Shown: positions 1 through 64,000 of the stretch, piece by piece | Numbering within the stretch: the stretch's first letter is position 1 | How the letters are laid out: each line of letters begins with the position of its first letter | Assembly (NCBI GenBank): GCA_019358915.1 | Contig: JAHHIM010000073.1 | Location: 1-64,000, forward strand | DNA from: Trichormus sp. ATA11-4-KO1 | GTDB taxonomy: Bacteria; Cyanobacteriota; Cyanobacteriia; Cyanobacteriales; Nostocaceae | Direction: 5' to 3' | DNA length: 64,000 nt | Notes under the pieces: generated by a model | What the model was told of the DNA's origin: nothing | The model's input: the letters and a program-made list of their open reading frames with translations, nothing else | Database searches by the model: none | Made by a program: the position numbers and the translations under genes

Positions 1-134
1 TTGGTATGAATTGCAAAGGAACTTATTCACTTTGGTTGTGCGTGATTACATTGTAGAAAATCTTACCAATACTTGTGCTGCTTAATACACATGAATGGAA
101 TTTTTTGTCAATGCGTAACTCCTAATTTAGTTAA

Positions 135-360
135 CTATATTGTTTTTAGCGGCAAAATAATTACAAATTCTGTACCTTGTTTTAATTCTGAGATTACTTC
201 TATTTTACCTTTGTGTTTATCGATTATCTGGTAACAAATACTTAAACCTAAGCCAGTACCTTTACCCACTGGCTTAGTTGTAAAAAAGGGATTAAACAAC
301 TTCTTCAATTTTTTCGGCAATTATCCAGCTTTTTTCTGGGTATTCTTGCTGATAAATATT
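135..360 (-). pseudogene. Sensor histidine kinase remnant (HATPase C-terminus fused out of frame to a HisKA-region fragment)
   Basis: 135..320 encodes LFNPFFTTKPVGKGTGLGLSICYQII (F/G2 boxes). Just upstream, another frame reads NIYQQEYPEKSWIIAEKIEEV*, typical of the helix after the H-box in Nostocales kinases. Confidence 0.75.
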
Positions 361-588
361 ATTTTTGATCAGAAATTTTGGTTCTATAGTTAAATAAATA
401 TCTAAGTTAAGAAAAGATTATTAAGTAATAACTTAAATTTGATGTTTTAAAAAAACTCAGTACATCTATATGACTTCTTTGCTGTTTCCTTTCGGGTGGT
501 ACGCTTTAAATCTCCAGATTGAAGCGATCGCACCAGAATCTGAGCAGCATTCTGAAGTATCTTGATTTTGAGGCATTAGTCAAAAATC

Positions 589-1362
589 ATGTGTCAACTG
601 CTGGGAATGAATTGTAATGTGCCAACGGATATTTGCTTTTCTTTTGAGGGGTTTTGTGCTAGGGGAGGACAAACCGATCATCATCGCGATGGTTGGGGTA
701 TAGCTTTTTTTGAAGGAAAGGGATGTCGGATTTTTTTAGATGCCAAACCCTCTATTGATTCTCCCATCGCAGATTTGGTGCGATGCTATCCCATCCACTC
801 TACCCATGTAATTGCTCATATCCGCAAAGCTACTCAAGGTGAAATTGCCCTACACAACTGTCATCCTTTCCAAAGGGAATTGTGGGGAAGGTATTGGGTG
901 TTTGCCCATAACGGCAACTTACCAGATTTTCAGCCTCAAAATATGGGGTTTTTTCAACCCGTAGGTAATACCGACAGCGAAAAAGCATTCTGCATGATTT
1001 TAGAAACCTTGCGAGAAAGCTTTCCTGATGGCCAGCCTCCCCTGAATGAACTGTATTTTACTTTAAGCAAAATTACACAAGAAATAAATTTAAAAGGTAT
1101 TTTTAATTACTTATTATCAAATGGGGAACATTTTTTTGCCTACTGTTCCACCACACTCAGCTATATTGTACGTCAAGCACCTTTTGCCGCCGCCCACTTG
1201 ATTGACCAAGACATGACCGTAGATTTTCGGGAGTTGACTTCGCCAAGCGATCGCGTCGCTGTTATTGCCACTACTCCCCTTACCGACAACGAAGTTTGGA
1301 CACAAATCCCACCGGGAGAACTGCTAGTATTTCAAGATGGGTTGCCCCGGAAATTTAGGTAA
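589..1362 (+). CDS. Class II glutamine amidotransferase (YafJ-like)
   Basis: N-terminal M-C nucleophile; DGWGI, HIRKAT, NCHPF, FAHNG and GNTDSE motifs. Confidence 0.9.
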   Translation: MCQLLGMNCNVPTDICFSFEGFCARGGQTDHHRDGWGIAFFEGKGCRIFLDAKPSIDSPIADLVRCYPIHSTHVIAHIRKATQGEIALHNCHPFQRELWGRYWVFAHNGNLPDFQPQNMGFFQPVGNTDSEKAFCMILETLRESFPDGQPPLNELYFTLSKITQEINLKGIFNYLLSNGEHFFAYCSTTLSYIVRQAPFAAAHLIDQDMTVDFRELTSPSDRVAVIATTPLTDNEVWTQIPPGELLVFQDGLPRKFR

Positions 1363-1431
1363 AAGCATTTTTACAGCAGTTTGTCAGTACCTACACTCAA
1401 TTACCTCCTGTAATTTCCCATAGAACTGATA

Positions 1432-1467
1432 TAATCACCATATTTTCTATCGAGAATGTGGTGATTA
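1432..1467. promoter_or_regulatory. Inverted repeat upstream of sbpA (terminator or operator)
   Basis: TAATCACCATATTTTC-TATC-GAGAATGTGGTGATTA; 16-bp stem with two G-T pairs. Confidence 0.45.
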
Positions 1468-1560
1468 GCTATTGCAATTTCTACTGCATATCTGCGAATC
1501 TATAAAGTATAAACCCGATATCCCAATCAATTAACTGTAGATTTATGAGGAGTACATAGA

Positions 1561-2652
1561 ATGAGTTTGTGGCAGCGTCCCCTGAAACAATGGCAAATCA
1601 TAGCTGAAAACAAGCGTAATCCGTTCAGGTTAAATTCGCTCAAAAGCTTGGTATCACTTTTTTTACTAGGAACAGTATTGAGTGTGGCGATCGCTGCTTG
1701 CTCAGGTGGAAGTAATAATGTTGAAGTAACTCTTGTTTCCTTTGCCGTAACCAGAGGCGCACACGAAGCCATTATTCCCAAGTTTAAAGAACAGTGGAAG
1801 CAAGAACATAACCAAAATGTTGTTTTCCGACACAGCTATGGTGGTTCTGGTTCTCAAACTCGTGCCGTTATTGATGGATTAGGGGCAGATATTGTCCACT
1901 TAGCGCTGGCTGGAGACACCGAAAGAATTGAAAAAGCTGGACTAATTCAGCCAGGATGGGAAAAAGAATTTCCTCACAATAGCATTGTTTCTCAATCAGT
2001 GGCAGCAATTATTACTCGCCCAGGTAACCCCAAAGGCATCAAGACATGGGAAGATTTGGTAAAAGGCGATATCAGAATGATTACTGCTGACCCCAAAACA
2101 TCAGGTATTGCCCGATGGAATTTCTTAGCGCTGTGGAATGCTGTCATTAAAACTGGTGGAGATGAGGCTAAAGCTACTGAATTTGTGACTAATATTTATA
2201 AAAATGTGCCTATTTTAACTAAAGATGCACGGGAAGCCACTGATGTATTTGCCAGGCAAGGTCAAGGAGATGCCTTAATCAACTACGAAAATGAAGTCTT
2301 CCTGGCACAACAAAATGGTGAGAATATTGACTATGTTATCCCCGACGTAAATATATCCATCGATCATCCCATCGCCATAGTAGACAAGAACGTTGATAGA
2401 CATGGTAACCGTGAAGTGGCAGAAGCTTTCGTCAACTTTTTATTTACTCCAGAAGCACAAGAAGAGTTTGTCAAATTGGGATTTCGACCTGCAAATGAAA
2501 CATTAGCCCAAAATAAAGCAACTACAGACAAATTTCCCCAGGTAAAAACTTTAGGTACAGTTGAAGATTTTGGCGGTTGGGAAGCAATTGATCAGAAGTT
2601 TTTCGCAGATGGCGCTATTTTCGACCAAATTCAAACCCAAAGGAGACGGTGA
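1561..2652 (+). CDS. sbpA: Sulfate ABC transporter substrate-binding protein
   Basis: SYGGSGSQTRAVIDGL, DPKTSG and NYENE motifs; lipobox AAC; followed by cysT and cysW. Confidence 0.92.
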   Translation: MSLWQRPLKQWQIIAENKRNPFRLNSLKSLVSLFLLGTVLSVAIAACSGGSNNVEVTLVSFAVTRGAHEAIIPKFKEQWKQEHNQNVVFRHSYGGSGSQTRAVIDGLGADIVHLALAGDTERIEKAGLIQPGWEKEFPHNSIVSQSVAAIITRPGNPKGIKTWEDLVKGDIRMITADPKTSGIARWNFLALWNAVIKTGGDEAKATEFVTNIYKNVPILTKDAREATDVFARQGQGDALINYENEVFLAQQNGENIDYVIPDVNISIDHPIAIVDKNVDRHGNREVAEAFVNFLFTPEAQEEFVKLGFRPANETLAQNKATTDKFPQVKTLGTVEDFGGWEAIDQKFFADGAIFDQIQTQRRR

Positions 2653-2653
2653 T

Positions 2654-2730
2654 AGTCATTAGTCATTAGCCCTTCTCTACGAGACGCTACCGCGAACGGC
2701 CACGCTCAGGGTAAATCATTGGTCATTAGT
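2654..2730. repeat. STRR (GTCATTA-type) tract interrupted by a small dispersed repeat
   Basis: agtcattagtcattag...tcattggtcattag flanks cccttctctacgagacgctaccgcgaacggccacgctcaggg. Confidence 0.65.
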
Positions 2731-2766
2731 TAAATATTTTCAACTTCAAGAATTACAAATTACTTT

Positions 2767-3651
2767 ATGGCTTTATCCTCTCCTCCGTCCACTTCTGATC
2801 AATTCATTACTCCGAAAATTCCTCTTTGGCAGAGAATCTTACGTCAGTTATCCCAAATTCCTTGGACATGGCGGATTACGGTCGCATACCTAACCGTGAT
2901 GTTATTTCTTCCCGTAACGGCAATGTTTCTTAAAGCCAGTAGCGAACCTCTAGATAGGATTTGGGAAATTGCTACCAGCCCGATCGCGCTGGTGACATAT
3001 AATGTCACTTTCGTGACATCATTAATTGCAGCACTGTTAAATGGAGTCTTTGGGACGATAATTGCCTGGGTTTTAGTGCGCTACCAATTTCCACTAAAAA
3101 GAGTGATTGAGGCTTCAGTGGATCTACCCTTCGCTTTGCCATCAGCAGTTGCCGGGTTAACCCTGGCCACAGTGTACAGCAATAATGGCTGGATTGGCTC
3201 TTGGCTAGAACCTTTGGGAATTAAGGTAGCTTTCACTCGTTTGGGAGTGGGTGTAGCCATGACCTATATCTCACTGCCTTTTGTCGTGCGGACAGTGCAA
3301 CCTGTACTTCAGGAAATGGAACACGAAATCGAAGAAGCCGCCTGGTGTTTGGGTGCTTCTCAATGGCAAACCTTTTGGAAAGTGATTTTTCCACCTTTAC
3401 TGCCAACAATTTTAACTGGTGTGGCCTTGGGTTTCTCTCGTGCCGTGGGCGAGTATGGCTCGACAGTCATTATCGCTTCCAATACTCCCTTCAAAGATTT
3501 AATCGCACCTGTACTGATTTTTCAACGCTTAGAACAGTATGACTATACTGGTGCAACTATACTCGGCGCGGTGCTACTGCTAATTTCGTTGGTGTTACTG
3601 GTAGGAATTAATCTCTTACAAGCTTGGGCAAGAAGATATGACTCAAAATAA
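2767..3651 (+). CDS. cysT: Sulfate ABC transporter permease CysT
   Basis: [23 protein letters not shown] (EAA loop) and RAVGEYGS motifs. Confidence 0.92.
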
Positions 3652-4489
3652 TACCCCTTTTTCACAAAAGCCAACTAAACAGAAAAATTGGGTGCCAGTA
3701 ATTTTGATTGGCATCACCATCGCTTACTTAGGAATAATTCTCTACATCCCAGCGATCAACGTCTTTTACCAAGCTTTCAAAAAGGGATTTGGGCCATTTT
3801 TATCTAACCTCACGCACCCTGAATTTATCCATGCAGCCTGGCTGACATTCTTGCTAGCTTTGATTACTGTACCTTTAAATACAGTATTTGGACTTTGTGC
3901 CGCATGGGCGATCGCACGGCATAAATTTCCCGGTCGCGCTTTAGTTTTAAGTATTATTGACCTGCCCTTTTCTATTTCGCCTGTGGTGGCAGGTTTGATG
4001 ATTGTACTACTCTACGGACGGCAAGGATGGTTTGGCCCTTGGCTCCAAGCTAATAATATCAATGTGATCTTTGCCCTTCCCGGTATGGTCATAGCTACAG
4101 CATTCGTCACTATGCCCTTTGTGGCGCGGGAAGTAATTCCTGTCTTAGAAGAAGCCGGGAAAGATCAAGAAGAAGCAGGTAAAACCTTGGGTGCAAACGA
4201 ATGGCAGATATTTTGGCGCGTTACTCTGCCAAGTATTCGCTGGGGTCTACTTTATGGCGTAATTTTGACTAATGCCCGCTCAATGGGTGAATTTGGGGCA
4301 GTTTCGGTAGTATCTGGCAATATTGGTGGTAAAACTCAAAGCTTACCTTTATTTGTAGAGGACGCTTACAAACAGTATCAAACTGAAGCCGCATACTCGG
4401 CGGCTGTCCTGTTGGCACTACTAGCAGTAGTGACTCTGGTACTGAAGGAAATTTTGGAACGGAAAACCCGCATTAAAGATGTGGAGTGA
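3638..4489 (+). CDS. cysW: Sulfate ABC transporter permease CysW
   Basis: [13 protein letters not shown] and [16 protein letters not shown] motifs; overlaps the cysT stop. Confidence 0.92.
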
Positions 4490-4562
4490 AGTACCACTAT
4501 TAAACAAGCCGACGGCACGACCAGCAGTCGGCATGAAAAATTTATAATGCTTCAGTGGCAAT

Positions 4563-5420
4563 TTATTTTTGAGTTGCACTATGGGGAGGAGTAGACACTA
4601 CTTTTTTGGCTAAACCCAGAGTCTGCAACAACTGAATACTCCACCAAGTAATGTCGATCTCCCACCAAGACAATCCAGATTTTGCCATATGGGGATAAGT
4701 GTGATGGTTGTTATGCCATCCTTCTCCATAGGTGACTATAGATACCCACCAAAGATTACGTGCGCCATCATTGGCATCAAAGGTACGATAACCCCACAGG
4801 TGCGATGCAGAGTTGACAAACCAAGTGGAGTGCCACAGCAAAACTGACCTGACAAATATTCCGTAGATGACAAAAGACCAACCCCCCAAAACATACAGCA
4901 GCAATCCCAAGGGAATTTGCATGAGTAGGAAGTAGCGATCTAGCCAGCGATAGAAAGGTTGTCGTGCTAGGTCGGGCGCATATTTTTGATAAACTTCATA
5001 ATCAAAAAACTCAGGACGTGGGTAGAAAATCCACAACATATGGCTCCACCAAAATCCTCGTTGGGCAGAGTAGGGATCTAAGTTGATATCTTCCGTGTGG
5101 GCGTGATGTTGGCGGTGTCCACCAATCCAGAAAATCGGCCCTCCTTGTAAAGCCAATGCTCCAATCGTGGCGATCGCATATTCTAACCACTTAGGTACTT
5201 GAAAACTTTTATGGCTCAGCAGACGATGATATCCTAGACAAATACCGATACTCCCAAACAACCAGTGGAGAAACAGCAGCAAACCCAGTGCTGACCAAGA
5301 GAAAAACCAAGGAGCCAGAAGAGCTAAGGCATGAAATGCAGCAAAAAATGCCACGTTCACCCACCTAAGACGAGGTGAATTTCCTCTCTCAGGGGCAAAC
5401 GCCAGAAACTTCGCGGTCAT
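4563..5420 (-). CDS. desC: Delta-9 acyl-lipid/acyl-CoA desaturase (DesC-like)
   Basis: Three His boxes HRLLSH, HRQHH and HNNHH; GEGWHNNHH motif. Confidence 0.85.
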   Translation of the reverse strand: MTAKFLAFAPERGNSPRLRWVNVAFFAAFHALALLAPWFFSWSALGLLLFLHWLFGSIGICLGYHRLLSHKSFQVPKWLEYAIATIGALALQGGPIFWIGGHRQHHAHTEDINLDPYSAQRGFWWSHMLWIFYPRPEFFDYEVYQKYAPDLARQPFYRWLDRYFLLMQIPLGLLLYVLGGWSFVIYGIFVRSVLLWHSTWFVNSASHLWGYRTFDANDGARNLWWVSIVTYGEGWHNNHHTYPHMAKSGLSWWEIDITWWSIQLLQTLGLAKKVVSTPPHSATQK

Positions 5421-5520
5421 ACAAATTCCTGTTGATGGATCATGAAGCGATTTGCTTTTTTTTGGTGCAACCCTAGCAGGATTTCACCTGCTCTGCACAG
5501 CAGTTCGTTACAGTAAAAAA

Positions 5521-5586
5521 TAGCAAGTTTCACTTACATTTGTTATGCTAGCAGACCTGTAACTTTGATGCAAGTGGCACTTGCAT
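5521..5586. promoter_or_regulatory. Two candidate TetR operators between the desaturase and tetR
   Basis: Perfect 9-1-9 palindrome ATGCAAGTG-G-CACTTGCAT at 5568-5586; degenerate copy TAGCAAGTTTCACTTACAT at 5521-5539 (14/19). Confidence 0.65.
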
Positions 5587-5594
5587 TATTCCCT

Positions 5595-6812
5595 ATGTCA
5601 TCTCAACCTATTTCAGCTCGTCAACGTCTGATTCAATCAGCACTGGAATTATTTACTGCTCAGGGAGTCAGCGCCACCACAACTCGCCAAATTGCTGAAA
5701 AAGCAGAAGTTAATGAAGTTACTTTATTCCGGCATTTTGGTAACAAGCATGGGCTATTATTGTCTGTGCTGGAAGAATCCGCCGCCTTCAAAAATTTAGG
5801 TGAGTCCCTAGTGCAAAGGGCAACTCCTCCTGGTGATGTGTACCAGGCACTGAAAGATTATGCAAGTGATACATTGCATGCATTAGAACGGATACCCGAA
5901 TTAGTGCGGTCTGTAGTGGGTGAAGCCGACCAGTACCCAACAGAAAATCGCCGCGCTTTAGGACGTGGATTAACAGAAGCTAACCGCTACGTGGCGGAAT
6001 ATTTAGCCACTGTCATCCAACAGGGAGACTTAAATACTTATCTCCCCGCAGAAAAATTAGCCAGTTTACTCAATGGCATGATCCTGGGATATGCCGTAAT
6101 TGAATTCACCAGTGAATTTCATGAACTGTGGGAAGATCGGGATGATTTTCTGGTGAATTTAGTAGAGTTATTTTTACATGGAGCTATGCCACCTTCAGGA
6201 AAATCAGCAACAGGAAGGGAAATTGTGAGGGAAGTGGCTGATTTACCTGCTGGTTTAGTCCACCAAATTTTGCAACAAGCCAGGAAGTTAGGAACACAAG
6301 ATTATGCCTTGGCTTATGTATTATTTGGTGCTGGCTTGTCTCCAAAAGAAATTGTCAGTTTACAGCGAAACCATCAAATATGCGATACTTCCGGGCACTT
6401 TCTCCAGATTACGACTCCAGGGAACCGTCGCCAAGTGCCAATTAATCAGTGGATTCTGGGCAAACGCTATGGTTCCTACAGCAATAATCCCTTAATAAAA
6501 TGGTTAAAAAATCGTAAAGATAGTCAACCCTCGATGTTTCTCAACGAAGTTGGTCAACCAATTTCCGAATCTGATCTGTTGAAATATTGGGAAAAATGGA
6601 CTGAGGGACTGTTAACGCCTCAAGGACAACAGCCAGCGATCGCTCAAGCACAACATACTTGGTGTGTGGAAATGTTGATGCGAGGCATGAGCTGGGAAAA
6701 CCTGAGTCTGCTGACAGGTTGCGATCGCACCCTATTACAATCCTATGCTAAGAGAGCCAAAGAAAAAGCAGCCCTAGAGCAAGCAACCCGTTTAGATCAC
6801 AAGCCTGCGTAG
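5595..6812 (+). CDS. TetR-family regulator with a C-terminal degenerate tyrosine-recombinase-like domain
   Basis: N-terminal TetR HTH (TTRQIAEKAEVNEVTLFRHFGNKHGLL). The C-terminal ~190 aa follow the integrase catalytic-domain pattern. Likely start is ATG 5595, since the ORF-track start 5565 overlaps the operator. Confidence 0.85.
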   Translation: MSSQPISARQRLIQSALELFTAQGVSATTTRQIAEKAEVNEVTLFRHFGNKHGLLLSVLEESAAFKNLGESLVQRATPPGDVYQALKDYASDTLHALERIPELVRSVVGEADQYPTENRRALGRGLTEANRYVAEYLATVIQQGDLNTYLPAEKLASLLNGMILGYAVIEFTSEFHELWEDRDDFLVNLVELFLHGAMPPSGKSATGREIVREVADLPAGLVHQILQQARKLGTQDYALAYVLFGAGLSPKEIVSLQRNHQICDTSGHFLQITTPGNRRQVPINQWILGKRYGSYSNNPLIKWLKNRKDSQPSMFLNEVGQPISESDLLKYWEKWTEGLLTPQGQQPAIAQAQHTWCVEMLMRGMSWENLSLLTGCDRTLLQSYAKRAKEKAALEQATRLDHKPA

Positions 6813-6932
6813 CATTGACTTATTTGCCTCACGCAGAGGCGCTCCAGGCGCAGAGAGAAAGTGTGAAATTAGCTCTTTTGCCAGCAGTCTAATGACATTC
6901 TGTCATCAATATTAAATATGGAACTCGTAATG

Positions 6933-7006
6933 AATACTTGGCGATCGTTAATCAGAAAAAAGAGTTAGCTATCAACAAATAAAAAATACTTGGCGATTAT
7001 TAATCA
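6933..7006. repeat. 22-bp direct repeat, two copies, 52-bp period
   Basis: AATACTTGGCGATCGTTAATCA (6933-6954) and AATACTTGGCGATTATTAATCA (6985-7006). Confidence 0.7.
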
Positions 7007-7070
7007 TACTAATTATCTATGAAAATGCTACTTAATTTTCAGAAACGAACCACCTTTAAGCAAGCTAAAC

Positions 7071-7265
7071 CTAGTAGCGGGTTGGGGTTCTCAGATTATG
7101 AGCAATACTGGACTTAACGATCGCAGGGACAATTTTTTCACTAAACCGGCCCCGCATCGTTTGCCGTTTTTGTAGTAAATGCGTTACCAATGTTAAAGCG
7201 TGAGGCCCAGCACCAATAATAGCTAAGTCAATTTTAGTGGGTAGCTGTGATGGATTAGGATCCAT
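7071..7265 (-). pseudogene. FAD/NAD(P)-binding oxidoreductase remnant with a large internal deletion
   Basis: Rossmann start IDLAIIGAGPHAL is joined after ~41 aa to a C-terminal-like SEKIVPAIVK; only 64 aa in total. Confidence 0.7.
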
Positions 7266-7286
7266 TGTCAGGCAGGTGACATATAA

Positions 7287-7301
7287 CGATAATCGTTATC
7301 A
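7287..7301. promoter_or_regulatory. Fur/Zur-type 7-1-7 box
   Basis: CGATAATCGTTATCA has 2 mismatches to TGATAATNATTATCA; lies ~21 bp upstream of the 7265 ATG. Confidence 0.55.
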
Positions 7302-7671
7302 TTATATCCCGACATTTACTCTACTGCTATTTCTTACCAACTGACTGAAGCTTTCCTCTGTTCTCCTGAAAACAAGGGTATTTACTAAGTATTTTTTCCT
7401 ACTTTATGTATGGTTTTGAACGCAACAATCACCCAAAAAACATAAAAAATCCTGAAATCTATATAAATTAATGGTTTCATCTATCCACTTCAGGCTACAA
7501 CACCTTAGAATGATTCATTGAAAAGTCGAGCCGATAGGATGTACAGCCATTTTGAGTATAAATACTCATAAAGCCCGACTTTTGTGATTCTCTAAACAGA
7601 GATTTAAGTAAAGATGCGACAAGGTGCATCAGTAGAGAATCTAATTTCAAGTAAACCTCAAGGAGTTTGAC

Positions 7672-7965
7672 ATGAACAAAGGCGAATTAGTTGATGCCGT
7701 AGCTGAAAAGGCTAGTGTTACCAAAAAACAAGCAGATGCCGTCTTAACTGCCGCTTTGGAAACGATTATTGAAGCAGTATCTTCTGGCGATAAAGTCACG
7801 CTGGTAGGATTTGGCTCTTTTGAATCACGGGAACGTAAAGCTCGTGAAGGTCGTAACCCCAAAACTAATGAAAAGATGGAAATTCCAGCGACCAGAGTTC
7901 CTGCTTTCTCTGCTGGTAAGCTCTTCAGAGAAAAGGTAGCACCCCCAAAAGAACCAAAAGAATAG
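7672..7965 (+). CDS. hup: DNA-binding protein HU
   Basis: MNKGELVDAVA...LVGFGSFESRERKAREGRNPKT; AGGAG RBS; upstream palindrome TGAGTAT-AA-ATACTCA (7553-7568). Confidence 0.95.
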   Translation: MNKGELVDAVAEKASVTKKQADAVLTAALETIIEAVSSGDKVTLVGFGSFESRERKAREGRNPKTNEKMEIPATRVPAFSAGKLFREKVAPPKEPKE

Positions 7966-7991
7966 GTTCTACCCGAGGAAAACTTTTTTTA

Positions 7992-9146
7992 ATGCGGCAA
8001 CCAGCTCACGGGGGAAATTTAGCCTGGGCAGCAGCACTGGCTGGCTGTCCCCCTGAGGCTATTCTGGATTTTTCTGCCAGCATCAGTCCATTGGGTCCAC
8101 CAAATAGTGCGATCGCGGCTATTCAGTTGCAAATTGGTAATCTTAGACACTATCCAGATCCAGATTACAGTGAACTGAGACTTGCTCTCAGTCACTTCCA
8201 TCAATTGCCTTCTGAGTGGATTCTGCCGGGTAACGGTTCAGCAGAATTACTTACTTTAGCAGGTAGGGAATTAGCAGAATTATCCGCAACAACGTTAATT
8301 ACTCCAGCCTTTGGCGACTACTACCGAACCCTAGTGGCATACAACGCTAAAGTTCTGGAGTTTCCCCTTTCTTTGGGGAGTGGGGATGAGGGGACAAGAG
8401 GACAAGGGGACAAGAGGACAAGGGGACAAGAGCGCAAAACTTTCTCCCCATCTCCCCATCCCCCCATCTCCCTATCCCCCCATCTCCCCATCCCCCCAGC
8501 CAAAAATCACGGGTTATTGCTAAATAATCCCCACAACCCGACGGGTAGGTTATTTTCACGAGAGGCAATTTTACCCTACTTGCAGCAATACGCCCTGGTA
8601 GTGGTGGATGAAGCGTTTATGGATTTTGTGCCTCCTGATGGGGAACAAAGCCTCATTGAGGTGGTAGAGGAATATCCAAATTTAGTAGTATTGCGATCGC
8701 TGACGAAATTTTACAGTCTTCCGGGACTGAGATTAGGATATGCGATCGCTCACCCTGACCGTCTTGCTAAATGGCAGTTGTGGCGTGACCCTTGGCCTGT
8801 AAACACCTTGGCGGCGGCGGCGGCGGTTGCGGCACTCCAAGACCAGCAGTTTCAAGAACTTACCTGGAAATGGCTACCACCTGCACGAAACCAACTCTTT
8901 CAGGGTTTAGCGGCAATTCCAGGTTTGCAGCCTCTAGAAGGCGCTGCTAACTTCTTACTTGTGGAATCACAACAGTCGAGTTCGCAGTTGCAACGACAAT
9001 TACTCCAGCATCACCAAATTTTAATTCGTGATTGCCTAAGTTTTCCAGAACTAGGCGATCGCTTTTTCCGGGTTGCTGTACTTTCTGAGTTTGATAACCA
9101 ACGCCTATTAACAGCGCTATATTCAGTGCTGAGTGCTGAGTGCTGA
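7992..9146 (+). CDS. cobD: Threonine-phosphate decarboxylase (cobalamin biosynthesis) with an in-frame repeat insertion
   Basis: [36 protein letters not shown] and [15 protein letters not shown] (PLP Lys) motifs. Confidence 0.9.
8374..8497 (+). repeat. Bipartite (GGGGACAA)n / (CCCCATCT)n element inside cobD
   Basis: Purine-rich 8-mer tract, CAAAACTTTCT spacer, then a pyrimidine-rich 8-mer tract; translated in frame. Confidence 0.85.
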
Positions 9147-9155
9147 GTGCTGAGT
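9125..9155 (+). repeat. STRR heptamer (AGTGCTG)n
   Basis: About 4 tandem copies; supplies the cobD stop codon. Confidence 0.9.
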
Positions 9156-9183
9156 AAAAAGCCAAAAATAGAAATATAGATCC

Positions 9184-9309
9184 ATGCCCAATGCCCAATG
9201 CCCAATGCCCAATGCCCAATGCCCAATGCCCAATGCCCAATGCCCAATGCCCAATGCCCAATGCCCAATGCCCAATGCCCAATGACCAATGCCCAATGAC
9301 TAATGACTA
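9184..9309 (+). repeat. STRR heptamer (ATGCCCA)n
   Basis: 14 perfect units followed by ATGACCA, ATGCCCA, ATGACTA, ATGACTA; the last unit carries the next start codon. Confidence 0.95.
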
Positions 9310-10775
9310 TTGATTACGATATCGTGATTATTGGTGGCAGTCTTGCCGGACGCTACGCTGCCTTCGCTGCAACCCAACTACGGGCTACAGTTGCCTTGGT
9401 AGAAACACAAGTAAATTATGGATTTGCTCAACACCGAGCTATGAGCGAAATTGGCAAACTCGCCCATAATCTGAGTGATACGGCTGGCTTTGGCATTCAT
9501 ACAACCCAAGCTGATACCTCAGAGAAATGCCAAATATCTGTGGCATGGCCAGAAGCAAAGCTGTATACTCACAGCGTTGTCTCGAATATTCAAGAACAGA
9601 ATTCTCCTGCTAATCTAGCCGCACTAGGTGTAGATGTGATTATTGGCAGTGGTCAATTTCAATCTATGGCTACGCCACGCAAGCCGCCCCACTTAGCATT
9701 TTCTGTGAATGAACGCCTGTTACGAGCGCGCACTTATTTACTAGCTAGCGGTTCCCGTCCCGCAATTCCAGATATTAACGGATTACAAACCACTGGTTAC
9801 TTGACCTTATCGAATATTTGGCAGTCTCTCAATCAACCAACCTTACCTAAAAATTGGGTAATTATTGGCGGCGTTCCCCAAAGTATCGAAGTAGCTCAAA
9901 TTCTGGCGCGGTTCGGTTGTCATGTGACGCTGGTAGTCAAGTATCCCTCTATTCTGCCCTACGCTGACCCAGAGATAGCCCATCTATTGCAAGCACAGTT
10001 GGAAGTTGATGGTATCCGTATCCTCACCCAAAAATCAGTAACTCAAGTCAAGCTCATTGAAGATAAAAAATGGATTCAGGCAGGGGATAAGGCAATTGAA
10101 ACTGATGAAATTTTAGTAGCAACTGGACAACAACCCAATATTGAATCTCTAAATTTGGCTGCGGTAGGGGTGAAATGGCGTCAGGGTCGCCTAATTGTCA
10201 ATGACAAACTGCAAACCACTAACCGCCGAATTTACGCCTGTGGTGATGTAATTGGTGGTTATGATTTTGCCAATGTTGCTAATTATGAAGCCAGAATCGC
10301 TGTAAAAAATGCACTCTTGTTTCCCAGACTTTCAGTCAAGTATCAGTGCGTTCCTTGGGCACTATTTTCTCATCCCATGTTGGCAGAAGTAGGTTTAACA
10401 GAAGCGCAGGCAAAACGCCAATTTAGACAAGATGAAGTTTTAGTTTTACGGCAATATTATAAATCAGTAGCAGCAGCTCAATTGCGGGACGAAACCACAG
10501 GTATCTGTAAATTAATTGTGCTACGCAATGGGGAAATTTTGGGAGCTGCCATATTAGGTGCAGAAGCTGGAGAATTAATTAATTTAATTGCTTTGGCTAT
10601 ATCCCAAAAAATTTCAGTTAAGCATTTAGCAAATTTATCTCCTGCCTATCCTGGCTTCTCAGAAATTATTGCACAAACTGCAAGGGAGTGGAGTAAGCAA
10701 AATTTGCATAATAACATTGCTTTACAAGACTTTCTGGAAGGTTTCTTCTATTTTCGCCGCAATTGGAATTTGTAA
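9303..10775 (+). CDS. Pyridine nucleotide-disulfide oxidoreductase family protein (LpdA/MerA-like, degenerate active site)
   Basis: [23 protein letters not shown] and LAEVGLTE motifs plus a dimerisation domain; no CxxxxC. Confidence 0.8.
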
Positions 10776-10849
10776 AGACTGGGGAATAAAGAGTGGGAAA
10801 TTATTGGGCAGAAACTTCCCCTCTGCCTCTTCCGTATCCCCTGCCAAAA

Positions 10850-11569
10850 TTAGGAAAAACTCTGCATCACTCCCCATATCGTCCCAGTTGCGACCAATGG
10901 GACACTGAGATTATCTGTACCGTGAGGTGAAACAGCTTCAGCTAGGGTGGCAACAACAGCAGTGACTAACGCGATTAATAACGCCCGTTCTGTACCAATA
11001 CTCACTGCTAGCGGACTAAGTGATGAACCAGGTAATAACAGCAGCACCAGGAACATCACTGTTGTACTTGCTACAAACATCACTGCTGAACCTTCCCAAG
11101 AACGTACAGAATCTCCTATTTGGTATTGATGCTGCCCAAAGCGCCTGCCAATTAATGCTGCCAGTGCATCTCCCCAGGTCATTGCCATCACTCCAGCTAC
11201 AGCAATGGGGGCGTTGTCTATTGGGCCGTCTGGTCGCCAAAGTAACCCAAATAGCAGCGTTACGGAAATTGCAAAATAGATTGTACCGGGTGAACTGTCT
11301 TCTGTATCCATTGCACCAATCACCCGGTAGCGGTAAAACAGGTAATTGAGTCCAATAAATGTGGTAAAGGGTAAAATACCGATTTCCCAATGATTAAACA
11401 GCAGTAGTATACCAAAAACCCACATCCCTGCACCGATATGGATGATCTTGCGGGTTAAATCCGGCTTTACACCAAACCGCCTACGTAGTCCTTCACCAAA
11501 GACAAGCAGACTGCTAGCGTAAGTATAGGAAGCTGCTAGACCAATCAAATCGCTGTTAGTCATCACCAA
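10850..11569 (-). CDS. Phytol/dolichol kinase-like CTP-dependent polyprenol kinase
   Basis: TRKIIHIG, WGDALAALIG, RSWEGS and DNLSVPL motifs; multiple TM helices. Confidence 0.85.
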   Translation of the reverse strand: MVMTNSDLIGLAASYTYASSLLVFGEGLRRRFGVKPDLTRKIIHIGAGMWVFGILLLFNHWEIGILPFTTFIGLNYLFYRYRVIGAMDTEDSSPGTIYFAISVTLLFGLLWRPDGPIDNAPIAVAGVMAMTWGDALAALIGRRFGQHQYQIGDSVRSWEGSAVMFVASTTVMFLVLLLLPGSSLSPLAVSIGTERALLIALVTAVVATLAEAVSPHGTDNLSVPLVATGTIWGVMQSFS

Positions 11570-11829
11570 AATAGTGCTAAGTGCTGAGTAAAAAGTAATA
11601 ATTAACTACACTCAGCATATAGGATTTGAAGCCCCTAAATTTATTTATGAAAACAGGTAAAAACATTTTTTTCGAGACACGCAGTGCCAGAAAAAATGTG
11701 TCCTTATTTCAATCCCCTAGTTTTAACTATGGGGTTGCACTCAGCACTCAGCACTCAGCACTTTCAACTCAGCACTACTGAATTTTTTGGTATTGAGTCA
11801 CAGATATTTTCTACTCTCCCTATTTCCCT

Positions 11830-13614
11830 TTACTTAGGTCGCTCACCATTTCGCTTGAAATTCTTGTCTGCTAAGGAAACACTGCCAATCCCTTGGAGAA
11901 TACCACGACCGATTAAACCCAAACCCCTACCGATTACTTTAGTGAGAATGAAGACAATCCCACTGCCGACAAAAGCTAATAGAGATTGTAAACGAGGGGC
12001 GATCGCATCCTGAAATTCTAGTATCAGTGTCACTACTAAAGGAATTCCTGAAAGTTGTGCTAATTCCTGACTACGGGGAGCATAAATCGATATGTTGGCA
12101 ATACCGCGAGGCGCTAATACAAATAGCTCATAGCTGCTTTCAAAAATTGCTTTTGGTTCATTGATATATTTATGTAAACGATATTTCCATGACAGCTCAT
12201 TACGAAAGCGTTCAATCTCTCGTGTGGAAATTAATCTGCGGTCATAAAAGTTCTGCTTAATTGCTTCTACATCTGCTAAATTATCGAGTAGTGGCTGCAC
12301 TACACCATTTGCCACCTGAATCAACAAATTCTCCAAAATCATTAATGCCTGTGATTTAGCTTCAGAACTACCGACTGGGTAAGAGGTATTATCAATTTGC
12401 AAATCTGTTTGAAATAGCAAATAGGAAAATAATTCAACAACTAAGGGAATTTTATTGAGAATATCTTTTTGGATAACTCGCTCATTTTGCCGCAATAATT
12501 TTACAATTTCTATATTCTGCTGACCTACTTGCACCCGTGAAAATTTACCAAAAAAATCCGTAATCGCAGCTTGCCATAATTCATATAATATAGTCGGCTT
12601 CAAACTTTCTAATTGCTTAATTGTGATGGGAGCAACGCGCAATTCATCTAGTTGTTGAGCCAGTTTTTGGAGAATTAGGTAAAGTAATTCTCGTTTTTTA
12701 GCTTCACGAAAAATGTCAATTTCTAAAGCAACGTCAGTAACATTTTGTAAAGGGAATTGCAATTTTGTGACACATAATGAAAATACTTCAGATTGCAGCG
12801 ATCGCGGGCTAAGTAGAGGCGGCGAATTTGGCTGCTGTGGGATAATGGCATTACTTGGAACAACAAATGGTTCTTGACTAGAGGGGATAAAATCTTCTTG
12901 CTCTTTCTGTTGTTTTTCTTGTGGTAAAACCAATAACCAAGCAAGCAACCGATGAGCTGCCAGCAATTCTCTGCGTTGACCAGCGAGAACTGCTCGCTCG
13001 ATTAATGGCAATCCGGGGATTTGTAATCGCCCTGTAACTTCGGCTAAGGCGGCATCAATGTAGCCAATTCCTGACAAATACCAATTTCGTCGTAGCCTAG
13101 CCAAAGGAAGTGCTGAGTGAGGAATTCTTGTCTTGATTTGCCCCTTATCTTCAGAGGTGTTCCTAAGTTCCCCATCGCTTTGTTTTTCGGCAAACCAATA
13201 AGAGCCACCATCGGCAACTTCTTCCATGGCAGAGATTAACTCGGCCAGAGGAGTGCCTTTAGGACAGTAGCCATTGACACCAGCCGCCCTGACTGCTAAC
13301 AATAATCCTGGTTCTTGGACAGAACTGAGCAAGAAAACTGGTAATTTGGGATATTGGGTTTTCAGTTGTTGGCAGAGTTGTAACCCTTGCTGCTGACTGG
13401 AAATAGAGCGACCATTGCCTAATTCTAAAACTACCAAATTGATTTGGTTGGGGTCTTGTTGGGCGAGTTCTGCTAGGATTTGCAAGGCCGTTGTATCTGT
13501 TTCGGCTTCCGCTACTACTTGGATGTGAGGCAGTGTTTCCAAAGCTACTCGCAGTCCTAGCCGGAAGATGGGGTCTTGGTCAATTAACAATATTCTTAGA
13601 GGTTGTTCGCTCAT
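11830..13614 (-). CDS. ycf55: Ycf55-like protein (pseudo-receiver domain + DUF3685)
   Basis: N-terminal receiver fold (LLIDQDPIFRLGL...GYCPKG); C-terminal STREIERFRNELSW and PKAIFES motifs. Confidence 0.8.
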   Translation of the reverse strand: MSEQPLRILLIDQDPIFRLGLRVALETLPHIQVVAEAETDTTALQILAELAQQDPNQINLVVLELGNGRSISSQQQGLQLCQQLKTQYPKLPVFLLSSVQEPGLLLAVRAAGVNGYCPKGTPLAELISAMEEVADGGSYWFAEKQSDGELRNTSEDKGQIKTRIPHSALPLARLRRNWYLSGIGYIDAALAEVTGRLQIPGLPLIERAVLAGQRRELLAAHRLLAWLLVLPQEKQQKEQEDFIPSSQEPFVVPSNAIIPQQPNSPPLLSPRSLQSEVFSLCVTKLQFPLQNVTDVALEIDIFREAKKRELLYLILQKLAQQLDELRVAPITIKQLESLKPTILYELWQAAITDFFGKFSRVQVGQQNIEIVKLLRQNERVIQKDILNKIPLVVELFSYLLFQTDLQIDNTSYPVGSSEAKSQALMILENLLIQVANGVVQPLLDNLADVEAIKQNFYDRRLISTREIERFRNELSWKYRLHKYINEPKAIFESSYELFVLAPRGIANISIYAPRSQELAQLSGIPLVVTLILEFQDAIAPRLQSLLAFVGSGIVFILTKVIGRGLGLIGRGILQGIGSVSLADKNFKRNGERPK

Positions 13615-13758
13615 AGTCTGAACAAATACACAAGGCCTGTTTTTTCAAATCAGAAAACAGCTTTGATGCTAAACTTAGTCCTCCCCATTGTTACCTGTTT
13701 TCGCCACCTGAATAAATGGATGATAATTGCCATAGGCGGCTATTCACCATGTAATTAA

Positions 13759-16665
13759 ATGAACTTCAGTATTCGGCATTGGCTGGCAGAACGCTATATC
13801 GAAATCAATCAAATCAGAAAATTTTCAGTTGGGCAATTGACAGGCATTGCCTACCGTATTATTCATGATATGGAAGTAAAAAGCTTCATGCCGCTTGACA
13901 TCTGTACTTTAACAGAGGTTTTAGAACTACCGTTAGGCGTTGTTAGAGAAGACATCGCTGTAATTGCTTTATTGACAGAAAACCTGTTGCGTAGTCTCAG
14001 CCAAAAAAAAGCTCTAAAACGTAATGAGGGTACATGGCTAGCGTTTCAAATTGCCTATCTCCAGTCTTTGCAACAAGTTGTAGAGCAGGAAGAAAGCCTG
14101 CAAAGACCTTGGCTAAATCGTGCGATGATACCATCCCCAGCACAATTAGTGAAGGAGGTAATCGGCATCACCCTCCAAGATGTCCAACTGCAAGGATTGC
14201 TGAAAACTCTCAGTCCTGGGAAACTAACTGACACTCAAGCTGAACAAGCTCTTTCTTTGGTAGCAGATTCATTACTAGTGCAACAGATGAATCATGCCAC
14301 TGTAGCTTGGTTTGTTGCTAATGGGGCGGAGGAACCAGAAGCCAAACTGTTAACCCAGCGTTTAGTACATGCACTCCCCGGACATCTGCTAAAAGTCATT
14401 GCTCACAATGCCTTGCCTTTAGCTCAACTGCAAAAGTTTTTCCGGTTAGGAAATACCGGGTCTACTGTAGATCACACAATTGACCTTCAACGGGAAGATT
14501 ACCGAGCCAGTTTGCTCCAAGCTCTTAGTATACCTATGCTGATGGAATGCTTTGCCTTGAAGGATATCTACGTTCCGCTTACAGGTTTACCACAAGAGGT
14601 TAGTTATGCAAAGCCATCTCAAGTTGATTTAAAAATATGGGCGCAGCAACAACTGGATGATTCAGAAACAATTGCTGTGATTGAATCTGAACCTGGCTAT
14701 GGTAAAACTAGTTTTTGCCACATGTGGGCAGCACAGGTAGCACTAGAACTTTACCCGACTTGGATGCCAATAGTCATACAGTTGCGGGATATAAAATATG
14801 GCAATAATTTAACTGAAACGCTGAATTTTGGGTTTTCTTTAAATTCTCAGACTAACCTTACCAATTGGCTGGAACAAGAACATCCGCGATGTCTGTTGCT
14901 ACTTGACGGTTTAGATGAACTTCCACCTTGTAGTCAAGGTAACAGAGCAAAGGCAATATTTATGCAGCAGTTACTGAAATTTCAATCTGAACGCCGTCAT
15001 AAGATTGTGTTGACTAGTAGAATAGCCAGCTTTCAGGAATTCGCCCCAGAAATATCACTGCAATTGAAACGAATTGTCATTCAGCCATTGGCGCTGGAGG
15101 AGCTAAAACAATGGTTTCAGAAATGGGCAATGGTACAATCTTTGCCGATTGCCCAAAACTTTTTTACATTTTTAAAGCAAGCGGGGTTATTTAATAGCCA
15201 ATCTCAATCACCGGAATTTTCTGCTCTTGTCCGCCAACCTCTGATGCTGTATTTGTTAGGAGTTTTACACCGTGACGGATTACTAGATGAGCAGATATTA
15301 CAATTAGCTACCAACAGCCACTTATGGGAAATTCATCATCGCCTGAGTCGATGGTTATTAGGCTATCCCTTAACTGGCCGTATCAAGACGATGTTACTGC
15401 GATCAGGTTCGGCTCATATCCACCGAACACAAGAAGCGATCGCTAATTTACTTTCTGGTCGTCATCCCCAAGATTTAATCAGAAAAATGCAAGCGATCGC
15501 CTTACAAATTTTACATAGCGATCGCCATCAAATTACTTTGGCTGAAGAATCAAATCCTCATACCCTCCCAGCCTTTTATTTTAAAACTAGCTCAACTTCT
15601 TTATCCCAGACTGAATTTTCTCACCCCAAATTAGGGGAATACCTCTGTGCAGAAGCTATTGCTGAGCAACTGCAAATCCTCACTCAACAGCAAGAGGATG
15701 TTTACGGTACGCTCACCTTTATACTGGAATCTCCCAGCAGAGTGGCCCAGCATATCTACAATTTACTTGGTTATGGCGTTCTCAGTCAGGAAATAGTCGA
15801 AATGGCGATCGCGGCGTTAAGACACAAGCAAAGCAGCAATTTTTCCTTTGAAGTTTTCATCCAACGTCTTGAATCTTTCTGGCATGTCTACTGTCAAGGT
15901 CGTTGGTTAGATGAAGGAATGGGACATAAAGCTTTAAGTTATTATCACGCACTGCACAACCCTGTAAATATCGAGCAGGTAAATGCTGCGGTGGGAGTGA
16001 ATGTATTTGTCTTGCTTTGTGCTTGCTACCGCGAAATCAAAGCCGCTTTTTGCCCTTGTGGCAATCCAGCCAATCTGGCAGAATTCTATCCTGAAGCCCT
16101 GCTGATATTAATTGCTAAAGTAGCAGTATTGTCAAATAGCGCCTTCATCAAGCGAATCCTCTCCCAATCCCTAACTGGACTCAACCTCTCAGGAGCATCT
16201 TTGGCACAAGTGATGTTAATTGGTGCCAATCTTGAACAGACTAATTTATCAGATGCAGCATTGATGGGGGCAAATTTGGCTGGTGCAAACCTGACTGGTG
16301 CAAACCTGACTGGTGCAAACCTGGCTGGTGCAAACCTCACCGGAGTGAATCTTCACACTGTCAATCTCACGAATGCTTGCTTATTTGATGCCGTCCTAGC
16401 TGATGCTGACCGAAAAACTGCTACACTCCATGGTGCTTTGTTCTCCCTAGAGCAATATCACACCCTGAAAGGAGTATTATCGCAGCAATCCTTGCCGGGT
16501 GTTTCTCATCATATGGGCAGCACAAAACTTTGGGTTCACAATCCTGCCGATATGAGGCTGATTGAAAGCTTAGAAGGTGAACCAATTTCGACAAGGGATT
16601 TATATGATGATGACGAGGATGAAACGGTTTTTAACCCTCACTCCCATGATGATGAGGATGATTAA
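13759..16665 (+). CDS. NACHT NTPase with C-terminal pentapeptide repeats
   Basis: Walker A ESEPGYGKTS, Walker B LLLLDGLDE, IVLTSR, QPLMLYLL and EFSHPKLGEY motifs; A(N)L(T/A)G repeats; acidic tail. Confidence 0.85.
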   Translation: MNFSIRHWLAERYIEINQIRKFSVGQLTGIAYRIIHDMEVKSFMPLDICTLTEVLELPLGVVREDIAVIALLTENLLRSLSQKKALKRNEGTWLAFQIAYLQSLQQVVEQEESLQRPWLNRAMIPSPAQLVKEVIGITLQDVQLQGLLKTLSPGKLTDTQAEQALSLVADSLLVQQMNHATVAWFVANGAEEPEAKLLTQRLVHALPGHLLKVIAHNALPLAQLQKFFRLGNTGSTVDHTIDLQREDYRASLLQALSIPMLMECFALKDIYVPLTGLPQEVSYAKPSQVDLKIWAQQQLDDSETIAVIESEPGYGKTSFCHMWAAQVALELYPTWMPIVIQLRDIKYGNNLTETLNFGFSLNSQTNLTNWLEQEHPRCLLLLDGLDELPPCSQGNRAKAIFMQQLLKFQSERRHKIVLTSRIASFQEFAPEISLQLKRIVIQPLALEELKQWFQKWAMVQSLPIAQNFFTFLKQAGLFNSQSQSPEFSALVRQPLMLYLLGVLHRDGLLDEQILQLATNSHLWEIHHRLSRWLLGYPLTGRIKTMLLRSGSAHIHRTQEAIANLLSGRHPQDLIRKMQAIALQILHSDRHQITLAEESNPHTLPAFYFKTSSTSLSQTEFSHPKLGEYLCAEAIAEQLQILTQQQEDVYGTLTFILESPSRVAQHIYNLLGYGVLSQEIVEMAIAALRHKQSSNFSFEVFIQRLESFWHVYCQGRWLDEGMGHKALSYYHALHNPVNIEQVNAAVGVNVFVLLCACYREIKAAFCPCGNPANLAEFYPEALLILIAKVAVLSNSAFIKRILSQSLTGLNLSGASLAQVMLIGANLEQTNLSDAALMGANLAGANLTGANLTGANLAGANLTGVNLHTVNLTNACLFDAVLADADRKTATLHGALFSLEQYHTLKGVLSQQSLPGVSHHMGSTKLWVHNPADMRLIESLEGEPISTRDLYDDDEDETVFNPHSHDDEDD

Positions 16666-16754
16666 CTAGTACCCCTACGCGGAAAGAAAAAGCTTTTATT
16701 AAGAGGATTTGAGCGGTTTGGAATGAATAGTTTATTGCCGTCGTGCTGTACTAG
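16666..16754. mobile_element. Small MITE-like element bounded by CTAGTAC/GTACTAG
   Basis: Inverted termini at the NACHT gene stop; right end GCCGTCGTGCTGTACTAG. Confidence 0.4.
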
Positions 16755-16800
16755 GTTACGAGAGGGAGTAGAGAGTGGAAACAGAGATTTAGTATTTTTT

Positions 16801-16855
16801 ACTCAGCACTCCCCTTCGACTTCGCTCAGGGCCAGCGCACTCAGCACTCAGCACT
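16801..16855. repeat. STRR (CACTCAG)n interrupted by CCCCTTCGACTTCGCTCAGGGC
   Basis: The same 22-nt insert occurs in the same heptamer context at 25521-25542. Confidence 0.85.
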
Positions 16856-17296
16856 GTCCTGTGAATTACGGTAACCATAAAAGTTAATACTATATTCAGT
16901 AATCCGCACTCCCGTTTTTTGTTCAACTTGACGGATAAATTCTTCTGGCAGTTCTACATGAACATCAAGAATTTGATTGGTATCAATACAGTTGACATGA
17001 CTATGGGAATCACTGATGTTGCCGTATAAACGCCCGTCACAGCGTTCAATACATTCAATGATACCTTGACTGGATAAAGCTTCTAAATTTTGATAAACAG
17101 AAGTATGACCAATATCTTTCCCTTGCTGGTTTAAGCGATCGTAAATCTCTCTAGCAGAAAGATGTTCATTTGCTTGCCACAGTAGTTCTAGAATAAAACG
17201 ACGCTGGCGGCTAACGCGCATACCCAACAGTTGACACCGCTCAAGGGCATCTTCTAAGGAACGAATTGGTTTTGTCGATATTGCTGGTTTTTGCAT
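16841..17296 (-). CDS. furC: Fur-family regulator FurC (PerR orthologue)
   Basis: EHLSAREIY, HTSVYQNL and DSHSHVNC motifs; recognisably the Nostocales FurC sequence (IRSLEDALERCQLLGMRVSRQRR). Confidence 0.88.
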   Translation of the reverse strand: MQKPAISTKPIRSLEDALERCQLLGMRVSRQRRFILELLWQANEHLSAREIYDRLNQQGKDIGHTSVYQNLEALSSQGIIECIERCDGRLYGNISDSHSHVNCIDTNQILDVHVELPEEFIRQVEQKTGVRITEYSINFYGYRNSQDSAEC

Positions 17297-17730
17297 AGTT
17301 AAGTTTGTTAACTATTGGGGAAATTTTCCCGTTTTAATGTTTATTAGTTATTTTGGTATCTCATGATGTTTGTTATACGCAGCTATTGTGCCCCTAATTG
17401 TATGGCTGCTAAATTCACAGTCTGAGGTGACAGTTTTGATTGCTTGTTGACGATTGCTTGACCACACCTTAATCTAAAACAAACTCATTACAACTTTAAC
17501 TTAAAATTGCTGAGAATGTCCACCTGTGGACAGGTGTTATGTCTGCCAGAGTGGTTTTGGGGGACAAGGGGACAAGAGAGCAAAACTTTCTCCCCATCCC
17601 CCCATCCTCCCCTCACTCCCTCATCTCCCCATCTCCAGATGACCCGATAAATGTAGCATCAATCCCTGAAAGCTGGTACTGTGGATTCTCGATCCTACTG
17701 TTGAGCATAACTAAAGTTCTTGCTGAGTCA

Positions 17731-18204
17731 ATGACAATCACCATCGCACTCGATACTGACACTATTAACAATCTGGATCTTTCACCCGCGTTAACGGTGA
17801 TTGACCAACTGCTGCAAGAGGGAGCCGCATCCCATGAACAGCAGCTATGCTTTGATATTAACTATTCCTTGGAACCTAGTGATCCTCGTGAATTTTCCGA
17901 AATTCCCGAGTTACGGCTGTGGTTTGTGCGTTTGGATGCCAAATATCCCTGGTTACCATTTTTACTAGACTGGAAATCGGGAGAATTTGCCCGTTACACT
18001 GCCATGCTTGTACCACACCAGTTCAGTACCAAAGAAGGTATTCAATATAATCCAGAGGCTTTAGAAATATTTCTCATGCACAAAATTTTTATTTTAGGTG
18101 ATTGGTTACAACAGCAAGGTATCCCCAGTCAATCGCGGTTAAAGTCTATGGCGCAAATGCTGGGTTATGAGTTGGATGATGCCTTTTTTGAAATATTTGC
18201 ATAG
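17731..18204 (+). CDS. CRR6-family NDH-1 (NdhI) maturation factor (DUF1817)
   Basis: DPREFSEIPELRLWFVRLDAKYPWLP and RYTAMLVPHQF motifs. Start moved to ATG 17731 because the upstream extension is repeat-derived. Confidence 0.8.
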   Translation: MTITIALDTDTINNLDLSPALTVIDQLLQEGAASHEQQLCFDINYSLEPSDPREFSEIPELRLWFVRLDAKYPWLPFLLDWKSGEFARYTAMLVPHQFSTKEGIQYNPEALEIFLMHKIFILGDWLQQQGIPSQSRLKSMAQMLGYELDDAFFEIFA

Positions 18205-18274
18205 GTATTTGTCTCTATTCTCACCGCCGAAAGGAAAATAACTTCCATGACTTAACCATGTATATACACAATGT

Positions 18275-18439
18275 ATGGAGATTGCTCGACTCAGCACAAC
18301 GCTGGGAGCGGACATGATCATATCGAGTCGCTCAAAAGGTATACGCGCCTCACTTCCAGAGGGTATAACCGCTTACGTTGCCAATGCTACGATCGCGCAG
18401 GAAGCTGCCCAACTCGATACATATGCATTTGAATTGTGA
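18275..18439 (+). pseudogene. Possible short-chain dehydrogenase N-terminal fragment
   Basis: Own translation MEIARLSTTLGADMIISSRSKGIRASLPEGITAYVANAT... resembles the SDR betaA-alphaB-betaB region without the TGxxxGxG start. Confidence 0.35.
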
Positions 18440-18501
18440 TGCCGCGATCGCTTGTTGACATATGTCAATCTCACATTGAGAGTAGTCGAATTATGGCGAT
18501 T

Positions 18502-19128
18502 TTACCTGCCAGCCCTCAACACCTGTTCAGCCGTTAGTTTCAAATCTGGAAAGGTTAAAGAGAGGATGCTCTGATTGCCCCGAAGCTGTTGAATTTCATA
18601 CTCCCCATTCACTAGCGTACAGATAGAAAGGGTGGGTTGTTTGGGCTTCCCAATGTGTCGAGTCCCACCATTACCTGCATAGTCTGCAATCCAATATTCG
18701 GGAATTCCTAAAACCGCGTAGTCTTCGACCTTACGGGCATAATCATTTTGCCAGTTGCTACTCACTACTTCCGCCACAAGCTTAATCGAACTGCCCAGCG
18801 TCAGCATCGACTGGTTAGACCAAAGTAGTTCTTTGTTAAGTTCAGCTTGATCGACAACTACAACATCAGGTCGGAATGCTGTCATACTCATATGAGAAGG
18901 GCGCAATAGTCCCCGTTGAAGGACAAACCAAGGTAAGCTTTCTCTGTCAATCTGGACACAGATTTTTGCAGTAATAAAGGCTGCAACCTCTTCATGGAAG
19001 CCTGTTGGTTCCAAGTCGAATACCTCTCCATCAATCAGTTCATAGCGGTTATCGTCACCATAACGGGCGAGAAACTCGTCAAAACTGAGTGGCTTCTGTT
19101 GTATTGGTTGGTTGATGGCAATGGTCAT
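18502..19128 (-). CDS. Uma2-family (DUF820) PD-(D/E)xK endonuclease-like protein
   Basis: RYELIDG, RPDVVVV, LVAEVVS and KVEDYAVLGIPEYWIAD motifs. Confidence 0.9.
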   Translation of the reverse strand: MTIAINQPIQQKPLSFDEFLARYGDDNRYELIDGEVFDLEPTGFHEEVAAFITAKICVQIDRESLPWFVLQRGLLRPSHMSMTAFRPDVVVVDQAELNKELLWSNQSMLTLGSSIKLVAEVVSSNWQNDYARKVEDYAVLGIPEYWIADYAGNGGTRHIGKPKQPTLSICTLVNGEYEIQQLRGNQSILSLTFPDLKLTAEQVLRAGR

Positions 19129-19222
19129 AGGTCAACTTAGCCCAATCAATGCCTTCAGTCTATCAAATCGAATATTTGATGGATGTGTGACGGGTCAAAC
19201 TCCTGATATTAATGGATATTCT

Positions 19223-19308
19223 GCATAACGGTGAAGTTGTGCGGCGGCAGACAACCTCGAACACCTACCAGTAACCTCTGTACCGTCCACACCAACGCAG
19301 TGTTAGCT
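19223..19308 (-). mobile_element. attC-type integron cassette recombination site (86 bp)
   Basis: Minus strand: R'' AGCTAAC, 5-nt spacer ACTGC, L'' GTTGGTGT ... L' GCACAAC, 6-nt spacer TTCACC, R' GTTATGC. The left arm has two unpaired bases (G in L'', A in GGACGG against CCGCC). Confidence 0.8.
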
Positions 19309-19348
19309 GGCTTACCTCACAGATTATCTTCCAGCACGATTCAAGGGT

Positions 19349-19747
19349 TTATGGCTGAAAGCGAAGATTCTGGAGAGATCGCACCTGGGCAATAGTTTCA
19401 AAATCATGATCATTATGAACTAAAAGCAAATTATTTTCCAGTGCAGCTTGAGCAATACAACAATCAATTGGACTGCGAACGGTAAGTCCTTGGCGGCGCA
19501 AGTCATAATAAATACGGGCAGCTGCTTCCCAAGCGTGAGGGGCGAGTTCAACGTAACTTTGTACTTCGAGGTAAGTAGATAAAAGAGTCCACTCTTGCTC
19601 ATTTAAGCTCCCTTGCAACAATTCAAGCTGAGTGAACCGGGTGATACAAACCTCCTGATCTGCAATCAGGGTTTCAAGCTGCTGGCGCACTTGACCGCTG
19701 CGATCGCGAAACACGCCAATCCAAACCGATGTATCAATCAGCAGCAT
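19349..19747 (-). CDS. vapC: VapC PIN-domain toxin
   Basis: MLLIDTSVWI, ELLQG, IDCCIAQ and HNDHDF motifs; start ATG 19747 overlaps the vapB 3' end. Confidence 0.9.
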   Translation of the reverse strand: MLLIDTSVWIGVFRDRSGQVRQQLETLIADQEVCITRFTQLELLQGSLNEQEWTLLSTYLEVQSYVELAPHAWEAAARIYYDLRRQGLTVRSPIDCCIAQAALENNLLLVHNDHDFETIAQVRSLQNLRFQP

Positions 19748-19970
19748 GACGAGTTTCACGCAGGGCTTTATGGTCAAAGTCAGGAGCGAACTGAATTTGC
19801 CCTGCGAGATCGAGTAAGTTTCTCCTGCGGCGCGATGCTCCAGAGGAGCCACTTCGTGAACGCACAAGTTCTTTCAGAGCAAGCTTGATCAGTTCTTCTT
19901 GAGTGGTAAGGTTGGTGAGTTGGAGTGCTTCGTTGATGAGGGCTTCGTCAAGATTAAGGGTAATTTGCAT
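19734..19970 (-). CDS. vapB: VapB-family antitoxin carrying a 24-nt in-frame insertion
   Basis: MQITLNLDEALINEA...LLDLAGQIQFAPDFDHKALR; overlaps vapC. Confidence 0.85.
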   Translation of the reverse strand: MQITLNLDEALINEALQLTNLTTQEELIKLALKELVRSRSGSSGASRRRRNLLDLAGQIQFAPDFDHKALRETRHAAD

Positions 19971-20118
19971 AGGACAACCACTAGAGAAACGGGGTTCAGG
20001 AGGAGTTGATTTGAATTTAGTGTAGCTGAACTTACGGATTGCCCCACACCACTGTCCTTACCAATTATATTCTGGGTGCTGTCCCACCTCACGGACAACC
20101 TTGAATGATGCCAAAGCT

Positions 20119-20469
20119 TCAAATGGTTTGCCGGGGAACTGCTGTGCTTTTATCTCCAGTATTAGGTGTTCCTGTCGGTTCAATCAGTAAAAGATGTACT
20201 TCTTCTTCTGCTACAGGTCGATGTTCCGTACCACGAGGCACTACAAAAAGCTCACCTGCTTCAAGATGGATATCTTGATCGCGCAATTGAATCGTTAAAC
20301 GCCCTTTAAGAACAAGGAAGAAGTCATCTGTCTCATCATGCTTATGCCAAACGAACTCATCTTTGACTTTAACAACCATGATGTCGTACTGGTTAAGTTG
20401 TGCAATAGTCTTTGGAGACCAATACTCTGAGAACTGAGAAAGTTTTTCGCTTAAGTTAATTTTGTCCAT
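20119..20469 (-). CDS. Cupin-domain protein
   Basis: FVWHKHDETDDFFLVLKG and GELFVVPRGTEHRP motifs; GAGGA RBS before ATG 20469. Confidence 0.88.
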   Translation of the reverse strand: MDKINLSEKLSQFSEYWSPKTIAQLNQYDIMVVKVKDEFVWHKHDETDDFFLVLKGRLTIQLRDQDIHLEAGELFVVPRGTEHRPVAEEEVHLLLIEPTGTPNTGDKSTAVPRQTI

Positions 20470-20596
20470 ATTGTCCTCTATCTCTAACTGCCTTAGCATT
20501 GACTCCTGCCTACTCGCTCGTGCAAATCAGATCCTGAAAGTGTAGCACCACTACCAAATGCTTCAAGCAACGAGTGCAAGACCTCTGTGCGGAGCT

Positions 20597-20682
20597 AGCT
20601 AACGATCCCAGTCAGCGGCTGCCAAGGACTTAAACTCAGCACCAGAGATGTTCTTCAGTCCGCTGCACTGGGCTTGTTATGC
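20597..20682 (-). mobile_element. attC-type integron cassette recombination site (86 bp)
   Basis: Minus strand: R'' GCATAAC, AAGCCC, L'' AGTGCAGC, GGAC ... L' GCTGACT, GGGATC, R' GTTAGCT. Unpaired G and A in the left arm; starts 7 bp after the upstream ORF stop. Confidence 0.78.
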
Positions 20683-20689
20683 AGCGGTA

Positions 20690-20971
20690 CTACTTACTCA
20701 ACAGTTGAACATCGACATAATTTACTAGCCATCTGCTCCATTGATCTATAAATAACAACCAGCGTTCACACTCGGTCGGCATAAAATTATTAGGAACTTT
20801 CCCATCCAGTATTTGCTCTACCCATTTGCGTATCTGAATGATTTGTTTCTGTAAATCGACCCGGTAACTTTCTTCATCTCGTAAAAATCCTTTGCCATGC
20901 GCTACTAAATTTCTTGAGCCAAAAGCAATATCTTTTATCTTTAAGTTTGAAAGTATTATACGGAAACTCAC
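20690..20971 (-). pseudogene. 5'-truncated HEPN-like (Rx4H) protein
   Basis: RNLVAH motif near the apparent N-terminus; the nominal GTG start lies inside a DNA palindrome and has no RBS. Confidence 0.45.
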
Positions 20972-21133
20972 CGTATAATCTTTATCTCAATCCGAATATA
21001 TCAAGCATTACAATCACTTCTGTCTGAGATATACGGAAAATTTCTTTTTTACGCCCCTATTTTAAATATTATACAGAATTGTTCCGTATAATTACCCCTC
21101 GCGGGAGGATTATATGGAATTGTTACCTATAAT
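20955..21133. repeat. Three 25-bp 9-7-9 palindromes ATTATACGG-N7-CCGTATAAT plus a half-site
   Basis: 20955-20979 perfect, 21068-21092 with 1 mismatch, 21109-21133 with 3 mismatches; half-site ATATACGGAAA at ~21029-21039. Confidence 0.85.
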
Positions 21134-21249
21134 CCTTGGTTTTATAACTGTGTCTTAGTCAAAACTCCAGTTACTCAGTGCTGAGTGCTAAGTGTAGTAA
21201 ATGATTTTTAAACCACTGAGACACAAAGAACGCAGAGAAACAAGCAGTT

Positions 21250-22140
21250 TTATGATTCAGCTGCATAGGGCCAGTTCTGCTCATCTAAAGTACCATTACG
21301 GGCAAAAATTTCAATAGCCTCACTTCTGGTCAAACTATTTTCAGATGCCAATTCTGCCAACTTTTCCCAAGCTGTATCTGTGAGTCTGATAGACCTGAGG
21401 TGTTTAGGCTCACAACCATAATCCATCTTAAATTTACCCGATGCAGTACGCTTGCGCCTGGAGGATTTCTGCCTTGTACCTGAATACTGATTGACAGTTG
21501 GCGTTTTGGGCAGTTGATTACTAGTTACTAAGTGAATTAAGTGAGCAATTAGGCGATCGCGCGACATCGGTAATAGTTGGTGACTATGTAGCATATTCTG
21601 AATAATGGTGAAATGTACTAATGTCCCCATAAAAATCCGCGCCGCTACTTCTGGGTCTGGTAGTTGCAGTTCTGGATGTTCTATAAAATATTGCGTTAGC
21701 ATTTCCAACGCAGGTTTGTGTATATTCCGCACAAACTCTTGCGCCAGCAGTGGGAAACGTCCAGACTCACCGATAATCAGCCTGACTAAATTCAATACTT
21801 CCTGTTGTTCGGTCATCCGCACCAAAATGTTGGCTGCTAAACGGCGCAAAACAGTTTGAGGTTCTCCTTCCAGGAAATGCGGGTCTTGGGGATTAAATAC
21901 TGCCCGAAAATTTTCCTGAGCCAGTTGCTCAATCAGTGCAATAAATAATCTTTCCTTATCTTGAAAGTAGCTGTAGACCGTGGTTTTGGATACTCCTGCT
22001 GCTGCTGTCACTTTATCCATTGTGGTAGCAGCATAGCCATTTGCTAGAAATTCTTGCATGGCACCAGCGAGAATCGCATCAACTTTCTCTGGTGACAGCA
22101 AACGTTCTCCCTGATTACTTTGTGTCTGTTTCTTTTTCAT
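21250..22140 (-). CDS. TetR-family regulator with an extra C-terminal ribbon-helix-helix-like domain
   Basis: TetR HTH (TTMDKVTAAAGVSKTTVYSYF); C-terminal LRSIRLTDTAWEKLAELASENSLTRSEAIEIFAR; divergent from the devBCA-like operon. Confidence 0.85.
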   Translation of the reverse strand: MKKKQTQSNQGERLLSPEKVDAILAGAMQEFLANGYAATTMDKVTAAAGVSKTTVYSYFQDKERLFIALIEQLAQENFRAVFNPQDPHFLEGEPQTVLRRLAANILVRMTEQQEVLNLVRLIIGESGRFPLLAQEFVRNIHKPALEMLTQYFIEHPELQLPDPEVAARIFMGTLVHFTIIQNMLHSHQLLPMSRDRLIAHLIHLVTSNQLPKTPTVNQYSGTRQKSSRRKRTASGKFKMDYGCEPKHLRSIRLTDTAWEKLAELASENSLTRSEAIEIFARNGTLDEQNWPYAAES

Positions 22141-22158
22141 TTTTTGATTTTGAGACGC

Positions 22159-22226
22159 TTGACATAACTGTAATGTACAGTTTAGTTTAGTTTAGTTACA
22201 TAAAAAGTAAACTATTTAGTTTACTT
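22159..22226. promoter_or_regulatory. Promoter/operator region of the devBCA-like operon
   Basis: TTGACA at 22159-22164; palindromes AACTGTA-ATG-TACAGTT (22166-22182) and AAGTAAACTA-TT-TAGTTTACTT (22205-22226). Confidence 0.65.
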
Positions 22227-22235
22227 ACACGTAAA

Positions 22236-23549
22236 ATGAGGGGGCTTATGGTACCTGATAGTACAGCTAAAGGTTCCGCATTTTTTAAGCCTAGCTCTCG
22301 CCAACTAATCATGTTGGCAGTAGCTACAAGTTTGGCGATCGCCGGCACAAAAGGTTACAAGTTTTGGCAATCACAACCGTCTGAAACCACTCCCACTTCC
22401 CAGGTGAGCATACCTCAAATTAAAACGGTGACTGCCTTAGGTAGATTAGAACCCAAGGGAAAAGCGATTAAACTTTCCGCGCCTGCATCTAGTCAAGGTA
22501 GTCGGGTAGAGAAGCTATTAGTCAAGGAAGGAGATCAAGTTAAAGCTGGACAGGCGATCGCTATTTTAGATAATCGCGATCGTTTACAAGCAGCGTTACA
22601 AGAAGCTGAAGAAGCCGTGAAAGTAGCACAAATAAACCTAGCAAAAGTGCAAGAAGGTGCCAAATTCGGTGAAATAGAAGCGCAAAAAGCCGAAATGGCG
22701 CGTATTCAAGCACAGACTCTAGGGGATGAAAGGCAACAAAGGGAAACAGTCACCAGGTTAGAAGTACAGTGGCAAGGAGAGAAAACGGCACAACAAGCCA
22801 CAATTAAGAAACTAGAAGCAGAACTGAAAAATGCCCAAGTAGAATTTCAACGCTATCAGCAGCTGTACTCTGAAGGAGCAATTTCCCAGTCTTTATTTGA
22901 TGGTAAGCGTCTGAATGTAGACACCATAACCCAGCAATTGAGTGAAGCCAGAGCTATTCTCAACCGCATTGATGGCACCGGTCGCCAGCAAATTACCGAA
23001 GCTAAAACAGTTTTGGCGCGAATTCAAGCAACTGGCAGCCAGCAAGCCAATGTCGCCGCCGCTACATTAGACCGCATCGCCGAAGTCCGTCCGGTAGATG
23101 TCGCTGGGGCAAAAGCAGAAGTTAGGCGCGCCATAGCAGCCGCAAAACAAGCAAAGGCTAACTTGGATCAAGCTTATGTAATCTCACCCCAAGATGGTGT
23201 GATATTTGATATTTATACACGCCCCGGTGAAATGGTATCCAGTGACGGCATTGTCGAGATTGGGCAAACCAAGCAGATGTATGCAGTTGTGGAAATTTAT
23301 CAAAGCGATGTCAGCAAAGTACAACCTCAACAACGAGTAAGAATATCTAGTAATTCTTTACCAGGTGAATTACTCGGAACAGTAGATTGGGTAGGTTGGA
23401 AAGTGCAACAGCAGAACATTATCAACAGTGACCCCACGGAGAATATTGACTCTAGAGTTGTGGAAGCGCATGTGCAACTAGATGACATATCCAGCCAGAA
23501 AGCTGCCAAATTTACCAATTTACAAGTTAAGGCGGTGATTGAACTGTGA
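22236..23549 (+). CDS. DevB-family ABC exporter membrane fusion protein
   Basis: TALGRLEP, LLVKEGDQVKAGQ and RVVEAHVQLD motifs; long coiled coil. Confidence 0.88.
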   Translation: MRGLMVPDSTAKGSAFFKPSSRQLIMLAVATSLAIAGTKGYKFWQSQPSETTPTSQVSIPQIKTVTALGRLEPKGKAIKLSAPASSQGSRVEKLLVKEGDQVKAGQAIAILDNRDRLQAALQEAEEAVKVAQINLAKVQEGAKFGEIEAQKAEMARIQAQTLGDERQQRETVTRLEVQWQGEKTAQQATIKKLEAELKNAQVEFQRYQQLYSEGAISQSLFDGKRLNVDTITQQLSEARAILNRIDGTGRQQITEAKTVLARIQATGSQQANVAAATLDRIAEVRPVDVAGAKAEVRRAIAAAKQAKANLDQAYVISPQDGVIFDIYTRPGEMVSSDGIVEIGQTKQMYAVVEIYQSDVSKVQPQQRVRISSNSLPGELLGTVDWVGWKVQQQNIINSDPTENIDSRVVEAHVQLDDISSQKAAKFTNLQVKAVIEL

Positions 23550-24724
23550 GCGAATTCATCAAAGAACTACAACGGCGAACACCTTTAGGATGGCTACAAC
23601 TCAGCCATCACAAAAGTCGTCTGTTTGTCGCTTTAGCAGGTATTGCCTTTGCAGATGTCCTTATGTTTATGCAGTTGGGCTTTCAGAATGCTCTATATGA
23701 CAGCAACACTAGGTTAAATCGAGCTTTGCTAGCAGACATCATTTTAATGAGTCCTCAAAGCCGCAACATGCAAAACATGTCTACTTTTTCACGGCGGCGA
23801 TTGTTTCAGGCATCTGATGTCCCAGGTGTACAATCAGCTACAGCCATGTATATCGGTTTAGTTACTTGGAAGAATCCTCAAACACGTCGTCAAACGACAG
23901 TACAAGCTATTGGGATAACTCCTGAGCAGCCTGCTTTCGACTTACCAGAATTAAATGCTCAATTAGACAAGATTAAACTACCAGATTTCTTTGTCTTTGA
24001 CCGTGGAGCCAGAGGAGAATACCAAGAAGTTTTTCGCCAAATTGACGCAGGTAAAACTGTATCAACAGAAGTAGATAAACGTACCATTACCATTAGTGGT
24101 GCATTTAAATTAGGCGCATCCTTTGGTGCTGATGGCACATTAATTTCCAGCGATGAAAATTTTTTACGGCTATTTCCCAGACGACAAGCAGGAAGTATCA
24201 GCCTGGGCTTAATTAATATTCAACCAGGCTATGACTCGCAGCAGGTAGCAGCAGCATTAAGATTGCACCTGCAAAATGAGGACGTTAAGGTGCTAACACG
24301 GGAGGAATTCATCAAATTTGAGGAAGATTACTGGAAAACTGACAGTCCCATTGGTTTTATCTTTAGTTTGGGCGTATCTATGGGATTTATTGTCGGTGTG
24401 ATTATTGTCTATCAAGTTCTTTCTACTGACGTGAATGCTCACCTGAAAGAATATGCCACCTTCAAAGCCATGGGTTATCGCAATTCATATCTGTTAGGCG
24501 TGATTTTTGAAGAAGCCATTATTTTAGCCGTGCTGGGTTTTATTCCAGGATTGATTGTGCCTTTGGGGCTTTACCAGTTGGCTCGCAATGCGACAAATTT
24601 ACCAGTATATATGACTTTATTACGGGCAGTGGTTGTGTTATTGCTGACAATTATTATGTGTGCTATTTCAGGAATTATAGCCACTCAGAAATTACAATCT
24701 GCTGACCCTGCCGATATGTTTTAG
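23546..24724 (+). CDS. DevC-family ABC transporter permease
   Basis: RRTPLGWLQL, FMQLGFQNAL, EYATFKAMGY and ADPADMF motifs. Confidence 0.9.
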   Translation: MSEFIKELQRRTPLGWLQLSHHKSRLFVALAGIAFADVLMFMQLGFQNALYDSNTRLNRALLADIILMSPQSRNMQNMSTFSRRRLFQASDVPGVQSATAMYIGLVTWKNPQTRRQTTVQAIGITPEQPAFDLPELNAQLDKIKLPDFFVFDRGARGEYQEVFRQIDAGKTVSTEVDKRTITISGAFKLGASFGADGTLISSDENFLRLFPRRQAGSISLGLINIQPGYDSQQVAAALRLHLQNEDVKVLTREEFIKFEEDYWKTDSPIGFIFSLGVSMGFIVGVIIVYQVLSTDVNAHLKEYATFKAMGYRNSYLLGVIFEEAIILAVLGFIPGLIVPLGLYQLARNATNLPVYMTLLRAVVVLLLTIIMCAISGIIATQKLQSADPADMF

Positions 24725-24763
24725 GGAGTGTGAGAGTGTGGGAATTACAAATAATTATTGCTT

Positions 24764-25465
24764 ATGATTCCAGTTATTTCCATTCAAAATCTTGATCATT
24801 ATTTTGGTAGTGGTCAACTGAGTAAGCAAGTTTTATTCAATATCAATCTCACAATTAATGCAGGTGAAATTGTAATTATGACTGGGCCTTCTGGGTCTGG
24901 GAAAACTACACTGCTGACCTTAGTGGGAGGGTTGCGTTCTGCCCAATCTGGTAGTTTGCAGGTTTTAGGCAGAGAACTTTGTGGTGCTAGTCCTGAACAG
25001 TTAATCCAGGCGCGGCGAAGTAATGGTTATATCTTTCAAGCTCATAACTTGCATGGTAGTTTAACAGTACTCCAGAATGTGCGGATGGGTTTGGAAGTAC
25101 AACCAAAAATTTCGCCGCAAGAAATGCTTAGTCAATCACAAGAAATACTAGAGGCGGTGGGTTTAGGACAGCGCCTCAATTACTATCCAGATAATTTATC
25201 TGGTGGACAAAAACAACGGGTAGCGATCGCCAGAGCATTGGTGAGTCAGCCTAAAATTGTCTTAGCTGATGAACCCACTGCGGCACTCGATAAACAATCG
25301 GGGCGCGATGTTGTGGAAATTATGCAGAAATTAGCGAAAGAGCAAGGCTGTACAATTTTGCTCGTGACCCACGACAACCGCATTTTAGATATCGCCGACC
25401 GTATTATCTACATGGAGGATGGCCATCTCGTTAGAGATGGTGTAACTAGTTTAACTAGTACTTAA
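24764..25465 (+). CDS. DevA-family ABC transporter ATP-binding protein
   Basis: GPSGSGKT, LSGGQKQR, LADEPT and VTHD motifs. Confidence 0.92.
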   Translation: MIPVISIQNLDHYFGSGQLSKQVLFNINLTINAGEIVIMTGPSGSGKTTLLTLVGGLRSAQSGSLQVLGRELCGASPEQLIQARRSNGYIFQAHNLHGSLTVLQNVRMGLEVQPKISPQEMLSQSQEILEAVGLGQRLNYYPDNLSGGQKQRVAIARALVSQPKIVLADEPTAALDKQSGRDVVEIMQKLAKEQGCTILLVTHDNRILDIADRIIYMEDGHLVRDGVTSLTST

Positions 25466-25571
25466 TGCTGAGTAGAAATTGTTTTACTAGACACCCTAGA
25501 TGGTATCTTTACTTAGCACTCCCCTTCGACTTCGCTCAGGGCAAGAAGCGCACTCAGCACTCAGCACTCTT

Positions 25572-26531
25572 CTAGCCACCCCAGATTTTATCCAAAACTG
25601 TTTTGGGTGAGATGTCGGCCATTTTACCTGTAGGTGATTTAATAGCCAGGAATTTATCGCTTTTTGGTAACAATTTTTCTGGATCTGTAGAGCCAAACAG
25701 GGCGATAGTATAGGTTTGTACTGCTACACTTAGGTGCATAGGTACATCATCGGTAGATAACATTAAACTTGCTCCGCCAATCATGGCAGCTAACTTGCCA
25801 ATATTATCTGGAGAAGTAACCTTGATGTCTGGACAAAACTCCAAAAGCGATCGCACAAATTTTTCATTTTCAGATAATTGAATCACCACCACAGGCAAAT
25901 CTGGCTGCTTGTGACGAAAGTCTTGAATAATTTGTTGCCAATTCTCTACAGGGTAGATAGTATCCCCAGCTAAAGATGAGGACATCTCATTAGAACCGCC
26001 ATAAATCAAGATGTAGCTAGTTTCATTTACCCCCAAGCGTTTTTGTTCATGTTGTGCCCACTCAATATCTGGCTTTGGCAAATTCACCGCTAATTCTGGA
26101 CAAGGAGTTTGCATACCCAACGCTTGCAACAAGTCGTGGTATGCAACTGTCCTATACTGGGATGGTCTAAAAGGCACAGCATAGGTCAGAAAAACCGCTC
26201 CTTTACCTTGGTAGCCAATGCGGGCGGGAATACCAGTCAACCAGAGTAACAAACCCATCAACCAGCTTTTTCCAGTAGTAATGGCGACATCATACTCGCG
26301 ATCGCGAATCATGCCCACCAAATTGCTCCAATCTGCTAGACTGTTGCGGTCTTTATAATCAAAGGTCAGTACATTATTAACTGACTTGCTCACCCGGTAG
26401 GCAGCCTTTGACCGGGGTTCAACAACGACATCTATTTGAGCGTTAGGGTAATAGCGCTTCAGTTCATCTAGAGTCGGGAAGAAAAGAATTTGGTCGCCAA
26501 TTCCACCAGGTACAAGGGCTACTACTCGCAT
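25572..26531 (-). CDS. Glycosyltransferase family 9 protein
   Basis: GGIGDQIL, PMHLSVAV and IALFGSTDP motifs. Confidence 0.88.
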   Translation of the reverse strand: MRVVALVPGGIGDQILFFPTLDELKRYYPNAQIDVVVEPRSKAAYRVSKSVNNVLTFDYKDRNSLADWSNLVGMIRDREYDVAITTGKSWLMGLLLWLTGIPARIGYQGKGAVFLTYAVPFRPSQYRTVAYHDLLQALGMQTPCPELAVNLPKPDIEWAQHEQKRLGVNETSYILIYGGSNEMSSSLAGDTIYPVENWQQIIQDFRHKQPDLPVVVIQLSENEKFVRSLLEFCPDIKVTSPDNIGKLAAMIGGASLMLSTDDVPMHLSVAVQTYTIALFGSTDPEKLLPKSDKFLAIKSPTGKMADISPKTVLDKIWGG

Positions 26532-26711
26532 AATATTTATTGACGCGTACTCGCTCCCTATTTTAGGGGAATATAGGTATTAGTAATTGAGGATTTGGTA
26601 TTAGGTTTTAGGAAATAGCGAGTAGGTTATAGGGGACAGGGGACAGGGGACAGGGGGAGAGAATCATATATTTTCCTTCCCATCTCCCCATTTTCCAAAT
26701 TGAGGTGTTTT

Positions 26712-27395
26712 GTGTATTTACTAATTCCAGCAGCCGGAACAGGGAAAAGAATGGGCAGTACCCGCAATAAACTACTGCTCGAAGTGCGATCGCAACCAAT
26801 TATTGCTTGGACTCTGAAAGCTGCCGCCGCAGCTAGTACAATCAAGTGGATCGGAATTATTTCTCAACCCAATGATTGGCCAGACTTTAAGGCAATTCTC
26901 GCTGAACTGAAGTTGACTAAACCAGTAGAATTGATTACTGGTGGTTCCACACGCCAAGAATCGGTTCACAACGGTTTGCAGGCACTACCAGCAGCCGCAG
27001 AGCAAGTTTTAATTCATGATGGCGCTAGATGTCTAGTAACACCGGATTTACTCGATTCATGTGCCCATGCCATACGCCAATGTTCTGGTTTAATTGCTGC
27101 TGTGCCTGTGAAAGACACCATCAAAGTTGTTGATGAAAATGGCATAATTCAAAGCACACCCGACCGGAGACAATTGTGGGCGGCACAAACTCCCCAAGGA
27201 TTTAATGTTAAGTTGTTGAAACAGTGCCACACCGAAGGCATTCGTCAGGGATGGGAAGTCACTGATGATGCTGCTTTATTTGAAAGATGCGGTATCCAAG
27301 TCCAAATTGTTGCAGGAGAGGAGACTAATTTAAAAGTGACCACTCCTCAAGATTTAGCGATCGCGGAATTTATCCTCAGTAACCGAGGCTGGTGA
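26712..27395 (+). CDS. ispD: 2-C-methyl-D-erythritol 4-phosphate cytidylyltransferase
   Basis: IPAAGTGKRMG, RQESV, LIHDGAR, AQTPQ, VTDDA and NLKVTTP motifs; probable GTG start at 26712. Confidence 0.95.
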   Translation: MYLLIPAAGTGKRMGSTRNKLLLEVRSQPIIAWTLKAAAAASTIKWIGIISQPNDWPDFKAILAELKLTKPVELITGGSTRQESVHNGLQALPAAAEQVLIHDGARCLVTPDLLDSCAHAIRQCSGLIAAVPVKDTIKVVDENGIIQSTPDRRQLWAAQTPQGFNVKLLKQCHTEGIRQGWEVTDDAALFERCGIQVQIVAGEETNLKVTTPQDLAIAEFILSNRGW

Positions 27396-27533
27396 TGCCG
27401 GGACTGAGATTTTTATAATTATTCTTTTTTTGAATATTTATGATATAATCCCACACAATTTTGATGGGCAAGTGTCAGTTATTTATTTTTATAAATAATG
27501 ACCTAATGACTAATGACCAATGACTAATGACTA

Positions 27534-28094
27534 ATGACTACAGCAACTAAGATAGAAGCGATTCTCTATTTAAAGGGTAAACCCTTGTCACTCGGCGAAA
27601 TTGCCGAATATGCCGCGTGCGATCGCGCCACAGTTCAAGAAGGCATAATGGAACTAATCGACAGTTATGCCCACCGAGATAGCGCCTTAGAAGTTGTAGA
27701 AACCCCAAATGGTTATAGTCTGCAACTGCGATCTGATTTTCATGACCTAGTGCAAACCCTGATTCCTCTAGAATTAGGACTAGGTGCATTACGAACTTTA
27801 GCAGCGATCGCCCTGAATAGCCCCATACTCCAAAGCGATTTAATTGATTTGCGTGGTTCAGGAGTATATCAACATGTTCCCGAATTGGTCGAACTGGGTT
27901 TTGTGCGGAAACGCCGAGACAATGATTCTCGCTCTTACTCGTTACAAATAACACCGAAATTTCATCAGTATTTCCAAATTGAGCAGTTGCCCCAAATATT
28001 AGACCGCAGCCAGAAGGAAGAACAACTAGAACTAGATTTAACACTTCAGGAAGAGGGAGTAGGTTACAGGGGACAAGGGGACAAGAAAAATTAA
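27534..28094 (+). CDS. scpB: SMC-Scp complex subunit ScpB
   Basis: KIEAILY, ALRTLAAIA and LIDLRG motifs; ATG lies within an (ATGACTA)n tract. Confidence 0.9.
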   Translation: MTTATKIEAILYLKGKPLSLGEIAEYAACDRATVQEGIMELIDSYAHRDSALEVVETPNGYSLQLRSDFHDLVQTLIPLELGLGALRTLAAIALNSPILQSDLIDLRGSGVYQHVPELVELGFVRKRRDNDSRSYSLQITPKFHQYFQIEQLPQILDRSQKEEQLELDLTLQEEGVGYRGQGDKKN

Positions 28095-28230
28095 AGCCAA
28101 ACTTTCTCCCTATCCCCCCATCCCCCATCTCCCCATCCTCCCCTCACTCCCCATTCCCCACCTACGGAGAATGCACTACCCCTGTACTATGGTTTAGAGT
28201 AGAATCAGCAATTAAGCTAAAAATTTGCCC

Positions 28231-28578
28231 ATGGTGTTTGACCCTGACTTTCTCAATGACAACTCTGAGGACAACCACAATCAGCTTCTGAACGACCATT
28301 TTGAGGAAAATCCCAATCAGTTACTCAAATATCTACAGCATCAGCCTCCTGAAGTTCTAGCCCGCGTCGCTCAGTCCGTCAGCCCGGAAATTAAACAAAT
28401 AATTTCGCAAAATGTCCAAGGGCTAGTGGGTATGCTTCCCGCAGAAAACTTCAACGTGCAAATTACCACAGATAGGGATAACTTAGCTGGGCTACTAGCA
28501 TCAGCGATGATGACTGGATATTTCCTCCGCCAAATGGAGCAAAGGATGCAATTAGAACATTTGTCTAATAATCAATAG
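28231..28578 (+). CDS. DUF760 domain protein
   Basis: NQLLKYLQ, GLVGMLP and LASAMMTGYFLRQME motifs. Confidence 0.85.
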   Translation: MVFDPDFLNDNSEDNHNQLLNDHFEENPNQLLKYLQHQPPEVLARVAQSVSPEIKQIISQNVQGLVGMLPAENFNVQITTDRDNLAGLLASAMMTGYFLRQMEQRMQLEHLSNNQ

Positions 28579-28628
28579 CTAATCACCAAAAATCTGCCGA
28601 CCATAGGCTCTAAAGTCAAGAGTATCAA

Positions 28629-29837
28629 TTACTTCTTTTGGGGATAAGTTCCTGATTGCACTTTGAGAGTTTGAATTTTACCACTGCGGTTAACTTCAAT
28701 TGCCAGGATATCGCCAACTGTGCTGGACTCTACTAGTTTCTGTACTTGGGCTGCTATGTTCACTGGTCTACCGTTAATTTTTTGAATTATATCCCCAGGC
28801 AGCAGCCCCGCCTCTTTTGCTGGTGAGTCATCCATGACTCCTTTAATTACCACACCAGTTTCTTGCTGAATGTTGAGATTTTTTTCTTGATTCAGCTCGC
28901 GTTTTTTGTTGGGAGATAAATCAGTCATTTCAATTCCCAAGAAAGGATGTTCTGCACGCCCTTTAGTAAATAGTTCATTAGCAATGCGGGCAGCAGTTTC
29001 AATAGGGATAGCAAAACCCAATCCTTGAGCATCGGCGCGAATAGCAGTGTTAACACCAATCACTTCACCTTGGGCATTTAACAAAGGCCCGCCGGAGTTA
29101 CCAGGGTTAATGGCTGCATCAGTTTGAATAAAGCTAACTCGCTTATCTGGGACACCGACTTGAGCGCTAGTGCGATCAGTCGCGCTGATAATGCCAATGG
29201 TGACAGTATTATCTAAACCTAAAGGATTACCAATAGCGATCGCCCATTGTCCTGGGATTAAATTTTGTGAATTGCCCAGCTTGACTGTGGGCAATTTATT
29301 TTCGGGAATTTTGACTACTGCCACATCTGTAATGGCATCAACTCCCACCACCTTACCTTCAAAAGTCCGACCATCCTTAAGAGTCACTTGTACAGTATCT
29401 GTATCTGCAACCACATGAGCATTAGTCAGTAATTCCCCATTTTCGCTCAAAATAAATCCCGAACCCGTACCGCGCTCAATCCGTTCTTGGGGAATTGGTT
29501 GCTCATCCTCTCCAAAAAATCGGCGCAACAGTGGATTTTTCAAAGCTTCTGAAATGGGATTAGCCACTTTGCGAGTGGCATTAATGCGTACTACCGCCGG
29601 GCCGACTTTTTGCACTGCCGTAGCAATAAAATTCAGATTATCGCCCCCATCCGCTCCCATACCTCCGCTTACAGGATTAGGAACTACAGATTCTGGAGGC
29701 AAAGCCACTGTTACATTTCTTAATTGTTGGAACGAGCGATTGTAAGGCAGGAGATAACGACTCCCATATAATCCTGCACCACCACCCATCGCCAGTAAAG
29801 ATAGATAAATAACTAGTTGCTTTAAGGATAAATTCAT
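28629..29837 (-). CDS. HtrA/HhoA/HhoB-family serine protease with a PDZ domain
   Basis: TNAHVV, TDVAVVK and AINPGNSGGPL catalytic triad motifs; C-terminal PDZ. Confidence 0.93.
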   Translation of the reverse strand: MNLSLKQLVIYLSLLAMGGGAGLYGSRYLLPYNRSFQQLRNVTVALPPESVVPNPVSGGMGADGGDNLNFIATAVQKVGPAVVRINATRKVANPISEALKNPLLRRFFGEDEQPIPQERIERGTGSGFILSENGELLTNAHVVADTDTVQVTLKDGRTFEGKVVGVDAITDVAVVKIPENKLPTVKLGNSQNLIPGQWAIAIGNPLGLDNTVTIGIISATDRTSAQVGVPDKRVSFIQTDAAINPGNSGGPLLNAQGEVIGVNTAIRADAQGLGFAIPIETAARIANELFTKGRAEHPFLGIEMTDLSPNKKRELNQEKNLNIQQETGVVIKGVMDDSPAKEAGLLPGDIIQKINGRPVNIAAQVQKLVESSTVGDILAIEVNRSGKIQTLKVQSGTYPQKK

Positions 29838-30069
29838 AATGATTACGTTTAAGGAAAGCAGTGCAGTTGCTAATTTCTAAGTGTAGTCAAGCAAAAGGCA
29901 AGTGGACAGATAAATTTACATACAAAAACCAAGTTTTTGCTTAAGGAATTGGGGATCAAGTTAGGGAGCAGAAGGGAACGTAAAACCTAATTCTTCTCGT
30001 CTTGCTTCTCAGCCATGCCCCATTCCCCAACTAAAATCTAAAGTTAAGCTCTCTTGACGTGTATAATAT

Positions 30070-30948
30070 ATGAATTTTCCCTATCGTCTACTTTTGCTCT
30101 GTAGCCTAGTTGGCGCTGTCGGGCTAGCATCTACACCCCTATACTCCAGCAGAGTTCATGCTGCTGCCAGTTGCCCAACTCCAGCCCTATCTCGCTTTCA
30201 GCGCCATAAAGTTGCTCGTGGTGAAACCTTGGAGAGCATAGCGCAGCGCTATAATCTCGTTCCGGTAACGATTATCGATATGAATCCAAGTTTAAGAAAT
30301 GGTAAAGTTACTGTTGGTAGTGAGCTTCAGATTCCTCCCTACAATGGGATTGTGGTAGAAGTACCTCGCGGCCAAACTTGGCGACAAGTAGCAGAAAAGT
30401 ATCAAGTCCGTGCCGATACGCTGTTTGAGATTAATGGCTGTCAACAAGATCCCAGAATCGTGTTTGTTCCCAGGGCAAGTGGTTCGCCAAATCGTCCCAT
30501 TACCGAGTCTCCCGCGCCTGCTGATACCAAACCTGTATCTATAGCTGGGTATCCCTTGCGAGAACAAGCATCTGTGACATTACCTTATGGCTGGCAGATT
30601 AATCCTACGACTGGTGAAGTGTTCTTTCATAGCGGTGTGGATTTGTTAGCCGCAGTGGGTAGTCCTGTACAGGCGATCGCTCCGGGAACTATAGTGTTTG
30701 CTGATGAGCAAGGTAGTTATGGTAATTTGGTCATTGTTAATCACAGTGGCGGACTCCAAAGCCGCTATGCGCATCTTGACAGTATCAAAGTTACTGTTGG
30801 TCAGAAAGTTAACGAAGGAGACTTGCTAGGAACTGTTGGCACTACCGGACAACCTGCTGCTACTCAACCACATCTCCATTTTGAAGTGCGTTCTAGCTCA
30901 GATTTGGGTTGGGTGGCAGAAGATCCTCAAGATTATCTGAAGCAATGA
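30070..30948 (+). CDS. LysM + M23 metallopeptidase
   Basis: LysM (HKVARGETLESIAQRY); HSGVD and HLHFE motifs. Confidence 0.9.
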   Translation: MNFPYRLLLLCSLVGAVGLASTPLYSSRVHAAASCPTPALSRFQRHKVARGETLESIAQRYNLVPVTIIDMNPSLRNGKVTVGSELQIPPYNGIVVEVPRGQTWRQVAEKYQVRADTLFEINGCQQDPRIVFVPRASGSPNRPITESPAPADTKPVSIAGYPLREQASVTLPYGWQINPTTGEVFFHSGVDLLAAVGSPVQAIAPGTIVFADEQGSYGNLVIVNHSGGLQSRYAHLDSIKVTVGQKVNEGDLLGTVGTTGQPAATQPHLHFEVRSSSDLGWVAEDPQDYLKQ

Positions 30949-30980
30949 GGTTTTTTCAATATCCAGTGATTTCTCTGGAT

Positions 30981-32018
30981 TTATAGAAAGGATGCGATTG
31001 GTTGATGGGAATTGACTATGTGCATCCCAGCGTTAGCAAATTTGGTAAATGCTGTGTCTGCCTGTGCTGTGTAGTCAACTACACCAGGGACAACAACGGG
31101 GGATGTGCAATCTTCTAGCAAATAAATTTTTTGGGCAAGGGTTGCGTCTACCTCTTGGATTTCTATTAACAAATCGTCAATTGTCCAGGCTACGCAGTGG
31201 CTTTTGGCTTGACCAGCAATAATCACAGCATCAAATTCTAAAAGTTGCTGAATTAAGCGTGTGTTTTTTTGGGCAAGTGGATTTTGGTCAAAACCTTGTA
31301 ATACCTCTGGACGTAAAACAGAATAGTTTTCTGTTAAGGGATTATCACCTTTAATTTCAAATTGTGTCTGGCTTTGACGGGTAATACAGTGGAAAAATAT
31401 GGCTTCTTCTATTGATGAAACTAAAGCATGACCAATGCCACCTAACATAGAATGATAAGGCCAAATAGTTAGGGGATATTTACCATCTTGACTTAGTTGT
31501 TTAACGTAATGGTAAGCATGTTTTTCTAATAATTCATAATTGCCATTAGTAATACTATTAGCAACTGCTGGATTAACTTTCCAGATGCCTTGTTCAATAT
31601 CTGCTGGAGTAATGTTAGTTGCTGCTGGTGTAGGGTGTTCACCTGCGGCGTTCACCCAAAAAATAGGATGAAAAATTTGCGTTGCTGTGTGAGTATCTAG
31701 AGTAGGTACAATTTTGGTGATGACACCCAAATTGCGATAGATAAATTCACACAATCGCCGATTATCATCTACTGCCCCAGTGCCAGATTTTCCACCCACG
31801 AATAATTCAAATCCGGGGATACAGAAAGTATTTTGCACATCAATTAACAGTAGGCAAATTTGTTTTTTGTCTGAAGAAGCTGGTGGGATATTGTACTGTT
31901 TCGCCCAGGCTTCTGCTTCTACTGCACGTTCTTGGTAAGATACACGCCAGACTTCACCGACTTTTTGGGGGTTAAAGTGCGCGGGAATTGGTAGTTGAGT
32001 TTTGATTATATTATTCAT
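30981..32018 (-). CDS. Isochorismatase/nicotinamidase-like cysteine hydrolase
   Basis: LLLIDVQNTFC, TLDTH, WPYH and GQAKSHCV motifs. Confidence 0.82.
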   Translation of the reverse strand: MNNIIKTQLPIPAHFNPQKVGEVWRVSYQERAVEAEAWAKQYNIPPASSDKKQICLLLIDVQNTFCIPGFELFVGGKSGTGAVDDNRRLCEFIYRNLGVITKIVPTLDTHTATQIFHPIFWVNAAGEHPTPAATNITPADIEQGIWKVNPAVANSITNGNYELLEKHAYHYVKQLSQDGKYPLTIWPYHSMLGGIGHALVSSIEEAIFFHCITRQSQTQFEIKGDNPLTENYSVLRPEVLQGFDQNPLAQKNTRLIQQLLEFDAVIIAGQAKSHCVAWTIDDLLIEIQEVDATLAQKIYLLEDCTSPVVVPGVVDYTAQADTAFTKFANAGMHIVNSHQPIASFL

Positions 32019-32037
32019 ATAACATTATTTAATTAAC

Positions 32038-32132
32038 GGGACTTACGCAAAATTATGAAAAAATGTATCGCTAAAGCGAAGCGTCTTGAAGAGAATGGAA
32101 AGAGGGTTTCAGAGAGTTATTGCATAAGTCCT
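32038..32132. mobile_element. MITE-like element with (A/G)GGACTTACGCAA-type terminal inverted repeats
   Basis: GGGACTTACGCAA ... TTGCATAAGTCCT; related ends at 112-123 (TGCGTAACTCCT) and 50482-50491. Confidence 0.65.
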
Positions 32133-32152
32133 AATTAAGTTGAATAATTTAT

Positions 32153-32437
32153 CTAATAAACATCATCATGTGAACCCAAAGTCAATAGAAATATTTCTTC
32201 TTCTTCTGAATCAGGATTCTTAACAAACTTAAATAAAATACGATGACTATAGTTAATTGAACAAGACCATACCCCCGATAAATCTCCTTTCAGTTTGTGA
32301 CTACGTAAAATAGGCTGCAAGGGGTCTTCGGCTATTTGTTGTAATACTTGCTCAATTGAAGAACGCAATTCGGGATTTTTTTTGACTAAATGTTTAAACG
32401 CACGAACGAAGGTTGGACTCCAAACCAAGTTTTTCAT
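32153..32437 (-). CDS. RelE/YafQ-family toxin
   Basis: LRSHKLKGDLSGVWSCSINYSHRI and LGSHDDVY motifs. Confidence 0.88.
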   Translation of the reverse strand: MKNLVWSPTFVRAFKHLVKKNPELRSSIEQVLQQIAEDPLQPILRSHKLKGDLSGVWSCSINYSHRILFKFVKNPDSEEEEIFLLTLGSHDDVY

Positions 32438-32652
32438 GCGTCTAAATCTGCCATCAAATCTGCAACTGAGCCACGTCTGATATTACCCTGAGTATAGTCA
32501 CTCTCAGCTTGTGTTACTTCTTTTAATAAGGCATCCCGTTGTTGTTGTTTAAGACGATTTTGAATAATATACACAAGCATAGCCTGTTCCTCTAGTTCCA
32601 GTGCTTCCACAACCTCTATAACTTTTTGGAAAGTTGATGTTTTTTCTAGCAT
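32434..32652 (-). CDS. Putative cognate antitoxin
   Basis: 72 aa, 4-nt ATGA overlap with the toxin; C-terminal GSVADLMADL. Confidence 0.75.
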   Translation of the reverse strand: MLEKTSTFQKVIEVVEALELEEQAMLVYIIQNRLKQQQRDALLKEVTQAESDYTQGNIRRGSVADLMADLDA

Positions 32653-32789
32653 GAGTTTTAAACAATGGGGTGATAATTCTAATTTAGTTGGTAGTACGGG
32701 CGATCGCCTATAAATTTTTTCTCTAGTACATTCATATTATTACATATCTAGCGATCACTTCCATAATACCGTGATAAAGTACTCAAGTT

Positions 32790-33761
32790 TTACAAATTTC
32801 TTAATATGGCTAACCTTGCATCTAACCAATCGTCTGTAAACCAGCCATAAGGCAAAATATCCTCACCTGCATTAGCACTGATTCCCATAACCCAAATATG
32901 AGCAGCTTGAGTAAATATGGGAATTGATGCTAGTTCAAATTCACTAAGTCGGCGAATAGCTTGATAACCATCAATAAATTTATCTCGAACTTTAAAATCT
33001 ATCTTCATTCTCAGTGATGCGTGCAAAAATTTTGCAATATCAAAAGCACGCCAGCCATAACCACACTGATCAAAGTCAAATAACGTAGGCTGGTTTTGTT
33101 CGGTAAAATGAGCATTTCCTGAGTGGACATCACCTATGCAAATTCCATACTCAGGTGCGGATAAAGGTAAGTTTAAGACTGCAAATTGAGATTTAATTTT
33201 GTCTATAGTGTGCTGGAGATAATTAATATCATCTTGTCGGTGTTTGTATAGAGATATAATTGCTGCTATTGACCAATCAAGTAAATATTCATGATTCAAT
33301 ATAGGACGAGCAAAATTAGTGTGATAATTATCTAAGCTCTGATGCATTTTAGCGAGTGTTTCCCCTAAAATATAACTTTGCTCAGTATCTAATTTTTCAT
33401 TAACTGCTTGCCCCATAGCGTAAGAAAATAAAGCTGCATAGCGCATACCTTCAGGCGTTAGAATTTCTGTAGTAAAACTACCATTTTTGTGATAAATAGG
33501 ATATGCCACTGGCTGCTTTTGCTCATGTAAAAATGCTAGCAATGCCAGTTCAAAATCAATTTCTTGCTTATTTCTCCAGCTACGCCGATAAATTCGCAGA
33601 ATATAATTTTCTGCCTCAGTTTCTACAAGATACGTATCATTCAGCCCTCGCTTGTATAACTTACAGCTATGTGGCTGGGGAATGGGATACTCATGCAGTA
33701 CGGTGGTCATTAAAGCTACACCGTCAGGAATTGAATGAATTACAGGAATTGAGAAGATCAT
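32790..33761 (-). CDS. APH/type II homoserine kinase-like phosphotransferase
   Basis: NDTYLV, YILRIYR, GDVHSGN and LFDFDQCG motifs. Confidence 0.85.
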   Translation of the reverse strand: MIFSIPVIHSIPDGVALMTTVLHEYPIPQPHSCKLYKRGLNDTYLVETEAENYILRIYRRSWRNKQEIDFELALLAFLHEQKQPVAYPIYHKNGSFTTEILTPEGMRYAALFSYAMGQAVNEKLDTEQSYILGETLAKMHQSLDNYHTNFARPILNHEYLLDWSIAAIISLYKHRQDDINYLQHTIDKIKSQFAVLNLPLSAPEYGICIGDVHSGNAHFTEQNQPTLFDFDQCGYGWRAFDIAKFLHASLRMKIDFKVRDKFIDGYQAIRRLSEFELASIPIFTQAAHIWVMGISANAGEDILPYGWFTDDWLDARLAILRNL

Positions 33762-33999
33762 AAATCATAAAATTATAGGTGCTGCTAATGGTATTGATAA
33801 CTCAGTCAGCAAGCGATCGCTACTCAAATCAAGAACTCGAAAGTTGTGTTCCAGCTTGCTATCTCCCTAAGTCTGATTTCTGATTTTTTATTTTCTCTTC
33901 TGCTATCTCATTGCCCAAAAAAGCCTCAGCTATGGCAATCTGAGAGACAGAGACTTTCAACCGGATATTTTAAATACAGCAAATTTACCTAATTAGGTT

Positions 34000-35226
34000 A
34001 TGCAAACTCTGCCAACTCTTACAACATCCAACACCACAACAGACCAATCCATCTTTGATACCACAATCAAGCGGCGCAAAACCCGGCCTGTCCAGGTGGG
34101 AAATGTCACCATTGGCGGTGGCTACCCAGTAGTGGTGCAGTCGATGATTAACGAGGACACTCTTGATATCGATGGTTCTGTGGCCGCTATTCGTCGTTTA
34201 CACGAAATTGGCTGTGAGATTGTCCGCGTCACAGTGCCAAGTATGGCTCACGCTAGAGTGATGGCGGAAATTAAACAAAAATTAATAAAAACCTACCAAG
34301 ATGTGCCAATTGTGGCTGATGTACATCACAATGGCATGAAAATTGCTCTGGAAGTCGCTAAGCACATAGAAAAAGTGCGAATTAATCCGGGGTTGTATGT
34401 ATTTGAGAAACCAAACTCTAATAGAAATGAATATACTAAAGCCGAATTTGATGAAATTGGCGACAAAATCCGTGAAACACTAGAACCTTTGGTGGTTTCC
34501 TTGCGAGATCAAGGTAAAGCAATGCGAATTGGGGTAAATCACGGTTCTCTGGCGGAAAGAATGCTATTTACCTACGGCGATACCCCAGAAGGCATGGTGG
34601 AATCTGCCTTAGAGTTTATTCGCATTTGTGAATCTTTAGATTTCCGTAACTTGGTAATTTCCATGAAAGCTTCACGGGTTCCTGTGATGGTAGCCGCCTA
34701 TCGCCTCATGGCCAAACGCTTGGATGAACTGGGTATGGATTATCCGTTGCATTTAGGTGTGACAGAAGCCGGTGATGGCGAATATGGACGGATTAAATCT
34801 ACAGCCGGGATTGCCACATTGCTGGCTGATGGCATTGGTGACACAATTCGCGTATCACTGACAGAACCACCAGAAAAAGAAATTCCCGTCTGCTACAGCA
34901 TTCTCCAAGCTTTAGGATTGCGGAAAACAATGGTGGAGTATGTCGCTTGTCCTTCTTGTGGACGGACTTTGTTTAACTTAGAGGAAGTATTGCACAAAGT
35001 CCGGGAAGCAACTAAACACTTAACTGGACTTGACATAGCTGTTATGGGTTGCATTGTCAATGGCCCTGGAGAAATGGCAGATGCCGACTATGGTTATGTT
35101 GGCAAGACCCCTGGTTATATTTCGTTATATCGTGGTCGAGAAGAAATTAAAAAAGTCCCTGAGTCCCAAGGAGTACAAGAGCTGATTAACCTAATTAAGA
35201 CAGATGGGCGTTGGGTAGAACCGTAA
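34000..35226 (+). CDS. ispG: (E)-4-hydroxy-3-methylbut-2-enyl-diphosphate synthase
   Basis: [33 protein letters not shown] and [10 protein letters not shown] motifs. Confidence 0.97.
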
Positions 35227-35282
35227 AAGACAAGGAGACAAGGGGACAAGAACAAAAATACTTCCTTATCCCCCTATCTCCC

Positions 35283-35455
35283 CAGGGCTGTTTCATTCGC
35301 TTGTGTTGGAGATTTGTCAAGAGGATAATCTCACGCAAAGGCGCAAAGACGCAAAGAAAAATCAGGTATTTCGGACTGAAGATGCCAAAATTTTTGGTCT
35401 TAATTGTGGATTTGCCCTTGCAATTTTAACCCTTTTAGGGAAAGAATCAGCCCTG
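35283..35455. mobile_element. 173-bp MITE with ISAs1-like ends and a 10-bp target duplication
   Basis: TIRs CAGGGCTGTTTCATTCGCT and CAGGGCTGATTCTTTCCCT (16/19); CCTATCTCCC on both sides (35273-35282, 35456-35465). Confidence 0.8.
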
Positions 35456-35652
35456 CCTATCTCCCTATCCCCCTATCTCCCCATCTCCCCATCTCCCCAC
35501 TCCCTGAATTTCTTCATCTCCACTTAACAAGATAGCCGGATTGTCAAGTATTTTCATGAAATTAGAAATACATGCCTCGTCTGTACAGTGTTACCCTGTG
35601 TTAGATTGGGCATACTGACTATAAAATTTCTCCCTCTGACACAGCTGTCATT

Positions 35653-36939
35653 ATGGTGATTACAAAAAGTAGACTTGTTTTGGGTGCTACGGCAGTGACG
35701 CTTTCCACGATTGCTGTTACTAGCCTGGGCATTCACTCGCGAGGTCAGGCTTTATTTAAAGCAAGTCCCAAGGAATTAGTAGATGAAGTTTGGCAAATTG
35801 TTCAGCGCCAATACGTAGACGGTACTTTTAATCAAGTAGATTGGCAGGCTGTGCGGAAGGAGTACTTGGGCAAGTCCTACAGTAGTCAGCAAGATGCCTA
35901 TAAGTCCATCCGGGAAATGCTGAAGGTACTCGATGATCCTTACACCCGGTTTATGGACCCAGAGGAATTCAAGAACATGCAAGTAGACACCTCTGGAGAA
36001 CTTACAGGTATTGGCATCACAATCAGTCAAGATGAAGAAACGAAAAAGATTGTTGTGATTGCGCCAATAGAGGATACACCTGCATTTAAGGCGGGAGTTT
36101 TGGCTAAGGATGTAATCATCAAAATCAATGGGAAAAGCACTGAGGGGATGGATACTAACCAGGCAGTATCCATGATTCGAGGTGAACCAGGAACGAAGGT
36201 CAACCTGACAGTGCAACGGGACGGTCAAACAAAACAGTTTGATATCACACGGGCGCGGATTGAAATCCATCCAGTAAAGTATTCTGAAAAACAAACTCCG
36301 GCAGGTAAACTTGGTTACATACGCTTGAACCAGTTCAGCGCCAATGCTGGCGGGGAAATGCAAAGCGCTATTAGAGATTTAGAAAGGCAACGAGTAGCTG
36401 GATATATTCTGGATCTACGTGGTAACCCAGGCGGGTTACTGTTCTCCAGTGTGGAAATTGCTCGGATGTGGCTGGATAGAGGGACAATTGTTTCCACTAT
36501 TGACCGTCAAGGTGAGCAAGAGCGGGAAGTCGCAAGAGGACGTGCTTTGACGAATAAGCCACTGGTGGTGTTGGTAGATAAAGGATCAGCCAGTGCCAGT
36601 GAAATTCTCTCAGGAGCCTTGCAAGATAATAAACGTGCCGTTTTAGTTGGTACTCAAACCTTCGGTAAAGGTTTAGTGCAATCGGTGCGTCCCCTAGAAG
36701 ATGGATCAGGATTAGCGGTAACAATTGCTAAATACCATACACCCAGTGGGAAAGATATCAATAAACACGGGGTTGATCCAGATGTGACGGTGGAATTATC
36801 TGATGCCCAGCGTCAGGAATTGTGGCTCAACGAACGCGATAAACTTGCAACCCTAGCAGACCCTCAATTTGCTAAAGCAGTGGAGGTGATAGGTAAAGAA
36901 ATTGCTGCTAGAGGTATTACAAGCTCTGACAGGAAATAA
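35653..36939 (+). CDS. ctpC: Carboxyl-terminal processing protease (S41), CtpC-like
   Basis: DPYTRF, PDZ, LDLRGNPGG, SASASE and TFGKG motifs. The paralogue name rests on the recalled N-terminus. Confidence 0.8.
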   Translation: MVITKSRLVLGATAVTLSTIAVTSLGIHSRGQALFKASPKELVDEVWQIVQRQYVDGTFNQVDWQAVRKEYLGKSYSSQQDAYKSIREMLKVLDDPYTRFMDPEEFKNMQVDTSGELTGIGITISQDEETKKIVVIAPIEDTPAFKAGVLAKDVIIKINGKSTEGMDTNQAVSMIRGEPGTKVNLTVQRDGQTKQFDITRARIEIHPVKYSEKQTPAGKLGYIRLNQFSANAGGEMQSAIRDLERQRVAGYILDLRGNPGGLLFSSVEIARMWLDRGTIVSTIDRQGEQEREVARGRALTNKPLVVLVDKGSASASEILSGALQDNKRAVLVGTQTFGKGLVQSVRPLEDGSGLAVTIAKYHTPSGKDINKHGVDPDVTVELSDAQRQELWLNERDKLATLADPQFAKAVEVIGKEIAARGITSSDRK

Positions 36940-36958
36940 AAAAATCATCAATTTTTTC

Positions 36959-36997
36959 AGGTGTGTTATGACGTTTTGTCTAACGCACCTTTTTTTA
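36959..36997 (+). terminator. Rho-independent terminator
   Basis: AGGTGTGTTA...TAACGCACCT hairpin followed by a T run. Confidence 0.7.
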
Positions 36998-37104
36998 TAG
37001 GGAGTGGGGATTGGGGAGATGAAAAAAGCTGAGGTAGCTGGGGGAGTGAAAGTAAAGTTTCTCGCTAATAACTAATGACCAATGACTAATGACTAATGAC
37101 GTAT

Positions 37105-38247
37105 TTACAAAAGCACAGGCAAGGATTTGACTCCATGTATAGCCATTGAGGGAATAAACTCTAGCGCGGCATTTGGGTCAACGCGCAAATTTGGCAGGCG
37201 TTCCAACACTGCACTCAGCATGATTTTTCCTTCTAGCCGAGCTAAGGGTGCGCCCAAGCAAAAGTGAATGCCGTTGCCAAAAGACAAATGCGGATTTGGG
37301 TCACGATCAATGACAAATTCATCTGGGCGATCAAACTGAGTCTCATCTCGATTTGCCGCTCCTATCCAAACCAATAGCATTTGTCCTGCGGGAATCGTCT
37401 GTCCCGCCAGTTGGGTTTCGACTTTGGTAAAGCGTTCCATCCCCTGCACCGTTGAGCGATAGCGCAACACTTCCTCAATCCCCAGTGGCAGTAATTGAGG
37501 CGATCGCTTCAACCTTGCAAATGCCTCTGGATACTCGTTGAAGCAAAGAATAGCGTTACCTAACAGATTAGTTGTAGTTTCATTTCCGGCGACTAACAGC
37601 AAAATACAGAAAGCCACCAGTTCTTGCGCTGTCAATGTTTCACCGGCTTCATGGGCTGCAATCAAATCACTGAGCAAGTCTTTACCAGAATGTTGCCGTC
37701 GTTGTTTCAGTAGATCCCGGAAGTAGTCTGCCATTGCCTGCAATGCAGCCGGATCAGACACAATAATGCCATCTGACCAATGTTTGAAATCAGCACGATC
37801 TGCAACCGGAACACCGAGAATTTCCGCAATCACAATCACAGGTAGCGGAATTGCCAAGTCATGCATGAAGTCGATATTATTTTGTCCTTGAACTTTGTCG
37901 ATCAGTTCATGGGTAATTTGTGTAATGCGTGGTGCCAGTTCTTCTACCCGACGAGCAGTAAACACCTTTGCTACCAGAGAACGCAGCGATTGATGCTTGG
38001 GTGGGTCAGTATAGATGAGACTTTGAGTTAAATCTGTTTCCTCTGATAGATAGGGAATTTGAGACGAAAATGTTTGCCAATCTGCAAAGACTCGTTTCAC
38101 ATCTTCATAGCGAAATACCATCCAACTTTTTTGCTCTGCATCATAAAATACGGGTGACTCACGTCGCATCTGGGCATACCAGGGAAAGGGATTACCGATA
38201 AGCACAGAGTTTTGCTCTTTCATCGCAGACTGATTATCTGGTTGCAT
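37105..38247 (-). CDS. Cytochrome P450
   Basis: AGNETT (I helix), EEVLR (ExxR) and HLSFGNGIHFCLGAPLARLE (heme Cys) motifs. Confidence 0.95.
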   Translation of the reverse strand: MQPDNQSAMKEQNSVLIGNPFPWYAQMRRESPVFYDAEQKSWMVFRYEDVKRVFADWQTFSSQIPYLSEETDLTQSLIYTDPPKHQSLRSLVAKVFTARRVEELAPRITQITHELIDKVQGQNNIDFMHDLAIPLPVIVIAEILGVPVADRADFKHWSDGIIVSDPAALQAMADYFRDLLKQRRQHSGKDLLSDLIAAHEAGETLTAQELVAFCILLLVAGNETTTNLLGNAILCFNEYPEAFARLKRSPQLLPLGIEEVLRYRSTVQGMERFTKVETQLAGQTIPAGQMLLVWIGAANRDETQFDRPDEFVIDRDPNPHLSFGNGIHFCLGAPLARLEGKIMLSAVLERLPNLRVDPNAALEFIPSMAIHGVKSLPVLL

Positions 38248-38422
38248 AAAAAATATCCTGATGTCAATTCGTAGTTTTGAAACTTAGATACAGTGAAACT
38301 TTTATGACTGATACTTGTGGTCTAATTGGGCAAATTTGGTGTAAGTTATGAGTAATTTGCAGGACAAACTTGCTGAATGAAACTGAAGATTCATCAGCGT
38401 TCTGCAAATAGGTTGTGATCAA

Positions 38423-38998
38423 CTACTTTGACTTAGTAGCGACTCGCGTCATGGCAAACAACGCTTCTAAAACTTGAGTGCGAAGAGGTTCTTCGGGTGC
38501 GCCAACGTGAAACATTTCCGACAACCACAAACCATCGCTCGCCAAAAGAATTAGGGCTGCTTGAGTTTGATCAAGTCCATCTGTTGCAATGCGTTGTTGC
38601 CACTGCTGCTGATAGGTATGGGCAGATTCAAAGAGATGGGGTGAATTTGCCGCAATTGACGAGAGTTTCGCAATTAGCGCTAGAGATTGTTTGCTAATTT
38701 GCAATGATGCCCGAATGTATGCTCTCACCCACTGTCCTGGAGTCTCTGGTGCATCGTCTTGGTCATATTCGGCTTGCAGTGCCGTTTCAAAATCTTGGAT
38801 CAGTTGCTCAACCATCCCCTGCATTAATGCATCTTTGCTAGGGAAATGGTAAAGCAGCCCTCCTTTGCTGAATCCAGCTTTTTGAGCCACTGCATCTAAG
38901 GTTAACGCCTCAACACCTTCGTCAATTACAACTTGGCTGGCAGACCGCAGAAGCAATTCACGTGTAGTCGAGCGTTTTGACTTATTGTTAGCAGCCAT
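38423..38998 (-). CDS. TetR-family regulator
   Basis: LTLDAVAQKAGFSKGGLLYHFPSK and LASDGLW motifs. Confidence 0.9.
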   Translation of the reverse strand: MAANNKSKRSTTRELLLRSASQVVIDEGVEALTLDAVAQKAGFSKGGLLYHFPSKDALMQGMVEQLIQDFETALQAEYDQDDAPETPGQWVRAYIRASLQISKQSLALIAKLSSIAANSPHLFESAHTYQQQWQQRIATDGLDQTQAALILLASDGLWLSEMFHVGAPEEPLRTQVLEALFAMTRVATKSK

Positions 38999-39105
38999 AG
39001 GAATAACCAAGAAAGTAGTAGAGAATGCGGGTGCATGACATTACATTTGATAATCAAGGTATAGATTGCCAGCAAGGAGTATGCAAGTTCTCATAAATTA
39101 ACTAT

Positions 39106-39119
39106 ACCGTCTGGACGGT
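39106..39119. promoter_or_regulatory. Candidate TetR operator
   Basis: Palindrome ACCGTC-TG-GACGGT; on the minus strand it lies between TTGACA and a TATAGT-like -10. Confidence 0.7.
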
Positions 39120-39251
39120 TTTTGTCAAGCATGGTTTACCTTGTTTTTCTGGATCTGTTTTCAGGTGATCAATGCGATCGCTTAAACATTTCTCTTGCTG
39201 GGGGTATTGCGGTAAAGTTGCAAATAATCGTGCATTGAGGAGGAAAGATTC

Positions 39252-40259
39252 GTGAAAGCAGTCTTAATGACAGCAGCAGGTAGTCCTGAGGTTCTGCAAT
39301 TTCAGGACATCCCAAACCCGACTGTACCTTTGGGCAATATTGAACTTTTAGTCCACTTGGTGGCGGCTGGTGTGAATCCCATTGACACTAAACTGCGTCA
39401 GCGAGGCACTTTCTACCCAGATCAAATGCCAGCAATTTTAGGCTGTGATGGTGCGGGGGTGATTGAGGCTGTGGGTGCTGGTGTGGAACGGTTTCGCCCA
39501 GGAGATGAGGTATTTTTTTGCTATGGCGGTTTGGGGGCACACCAAGGTAATTATGCGGAATATACTGTGGTGGATGAGCGATTTGTGGCACGTAAACCCG
39601 CTTCGGTCTCTTTTGCAGAAGCAGCCGCCGCACCTTTGGTGTTAATCACTGCGTGGGAAGCTTTGTATGAACGAGGAAGGTTAGAACCTGGAGAACGAGT
39701 TTTAATTCATGCGGGTGCTGGTGGTGTGGGTCATGTAGCGATACAATTGGCGAAACTGAAGGGTGCTGCTGTCTGTACTACGGTGAGTTCTCAGGAAAAG
39801 GCAAATTTTGTTAAGCAACTGGGTGCTGATGAAGTTATTTTTTATCAGCAAACAGATTTTGTCGAAGCAGCTTTAGCTTGGACTGGTGGTGAAGGTGTAG
39901 ACTTAGCTTTTGATACTGTTGGTGGCGAAACCTTTGAAAAAACTTTTCCGGCTGTGCGGATATATGGTGATATTGTGACGATTTTGGAACCCAAGGCTAA
40001 TACTGTTTGGAAAACTGCTAGATTACGTAATCTCCGCATTGGTTTGGAGTTAATGCTGACACCAATGTTGCAAGGATTGGAGGAGAGTCTGAAGCATCAT
40101 GCAGAGATTCTTCAGCAGTGCGCTGTTTGGATGAATGAAGGTAAGTTAAAAATTCATGTTAGTCATAAGTTTCCTTTGAAAGAAGCGGATAAAGCGCATC
40201 AACTTCTGGAAACTGGTTCTATCACGGGTAAAGTTGTTCTGCTGATGAGGGATGAGTGA
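39252..40259 (+). CDS. MDR-family NADPH:quinone reductase / zinc-type ADH-like protein
   Basis: GVNPIDTK, LGCDGAG and HAGAGGVG motifs. Confidence 0.88.
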   Translation: MKAVLMTAAGSPEVLQFQDIPNPTVPLGNIELLVHLVAAGVNPIDTKLRQRGTFYPDQMPAILGCDGAGVIEAVGAGVERFRPGDEVFFCYGGLGAHQGNYAEYTVVDERFVARKPASVSFAEAAAAPLVLITAWEALYERGRLEPGERVLIHAGAGGVGHVAIQLAKLKGAAVCTTVSSQEKANFVKQLGADEVIFYQQTDFVEAALAWTGGEGVDLAFDTVGGETFEKTFPAVRIYGDIVTILEPKANTVWKTARLRNLRIGLELMLTPMLQGLEESLKHHAEILQQCAVWMNEGKLKIHVSHKFPLKEADKAHQLLETGSITGKVVLLMRDE

Positions 40260-42525
40260 GTTTTTTTTTCAACGCAGAGGAGCGCAAAGGGAAGCGCAGA
40301 GGGGTGCGGAGGTCAAATTCTGTTTATATCTGCGTTTGATTTGTGCGTGTCTGTGCTTTTTATTAATTCTGTTGTTTTCTGTACCTGCTAGAGCAACTCA
40401 AGCTCAAATAGAACGTACACCTTTAACTTTGGAATTGCTACAAGAACGACTGCGGACACCGATAATCCACGAGGGTAACTTGAGTGTGGATTTGCGGGAG
40501 ATGGTGATTGATTTGCGACCAGAGAATGCGGAATTTCGTGATAGTTTCTACCAATTGCTACGCAAGGAATTGCAAAAGTCGGGGACAAAACCTTTGGGTT
40601 TAGACCTGAGTTATTCTTTAATTCAAGGGGATTTTTTAGGTAGTGATTTGGGTTTAAGAACACCTCTTTATGCCTCAGCAATATCTAGTGAGCAGCCTGT
40701 AAGTGTATATGCGCCGATTTTTAGTGCCAACGAACAAGAACAACTGGAACATTTACGCTTTGTTTGTTTACAGTCTGTGGCGATCGCTTTACCTAATTCT
40801 AAAGACTGTCGGGCACTTTTGGGAAGTCAGCCGAGTGCATCTAGCGAGATCAGTGTGTTTCGTGGTTCTTTGACTTTGGTGCAAACTCGCTTTAATGGGG
40901 AGGTACAGTTTCCGAATACTTTCTTTTTTCAGCCTGTAGATGCAGAAAACGCCACTTTTCTCCAACCAGCTAACTGGACTGAAACTAGATTTAGCCGTTC
41001 TGTGCGTTTCACTGGCGCTAATTTTTGGAAATTGAGTAATTTTCAAACCAGTATTTTTTTTGACAAGGCTAATTTTAAAGAAACTCAGTTTCAAGAAAGT
41101 GCTGATTTCCAAGACAGCACGTTTCAAGATGCTGCCAAATTCAATGCAGCTAGTTTTCAGCAATCTGCTAAGTTTAATAGAACACAATGGCTAGGAAATG
41201 CTGATTTATCGAGTGTGCGTTTTGCTAATCAAGTACAATTTACTAAAGCTAATTTTAATCAGTTTTTATTCCTCACAGAAGCAATTTTTGAGCAAGCTGC
41301 GATTTTTCGAGAAGTACAGTTTAACCAACCTGTAAATTTACGTGGTGCTAGTATTTTTAACCAAGCGGATTTTAGTGATGCGAGGTTTGCTAAGAAAGCT
41401 TTTTTAAATGTACCTGGTTTAACTTTTAACTCGAACCAAGCAAAAATTTTAGGCAATCCCGGCGAGATTGGTAAAATGTTTCATGTTCCTACCTCCCAAG
41501 GTAATCAAAATATCTTGCGGAATTTGGGACAAAATTTCCGTCAGCAGCAGCAAATCGCTGACGCGAATCAACTGGAGTATACAAAACAACGACTGCGACT
41601 AATTGAATTAAGTCACCGTCTGGTAGATACAAATATTAATACTGCTTCCCTCAGCAGTTTGATTAATCTGGGTTTTAGTACAACTCAAGCAGAAGCGATC
41701 GCTCAGCGTCGTGTTGTCAAACCGTTTCGCAATAGCAGTGAACTATTAAGTTTAGCAGACATCGATTTAGAAACATACAACCAACTTAGCGATCGCCTAA
41801 TTGTGGCTGAACCTCTTTCTCCTGGCGGGTGGCTAGTACATGCTGCAAGATGGTTGGCGTTGAGTGTACTGCTGCTGTTGAGTGGTTATGGTACCAGTTT
41901 TTGGTTAGTGTTTGGCGTGGGAGGAGTAGCGATCGCTTTTTTTGGCTGGCTATTTTGGTTAGTGGATCGCTATCGTCGCTTGCATCCAGTCGCCATTATT
42001 CCCACATATTACGAAACTACATGGATATTAGCTGGTTTTAGCTGTTTAACACTCTTTAGCTTATTAGCTATCTTTCGTAATGCTGAACAGCCTTGGTTGA
42101 CACTAGGGTGTCTTTTGATAATTATTATTCCCGTACCAGTAGCTTTATTAATTCGACTTTATCAAAAAGGTCGCTATCACGATTTAATGGATGTTTCTTA
42201 TTTTACAGAAGACGGTACTTTCCGGCAGTTACGATTGCTAATTGGACGATTACCAGTGATACCAAGAAACCAAATATTCCGTGAACGATATATGCCTCTT
42301 TTGTGGAACCTTCGTTGGAATTGGCTAAATTACTACGACTTTAGTCTGAACAATTTGGTGAGGTTAGGATTTAACGATATTCGCCTGCGAGACGAACATT
42401 TGCCGGGTATCATCGCCACACTTGCTTGGTATCAGTGGAGTTTGGGTGTACTTTACATCACTCTAGTTTTGTGGACACTTTCCCGCACCATTCCGGGATT
42501 AAACTTACTGATTTATCTTAAATAA
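40252..42525 (+). CDS. Membrane protein with pentapeptide repeats and a ComEA-like helix-hairpin-helix domain
   Basis: F-x4 pentapeptide repeats (ANFKETQFQESADFQDSTF); NINTAS...AEAIAQRR...PFRNSSELL; several TM helices. Confidence 0.75.
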   Translation: MSEFFFQRRGAQREAQRGAEVKFCLYLRLICACLCFLLILLFSVPARATQAQIERTPLTLELLQERLRTPIIHEGNLSVDLREMVIDLRPENAEFRDSFYQLLRKELQKSGTKPLGLDLSYSLIQGDFLGSDLGLRTPLYASAISSEQPVSVYAPIFSANEQEQLEHLRFVCLQSVAIALPNSKDCRALLGSQPSASSEISVFRGSLTLVQTRFNGEVQFPNTFFFQPVDAENATFLQPANWTETRFSRSVRFTGANFWKLSNFQTSIFFDKANFKETQFQESADFQDSTFQDAAKFNAASFQQSAKFNRTQWLGNADLSSVRFANQVQFTKANFNQFLFLTEAIFEQAAIFREVQFNQPVNLRGASIFNQADFSDARFAKKAFLNVPGLTFNSNQAKILGNPGEIGKMFHVPTSQGNQNILRNLGQNFRQQQQIADANQLEYTKQRLRLIELSHRLVDTNINTASLSSLINLGFSTTQAEAIAQRRVVKPFRNSSELLSLADIDLETYNQLSDRLIVAEPLSPGGWLVHAARWLALSVLLLLSGYGTSFWLVFGVGGVAIAFFGWLFWLVDRYRRLHPVAIIPTYYETTWILAGFSCLTLFSLLAIFRNAEQPWLTLGCLLIIIIPVPVALLIRLYQKGRYHDLMDVSYFTEDGTFRQLRLLIGRLPVIPRNQIFRERYMPLLWNLRWNWLNYYDFSLNNLVRLGFNDIRLRDEHLPGIIATLAWYQWSLGVLYITLVLWTLSRTIPGLNLLIYLK

Positions 42526-42950
42526 TATCTGTAATATTACTTGGCATTGATACAAATGCTCCCTTCTAGTCGCCAGAACTTCTAGGCATCACTTCTTCCC
42601 TCTAACTTATAACTTCGTTCAAAATCAGGGATATTTTTGCCTCTCTCCGCCTCTACCAGATCAGGAACTTGAGACGAGAGTTTGAGGCTATGAATGATCT
42701 CTTTTAATATTTACTTACTAAATACTGATAAATCTAATGAACTGGATACGCATAAATTTTATATTTAATTTTATTTATTAACTATTGCTTGTACTAATTT
42801 TATTCAAAGCCTATCTACGGAGGCTAATTATGTACATCTTCATAAAAAATTCATAAAGTAAAACTACTTTAACTTTAGTTTAGAAACTTTTTAGCAGTTG
42901 GCCGCAAGTATTGCATGGCTAGAAAATAGATAAAGTTTTTTCATTAATCT

Positions 42951-42988
42951 AAAAATCCCACGGCTTTGTTATCAAAAATCGTGGGATT
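42951..42988 (-). terminator. Probable ilvN terminator
   Basis: AATCCCACG ... CGTGGGATT stem with a T run on the minus strand. Confidence 0.55.
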
Positions 42989-43020
42989 ATCAACAGGGCT
43001 ACCATCTCAAGCGTTTACAA

Positions 43021-43539
43021 CTAAACCTTGGCTTCCAAAGACTTGAGCAACTCAGTGTTCACACCCGACTCACGAGTCAGGGCAATTTTGCCAGTGCGGG
43101 CTATTTCCCTCAGACCAAATTTTTGTAACACCTGCACGATCGCTACCATCTTACCTGGATCTCCCACAACTTCCAAAGTTAGAGAATCTTCTGCCACATC
43201 CACCACTCGCGCCCGGAAAATCTGCGCCAGTTCGACAACTTCTGAACGGTTGCTGCTAGTAGCATTCACCTTCAGCAGCATCAATTCTCTTTCTACGCAA
43301 GGAATTTCGGTGATGTCCTGTACCTTGAGGACATTGACCAGCTTGTATAGTTGTTTGGTGAGTTGCTCAATCACGCGATCGTCTCCAGGTACAATCATCG
43401 TAATTCGGGAAACTCCTCCCTGCTCAGCTGGGCCAACAGCCAGGCTTTCGATATTAAAGCCACGACGCGCAAATAAACTAGAAATGCGGGATAGAACGCC
43501 CGCCTCGTCTTCTACCAGAACTGAAAGGGTATGTTTCAT
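43021..43539 (-). CDS. ilvN: Acetolactate synthase small subunit
   Basis: [42 protein letters not shown] and EIARTG motifs. Confidence 0.95.
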
Positions 43540-43811
43540 CTTCGCCAACACAGGCTCAGGCAGTATTTTTCTAATGCAAACATTAGCTAACGGCTGCCTT
43601 ACACGTACTGTTCACTAAATTGTCAGTCTAATGTCCCATTTTAAACTTAATACCCGCATTCATTACACTTTCTCAAGAAAAGTTATGGACAAATCATCCT
43701 GAAAGCATAAACCTCTGTGAGTGCATATCTTTTCTTGGACAGATGTGGATTTTTTGTCAAGCTTTTATTCTGCAAATGTGAATCTCTCATAGTAATTAGG
43801 ACAAAAACTTT

Positions 43812-44180
43812 ATGAGTTGGTTAAAAAGACTGTTTGGATTAGAAAAACCACAAAATGCACAAGTAAATCCTACTCCACAGCCAGTACCGCAAGCTTCTAC
43901 CACTAGTGCAGCCCCTACCGCTACTCAATCAATTCCGCCAGAGCGGTTAGGATTGAATGGAGAATATGACCAAAGTGGTTTGGCAAAGCGAGTAGCATTG
44001 GCGTTTGATCAAGACCCGCAACTTGATGGTATTGATACCCTCTGGGTGGCTCAAACAGGTAGCACTGTAGTGTTGAAGGGTCAAGCTCCCAGTCAGGAAA
44101 TTCTGAATAAGATGATGTCTGTGGCGCGATCAGTTCATGGTACTACAGGCGTTGAAACCAACCAAGTCACTATCGGTTAG
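43812..44180 (+). CDS. BON-domain protein
   Basis: GLAKRVALAF...VAQTGSTVVLKG...VHGTTGVE. Confidence 0.8.
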   Translation: MSWLKRLFGLEKPQNAQVNPTPQPVPQASTTSAAPTATQSIPPERLGLNGEYDQSGLAKRVALAFDQDPQLDGIDTLWVAQTGSTVVLKGQAPSQEILNKMMSVARSVHGTTGVETNQVTIG

Positions 44181-44213
44181 GATGTAATTCGTAATTACCA
44201 GACCACAAGAGTT

Positions 44214-45164
44214 TTATTGATTTGGCATGAGTTGTTGATTTTCGCTGTGCTGTACTAGCTGTTGACATCTATCAATCCAATTCAAAATAGCTTGATTAAC
44301 TTGTTCTGGACATTCATCATGGGGACAATGTCCTACATCCTCTAAGTTGAGTAGTTCTAATTTCTCGTTGTACTGAGTAAATCGCTGAGCAAGTATGGGG
44401 GGAACAAATCGGTCTTTTTGTCCCCAAATTAAAAGCATGGGTACTGTTAAAGTTGGTAATAATTTTTTAACACTAGGACTAAAGTTAACAGCGATCGCAG
44501 CTTTAAACAAGGCACTAAAAGCACGAGCAGAACCCCGATCTTGAGGAGGGCCAGCTAAAATGTCTATCAGTTCGTCGGTTATTGCTTCAGGATTGGCGTA
44601 AGCTAGACTGGCCCAGCGACGCACAAAGCTGGGTCGGCGCACAAAGTGAAACACAGGCTTGAGTATCAACGGAGAAGCAACTAGCTTTTTGATACCAATA
44701 ACCAGAGGTCGCAGGAAAGGTGGGATGGCTTCTTGTTCTACAGATGGGTCCGGCAAACTCATCATAATTATGCCCTGCACCATTTCTGGATGGGCAGCCG
44801 CAGCAGCTAAACAAATCAATGAACCGTTGGAATTACCTACTAATATTACTGGTTTACGGATAAATGCTTGCCAAAATTCGTACACCTGCGCTACCCACAG
44901 TTCTATACTGTAATTTGCTGGCGCTTTTTCCGAAGCACCAAAACCCAGCATATCTAGAGCATAGACTGTGTGGTGTTCGCCCAACACTTGTAAGTTATGT
45001 CGCCAATGGCCAATAGAAGCACCAAAACCATGTAGCAAAATTAAAGGTGTTGATTCTTGCTGATTTTGGGTCGGTCGGATATAAGTGTAACGAGTTTGCC
45101 AGCCTCGCCAAACCCAATCTCGTTGATTACCAACTCGTTGTTGCCAGTGTACCGTTGTGGTCAC
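44214..45164 (-). CDS. Alpha/beta fold hydrolase
   Basis: LHGFGAS, DMLGFG, GNSNG nucleophile elbow, WGQKD and GHCPHDE motifs; probable GTG start at 45164. Confidence 0.88.
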   Translation of the reverse strand: MTTTVHWQQRVGNQRDWVWRGWQTRYTYIRPTQNQQESTPLILLHGFGASIGHWRHNLQVLGEHHTVYALDMLGFGASEKAPANYSIELWVAQVYEFWQAFIRKPVILVGNSNGSLICLAAAAAHPEMVQGIIMMSLPDPSVEQEAIPPFLRPLVIGIKKLVASPLILKPVFHFVRRPSFVRRWASLAYANPEAITDELIDILAGPPQDRGSARAFSALFKAAIAVNFSPSVKKLLPTLTVPMLLIWGQKDRFVPPILAQRFTQYNEKLELLNLEDVGHCPHDECPEQVNQAILNWIDRCQQLVQHSENQQLMPNQ

Positions 45165-45269
45165 ACTTTCCTCCGAATCTATCAATAATTTAATTAAATA
45201 CTATCTAATGTTTTGTATTTAGGACTTTAGTGCTTGAAAATTCAGGACTAAAGTCTTGACCATGCAGCA

Positions 45270-45619
45270 GTGTTAATCTTCAGCTTACCAGGTCAGCTCG
45301 TAGTTGCACAAAATCAACAGCTTTTCAGAACAACACGCCGAACGTGGGGAGACATTCAAGACGGTACAACTCGTTTGCTTACAGATGCACCTATTCGTTA
45401 CGCACTCTTCATGCAGTTAGTCGCATCAATTGCCGGAGCGCAAATCTTAGTAAATACTGTTGGCTATGTCCATTGATGGTCTTATGGTTGGTAGCAGGTG
45501 CGGGGCAAAATTTAGTCAACTTACCTACTCAGACATTAATTGCAGACCGTATCCCGACTGCTATACAAGAGCGAGTTTATGGCGCTGCTGTTGACAATAT
45601 CTACTCAAGATATTGGTAA
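45270..45619 (+). pseudogene. NrsD/NreB-like MFS nickel exporter remnant
   Basis: Two frames give QLVASIAGAQILVNTVGYV and LWLVAGAGQNLVNLPTQTLIADRIP...RVYGA; both ends and an internal segment are missing. Confidence 0.7.
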
Positions 45620-45677
45620 AAATTTATTCACAGGGTTAAGATGAAGCACTGTCATTATCCTTTAAACCGAATGCTGC

Positions 45678-47018
45678 TTACCACTTTTGGGGATGACGCG
45701 GCACTAAAATTCTGACATCGGGGTCTGGTAATCCAATATTCGCTTCTTTCAACGCAGCAACGATCGCCTGTCTGACAGCTGATGTCGTAGCTATAAAATC
45801 AGAACGCCGCGAATCTGTCCAAAAGCGCGTTTCAACTACAACGTCATCTTGTCCTAACTCCCGCATCCGCACAGAAACCCCCGGCTCATCAAGTACCTCT
45901 TGTGTTGCCTGGGCTGCATTTTTTAATACAGTAACTACTTGTTGCAGGTCGCTATCGTAACCAATGAATAGTTCGACACTGCTACGGCGGATAGGTGCAG
46001 CTGTGTTGTTAATGATCCGAGAAGTAAACACTTCAGCATTAGGAATTAGTACCACGCGACCATCGTAGGTACGAAGTTGGGTAGCACGCAATTCTATACG
46101 TTCAACGTTTCCTTCGGTTTCGCCAACAACAATTTGATCGCCCAACTCAAAAGGACGTAAGACAAGAATTAGCATACCGCTAATAAAATTAGAAATGATA
46201 TCCTTGAGGGCAAATCCCAAAGCAAGGCTAGTTAATCCTAATCCAGTCGCCACAGCCTGGGGATCAAAACCAAAAGCATCTAGGGCAACTATCAAACCGA
46301 GTGTCCAAACGGCGTAATATGCAACCTGCTTAATTAGGTTTTCAATAGTCAAATCTTCAACAATGTGGCGGAAGATAATTCGCATCAGCCAGCGTATGAA
46401 TGTGGCTATTGCCCAGAAAAGACCAATTACTAAAATAGCAGCGATCGCACGCGGAATAATTGTGATGGCAGATTCTATCAGTCGTCCGAAAGCAGTCTCT
46501 ACTGATGCTTGTACTTCTGCTACAAATCGCCCCCAAGGCGAAAGGCGGCGTTGACTTGCTCGTTTAAGAGCAGCATTAATTGCTTGTGACCATTGGATAG
46601 CTAGCGCGTCAACGGTTGTTAAATTGTCTTGAGCATCTGTTGTAGTTAGAGTAACAATTGGTACTCCCGCACTAGTAATAACGCGCTGTTGCTTATCTTG
46701 GGAAGTTTCAATCTGAGGTGGAGAAATTGCTGTTGGATTTTCTAATAACCGATTCATGCGTCGTTCGATTTGCCTTGCTCGGTCTGATGCATTGGTGTTA
46801 TCCACTGCACTTACTCGGAACAATGCACGACCATCTAGACGTACTGTTACTCTTTCATCTTGCGCTCTCACTGAATTGGGGAGAGTTATCGTTATGACAA
46901 TCAAAATAGTGAGTAATAATACCCAAATTATGCGAATCAATGCTAATTTGCTCAAACGATTTGTGGTTATTGTCCTGGTTCTTCGCCTCACGATTAAATT
47001 ACCCTCGCAAACGTCCAC
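45678..47018 (-). CDS. MscS-family mechanosensitive channel with an N-terminal periplasmic domain
   Basis: LGFALKDIISNFISG, PFELGDQI and DGRVVLIPN motifs; start uncertain. Confidence 0.88.
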   Translation of the reverse strand: MDVCEGNLIVRRRTRTITTNRLSKLALIRIIWVLLLTILIVITITLPNSVRAQDERVTVRLDGRALFRVSAVDNTNASDRARQIERRMNRLLENPTAISPPQIETSQDKQQRVITSAGVPIVTLTTTDAQDNLTTVDALAIQWSQAINAALKRASQRRLSPWGRFVAEVQASVETAFGRLIESAITIIPRAIAAILVIGLFWAIATFIRWLMRIIFRHIVEDLTIENLIKQVAYYAVWTLGLIVALDAFGFDPQAVATGLGLTSLALGFALKDIISNFISGMLILVLRPFELGDQIVVGETEGNVERIELRATQLRTYDGRVVLIPNAEVFTSRIINNTAAPIRRSSVELFIGYDSDLQQVVTVLKNAAQATQEVLDEPGVSVRMRELGQDDVVVETRFWTDSRRSDFIATTSAVRQAIVAALKEANIGLPDPDVRILVPRHPQKW

Positions 47019-47306
47019 TTAGCCACAAATCAAAATTTTTGATTTGCCTATTGATAAGGTTAATAAATTACTGTTATTGCTTAAAAATAAAGCTATGGGC
47101 GATATTTGTCTTCATGCTTGCGAAAGAAACCCTGAAGCTAAAAAGGCATAATAGTTTAACGCATTGGCATATTGTATGTTTAGCAATTTGTTAACAATGA
47201 TTCAAATAGAATTCCTGATTTTTTTGTAACCGAAATGAGAATGTGAATTCTGAATCAGTTTTACTTTAAATATAAAAAGTCAAGAACTTGGAAAGATTGA
47301 TTGAGA

Positions 47307-49961
47307 TTATAAAAAATTAGTTTTAAAAGTTTTGGTTTTAAACAGCCGCATTCCATTTGCAGTAACTAACAGAGAAGTTCCTGTATCAGCTAAGACAGCG
47401 ATCGCTAAACCAACAAACCCAAACGTTCCCAATAGTAAAAATAAAGCCTTAGTTACCAAAGAAAAAACCACATTCTGTTGAATCACTGATACAGTACGTC
47501 GGCTTAAATCTACTGCATAAGCAAGCTGTCTCAAGTCACTACCTACCAGCACCACATCTGCTGTCTCCAAAGCGATATCAATTCCACCCACAGCAAAACT
47601 AATATCTGCCGTAGCTAAAGCAGGTGCATCGTTAATGCCATCTCCAACCATACCTACTACCCCGTGACGACGCAACTGTTGAATTGTTTGCAGTTTATCT
47701 TCAGGTAACAGTTCTGCCTGATACTCTGTAATTCCCACTTGTTGGGCAATTTGCTTGGCCACAACAGTGCGATCGCCTGTCAACATCACCAACCGCTTCA
47801 ATCCAACCTGCTTCAACTGTCGCAAGGCTTCTGTCGCTTCTAAGCGGATGCCATCAGAGAGGGCGATCGCTCCTAATAACCCTCCGTTCGTCCCTACTAG
47901 CACCGGAATTTGACCGAGTTGTTCAATTTCAGTTAACAAAGATTCAGCTTGACTAGATAAGGGAATACCTTGGTCTGAAAACAACCGTCGATTACCAACC
48001 AGATATAACATCTCACCCTCTGGGTTCGCAGTCGCTACAACGGGGAGGCAGCCGTGTGGGCGGGTTTCCCGACTTGAACGGACTGCCGTGGGAACCCCCG
48101 CAACGCGCTGCTCACCAAAGTTTGCTTGAATCCCTTTACCAGGTAATGCGGTAAAATCAAGAGGCGTTGCTAACTCCAGCCCTAAATCTTGAGCCTTTGC
48201 CACAATAGCTTTTGCTAGGGGATGTTCAGACTGTTGTTCTAAGGAAGCGGCAATCTGTAATATCATGTCTGCACTCACTTTCCCCAAGTCATAAACCTGC
48301 TGCACCATAGGCATCCCTTGGGTAATTGTGCCAGTTTTATCAAAAGCAAGGGTAGTTAGATGTCCAGCCGTTTCCAGTGCATTACCCCCTTTAAATAAAA
48401 CGCCCCGCCGAGTTGCCGCACCAATAGCACTGACAATTGAAACTGGGGTAGAAATGACTAAGGCACAGGGACAAGCAATAACTAGCATGACCAGTGCGCG
48501 GTAAAGCCAGACGTTAAAAGGTTGAGCAAAAGCCAAAGGCGGAATTAAAGCAATGGCGATCGCTGCTAAAATCACTATCGGAGTGTAGACCTGTGCAAAC
48601 TTATCCACCCATTGCTGCGAGGGTGCGCGGCTTTCTTGAGCTTGTTCCACCAAATTAATAATTTTGGCAACGGTTGTATCGCTAGCAGTGTGCGTAACTT
48701 TGACTTCTAAAAAACCTGTCTGATTTAAAGTGCCTGCAAAGACAGTATCCCCAACGGCTTTATCTTCTGGAATTGACTCTCCCGTAATTGGAGATTGGTC
48801 AATAGCACTGTTACCAGAAACAACCACACCATCCAACGCCACACGCCCTCCTGGTCGAATCGTCAAAACTTCACCTAGCTGAATACTTTCGACGGGAACT
48901 GTAAATTCCTGATTCCCGCGCTTAACTGTAGCAGTAGGTGGAGTCAAATCCATCAGTGAGCAAATGGCATTGCGGGTACGACCAAAGGTGAAAACTTGCA
49001 ATGTTGTGCCTAAAGAGAACAAAAAGACAACCAGCCCCCCTTCAAACCAGTCTCCTAAAATTACTGCCCCAATCACCGAAATAGTCATCAGCAGATTCAT
49101 ATCGGCGCGACGCAAGCGCAACTCAAACAAACCAGCCCGGGCGATCGGATAGCCAGCAATTACTATACCAATGCCATAAAAAGCTCGTGCAATCCAGATG
49201 GGTAGCACTAAATACTGAGTAAGTAAACCTAAAACTAAGCCTATACCTGCAAGTATGACACTCTGTCCTCGACGATTTTCAATCCAGAATCTCCAGCTTG
49301 TTAGATTGGATTTTTGTTTTTGTTTGGACTTGTTTATTGGCTGAGAATGCTCGTGGTTATGATCATACTCGTGGTCATGACCATAAGAATTAGTGTGATG
49401 ATGAGAACTGACCTCACCAAATCGCGTTGCTCCCTCCTCAACCGTATAACCTAAATCTTTAACCCGGTCATAAATTGCTTTCTCATTCACCAATTGTGGG
49501 TCATAGGATATATGCAATCTTTCGTTAGCAAAACTGACCGATGCTTCTTGTACGCCTATTATTTTCTGCACCCCAACCTCAATGGTTTTGGCACAACTGC
49601 CACAATCCATCCCGCCAATTTGTAGCTGTAGTGTTTGCAGAGAAACTACATCTACGTTATGGTCATGATTTTGGTGGTCATAGTCGTGTTCATCACCACA
49701 GGAATGAGTACGCTGATGGGATTGAGCCTCATAACTTTGCTCTATTGTATAACCCAAACATTTAATTCGGTTATGGATACTCTTTTCACTCAATACCTCT
49801 GCGTCATAGGAAACTCTGGCTTTACCAGTTGTAAAGTTTACCGTTGCTTCTGTAACACCGTGTAACTGCTGCAAAGCGACTTCAATTGTCTTGGCGCAGC
49901 TTCCACAGTCCATACCGCCAACTTGCAAAGTTTGGGTTTTGAGCGAAGGAGTTTGAGTCAT
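47307..49961 (-). CDS. aztA: Zn/Cd/Pb-translocating P1B-type ATPase (AztA-like)
   Basis: Two GMDCGSC metal-binding domains with His-rich linkers; TGES, CPCAL, DKTGT, HP and GDGINDAP motifs; start ATG 49961; divergent ArsR gene. Confidence 0.88.
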   Translation of the reverse strand: MTQTPSLKTQTLQVGGMDCGSCAKTIEVALQQLHGVTEATVNFTTGKARVSYDAEVLSEKSIHNRIKCLGYTIEQSYEAQSHQRTHSCGDEHDYDHQNHDHNVDVVSLQTLQLQIGGMDCGSCAKTIEVGVQKIIGVQEASVSFANERLHISYDPQLVNEKAIYDRVKDLGYTVEEGATRFGEVSSHHHTNSYGHDHEYDHNHEHSQPINKSKQKQKSNLTSWRFWIENRRGQSVILAGIGLVLGLLTQYLVLPIWIARAFYGIGIVIAGYPIARAGLFELRLRRADMNLLMTISVIGAVILGDWFEGGLVVFLFSLGTTLQVFTFGRTRNAICSLMDLTPPTATVKRGNQEFTVPVESIQLGEVLTIRPGGRVALDGVVVSGNSAIDQSPITGESIPEDKAVGDTVFAGTLNQTGFLEVKVTHTASDTTVAKIINLVEQAQESRAPSQQWVDKFAQVYTPIVILAAIAIALIPPLAFAQPFNVWLYRALVMLVIACPCALVISTPVSIVSAIGAATRRGVLFKGGNALETAGHLTTLAFDKTGTITQGMPMVQQVYDLGKVSADMILQIAASLEQQSEHPLAKAIVAKAQDLGLELATPLDFTALPGKGIQANFGEQRVAGVPTAVRSSRETRPHGCLPVVATANPEGEMLYLVGNRRLFSDQGIPLSSQAESLLTEIEQLGQIPVLVGTNGGLLGAIALSDGIRLEATEALRQLKQVGLKRLVMLTGDRTVVAKQIAQQVGITEYQAELLPEDKLQTIQQLRRHGVVGMVGDGINDAPALATADISFAVGGIDIALETADVVLVGSDLRQLAYAVDLSRRTVSVIQQNVVFSLVTKALFLLLGTFGFVGLAIAVLADTGTSLLVTANGMRLFKTKTFKTNFL
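48018..48116. mobile_element. 99-nt in-frame nested small repeat insertion in the ATPase
   Basis: CTCACC direct repeat at 48012-48017 and 48111-48116; GC-rich, with nested hairpins. Confidence 0.75.
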
Positions 49962-50009
49962 AGCAGCTTTAGAATCAAGGCAAAAAGTTAACTGCCAATA
50001 TTCTAATAC

Positions 50010-50035
50010 AACAATTGAACAACTATTCAATTGTA
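50010..50035. promoter_or_regulatory. SmtB/AztR-type 12-2-12 operator
   Basis: ACAATTGAA-CAACTA-TTCAATTGT between the divergent ATPase and ArsR genes. Confidence 0.85.
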
Positions 50036-50094
50036 CAATGGTTATCATTTTAGGTATTATTGAGATTGATAACTATTGCTAAGTAAAACTTGCT

Positions 50095-50538
50095 ATGAAT
50101 AAGCACAAGAAAAAGCAGGACTTAGACTTAATTCAAAGTTCTGATACCCCTACCTGTGATACTCATCTGGTGCATCTAGATAATGTACGCTCATCTCAGG
50201 CTCAAATCTTACCGACAGATAAAGCACAACAAATGGCAGAAATTTTTAGTGTGTTAGCAGATACAAACCGTATACGCCTCCTATCAGCTTTGGCTTCTAG
50301 TGAGTTGTGTGTTTGCGATCTAGCTGCATTAACCAAAATGAGTGAATCAGCAGTTTGCCATCAGTTGCGGTTATTGAAAGCTATGCGTTTAGTCAGCTAT
50401 CGTCGAGAAGGTCGGAATGTCTATTATAGTTTGGCTGACAGTCACGTCATCAACTTATATCGCTCTTTAGTGGAAAACAATACTTACGCAACTGGCACAG
50501 GGCGATCGCAAATTAATAGTATAAATGTATTAATCTGA
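50095..50538 (+). CDS. aztR: ArsR/SmtB-family metal-sensing repressor (AztR-like)
   Basis: N-terminal PTCDTHLVH, ELCVCDLA (alpha3N site) and SAVCHQLRLL; the second half of the alpha5 site is absent. Confidence 0.85.
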   Translation: MNKHKKKQDLDLIQSSDTPTCDTHLVHLDNVRSSQAQILPTDKAQQMAEIFSVLADTNRIRLLSALASSELCVCDLAALTKMSESAVCHQLRLLKAMRLVSYRREGRNVYYSLADSHVINLYRSLVENNTYATGTGRSQINSINVLI

Positions 50539-50586
50539 ACTTCCCCCCTGTGCAAATGTGCTAAATTTTGTTGGCTGATTTAGGTA

Positions 50587-50960
50587 TTACGATTTAGTAA
50601 AAATCATCTTAAAAGCGATAAAAAGTAATGCTGTCCCAAATATCCTTCGCAAAAATACCTCTGGTATTCCAATGGCAAATTTAGCACCTAGGAATGCTCC
50701 CAAGAAAAAACCAACACAGACAAAGATAGTTACTTTTAAGTCTACATATCCCTGCTGGTAATAAGCCCAAGCTCCGAGTAAACTAATTGGTGAAACCATC
50801 AAAGCCAAGGTGGTTCCCTGGGCGCTATGCTGGGAAAAACCAAAAAATAAACGAGTGCTGGTGTAATCAATACACCTCCTCCAATGCCAATTAATCCACT
50901 TAAAATTCCAGTTACCGAACCCAATATCAGATAAGCTATGGTAGCTGTCAAAATTTCCAT
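50587..50960 (-). pseudogene. TauE/SafE-family membrane protein, frameshifted
   Basis: GILSGLIGIGGGVLITPALVY continues in another frame as FGFSQHSAQGTTLA; the shift is at an A6 run, 50842-50847. Confidence 0.8.
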
Positions 50961-51261
50961 AATTACTTTTAATATGATACATATACATTTTTTTGTGTAT
51001 TTTGTAGTTCCAGGAAAAATGTAAAATTCCAAACATGAATATAGCCTAAATATTATAGTTACTCCTAATAATAACCACTAAAAATTTCACCCAAATTTCA
51101 TATCGATATGAAACACTGGAGAAGAACTACCATTCAAATTCCTTAAACTACTCACGAAAGCAATGTAACTAGCTAAAAAAAGCGTTAGTTTAAATTTGCA
51201 CATTAAATGCCAACATCCAAAGGCAATTCTGCTTTCTCACTAACTTAGGACACAACAAGCG

Positions 51262-52959
51262 ATGAGAATCTCTAATTTGTTTCAATCTTTTGCTCCACTG
51301 CGTTATGTTTCGTTGACAATGTTGAGTGTGTTACTACTAAATACTCCTACTACTGTTTTAGCAGGCGCAGGTCACGACCACGGCAGTGGTGCGTTTCAAG
51401 CTGGTAGCGAAGCAAGCGGACAAGTAGAAGTGGACGAACAAACTGCGAAAGGATTGGGAATAAAAGTTGAGACTGTCAAACCTCAGCGTTTGGACATTGG
51501 CATTAAAACCAATGGTAAAATAGAGACTTTACCCAGTCAGAAAGTCGAAGTTACTACTCCAATTTCTGGGGCAAAAGTGGTTGAGTTGTTGGTAGAACCA
51601 GGTGCAAGGGTTAAAAAAGGTCAACCTGTTGCTGTTGTAACGAGTCCAGACTTGGTGAATCTGCGGGTTGAATCTCAGGAAAAATTAGCACAAGGTCAAG
51701 CTGATTTACAACAGGCTCTAGCTGATTTAAAATTAGCTGAACAAAATTATGATCGTTTCCAAAATATTGCCGCAGCAGAAATAGCCCAAGCCCAAAGTCA
51801 AGTAGCATTTGCTCAAGAAAAATATAATAAAGACAAGCAATTAACTGATGCTGGTGCTTTGCCACGTCGTAGTGCTTTAGAATCCCAAACTCAGTTAGCA
51901 CAGGCACAAGCCGAACTTGCACAAGCCAATAGCCGTCGAGATGTGTTTGCAGCAGAAAATCAACTCAAACGCGCTCAAGCCGCAGTTAAAGTAGCAAAAG
52001 AACGTATTAGACTAAGTAATAGTATTTATCAAACTAGACTAGCTCAACTGCAAACTATTCCTAGTAACAAGGGATTGGTAACAGTAACGGCTCCTATTAG
52101 CGGTCAAATTGCTAATCGGGAAGTAACCATCGGTCAATCCTTTGAAGACGCTGGTAGCAAATTGATGACAATTGTTAATGATAGCCAGGTTTTTGCTACA
52201 GCAAATATTTATGAGAAAGATTTGGGTAAAGTAAAAATGGGTCAACCTGTAAAAGTGAGAGTAGCTAGTGTACCCAATCAAATTTTTACAGGTCGAATTA
52301 AGCGGATTGGCTCAGTAGTAGAAGGCGAAACCCAAGTAATACCCGTACAAGCTGCAATTAATAATGCCAACGGGCAATTAAAACCAGGTATGTTTGCCGA
52401 GTTGGAAGTGGTTACAGATAAGACATCTGCGGCAGTTTTGGCAATTCCCAGTTCTGCTGTGGTGGATGCCAATGGTAAAAAAATAATTTATGTGAAAAAT
52501 GGTAATGCCTTTCAATCTGTTGAAGCTGAGTTCGGTCAAACCTCTGGGAATTTAATCGAAGTTACCAGTGGTTTATTTGAAGGAGATGCAGTAGTTACCC
52601 AGCGTGCGCCACAACTTTACGCTCAGTCTTTACGGGGTGGTAGTACAAAAGAAGACGACCACTCAGAAGAAGATTCGTATTCAGAAACAACGAATACTAA
52701 TATTAATAACTTTCCCCTACCTGTATGGTTAATCGCTACTGTGGGAGGAACAGTGATTGCTGGTGGAGCTTTTGCAGCAGGTAGTTTTTGGTCTGGTCGT
52801 CGCAACCAAAGCCGGATGCTTGCAGCTTATGCAGGAATTTCATCAGAATTAGCAGCAGATCAATATCAAAATACTGATGAAAATGCAAATAATCACCAGG
52901 CACCAAAAACTCAAATTGGTCGCTTAGACTCGAGCGTTAAAAATAATTCTGACTCATAA
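51262..52959 (+). CDS. Heavy-metal RND efflux periplasmic adaptor (CzcB/CusB-like)
   Basis: Signal peptide then GAGHDHG; LVEPGARVKKGQ, TAPISG and LKPGMF motifs; C-terminal TM helix. Confidence 0.88.
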   Translation: MRISNLFQSFAPLRYVSLTMLSVLLLNTPTTVLAGAGHDHGSGAFQAGSEASGQVEVDEQTAKGLGIKVETVKPQRLDIGIKTNGKIETLPSQKVEVTTPISGAKVVELLVEPGARVKKGQPVAVVTSPDLVNLRVESQEKLAQGQADLQQALADLKLAEQNYDRFQNIAAAEIAQAQSQVAFAQEKYNKDKQLTDAGALPRRSALESQTQLAQAQAELAQANSRRDVFAAENQLKRAQAAVKVAKERIRLSNSIYQTRLAQLQTIPSNKGLVTVTAPISGQIANREVTIGQSFEDAGSKLMTIVNDSQVFATANIYEKDLGKVKMGQPVKVRVASVPNQIFTGRIKRIGSVVEGETQVIPVQAAINNANGQLKPGMFAELEVVTDKTSAAVLAIPSSAVVDANGKKIIYVKNGNAFQSVEAEFGQTSGNLIEVTSGLFEGDAVVTQRAPQLYAQSLRGGSTKEDDHSEEDSYSETTNTNINNFPLPVWLIATVGGTVIAGGAFAAGSFWSGRRNQSRMLAAYAGISSELAADQYQNTDENANNHQAPKTQIGRLDSSVKNNSDS

Positions 52960-52968
52960 ACTGCAATC

Positions 52969-55900
52969 ATGATCGACAATATTCTGAAATGGTCAATTTT
53001 ACAACGGTGGTTGGTGGTGATTGGGGCAGTTATTGTGACAACATTAGGGGTTTACAACCTCAGACAAATGCCTTTGGATGTTTTCCCTAACTTTGCTCCC
53101 CCCCAAGTAGAAATTCAAACCGAAGCACCAGGACTAGCACCGGAAGAAGTAGAATCCTTAGTGACTTTACCAATTGAAAGTGCTGTAAATGGTACTCCAG
53201 GTGTAGAAACTGTGCGTTCTTCCTCTGGAGTTGGTATTTCTGTTGTCAGAATTATCTTTAATTGGGGAACTGATATTTATCAAGCTCGTCAGTTAGTCAC
53301 CGAAAGATTGCAACAAGCATCACAAAAACTACCAGAAAATATCGAGCCACCCCAAATTTCGCCGATTAGTTCCCCCATCGGAACTATACTTTCCTATGCT
53401 TTTACTATTGATGCGGAAGAAGGGAAAGCAACAACTGACATGATGGAGGTGAGACAATTTGTTGACTTAGTTGTCACAAACCGTCTGCTTGCTGTTCCGG
53501 GTATTTCTCAATTAATTACTTACGGGGGAGATATCCGCCAATATCAAGTTTTAGTTGACCCCGCAAAGCTAAAAGCTTTTAATGTCTCTTTAGAAGAAGT
53601 AACTACAGCTGCAAGAAAAGCGAATAATAATGCGGCTGGTGGTTTTTTAATTGACCCAGATCGGGAATTATTAATTCGGGGTATTGGCAGAATTACTGCA
53701 ATTGAAGATTTACGGAAATCAGTAGTTACTGCCCGTGATGGGACTCCAGTATTACTAAGAGATGTCGCTGATGTGCAAATTGGGGCAGCATTAAAACGGG
53801 GTGATGGTAGTTTTAATACTCAGCCTGCGGTTGTGGTCATGGTTAACAAACAACCCCAAGCTGACACTCCTACGGTAACTAAAGCTGTGGAAGCAGCGAT
53901 GGAAGAGATCGAACTCAGTTTACCTGCCAATGTCAAGTATACAGTTAGTTTTCGTCAAGAAAGCTTTATTGAGGATGCCATAGAAAACGTTAGTAGTTCT
54001 TTGAGGGATGGTACGATTATTGTCTCAGTTATTTTGCTGATGTTTTTGATGAATTGGCGAACTGCAATTATTACCCTCAGTGCCATTCCTTTATCAGTAT
54101 TAATTGGGTTGATGATTCTCAATTTATTTGGTCAAGGGATTAATACTATGACCTTAGGGGGTTTGGTTGTAGCCATTGGCTCGGTAGTAGATGATTCCAT
54201 TGTGGATATGGAAAATTGCTACCGGGGATTGCGGAAGAACCAGCAAGCAGAAAATCCCGTTCATCCTTTCCAGGTAGTATATGACACATCTGTAGAGGTC
54301 AGAACTAGTGTGATTTTTTCTACAATAATTATAGTCGTAGTTTTCGCGCCAATTTTTACGTTAACTGGGGTAGAAGGTCGGATTTTTGCACCAATGGGTT
54401 GGGCTTACTTGGTATCAATTTTGTCTTCTACGTTGGTGGCAATGACTTTATCCCCGGCATTGTGTGCCATACTTTTAGCTAACCAGAGATTACCAGATGA
54501 TGAAACTTGGGTAACTCGTTGGTCGCAAAGGTTATACAGTCCCTTGTTAAATTTTTCCATTAAACGTCCCAGTGTAGTGATTTTAGCCGCAGTTGCTGCT
54601 TTTGTAGCATCAATGTTGATTTTTTCAACCTTGGGACGGGTGTTCTTACCGGAATTTCAGGAACGTACTTTAGTAAACTCTATGTTGCTGTATCCCGGTA
54701 CATCCTTGGAAGTTACCAATCAAGCAGGAAAGATAATTGAGGAAGCATTCAAAGATGATCCCCACATCGCATCAGTACAGATGCGTTCCGGACGCGCTCC
54801 CGGAGATGCGGATGCTGCACCAGTTAACTTATCCCATCTGGATATTGAAATTAGCGACGCAGGGATGAAAGATCGAGAAGCAACCGTTGCCAAAATTAGG
54901 GAGGAATTCGCCAAAATTCCTGGCTCGGTAGCCAGTATAGGGGGTTTTATTTCTCACCGCATGGATGAAATTCTCTCTGGTGTCAGAAGTGCGATCGCCG
55001 TGAAAATATTCGGACCAGAACTGGAAGAGTTACGCAGTTTGGGGAAAGAAGTAGAAGCTGTAATGCAGGAGATACCCGGTTTGGTAGATTTACAGCTAGA
55101 ACCGCAAGTCCCCATAAAACAGCTACAAATTCAGTTTGACCGCGATGCTGCGGCGCGCTACGGTCTTTCTGTGGGCGATTTATCGGAAATAACTGAAACC
55201 GCACTCAATGGTCGCGTAGTATCCCAGGTATTAGAAAAACAACAACTTTTCGATTTATTGGTGTGGCTAAAACCAGAAGCACGCAATAACTTAGATACCA
55301 TTCGCAATTTACTTGTTGATACTCCCAACGGGCAGAAAATACCCTTAGCAGCAGTAGCAAAAATTGACTACGGAACGGGTCCTAATACCATTAACCGGGA
55401 AAATGTTTCTCGTTTAATTGTGGTTTCTGCTAATGTTTCTGGCAGAGATTTGGGTTCTGTTGTTGATGAAATTCGCACCAAAGTCAAACAGCAGGTGCAA
55501 GTACCTTCAGGCTATTTTATTCAGTATGGAGGTCAGTTTGAATCGGAACAACGAGCTTCCCAAAACTTACTGATCTTTGGCGGTTTATCAATGGTTTTAA
55601 TTGCCATTTTGATGTATTTCGCGGTGAAATCAATCCCCGCAACTATCATGATTATGATTAACTTACCTTTAGCCGTAGTTGGGGGAGTTTTTTCCATAGC
55701 TTTAGGTGGTGGTATCCTTTCCGTAGCATCAATGGTAGGATTTATTACCCTATTTGGCGTAGCTACTCGTAATGGTTTATTGTTAGTAGAAAACTATAAC
55801 AGCAAGTTTGCAATGGGAATGCCTTTACGGGAAGTAATTTCCCAAGGTTCGATGGAAAGACTTGTTGCCATTTTGATGACAGCTTTAACATCTGCATTAG

Positions 55901-56148
55901 GTATGGTTCCTCTGGTCATTGGTATTGGTGCGGGTAAGGAAATTTTGCAACCTTTAGCAGTAGTTGTATTGGGAGGTTTATTTACTTCTACTGCTTTAAC
56001 TTTGTTGGTACTTCCAGCTTTGTATAGTAAATTTGGTAGGTATTTAATACCCAAACAAACTTCCCTAGCAGTTCAAGCGGGTATTGCTTCGGAAGTAACT
56101 ACAAATCAAGATTTAAGTATTCTCAACAACAATAGTAAAAGGAGATAA
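52969..56148 (+). CDS. CzcA/CusA-family heavy-metal efflux RND permease
   Basis: LDVFP, EEVESLVT, AIGSVVDDSIVDMEN and ILMTALT motifs. Confidence 0.92.
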   Translation: MIDNILKWSILQRWLVVIGAVIVTTLGVYNLRQMPLDVFPNFAPPQVEIQTEAPGLAPEEVESLVTLPIESAVNGTPGVETVRSSSGVGISVVRIIFNWGTDIYQARQLVTERLQQASQKLPENIEPPQISPISSPIGTILSYAFTIDAEEGKATTDMMEVRQFVDLVVTNRLLAVPGISQLITYGGDIRQYQVLVDPAKLKAFNVSLEEVTTAARKANNNAAGGFLIDPDRELLIRGIGRITAIEDLRKSVVTARDGTPVLLRDVADVQIGAALKRGDGSFNTQPAVVVMVNKQPQADTPTVTKAVEAAMEEIELSLPANVKYTVSFRQESFIEDAIENVSSSLRDGTIIVSVILLMFLMNWRTAIITLSAIPLSVLIGLMILNLFGQGINTMTLGGLVVAIGSVVDDSIVDMENCYRGLRKNQQAENPVHPFQVVYDTSVEVRTSVIFSTIIIVVVFAPIFTLTGVEGRIFAPMGWAYLVSILSSTLVAMTLSPALCAILLANQRLPDDETWVTRWSQRLYSPLLNFSIKRPSVVILAAVAAFVASMLIFSTLGRVFLPEFQERTLVNSMLLYPGTSLEVTNQAGKIIEEAFKDDPHIASVQMRSGRAPGDADAAPVNLSHLDIEISDAGMKDREATVAKIREEFAKIPGSVASIGGFISHRMDEILSGVRSAIAVKIFGPELEELRSLGKEVEAVMQEIPGLVDLQLEPQVPIKQLQIQFDRDAAARYGLSVGDLSEITETALNGRVVSQVLEKQQLFDLLVWLKPEARNNLDTIRNLLVDTPNGQKIPLAAVAKIDYGTGPNTINRENVSRLIVVSANVSGRDLGSVVDEIRTKVKQQVQVPSGYFIQYGGQFESEQRASQNLLIFGGLSMVLIAILMYFAVKSIPATIMIMINLPLAVVGGVFSIALGGGILSVASMVGFITLFGVATRNGLLLVENYNSKFAMGMPLREVISQGSMERLVAILMTALTSALGMVPLVIGIGAGKEILQPLAVVVLGGLFTSTALTLLVLPALYSKFGRYLIPKQTSLAVQAGIASEVTTNQDLSILNNNSKRR

Positions 56149-56251
56149 GTCTTTAATAAGAATATGTAATTATTTTTTTGCTGTATTTGCAAATCCCTGT
56201 ACATTGTTGTTCTTTAATAACTTACATTCTCACAAATCAAGGAGTCAAAAA

Positions 56252-56794
56252 ATGAGATTTCTAAAATTGGGTACTTTTATTCTAGGTAGTGTAGGACTAA
56301 TCTTTTTAGGAGCTTGTGCTAATCAACCTACAACTTCAAACGATTCAGCAGCTAGTAAAACCGAAACAATAGCAAAAACAACAATTAGCAAAACAGAAAC
56401 TACGGCAAAAGCAACACCAAATCAGACGGAGAACGTAGCACAAAAACAAGAAGAACACGGACATGAACATGGAGATGAACATGGACGAGGTGGTCAAATT
56501 ATAGAATCCGGTGAATATCATTTAGAATTTGTAGCCACTCCAAGTGATAATGGAACTGATATAGATTTTTTCTTAGAGAAAGGAGCAAAACATGAAACCG
56601 TCAGTGACGCTAAGATAACGGCTCAAGTTCAGTTACCCGATGGGGAACAAAAAACAATTCCTATCAAATATGAACCGAGTGAAAAGCATTACCATGGCGT
56701 GCTTGCAGATACAATACCAGGAGAATATAAATTAGCCATTCTTTCTGACATTAATGGTGAAAAAGTGAATGGTCGCTTTAGTTTCAAAAGATAA
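56252..56794 (+). CDS. His-rich lipoprotein, putative metal chaperone
   Basis: Lipobox LGAC; EHGHEHGDEHG and YHLEFV; AGGAG RBS. Confidence 0.75.
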   Translation: MRFLKLGTFILGSVGLIFLGACANQPTTSNDSAASKTETIAKTTISKTETTAKATPNQTENVAQKQEEHGHEHGDEHGRGGQIIESGEYHLEFVATPSDNGTDIDFFLEKGAKHETVSDAKITAQVQLPDGEQKTIPIKYEPSEKHYHGVLADTIPGEYKLAILSDINGEKVNGRFSFKR

Positions 56795-57084
56795 TTTTAC
56801 GTTGTTTAGGACTGACTTCAAAAAGTGAACTTAGATAGAAACAGGCGATCCAAGTTATCCATGTCCTCTTGCTCAAGAAAACGTGGTTTAAATCAATTTA
56901 GTTGAGCATCTGGACAGAGAATTTGGTGGCGATCGCATTTAGAGCAATTACTGTGACTGAATACCCAATTATAATTAGTCGTCTAAAACATTAAGTATCT
57001 GTAAGAACATTACAGCTATTGGGACTTAAACATTTTTGATATAAAAACAGGTCTAAGATACCATTTATAACCCTCATTTTATAA

Positions 57085-57258
57085 CCCTCATTTGTCACTT
57101 TGGGAGAATCCAATCGCTCAAATGGTTACGGGGCTTTAGTTTCCACTTTTCGTCTATAAATTTTAGTTTCTGTTAGAAAATAAAGCCTCAAAACCGGATT
57201 AAATCAAAGTCTCAGAATTTGGCTGAGATTATTGTTTTCCGAGAGTGACAAAACAGGG
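57085..57258. mobile_element. 174-bp MITE with a 4-bp ATAA duplication, inserted in an IS5 end
   Basis: TIRs CCCTCATTTGTCACTTTGGGAGAA and CCCTGTTTTGTCACTCTCGGAAAA; ATAA at 57081-57084 and 57259-57262. Confidence 0.7.
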
Positions 57259-57271
57259 ATAAAGTAAATCT

Positions 57272-57445
57272 TTAAACAACAAGACGACGCAACATGATAC
57301 GCGTCATGACAGCATAGATGGCAGCTTCACTCATTTCTGGAAGACGTTCATAATCCTTACGGAGACGACGGTACTGATTAAACCACCCAAATGTTCTTTC
57401 TAATAACTAACGTTTGGGCAAAACCTGCTAATTCTGGCTCCACAG
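57272..57445 (-). pseudogene. IS5-family transposase C-terminal remnant
   Basis: Own translation QVLPKR*LLERTFGWFNQYRRLRKDYERLPEMSEAAIYAVMTRIMLRRL; the conserved Trp has become TAG. Confidence 0.85.
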
Positions 57446-57568
57446 GTTTAAGGCAAATTTATAAGTAAAATCCGGCTTTAAGCGCACTATTATAGTTAGC
57501 ACTTATAACAATTCGGCACTAGTACAAAATTTTGTTAAATAACTTTACATAAATGCTGGATCTGGGGG

Positions 57569-57600
57569 TTGACTCTACAGCAGACTATAGGCTTTAAGGT
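57569..57600 (+). promoter_or_regulatory. MerR-type promoter with a 20-bp spacer
   Basis: TTGACT-N20-TAAGGT with imperfect dyad CTACAG-CAGA-CTATAG. Confidence 0.75.
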
Positions 57601-57633
57601 TTGAACAACGCATAGTAGTAAAAGTCAAAAACT

Positions 57634-58125
57634 ATGGTTGCTGTAGTGGAACAAGCTTGTTTTGAAGCATCATCTCCAAACAAACTACTGAAAATTGGTG
57701 AGCTAGCAAAGCAAACCGATGTGGCAGTGGGAACAATTCGGTATTACGAAACCTTAGGATTGCTAACACCAGTTGAAAGAAGTGAAAATGGCTACCGTTA
57801 TTACGATAGCGCAGCAATCAAGCGACTACAATTCATCAAAAAAGCCCAATCTTTACAATTTTCCCTCTCGGAAATTCAACAAGTGGTTGGTGTCCGCTCC
57901 CACGGCGATCCTGCTTGTTCACTGGTAAGGGGCTTACTGAAAAAGAAAATAGTTGATCTTGAGGAGCAGATTTATCGCATGAAGGCGCTGAAGAAAGAGC
58001 TAGAAGCATATCAAGAACGCTGGGAAAGCCGACCCTTGGACGACCCATGTAGCAAAGAGCTTTGTAGCATGATTGAGGAAGTTGCTTGTCGGGATATACC
58101 TGTTCAGAACCTAAGAGGAGAGTAA
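57634..58125 (+). CDS. MerR-family heavy-metal-responsive regulator
   Basis: KIGELAK...TIRYYE...RSENGYRYY and FSLSEI motifs; Cys in PAC and in C-x4-C (PCSKELC). Confidence 0.92.
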   Translation: MVAVVEQACFEASSPNKLLKIGELAKQTDVAVGTIRYYETLGLLTPVERSENGYRYYDSAAIKRLQFIKKAQSLQFSLSEIQQVVGVRSHGDPACSLVRGLLKKKIVDLEEQIYRMKALKKELEAYQERWESRPLDDPCSKELCSMIEEVACRDIPVQNLRGE

Positions 58126-59904
58126 ATGTCTGGAACTACTGACGAGGATAAAAACTCTCGCATCAAAGCAGAAAACGAGCAAATTCCTCTTTCTGGCTTT
58201 TCATCCCTTGAGGCAGAAACAACTAATCAGGTCAGTAATCATGACAATGCCACCTTAGTTGAGATCAAGCCTACTAAGAAGTCGATTTTATCCGTCAAAA
58301 CGGTGATCACACTTGCAGTCGTTGCAGCACTAATCAGTGGCATTTCAATACTAACCAAGCAATTTAAACCCTCCTCCTCTATGGCTGGGATGGAAGATAT
58401 GAAAGGGATGTCTATGGAAGACATGATGCGGGTGAACGGCTCTTCTAATCCCACTCCGGTCAAGGTCGAGTCCATCCAGCCTAGTTTAATGGAGGCAAGT
58501 GTGCGTTATACCGGGACAGTGCGTCCTTACCAAGAAGTGACTGTATATCCACGAGTGAGTGGGCAGTTGACTGAATACTCTGCTTACCCAGGAAATAAGG
58601 TAAAGGCAGGACAATTGCTGGCACGGCTAACTGCGACAGAACTGTCTAATGAAGTAGAGGAAGCAATAACGGAAATGGAGGCTGCCAAAGCTGATGAGCA
58701 AGTAACTAGAAAAGAACTGGATGAGCAACGTCAAGAAATAGAGCGGATGTCAGCCGAATCCGCTTACTTAGAGAAAAGACTACAGCGAACCGAGCAGGTT
58801 TTATTAGATTCTGGAGCGATCGCCCTAGTCGAGTTTGACAGGCAAAAAAGCGAGGCGATATCAGCCAAGGCGGCTCTGAGTGCCGCAAAAGTTAAATTAG
58901 AACGTATGCAAGCCCAGATAGCTAAAGCTCAGGCTCAAGTGGCTCAAACTAAAGTAAAAATTCAACGTCTTCAGGTTATAGAAAGTTACAAAACAGTTAC
59001 ATCCCCGATTACAGGCATTATCCAAGAGCGGATGGTAGACCCTGGCGTGTTTGTCCAGCCAGGAATGGCAATTCTCAAGATTGGTGACTATAGCCGAGTG
59101 CGTCTGCAAGCAAATGTAGCGCAACAGGATGCCATTCAGATTAAAGTCGGTTCTCCGATTGAGGCACGGACACCAGGAGCAGCCACTGAAACAATTCAAG
59201 GCAAAGTCACTAGTATTTTTCCTCAGGCGGGTGAAGAAACGCGGACAGTCACAATTGAAGCCGTTGTCGATAATCCTGGTCGCCGACTGGTAGCAGGGCA
59301 ATTTCTAGAGATGCGCATGATCACTGCTCGTAAACCGGGCGCTCTTTCCGTACCACAAACGGCAATCACAGAATCAGGTGAAGAATCAGCAGTTTGGGTA
59401 ATGGAGGGTGGTGTGGCGAAACGCAGAGTCATCACCACAGGACTGACCAATGGTGAGCGGATAGAAGTGATCCGTGGTCTTAAACCCGGAGAGTTTGTCA
59501 TCACTACTGGAGGAGGTCGATTGATTGAAAATATGCGAGTTGCGGCGATCAATGCCTCTGGCAACCTCGTTCCCACTCTCAGTGAAGCTAGCCAAGGCAA
59601 TGTGCGAATTCAGTTAATCAGCCCTAAAGAAGCAGCAGCGATGGGAGACAATCAACTGATTTTGCAGGTTCAAGATCCTGAAACAGGTGCACCTCTGGCA
59701 GTCCGTGAATTAAACGTAGATGCCTCGATGCCAATGCAAAATATGGCTCCAATGAAAACAGAGGTAGAAGTCAAGCCTGCTGGTCAACCCGGTCGATTCC
59801 AGGTCAACACCTATTTCGGAATGCGTGGCTCTTGGCAAGTCACCGCCAAGGTTCAAGACAATGATCACCGAGGTCAGTCAACATTTACGCTAAATGTCCG
59901 TTAA
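58126..59904 (+). CDS. RND periplasmic adaptor with a Met-rich N-region and a C-terminal YtkA/FixH-like domain
   Basis: TM anchor; MAGMEDMKGMSMEDMM; lipoyl/hairpin MFP motifs; C-terminal SMPMQNMAPM...GMRGSWQV. Confidence 0.85.
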   Translation: MSGTTDEDKNSRIKAENEQIPLSGFSSLEAETTNQVSNHDNATLVEIKPTKKSILSVKTVITLAVVAALISGISILTKQFKPSSSMAGMEDMKGMSMEDMMRVNGSSNPTPVKVESIQPSLMEASVRYTGTVRPYQEVTVYPRVSGQLTEYSAYPGNKVKAGQLLARLTATELSNEVEEAITEMEAAKADEQVTRKELDEQRQEIERMSAESAYLEKRLQRTEQVLLDSGAIALVEFDRQKSEAISAKAALSAAKVKLERMQAQIAKAQAQVAQTKVKIQRLQVIESYKTVTSPITGIIQERMVDPGVFVQPGMAILKIGDYSRVRLQANVAQQDAIQIKVGSPIEARTPGAATETIQGKVTSIFPQAGEETRTVTIEAVVDNPGRRLVAGQFLEMRMITARKPGALSVPQTAITESGEESAVWVMEGGVAKRRVITTGLTNGERIEVIRGLKPGEFVITTGGGRLIENMRVAAINASGNLVPTLSEASQGNVRIQLISPKEAAAMGDNQLILQVQDPETGAPLAVRELNVDASMPMQNMAPMKTEVEVKPAGQPGRFQVNTYFGMRGSWQVTAKVQDNDHRGQSTFTLNVR

Positions 59905-59931
59905 TATTCATTCCCCCGATTAACGCTGCCC

Positions 59932-62900
59932 ATGAAAACCTTTCTCACTCGCTGGTCGATTAAGCATCCAGTTGTGGTTGCGGCACTGTACATTGCTGTG
60001 CTGGTACTATCTGTGCTGACCTTGGTGCTACTGCCGGTACGAATGATGCCCTATGTAGAAAGTCCTTTAGTGTCGATTATAACAATGGCACCCGGTTCCT
60101 CACCGACGGAAGTAGAAACATACATCAGCAAGCCGATTGAGCAACGGATGACGGTGCTGGACGGGGTGCGGTTCATCCGCTCTAGCTCCCAGCAGGATAT
60201 GTCGCTGGTGACGATTCAATTTGCTTGGGGCGGCGACATCGGTAAAGCAGTGCAGTCGGTGCAGAGCTTAATGACGGCAGCAGAGGGGGATATTGAGCTG
60301 GATGGCTTCAATTCTCGTTCTTACTGGGTATTGCCCATCGATCCGTTAAACCGACCGGTGCTGACCCTGGCACTGCGGGGAGAAGGCTGGAATCCTGTGC
60401 AGTTAAGGGAATTTGCCGACAATACCCTAGTGGATCGGCTGACCCAAGTGCCAAACGTGCAGGCGGTGTCGATCTTTGGCGGCTATCGACGGCAACTTCA
60501 GGTGGTGGTAGATCGGCAGAAACTGGCAGCCTACGGACTATCAATTTTGCAGGTACGGGATGCGATCGATGCAAATAACGTCAGCCAAGGGGCAGGTGTG
60601 CTGACTCTTGGCAACTCGGAAATTTTAGTGCGGGCAGATAAGCGGGCGCTGAGTGCCGCCGATGTGATGGACTATCCGTTGCTGGAACAGGACGGGCAGG
60701 TGGTTTACATTCGCGATGTGGCAACAGTAAAGGACACCTTTGAGGAGCGACGTAGTGGCTACCGCTATAACAAAGAGGCGGCTCTGGCGGTCAATATTAT
60801 TCAGAAGCCCGACTCTAGCTCGCCCAAGGTAATCAAGCAGGTACGCGCAGAACTGGCGCGGATTCAGGCGGAAAATCCCGGACTCACATTTCAGGAAGCC
60901 TATGACAACTCCTATCTGGTCAATATTATTCTCAACAGCACTTTTCAAGAGTTGCTAATCAGCGTGCTGCTGGCGGGGATTGTGATTCTGATTTTCCTAG
61001 AGGATTTTCGAGCCACTGCGATTATCATGATCTCTATCCCCACGTCTCTGGCGCTCTCAACTTTGCCCTTCATCCCCATTGAGATGTCCCTCAATTCCTC
61101 CACGCTGATTGGGATGATGATGGCGATCGGCAAGCTGGTGGATGACTCCATCATTGTGATTGACTCCATTGATCGGAAACTTAGGGAAGGCTTACAGCCT
61201 TTGCAGGCAGCGATTCAGGGTACGGGGGAAGTATTTCTAGCTAGTGCGGCGGCAAGCTGCGTGATGATAGCAGCATTGCTGCCAACCATTTTGGCTGGAG
61301 GGCTGACGGGGCTAATGTTTGTGGGCATTGTTTGGCCAATGGTGTTTGCGTTTATTGCTTCGCTGATTGTGTCGGTGACGCTGATTCCGTTGATTGCGGC
61401 GTTTGTGCTGAAGCCTCCCCAAGCAAAGCGGCGGCAGAGTTGGTTGCGATCGTTGCTGATTCCAGTACGAGTTGGTTTTCAGCGACTAGAACAGGGCTAT
61501 GGCTGGCTGCTTGATCATTGCATGAACAATCGAGAGATTACCCTGGCGATCGCCGGAGTATCTATTGTGTTAGCCGTTGCCCTCTATGCCTTTGTGCCCC
61601 AAGAAATGATGCCCCTAGGGGATTCCGGTCAGTTCATGGCCTCCCTAGAAATGGAGGCGGGCACTTCTTTTGCGATGACGGACGAGAGTACCTACCGCTT
61701 TGAGCAGATTTTGTTAGCCCAGCCCGATGTTGAGAAAGTATCGTCCCAAATCGGCTTTGAGCTGACCCGCAACAGCACCTACTTCAGTGGCTACAGCATG
61801 AATAGCGTCAATGCTGCTTCCCTGATCGTCACCCTCAAAGATCAGCGCAGCCGCGACATCTGGGAAATCATGGACAGCATTGAGGCAGATGCCCATCGCA
61901 CCATTCCCGGACTGCGCCGCATTGCCCTGAAGGAGATGGGAGTAGATGTGATGTCCACCTCCGCCGCTCCCATCCAACTAGCGGTCTATGGTGAAGATTT
62001 GAACACTCTGCACCGTTTAGCTGAAGGCGTGTTACGCATTGCTGAAGACACCCCAGGCTTAGTCATGGCTCAGACCAGTTCGACCCTGACCCAGCCAGAA
62101 TATCAGATAGAGGTGGATCGCCGCCGCGCCGAAGAATTAGGGATGAATGTACGCATGGTAGCAGAACAAGCCCGCTATGCCCTTAACGGCGGCTTTACTC
62201 GCCGTTACTACAACCGCCCCAACCTGCGGCAAAACTCGATCTTGGTGCGCTACGACGAAGCTGATCGCGGTACGCCGGACGACCTGGCAGGCACCTACAT
62301 CACTACTCCCACAGGACAGCAAGTGCCATTGAATACAGTTGCAACTCTGGAACGCCGGAATGGTCCGACTCTGATTGAACACGTCAACGGTAAGCGGGTA
62401 GTGTACATTAACGGTTACTACCGCAAAGATGGACCTGCCTCTATGGATCTGTCTATGGCAGTAGCCATGCGGGCAGGCAGGGATCTGAATTTCCCGCCCG
62501 GTTACGGACTTGACTCGATGGGCGACATGACTGACATGATGATCGAGTTTGAGCGTCTGCTCAAGGGCTTGCTGGTATCACTGATTTTGATCTACCTAAT
62601 TTTGGTGATTCAGTTTGGCTCCTTCATTCAGCCTCTGATTATGATGGGGGCGATACCATTGCAACTTGTCGGTATTTTCGGTGGCCTTATCCTCGCCCAA
62701 CAAACCCTTTCGACGGTTTCGATTCTGGGCATTGTGATTCTGTCAGGATTGTCTCTGTCATCAGCGATTCTGTTGCTGGAACTGGTGTTGGCAAAGCGAG
62801 AAGAAGGAGTCCCCCGCGACATTGCTATTCGCATGGCAGGACCGGTGCGCTTGAAAGCCATCACCATGACCACCCTGACGACGATGATCGTGATTGTGCG

Positions 62901-63087
62901 GCTAGCTTTTTTCCCAGACATTGGTATGGATGCCTACTCACCGATCGCTACAGTTATTCTAGGAGGATTGAGTATTTCTACGCTGCTCACTCTCATTGTT
63001 ATTCCTGTCATGCACTCGGTAGTAGACGATGGAATTCAATTATTTGCCCGTTTACGGAAGAAACCGCAACGTAAAAAACAGGGATAA
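59932..63087 (+). CDS. RND efflux permease (atypical TM4/TM10 motifs)
   Basis: 1051 aa with RND topology; EVETYISKPIE, LVDDSII and RLKAITMTT motifs. Confidence 0.9.
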   Translation: MKTFLTRWSIKHPVVVAALYIAVLVLSVLTLVLLPVRMMPYVESPLVSIITMAPGSSPTEVETYISKPIEQRMTVLDGVRFIRSSSQQDMSLVTIQFAWGGDIGKAVQSVQSLMTAAEGDIELDGFNSRSYWVLPIDPLNRPVLTLALRGEGWNPVQLREFADNTLVDRLTQVPNVQAVSIFGGYRRQLQVVVDRQKLAAYGLSILQVRDAIDANNVSQGAGVLTLGNSEILVRADKRALSAADVMDYPLLEQDGQVVYIRDVATVKDTFEERRSGYRYNKEAALAVNIIQKPDSSSPKVIKQVRAELARIQAENPGLTFQEAYDNSYLVNIILNSTFQELLISVLLAGIVILIFLEDFRATAIIMISIPTSLALSTLPFIPIEMSLNSSTLIGMMMAIGKLVDDSIIVIDSIDRKLREGLQPLQAAIQGTGEVFLASAAASCVMIAALLPTILAGGLTGLMFVGIVWPMVFAFIASLIVSVTLIPLIAAFVLKPPQAKRRQSWLRSLLIPVRVGFQRLEQGYGWLLDHCMNNREITLAIAGVSIVLAVALYAFVPQEMMPLGDSGQFMASLEMEAGTSFAMTDESTYRFEQILLAQPDVEKVSSQIGFELTRNSTYFSGYSMNSVNAASLIVTLKDQRSRDIWEIMDSIEADAHRTIPGLRRIALKEMGVDVMSTSAAPIQLAVYGEDLNTLHRLAEGVLRIAEDTPGLVMAQTSSTLTQPEYQIEVDRRRAEELGMNVRMVAEQARYALNGGFTRRYYNRPNLRQNSILVRYDEADRGTPDDLAGTYITTPTGQQVPLNTVATLERRNGPTLIEHVNGKRVVYINGYYRKDGPASMDLSMAVAMRAGRDLNFPPGYGLDSMGDMTDMMIEFERLLKGLLVSLILIYLILVIQFGSFIQPLIMMGAIPLQLVGIFGGLILAQQTLSTVSILGIVILSGLSLSSAILLLELVLAKREEGVPRDIAIRMAGPVRLKAITMTTLTTMIVIVRLAFFPDIGMDAYSPIATVILGGLSISTLLTLIVIPVMHSVVDDGIQLFARLRKKPQRKKQG

Positions 63088-63155
63088 TTTCAACTCTGGG
63101 GAAATTGATTCAATTTGGAAAGGTTGAGTGCTAAGAAAAAAGTTTTACGAATCTC

Positions 63156-63187
63156 TTGACTCTCTAGTTGACTAGAGAATTTAACAT
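63156..63187 (+). promoter_or_regulatory. Second MerR-type promoter with a 20-bp spacer
   Basis: TTGACT-N20-TAACAT with perfect dyad TCTCTAGT-TG-ACTAGAGA (63161-63178). Confidence 0.85.
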
Positions 63188-63221
63188 AGATTTTAGTAGA
63201 TCAAAAAATTAAGGAGTAACA

Positions 63222-63536
63222 ATGAATATGTCTGCACGTACTAAGAAAATAATAATTCGCTCTACTGTGGCTGGTCTAGCACTGTTCGGGCTGACAGCGA
63301 TTCCAGTGTTTGCACACAATCGTAACCAATCTGAAACATCTTCTGCATCTGAGACAACTTTGGCTCAAGCACAAACAACCCCAACAAAAGCACAGATGAA
63401 CCAAATGATGGAGCGGTGCAACTCCATGATGAGCATGATGCAGAAAATGATGGACAATGGCAATATGCCTGGGATGATGAATGACCAGAACAATAAACCT
63501 GGGCAAGGTACAATGAACCGCACAATGGGACAATAG
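63222..63536 (+). CDS. Small exported Met-rich protein, putative metal binder
   Basis: AAGGAG RBS; signal peptide ending VFA-H; QMNQMMERCNSMMSMMQKMM. Confidence 0.75.
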   Translation: MNMSARTKKIIIRSTVAGLALFGLTAIPVFAHNRNQSETSSASETTLAQAQTTPTKAQMNQMMERCNSMMSMMQKMMDNGNMPGMMNDQNNKPGQGTMNRTMGQ

Positions 63537-63841
63537 TCGCCCTTCAATCTAGATGGATGCCTAAGCCAGGAAGTCACCCCCCTTGAAAAGCTACCGTGTA
63601 TACACAAGTCCACCCTGAGGAAGTTTCCAGCCGAAAAAGATAGATTCAAATTGCCGTAAACGGGGTCAAATGAGCAATGGTACGTGCGACCCGAAGTCGC
63701 ACAGGAGACTAAAGAAGCTTTGACTACCACTGATTGTTCGCCCTTGGCGTTCCCGTTCACGGAGTGTCCCGGAGGGAAGGGTAGACCACCAAATCAAAGA
63801 TTTGGTGGGGGCTTGTACCCTCTTTAATTACGAATTACGAA

Positions 63842-64000
63842 TTACGAGAGACAAACACAGTTTTCTAATTGAGTAAGTAAAGTTTCTCGATCCAGATTTT
63901 GACCAATTAGGACTAATTGATTTTTTGGTTCACCTTTCCATTCATCATCATCTAAGGTAAAGCGCTTACCACAAAGATGGAAAATATGCCGCTTGGGACT
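63842..64000 (-). CDS. CobW/COG0523 GTPase metallochaperone, 3' end (runs off the window)
   Basis: Own translation SPKRHIFHLCGKRFTLDDDEWKGEPKNQLVLIGQNLDRETLLTQLENC matches the CobW C-terminal pattern. Confidence 0.8.
   Translation of the reverse strand, partial: SPKRHIFHLCGKRFTLDDDEWKGEPKNQLVLIGQNLDRETLLTQLENCVCLS

Follow-up and report, generated by a model that had tools for sequence, protein, structure and literature searches.

Within the 64,000-nucleotide window, by which we mean the whole stretch of DNA analysed, the open reading frame at 5595-6812 (plus strand) encodes, counted from the ATG at 5595, a 405-residue protein in which a TetR module is followed by a domain of tyrosine-recombinase type. 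A desaturase gene lies 174 bp away in the divergent orientation. The genes and protein segments at the locus are:

4508..4525, minus strand: hairpin resembling a terminator, downstream of the desaturase (from a consensus scan only; 5 such hairpins versus 2.6 expected in shuffles)
4563..5420, minus strand: delta-9 acyl-lipid desaturase (285 aa, DesC2 type) and predicted target of the regulator (Pfam FA_desaturase, length, context)
5595..6194, plus strand: TetR module (HTH and ligand/dimer domain), residues 1-200 (Pfam, structure model, Foldseek)
6195..6233, plus strand: flexible linker of variable length (pLDDT below 50 at residues 201-211; length differs widely in the alignment)
6234..6812, plus strand: catalytically dead tyrosine-recombinase catalytic (CAT) domain, lacking a core-binding domain (Pfam, profile alignment, structure matches, residue scoring)

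The desaturase gene is 858 nt long, equal in length to all4991 of PCC 7120 (858 nt; PMC2593844), and its length, locus tag and gene context suggest that it is DesC2, the sn-2-specific desaturase class (PMC4390868). The other delta-9 gene of this genome encodes a 272-residue protein (54% identity) and heads a three-desaturase cluster like all1599-all1597. A DesC2-type gene (at least 63% identity) was present in all 33 fusion-bearing genomes of the phylum sample and in 20 other genomes, and the desaturase adjoined the regulator in 132 of the 132 fused loci examined.

Many DesC2-type paralogues without a TetR gene (L140-L168; for example L140:2879-5268, L143:578-3862, L144:2030-5825 and L145:2087-5164) adjoin acsF, hemN, hemF, bchE or a psbA copy, as named by NCBIfam, and presumably heme oxygenase. 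Their neighbourhood looks like a low-oxygen gene cluster, raising the possibility that DesC2-type genes form two differently regulated classes. Around the locus itself, a sulfate ABC transporter cluster (window 1561-4489; binding protein named by NCBIfam) converges on the desaturase, and an HU gene (window 7672-7965) downstream of the regulator is not syntenic: of 110 loci, the window's own alone gave a match. Short tandem repeats at 8380-8500 and 8947-9289, in and just after a cobD-like gene, produce low-complexity ORFs; heptamer-like short tandem repeats are typical of Nostocales.

The ATG at 5595 is the likely start codon, because an upstream in-frame ATG, at which the ORF track begins, sits within a DNA palindrome (operator B, below) whose distance to the ATG among homologues is 7, 8, 9, 11 nt or more, so that frame is not kept. 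Start annotation is unreliable across the family: the ATG in operator B (window 5568-5594) is often called, giving 414-residue forms, and the annotated start of the PCC 7120 alr4992 record (P0202, 366 aa) falls within the HTH.

Fold, catalytic residues and surface of the appended domain

Pfam placed TetR_N (PF00440) at residues 12-57 (E 4.9e-14, above the cut-off) and Phage_integrase at residues 222-373, for which the whole protein scored 26.9 bits against a cut-off of 27.1 and the C-domain alone 29.5 bits. Against NCBIfam the C-domain matched XerC (E 1.8e-5), which was the best model for six of the seven C-domains scanned, the seventh having no match. The full-length structure model (pTM 0.56) consisted of two well-folded halves with a low-confidence linker (201-211) between them. 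In the first half an all-helical ligand/dimer domain (model helices 64-195) follows the HTH, and Foldseek matched TetR structures over about 195 columns, with fatty-acyl-binding FadR structures among the matches and not above other TetRs. The AlphaFold2 model of the C-domain (67 homologues; pLDDT 95.6, pTM 0.90) found as its best match among 48,161 solved chains XerA (5hxy; Z 20.5, rmsd 3.7, 177 aligned); XerH (Z 17.8), another archaeal Xer (4a8e; Z 17.1, rmsd 1.8, 147 aligned) and other recombinases came next. Foldseek agreed on the recombinase fold (TM 0.71-0.75), and the 30 ESM Atlas matches comprised 22 Phage_integrase clusters and eight unnamed clusters. A homodimer prediction for the C-domain scored 0.00, which speaks neither for nor against oligomerisation.

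Profile-profile alignment of the C-domain family with 12 intact tyrosine recombinases (eight from the same genome and four XerD-like proteins from others) gave a probability of 98.6 over 172 columns and located the catalytic positions, which were scored in 185 domains: the 167 of 197 stored proteins that cover the domain, 30 fragments being dropped, and 18 distant loci. These positions, and a segment specific to the family, are:

6339..6341, plus strand: S249, where active enzymes have their first catalytic Arg (Ser in 148 and Arg in 8 of the 185 domains)
6444..6491, plus strand: segment N284-P299 (NQWILGKRYGSYxNNP), conserved in the family and for the most part inserted relative to active recombinases (9-column template gap in the profile alignment)
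6642..6653, plus strand: A350-Q353, the HxxR position (of 185 domains, 2 have the His and 34 the Arg)
6720..6746, plus strand: C376 to Y384, from the H/W position (W in 15 and H in none of 185 domains) to the Tyr position (Tyr kept in 170, replaced by F, L or M in 15)

The catalytic-Lys hairpin maps to T274/P275, with no Lys, and a Lys anywhere in the hairpin occurs in only 8 of 185 domains. Among R, H, R, H/W and Y, none is kept in 5 domains, one in 142, two in 27, three in 11 and more than three in 0. Of the R-K-H-R-H/W-Y set of active tyrosine recombinases this copy thus keeps Tyr alone, and its N-terminal half, where a core-binding domain would precede CAT, is TetR. The C376-Y384 distance is one residue shorter than in XerD-like controls, and E252 is kept in 181 of 185 domains. 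Distant members still keep single catalytic residues, namely the first Arg (8 of the 185), the second Arg (34) and Trp (15), which counts against total erasure. Alignment and structure models together confirm the appended domain as a catalytically dead tyrosine-recombinase CAT fold.

The initial annotation had described a complete TetR module, divergent from a desaturase, fused to a domesticated, catalytically dead recombinase fold, and had held that the lack of a structural match or homologues with an intact catalytic set would speak against it. Both halves were recovered by Pfam, the XerA match and Foldseek, and the desaturase neighbour by Pfam FA_desaturase and by its synteny in homologues. 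The residues given as Ser259, AQAQ 360-363, Cys386 and Tyr394, in a numbering ten higher, are those that the profile alignment places at S249, A350-Q353, C376 and Y384. The structural comparison returned the recombinase fold, and in the homologue survey catalysis was lost family-wide, with 0 of 185 domains intact, which argues against recent decay.

Other parts of the dead domain are newly conserved, namely segment 284-299, in which N284, W286, I287, G289, Y292, G293, N298 and P299 are each present in 159-167 of 167 domains, and the long C-terminal helix. Also conserved is a basic cluster (K290, R291, K305, R307, K308), which could touch DNA, the surface patches being placed by alignment only. 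A helix starting TRQ reads DNA in XerD; the recognition helix starts with TRQ in XerD-like controls and with an acidic S-E-S-D in the dead domain (E325 in 128 of 185, E or D327 in 154 of 185). Net charge has a median of +1 in 65 diverse members, versus +6 to +20 in active domains, and is +5 in this copy. In 80 close loci the median dN/dS of the C-domain was 0.142 and the maximum 0.19, compared to 0.05 for the TetR half, at dS near 1. The domain is therefore under purifying selection and not decaying. With a single copy and fixed synteny in addition, a recently decayed recombinase or mobile element was rejected as its identity.

Operators and promoter of the desaturase gene

The 174-bp intergenic region contains two 17-bp palindromes of the form TGCAAGT-N3-ACTTGCA, which we predict to be operators. 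The elements are:

5509..5514, plus strand: possible, weak -10 (TACAGT) of a tetR promoter (similar element in 13 of 43 loci only, distance variable)
5522..5538, no strand: operator A, AGCAAGTTTCACTTACA, covering the predicted start of desaturase transcription (conservation; second-best PWM site in the genome)
5545..5553, minus strand: predicted extended -10 of the desaturase promoter, TG-C-TAGCAT (conserved TAnnnT spacing; below the generic scanner threshold)
5568..5573, minus strand: predicted -35, TTGCAT (3 of 6 to TTGACA), within operator B (spacing to the -10)
5569..5585, no strand: operator B, a perfect 7-3-7 palindrome, TGCAAGTGGCACTTGCA, 47 bp from operator A (best PWM site in the genome, 28.5 bits)

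Of the 132 fused loci, 131 have a palindrome pair 44-53 bp apart in front of the desaturase and one (L139) has two sites 85 bp apart; a pair at 44-53 bp occurs in 6 of 13 TetR-only loci, the other seven having one site, and in 0 of 28 desaturase loci without an adjacent TetR gene, these counts coming from a Nostoc-rich set with some duplicates and so not being independent. In a PWM scan of the 5.97-Mb genome, operators A and B were the top two sites, a rank that is partly circular because the matrix was built from these same sites. No further site in this genome stood above the shuffled background (75 versus 57-66 matches over 10 bits) to indicate a wider regulon.

In 144 of 145 loci a TTGCAn hexamer on the desaturase strand is followed by a TAnnnT element, usually with an extended-10 G or TG, at a distance of 17 nt in 123 loci and 18 nt in 21; this fixed spacing would place operator B over the -35 and operator A over the start site. 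A generic promoter scanner did not call the desaturase promoter, the -35 of which is weak. Transcription of tetR from the weak TACAGT element would possibly start at the edge of operator A. L179 and L182, two loci grouping with the Gloeobacter protein, have the regulator gene in front of the desaturase and in the same direction; there the operator pair is found between the end of the regulator and the desaturase, with none before the regulator. The palindromes thus stay with the desaturase and not with the regulator, indicating that they belong to the desaturase promoter. By conservation and position, then, a palindromic operator lies in the promoter of the gene adjacent to this TetR, and the two conserved palindromes over the predicted -35 and start site are new here.

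Across 39 diverse fused loci, no flanking bases beyond the operators and the -10 were conserved, and the variation in operator spacing falls between the -10 and operator A. Spacing that varies from 44 to 53 bp argues against a rigid bridge between two dimers, and phase-locked bridging of the operators was rejected. In a TetR-only clade of family f29 (L184, L187, L189, L191-L193, L195 and L197), the spacer after operator B is much more conserved than in fused loci, with a consensus near gtggaAtatcgttaggct.aatgtca and TTGACA on the opposite strand, which may reflect shared ancestry or the site of another factor.

Distribution of the fusion and orthologues without the domain

Among 401 cyanobacterial genomes of the class, 208 contained the C-domain and 232 the TetR module. 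The fusion gene is single copy, and its spread is in keeping with the initial suggestion that the architecture is widespread and annotated only as TetR. A phylum-wide sample gave strong matches in 33 of 301 genomes and weak ones (24-28% identity) in 10 more, of which the four inspected were intact XerD-like genes. A search of 1.84 billion representatives returned 78 matches, the longest at most 462 aa. By source names, members are known from Nodularia, Nostoc, Anabaena and others, and from Gloeobacter kilaueensis (P0162), in which the TetR ligand domain looks partly eroded (helix ~125-145 replaced) and the C-domain is intact. The PCC 7120 orthologue, alr4992, is 79% identical and adjoins a DesC2-type desaturase, making alr4992/all4991 the model-strain counterpart of this locus. 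Gloeobacter is the earliest-branching cyanobacterial lineage, and its possession of the fusion suggests that the fusion is probably ancient, with transfer as an alternative origin of the distribution.

Some orthologues consist of the TetR module alone. In family f29 the module is present in 22 of 23 genomes and the domain in one of 23, and in genus g56 four genomes have 237-249-aa frames ending after the linker, one of which (L153) ends in a Pro/Ala-rich linker remnant. The 13 TetR-only orthologues retain operator and desaturase synteny, 12 of them forming one clade and L153 being independent. A quick tree nested the TetR-only rows among fused rows with weak support (81-86) and put L153 beside Nostocales rows (support 84), a position consistent with secondary loss of the domain in L153. 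The domain was thus lost, or was never present, in at least two lineages, so that its benefit is conditional. In two further genomes, G459 (L169) and G597, TetR and C-domain lie in separate adjacent open frames, for which a frameshift, a sequencing error or a true split are possible.

Within the open-access literature and a few supplements, no description was found of a fusion of TetR with a lone CAT domain or of alr4992; the accessible part of a recombinase survey (10.1101/542381) describes no TetR-recombinase fusion, and the Nodularia CCY9414 supplementary files gave no entry for the desaturase or the TetR under the terms searched. Within the literature covered, this would be the first chromosomal case of a one-component regulator that carries a CAT domain alone. 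The family is real and conserved, and apparently uncharacterised. For about half of the cyanobacterial genomes sampled it points to a candidate regulator of sn-2 delta-9 desaturation, with a candidate operator and promoter, and the natural TetR-only orthologues and the rearranged locus provide ready controls for the contribution of the domain.

Proposed regulation and the role of the dead domain

We propose that the regulator acts locally, as a repressor dedicated to the DesC2-type delta-9 desaturase gene. In this model, TetR dimers would bind the two 17-bp palindromes, over the -35 and over the start site, and block RNA polymerase, and a ligand in the TetR pocket would release them. The CAT domain, derived from XerC/D, would have been captured early in cyanobacterial history and be long dead as an enzyme; dispensable for operator reading, it would serve, through its insert and C-terminal helix, as an accessory protein-contact or allosteric module for second-site occupancy or partner docking. 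We hold the model as a whole to be reasonably likely. Among its parts, repression of the desaturase is probable on the sequence evidence, and binding of the palindromes by the TetR module is inferred from the same evidence. A saturated acyl signal, as for DesT, is the most likely ligand, and this analogy stands about an even chance of holding. The accessory role of the dead domain is a tentative assignment, somewhat short of even.

The closest parallel is DesT of Pseudomonas aeruginosa, the TetR repressor of desCB, which is divergent from a delta-9 desaturase at 158 bp (PMC3511530) and is released by saturated acyl-CoA (PMC10634369). TetR genes less than 200 bp from a divergent gene usually repress that gene (PMC3511530), and both DesT (158 bp) and the present protein (174 bp) fall within this distance of a delta-9 desaturase. 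In contrast to DesT, for which the parts of the sources consulted describe no extra domain, the present protein carries one, and its target is an acyl-lipid (sn-2) desaturase. DesT was absent among the listed NCBIfam and PDB matches of the protein, and the likeness is one of arrangement. The arrangement is that of a TetR beside a delta-9 desaturase with predicted operators in the desaturase promoter, and because these overlap the predicted -35 and start and accompany the desaturase in rearranged loci, the protein is very likely a DesT-like desaturase repressor. Since TetR-only orthologues keep operator and synteny, the TetR module alone would account for operator recognition. PfsR (sll1392) of Synechocystis PCC 6803, an autoregulated TetR of iron homeostasis (PMC4092027), is likewise a characterised cyanobacterial TetR, but at 203 aa without an extra domain it belongs to another family by architecture and was rejected as the identity of this protein.

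The role of the dead domain is where the readings diverge. The initial annotation had favoured a second DNA-binding or bending function, and the same repressor could use the domain as a sequence-independent arm on the 30-bp spacer over the -10, like the CAT domain of SroF or MrpR. The fold does match DNA-bound recombinases and also SroF (Z 13.0) and MrpR (Z 11.9), basic residues are conserved, the net charge is +5 in this copy, and both operators occur in 131 of 132 fused loci compared to 6 of 13 TetR-only loci. However, 12 of these 13 belong to a single clade, and L153, which is independent of it, has both sites. The core-binding domain that closes the clamp in SroF (10.1101/2025.11.27.690993) is missing, and acidic recognition-helix positions, a shortened or lost Lys hairpin, the median charge of +1 and unconserved flanking bases also count against an arm. 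The DNA-binding suggestion is thus weakened; we regard such an arm as unlikely, though worth keeping in view, and a protein-contact or allosteric role fits slightly better. We give a smaller, but not negligible, chance to an extension of the preferred role, by analogy with Sar on SroF, in which the remodelled surface (insert, basic cluster and former active-site pocket) takes a second signal input by docking an acidic partner, for instance acyl-carrier protein or an antirepressor that mimics DNA. If this were true, a Xer catalytic domain would have become, as part of a host transcription factor and before Gloeobacter diverged, a sensor of a protein or of lipid status in the control of membrane desaturation.

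Class II activators also use a position like that of operator B relative to the -10, and with operator B at a fixed 17-18 nt from the -10 and a weak native -35, the protein might activate, or both activate and repress, the desaturase promoter, its extra domain contacting RNA polymerase. The second operator covers the predicted start site and the geometry of operator B is the same in TetR-only orthologues, which makes activation very unlikely. Domain-less lineages (f29, with the domain in 1 of 23 genomes, and the four g56 genomes ending after the linker) would suit a vestigial passenger of an old recombinase insertion, retained for fold stability only, but dN/dS of at most 0.19 in 80 of 80 comparisons, retention in 208 of 401 genomes and the gain of a conserved insert absent from active recombinases leave this highly improbable. 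Still less credit is due to residual cleavage or inversion of DNA at the two palindromes through Tyr384. Tyr in 170 and E252 in 181 of 185 domains, the second Arg in 34 and palindromes 47 bp apart would allow it, whereas no domain has more than three of R, H, R, H/W and Y, Tyr is F, L or M in 15, a hairpin Lys is present in only eight of 185, and the orientation of the -10 is constant in 144 of 145 loci. Moreover, MrpR keeps Tyr and Lys yet does not recombine (PMC10516654).

The preferred reading, a TetR repressor with a dead CAT domain as accessory module, would add a chromosomal one-component regulator of bacteria to the cases of domesticated recombinases, next to phage repressors and eukaryotic factors. 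Non-catalytic recombinase folds occur in DNA-bound regulatory complexes in Ndc10 (CBF3) and QRICH1/Zincore; these are eukaryotic and remote, and the structural match is weak (Z 6.0 each), where Z below 8 may mean a common arrangement only. Dead tyrosine recombinases as repressors are already established in SPbeta-family phages. Examples are MrpR, in which recombinase function is gone and three of the seven catalytic residues survive (PMC10516654), and SroF, whose monomer clamps DNA between its core-binding (CB) and CAT domains and which a DNA mimic inactivates (10.1101/2025.11.27.690993). The present protein resembles them in a recombinase fold with lost catalysis, some residues kept (Tyr, Glu) and use in repression. 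It differs in that MrpR and SroF are whole CB+CAT monomers of phages that read DNA themselves, whereas here CAT stands alone, on a chromosomal lipid gene, behind a TetR module that accounts for operator recognition; no CB+CAT clamp serves as DNA reader, since the CB domain is lacking and TetR-only orthologues keep the operator. The better match to XerA and XerH (Z 20.5 and 17.8) than to MrpR and SroF suggests an independent origin. With XerC, XerD and XerA the domain shares the fold, the Box I/II pattern and XerC as best NCBIfam model, but it lacks the core-binding domain and the catalytic set, adds the insert 284-299 and scores far below the family cut-offs. The weakest match of the 1.84-billion-representative search, a 279-aa Xer-like protein (P0199), has a degenerate active site of its own, with, by eye, GIK for GLR, no hairpin Lys, Y where H or W is expected and F in place of Tyr, and is possibly another dead Xer family.

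What the first reader, a model, noticed from the sequence alone, without database searches (positions are those of the whole stretch)
18490..21133. Integrase-less integron-like gene-cassette array in a Nostocales chromosome
Seen: two non-identical 86-bp imperfect hairpins (19223-19308, 20597-20682) with attC anatomy on the minus strand: R''(..TAAC)-L''...L'-R'(GTT..), each with two unpaired bases in the left arm. All cargo ORFs are co-oriented, and the stop codons lie 7 and 40 bp before R''. The segment between the sites starts G|TTAGCTAGC and ends GCCAGCTAAC (9/10 complementary), the signature of a circularisable cassette. Minus-strand order: HEPN remnant, attC, cupin+vapBC, attC, Uma2, then a possible decayed R'' (GCCATAAT, 18490-18497). 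A further GTTAGAG just before the cupin RBS (20482-20488) may be an older cassette junction. Established: TA pairs and small accessory genes are typical cassette cargo, and attC clusters lacking an integrase (CALIN) exist. Inference: a cyanobacterial cassette system, mobilised in trans or orphaned, inserted between core genes. No intI is present in this window.
Basis: partly seen in the sequence, partly recalled or inferred. Interest (0 to 1): 0.85.

Follow-up and report, generated by a model that had tools for sequence, protein, structure and literature searches.

The report
Decayed integron in a cyanobacterial chromosome
This 3-kb insert is the real but broken remnant of an integron, a bacterial gene-capture device: its swappable gene cassettes and most of its docking region survive while its recombinase and docking point are gone, which is a known kind of element and a common fate.

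Summary
Confirmed. Both hairpins are attC sites: 71 and 67 bits with a model built without them. The boundaries are real crossovers. The same-genus genome joins a different attC to the same Uma2 cassette at G|TT, and contigs from two other studies match exactly 19226-20604, so cupin+vapBC moves as one cassette. It is the attI/promoter platform of a Nostocaceae integron clade. All 22 other copies aligned carry GTT after it, and many have intI about 64 bp beyond it. Here intI is gone and the attI crossover is deleted into cassette 1. The third attC remnant lies at 18407-18442, not 18490. The tetR-crr6 site is empty in 7 of 9 sister-genus loci, and the assembly holds no intact intI. Verdict: an integron that lost its integrase (CALIN type), now probably inert. 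Cyanobacterial integrons are published, and this scan noted similar remnants on other DNA. Open point: this integrase clade (90-94% identical) sits beside 22 different flanks in 29 places, sometimes with host-DNA duplications starting at an attC crossover.

The parts
21250..22140 (-). Host TetR-family regulator, left flank of the island, co-oriented with the cassettes
   Evidence: PF00440 + PF14246; orthologues in relatives
21169..21249 (.). Short genomic repeat after tetR, shared with same-genus G001; the two genomes diverge at about 21168
   Evidence: Copies elsewhere in the genome; G001 sequence
20954..21147 (-). Truncated attI / promoter platform of a Nostocaceae integron clade. It holds palindromic repeats at 20955-20979, 21068-21092 and a worn one near 21109-21133, plus a conserved ATGCTTGATATATT box at 20995-21008. 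The intI-proximal end and intI are deleted
   Evidence: 80% identical to the region before intI on contig C25; alignment of 23 copies; intI start about 64 bp beyond the platform in relatives; profile hit 158 bits, model positions 52-243 of 250
20953..20954 (-). Deletion junction that removed the attI G|TT crossover and about 140 codons of cassette 1
   Evidence: 22 of 22 other copies have GTT within about 10 nt of this point, the window has none; the ORF resumes at about residue 140 of 226-aa relatives
20690..20953 (-). 3' remnant (about 87 codons) of a 226-aa gene of unknown family with an invariant RNLVAH motif; possibly HEPN-like
   Evidence: 10 longer relatives, best 94% identical; R153, N154, H158 invariant in 21 sequences; no Pfam, NCBIfam or PADLOC family; Atlas lead DUF4145 at 0.85; HEPN chains at Z 3.8-4.7 among unrelated helical bundles
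20597..20682 (-). attC site 1; crossover G|TT at 20603/20602
   Evidence: 71.2 bits; cupin cassette follows a different left site in G199 and in run X2
19229..20602 (-). 1374-bp cassette carrying cupin + vapBC and its attC
   Evidence: Contigs of runs X2 and X3 (different studies) align at exactly 19226-20604
20119..20469 (-). Cupin gene (116 aa)
   Evidence: PF07883, E 7e-15
19734..19970 (-). vapB antitoxin
   Evidence: PF09957
19349..19747 (-). vapC PIN-domain toxin, overlapping vapB
   Evidence: PF01850; NF047959 137 bits against cut-off 80
19223..19308 (-). attC site 2; crossover G|TT at 19229/19228; one L-stem pair broken, weak fold
   Evidence: 67.4 bits with one non-standard pair; G001 has a different attC joined at the same G|TT; fold estimates
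18502..19128 (-). Uma2 (putative restriction endonuclease) gene, cargo of cassette 3 (about 19228-18413)
   Evidence: PF05685; PADLOC PDC-S03 284 bits; attC directly beside the homologue in 3 of 14 other genomes
18407..18442 (-). Decayed attC site 3: left arm kept with AAC changed to CAC, interior deleted, R' GTTGGGC kept
   Evidence: Same position as intact attC after Uma2 in G052 (61.1 bits) and G005 (42.6 bits); window hit only 10.9 bits, E 2.4
18273..18412 (-). Probable stub of a fourth cassette
   Evidence: Inference: begins at the G|TT of site 3 and is not seen at the empty sites
18256..18272 (-). Host motif that follows tetR closely in integron-free relatives; marks the far end of the island
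   Evidence: Seen shortly after tetR in all 10 loci printed, L218-L227; position
17539..18204 (+). Host crr6 gene, right flank (true start probably near 17686)
   Evidence: PF08847

Best explanation
A complete integron (intI + attI platform + cassettes) came to lie between tetR and crr6 in the ancestor of this genus. While an integrase was available it swapped cassettes by IntI-type site-specific recombination at G|TT on the folded bottom strand of attC. It then decayed by ordinary deletions: intI and the near end of the platform were lost, one deletion removed the attI crossover with the 5' part of cassette 1, and attC3 collapsed. What remains is a three-cassette array that cannot take new cassettes at attI and has no intact integrase in the assembly. 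The cupin+vapBC cassette still has two recognisable attC sites and could be excised if an integrase came in; the vapBC pair may help keep it in place. Shown: attC anatomy, cassette boundaries at G|TT, identity of the platform, the empty ancestral site, broken intI copies. Inferred: that intI once stood at this very locus, the order of the deletions, the promoter in the platform, stabilisation by vapBC. Established knowledge: the IntI mechanism (PMC2727003, PMC4889954).
For: attC model hits 71.2 and 67.4 bits, strand-specific. In 80 loci fetched by IntI similarity, 36 of 40 attC-scan hits lay on the strand opposite intI. G001 carries a ParE-type pair with another attC joined at the same G|TT to the Uma2 leader, and that pair lies between two attC sites in G147. 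Runs X2 and X3 match exactly 19226-20604. The G199 cupin cassette starts at the same G|TT behind an attI fragment. Across 30 platform copies, column identity is 0.80-1.0 over the 13 positions before the G, 1.0 at GTT and 0.3-0.5 ten to fourteen bases later. Of 45 platform copies, 13 have intI covering at least 300 residues next to them, 15 a piece and 17 none (the sample is enriched for intI). crr6 follows tetR within 171-276 nt in 7 of 9 sister-genus loci and within 110 nt in G019. intI in G000 covers only residues 99-320 (C5), 1-41 plus 242-320 (C25) and 273-317 (C37).
Against: No intI trace is left at this locus in G000 or G001, so local loss is inferred from other loci. G001 has no platform here at all. 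G001's locus is split over two contigs by an insertion sequence, so its continuity is inferred. The model was trained on sites picked by my own scanner, which demanded AAC/GTT and pairing and was retuned after a first version missed the window's sites, so the covariation figures are inflated. Site 2 folds no better than shuffles. 11 of 14 Uma2 homologue loci have no clear attC. The promoter scan is at chance level, 5 found against 5.4 expected. The assembly has 73 contigs, so an intact intI could be missing from it.
Confidence: 0.8

Rival explanations
1. The array was seeded by cassettes inserting at a secondary (attG-type) site behind tetR, using an integrase encoded elsewhere. The platform fragment arrived later, already without intI, as a passenger piece comparable to delta-attI cassettes.
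For: G001 has cassettes but no platform here. Single attC sites without a platform occur at C10, C13 and C47 of this genome. Platform fragments are joined to other DNA at AAC or GTT in G196 and G158 loci (L161, L149), and an attI stub sits inside an array in G199. attG insertion and delta-attI cassettes are published (10.1101/2022.09.11.507474, passages; PMC12901181, abstract). The window's platform begins just after a GTT at about 21148.
Against: The platform lies first in the array, correctly oriented, with 190 bp retained, as in the many copies that still show intI stubs. Left truncation points of about 20 copies are scattered and mostly not at GTT.
Confidence: 0.15
2. The array is still worked in trans by an integrase elsewhere in this organism, so cupin+vapBC is being excised and re-inserted now.
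For: Precise G|TT exchange happened after the split from G001. attC1 has a strong recombinogenic fold, estimated probability 0.88. The C5 fragment keeps the catalytic half and passes the TIGR02249 cut-off.
Against: No intact intI in a 99.89%-complete assembly; the C5 copy lacks about 98 N-terminal residues. attC2 has a broken pair and the local attI crossover is deleted.
Confidence: 0.08
3. The hairpins are chance structures or REP/MITE-like repeats and the genes are an ordinary variable island.
For: A loose hairpin scan gave 117 hits in the genome and 22 in 1.5 Mb of simulated DNA. Site 2 alone folds weakly.
Against: Model scores far above background and strand-specific; association with intI across cyanobacteria; cassette boundaries exactly at the crossovers in several independent sources. 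No relevant Rfam family.
Confidence: 0.01

Closest known systems
[quoted passage not shown] 2016, PMC4889954; Neron et al. 2022, PMC9024848; passages read)
   Same: At least two attC sites, co-oriented cassettes, no intI nearby, few cassettes, other intI pieces elsewhere in the genome.
   Different: The route of origin can be read here because the attI platform is retained. Those papers say attI is unknown or poorly described outside class 1-3 integrons and do not search for it.
Cyanobacterial chromosomal integrons (Nemergut 2008, PMC2426708; Ghaly 2021, PMC8352920, which built a Cyanobacteria attC model; passages read)
   Same: Same phylum, chromosomal, attC-bounded cassettes with toxin-antitoxin cargo, frequent broken integrases.
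   Different: I found no description of this clade's attI or of its scatter over many loci in the passages and listings seen. I could not run the published model and did not read its supplements.
Class 1 integron attI1 and attC (Bouvier 2009, PMC2727003; Ghaly 2022, 10.1101/2022.02.06.479319; passages read)
   Same: G|TT crossover, R and L boxes, unpaired central spacer, two extrahelical bases, an attI core with a degenerate left half-site 5 bp before GTT.
   Different: The first extrahelical base on the bottom strand is C rather than the conserved G (G on the top strand in 30 of 36 correctly oriented scan hits). Bouvier found G-to-C costs only 2.7-fold. Instead of attI1's two accessory direct repeats, this platform has about five palindromic repeats between intI and the crossover.
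Sedentary chromosomal integrons, e.g. Xanthomonas at ilvD (10.1101/2025.06.18.660453; passages read)
   Same: Chromosomal location beside host genes, integrase decay, CALINs at other loci.
   Different: Xanthomonas intI stays almost always at one locus. Here 29 intI 3' ends in Nostocaceae fall into 22 flank groups although full-length integrases are 90-94% identical.

Membership tests
Integron attC site | R''(..AAC) and R'(GTT..) boxes, L boxes, unpaired central spacer, paired stem | tested here: met
   both sites take this fold as bottom-strand minimum-energy structure
Integron attC site | Extrahelical bases on the R''-L'' arm that give strand asymmetry | tested here: met
   Two per site; bottom strand 71.2 bits against 19.7 for the top strand. 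First base is C, not the usual G
Integron attC site | Cassette gain or loss exactly at G|TT | tested here: met
   G001 at attC2; G199 and run X2 at attC1
Integron attC site | Hit with a published attC model (IntegronFinder or the Cyanobacteria model) | not testable with these tools
   Not held; Rfam gave nothing relevant. My own model R1 was used instead
Integron attC site | IntI-dependent recombination of the bottom strand | not testable with these tools
   Bench assay needed
CALIN | Two or more attC sites in one cluster | tested here: met
   Two strong sites 1374 bp apart plus one decayed
CALIN | No integron integrase nearby | tested here: met
   No TIGR02249 match on contig C73; tblastn finds IntI only on C5, C25 and C37
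Complete integron | intI adjacent to the array | tested here: not met
Complete integron | attI with an intact G|TT crossover | tested here: not met
   Platform present but crossover deleted at 20954/20953
Complete integron | Cassette promoter Pc | tested here: inconclusive
   A conserved box at 20995-21008 is retained and one promoter-like site overlaps it, but the scan is at chance level
Integron integrase (cognate enzyme in relatives) | Tyrosine recombinase scoring as IntI | tested here: met
   The 320-aa protein next to the platform in G004 scores 476.9 bits on TIGR02249, cut-off 265, against 146 or less for the XerC/XerD models
Sedentary chromosomal integron | Conserved chromosomal locus across related genomes | tested here: not met
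   Empty site in the sister genus; 22 flank groups among 29 intI ends; platform also on 3 Nostoc plasmids
HEPN ribonuclease (ORF 1 relatives) | RxxxxH motif | tested here: met
   R153, N154, H158 invariant in 21 relatives
HEPN ribonuclease (ORF 1 relatives) | HEPN family profile or fold | tested here: inconclusive
   No Pfam hit; model pLDDT 85; no Foldseek match; several HEPN chains at Z 3.8-4.7, rmsd about 4-5, not above unrelated bundles; Atlas DUF4145 at 0.85 is a lead only
VapBC type II toxin-antitoxin pair | Antitoxin gene overlapping a downstream PIN-domain toxin gene | tested here: met
   activity not tested

The most novel reading that the evidence does not exclude
Nostocaceae integrons may be neither sedentary nor transposon-borne but nomadic. 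IntI would recombine the last attC with a secondary site in the host gene beyond intI, releasing the whole integron plus a host tag as one large 'cassette'. That circle would re-enter at the same site or by homology in another chromosome copy or strain, then lose intI and leave a platform like the one in this window. Support: 22 flank groups for 29 closely related intI ends. Several integron remnants per genome (attC hits on 7 contigs and three platforms in G000). Two clean cases, among 77 attC sites tested, where a duplication of flanking host DNA starts exactly at an attC G|TT (G000:C25, 364 bp, 96.7%; G004:C93, 422 bp with the platform, 95%). Similar duplications without a clean junction in five more loci. 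Against: the window itself shows no such duplication. The two host sites read TTT and ATT, not the GWT consensus. Tandem duplication in place explains the same structures without movement to new loci. Plasmids carry the platform. Some 'flanks' may be passenger genes.
Probability: 0.25. Interest if true: 0.7.

Novelty: new member of a known kind. Interest (0 to 1): 0.36.

Why it matters
The locus itself is an ordinary outcome: CALINs are as common as complete integrons, and cyanobacterial integrons are on record. Its value is as a well-resolved case. It shows the origin of a CALIN through loss of intI, a route Cury et al. could rarely trace because attI was unknown. It yields by comparison the attI of a Nostocaceae integron clade, with its crossover mapped and a repeat-rich upstream region that can be tested directly. 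It also shows that cassettes with toxin-antitoxin and candidate defence genes circulate among freshwater cyanobacteria. If the nomadic reading held, it would add a third integron lifestyle and a natural example of IntI capturing host DNA, which bears on the open question of how cassettes and CALINs arise.

Tried and rejected
A first home-made attC scan was useless: 117 hits in the genome, 22 in 1.5 Mb of simulated DNA, and it missed both window sites because of a fixed spacer; discarded. I first read cupin+vapBC as a local fusion of two cassettes, because cupin has its own worn attC in G199 and vapBC+attC has other upstream partners in G255 and a Leptolyngbya integron. One search showed the pair travelling as one unit, so it is a composite cassette that now moves whole. 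The idea that the element ends at a fixed G|TT just after the intI stop was rejected: the 3' flanks diverge without a common crossover. The idea that platform truncations cluster at IntI-type crossovers was not supported in general. No tetR 3'-end duplication was found at the far end of the window's array. The promoter and terminator scan was at chance level. Rfam gave nothing relevant. The single-sequence fold of the ORF 1 relative was unusable, pLDDT 36; Foldseek found no match for the better model. No RNA holder was listed among sequencing runs, which says nothing about expression. Run X1 may be the source of this DNA and was not counted; it showed no excised form, but contigs cannot show absence. 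Searches scored only two candidates per genome, so their counts are lower bounds. The RHH/ParE labels for the G001 pair come from my reading of the translated sequence, not from a family search, because both scans that included those ORFs failed on frame errors.
Full report
Observation. Each has an AAC-ending R'' box, a GTT-starting R' box and two unpaired bases in the left arm. Folded as DNA, the bottom strand of both takes the attC-type structure as its minimum-energy fold, at -17.8 and -9.2 kcal/mol. The cargo is a cupin, VapB, VapC and Uma2, all co-oriented. To test the sites independently I collected 42 attC-like sites from other loci and built a covariance model without the window's sites. 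Over the whole 64-kb window it scores them 71.2 and 67.4 bits; the top strand of site 1 scores 19.7 and the next hit 11.3. The training sites came from my own scanner, so the pair statistics (95.5% paired, 11 of 17 pairs with two-sided changes) are inflated. A check that does not depend on this: 36 of 40 scan hits in 80 loci fetched by integrase similarity lie on the strand opposite intI, as cassettes should. Site 2 is the weaker one, with one L-stem pair broken and a fold no better than shuffles.

The repeats at 20954-21147 are 80% identical to the DNA just upstream of a broken intI on contig C25 of the same genome. The same element occurs in many relatives. I aligned 22 such copies with the window's. 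All 22 run into GTT a few bases after the last palindrome and then diverge; the window's copy stops short of it. Among 30 copies, identity is 0.80-1.0 before the crossover, 1.0 at GTT and 0.3-0.5 ten to fourteen bases later. On the other side, intI starts about 64 bp beyond the element where it survives, and the full-length protein in G004 scores 477 bits on TIGR02249 (cut-off 265). This is therefore the attI and promoter platform of a Nostocaceae integron clade; the family is inferred from a 93%-identical Nostoc integrase and three Nostoc plasmid hits. Of 45 platform copies in my loci, 13 have an integrase covering at least 300 residues beside them, 15 a piece and 17 none; the sample is enriched for intI and includes the window. 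In the window, intI and the first 50 bases of the platform are gone. A second deletion, at 20954/20953, removed the crossover and about 140 codons of cassette 1, whose 226-aa relatives are up to 94% identical.

Cassette boundaries. G001, the only other genome of this genus, shares tetR and the Uma2 side. Between them it has a different toxin-antitoxin pair whose attC (78 bits) joins the Uma2 leader at the same G|TT as attC2. The sequences are identical for 57 bases downstream and differ from the third base upstream. That pair lies between two attC sites in G147. G001's locus is split over two contigs by an insertion sequence, so its continuity is inferred. At attC1, the cupin cassette of G199 starts at the same G|TT behind a short attI fragment. 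Contigs from two other studies align to exactly 19226-20604, at about 90% and 94% identity, and one continues into what reads as a different attC arm (runs X2 and X3). So cupin+vapBC is a 1374-bp cassette that moves as a unit, although cupin alone and vapBC with other partners also occur. Uma2 is a cassette gene too: 3 of 14 homologue loci have a clear attC directly beside it, and 11 do not. The GTTAGAG before the cupin lies within a collinear leader and is not supported as a junction.

Insertion and state of the integrase. In 7 of 9 loci of the sister genus, crr6 follows tetR within 171-276 nt; one contig ends there and one has another gene. G019 is also empty. Among 29 tetR loci only G001 shows an attC within 1.5 kb, and none shows a platform or intI. 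A host motif that follows tetR in those genomes lies at 18256-18272 here, so the island spans about 18273-21250. The genome has nine attC hits on seven contigs and three platforms, but every intI is broken: residues 99-320 on C5, 1-41 plus 242-320 on C25, 273-317 on C37. The assembly is 99.89% complete but in 73 contigs. In the family, 40 of 251 genomes have an intI match at E <= 1e-25, 12 pass the cut-off and about 7-8 look intact.

Mechanism. Best reading (0.8): a complete integron settled behind tetR in the ancestor of the genus, exchanged cassettes by IntI recombination at G|TT, and then lost intI and its attI crossover by deletion. It can no longer load cassettes, and cupin+vapBC could leave only if an integrase arrives. 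The anatomy, boundaries, empty site and broken integrases are shown. The former presence of intI at this locus, the order of events, the promoter and any stabilising role of vapBC are inferred. Rivals are seeding at a secondary site with later arrival of the platform (0.15), present activity in trans (0.08) and chance hairpins (0.01). ORF 1's relatives have an invariant RxxxxH motif, but family and fold tests were inconclusive, so HEPN stays a lead. Uma2 matches a candidate defence model, PDC-S03.

Comparison with what is known. I read passages, not whole texts, of Cury 2016, Ghaly 2021, Cambray 2011, the attG preprint, Nemergut 2008, Bouvier 2009, the archaeal integron preprint, a 2021 integron review, IntegronFinder 2 and the Xanthomonas preprint. 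I saw abstracts and outlines only for PMC12901181 and PMC12614218, and no supplements, which may list cyanobacterial sites. Together they establish integrons in Cyanobacteria, a cyanobacterial attC model, CALINs as common, loss of intI as one route to them, about a third of intI genes as pseudogenes, and toxin-antitoxin pairs as typical cargo. The locus meets the CALIN definition and fails that of a complete integron. It differs in detail: the first extrahelical base is C on the bottom strand, which Bouvier found nearly neutral, and the platform has about five palindromic repeats rather than two accessory repeats. Eight searches listed no paper describing this attI, but the library lacks most subscription journals. 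This scan had already noted similar cyanobacterial remnants, including stacked platforms behind a host gene end, in other genomes; these are unchecked notes and I do not count them as support.

Most novel reading. Full-length integrases of this clade are 90-94% identical, yet 29 intI 3' ends fall into 22 flank groups, unlike the fixed ilvD locus of Xanthomonas. In 2 of 77 attC sites tested, a duplication of flanking host DNA begins exactly at the crossover (G000:C25, 364 bp; G004:C93, 422 bp including a second platform). Five more loci show duplications with untidy junctions. This fits whole integrons being excised with a host tag by attC-by-secondary-site recombination and re-entering elsewhere. 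It also fits duplication in place, and plasmids carry the platform with attC sites. The window itself shows no duplication. I give this reading 0.25.

Verdict. The feature is real and correctly read in outline: a decayed cyanobacterial integron of the CALIN type, with its attI platform partly kept. It is a new member of a known kind. Interest 0.36, mostly for the mapped attI and the question of how these integrons reach so many loci.

Noticed in passing
L010:5159-8496 (G000:C25): A second integron remnant: intact attI crossover, intI deleted for residues 42-241, three cassettes. It is flanked by a 364-bp, 96.7%-identical duplication of the 3' part of a host cupin gene that starts exactly at the last attC G|TT.
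   Followed up: partly
L009:3831-10466 (G000:C5) and L035 (G001:C79): Integron remnant behind a nitrate-reductase-like gene (label from my reading of the translation) in both genomes, with two to four stacked copies of that gene's 3' end. Several junctions fall at the GCGATCGC octamer (recalled as HIP1).
   Followed up: partly
L022:6813-8340 (G000:C18): Platform stub directly after a seryl-tRNA-synthetase-like gene, followed by an unknown ORF, a vapBC-like pair and a weak attC (26.5 bits).
   Followed up: partly
G000:C10:96850-96936, C13:57362-57448, C47:14683-14765; C37:43176-43310: Three single attC sites without a platform (one only half preserved) and a C-terminal intI fragment beside a Uma2-like gene.
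   Followed up: no
L024:3911-7027 (G004:C93) and L152 (G114): Two platforms in tandem, each behind the same response-regulator gene start, the second joined at an attC G|TT. G114 has a separate integron remnant in the promoter of the same gene.
   Followed up: partly
L161:~5965 and L149:~5540: Platform repeats joined to other DNA at IntI-like points: a cassette R'' fused at TAAC in one, an intI C-terminal stub fused at GTT in the other. This suggests the repeats can be cut.
   Followed up: partly
Regions upstream of intI in L043-L122: Leptolyngbya, Pseudanabaena, Nodosilinea and other cyanobacteria also have tandem 30-33-bp units with paired half-sites between intI and the attI crossover, so the repeat-rich platform may be phylum-wide (seen by eye).
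   Followed up: no
L012:4959 onward and L123:1-200 (G001): An IS200/IS605-like element (label recalled from the sequence) interrupts the Uma2 leader in the same-genus genome and splits its assembly.
   Followed up: no
L262 and L263 (Nostoc plasmids NZ_CP040277.1, NZ_CP054697.1): The platform with a downstream attC occurs on plasmids, one predicted conjugative; it is not annotated in either record.
   Followed up: partly
P0002 and relatives (P0001-P0027): A small unnamed protein family, about 226 aa, with a Cys-rich N-terminal part and an invariant RxxxxH motif. It folds confidently (pLDDT 85) but has no clear structural match.
   Followed up: partly
window 17559-17636 and 21198-21271: Short repeats with many copies elsewhere in the genome flank the region.
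   Followed up: no
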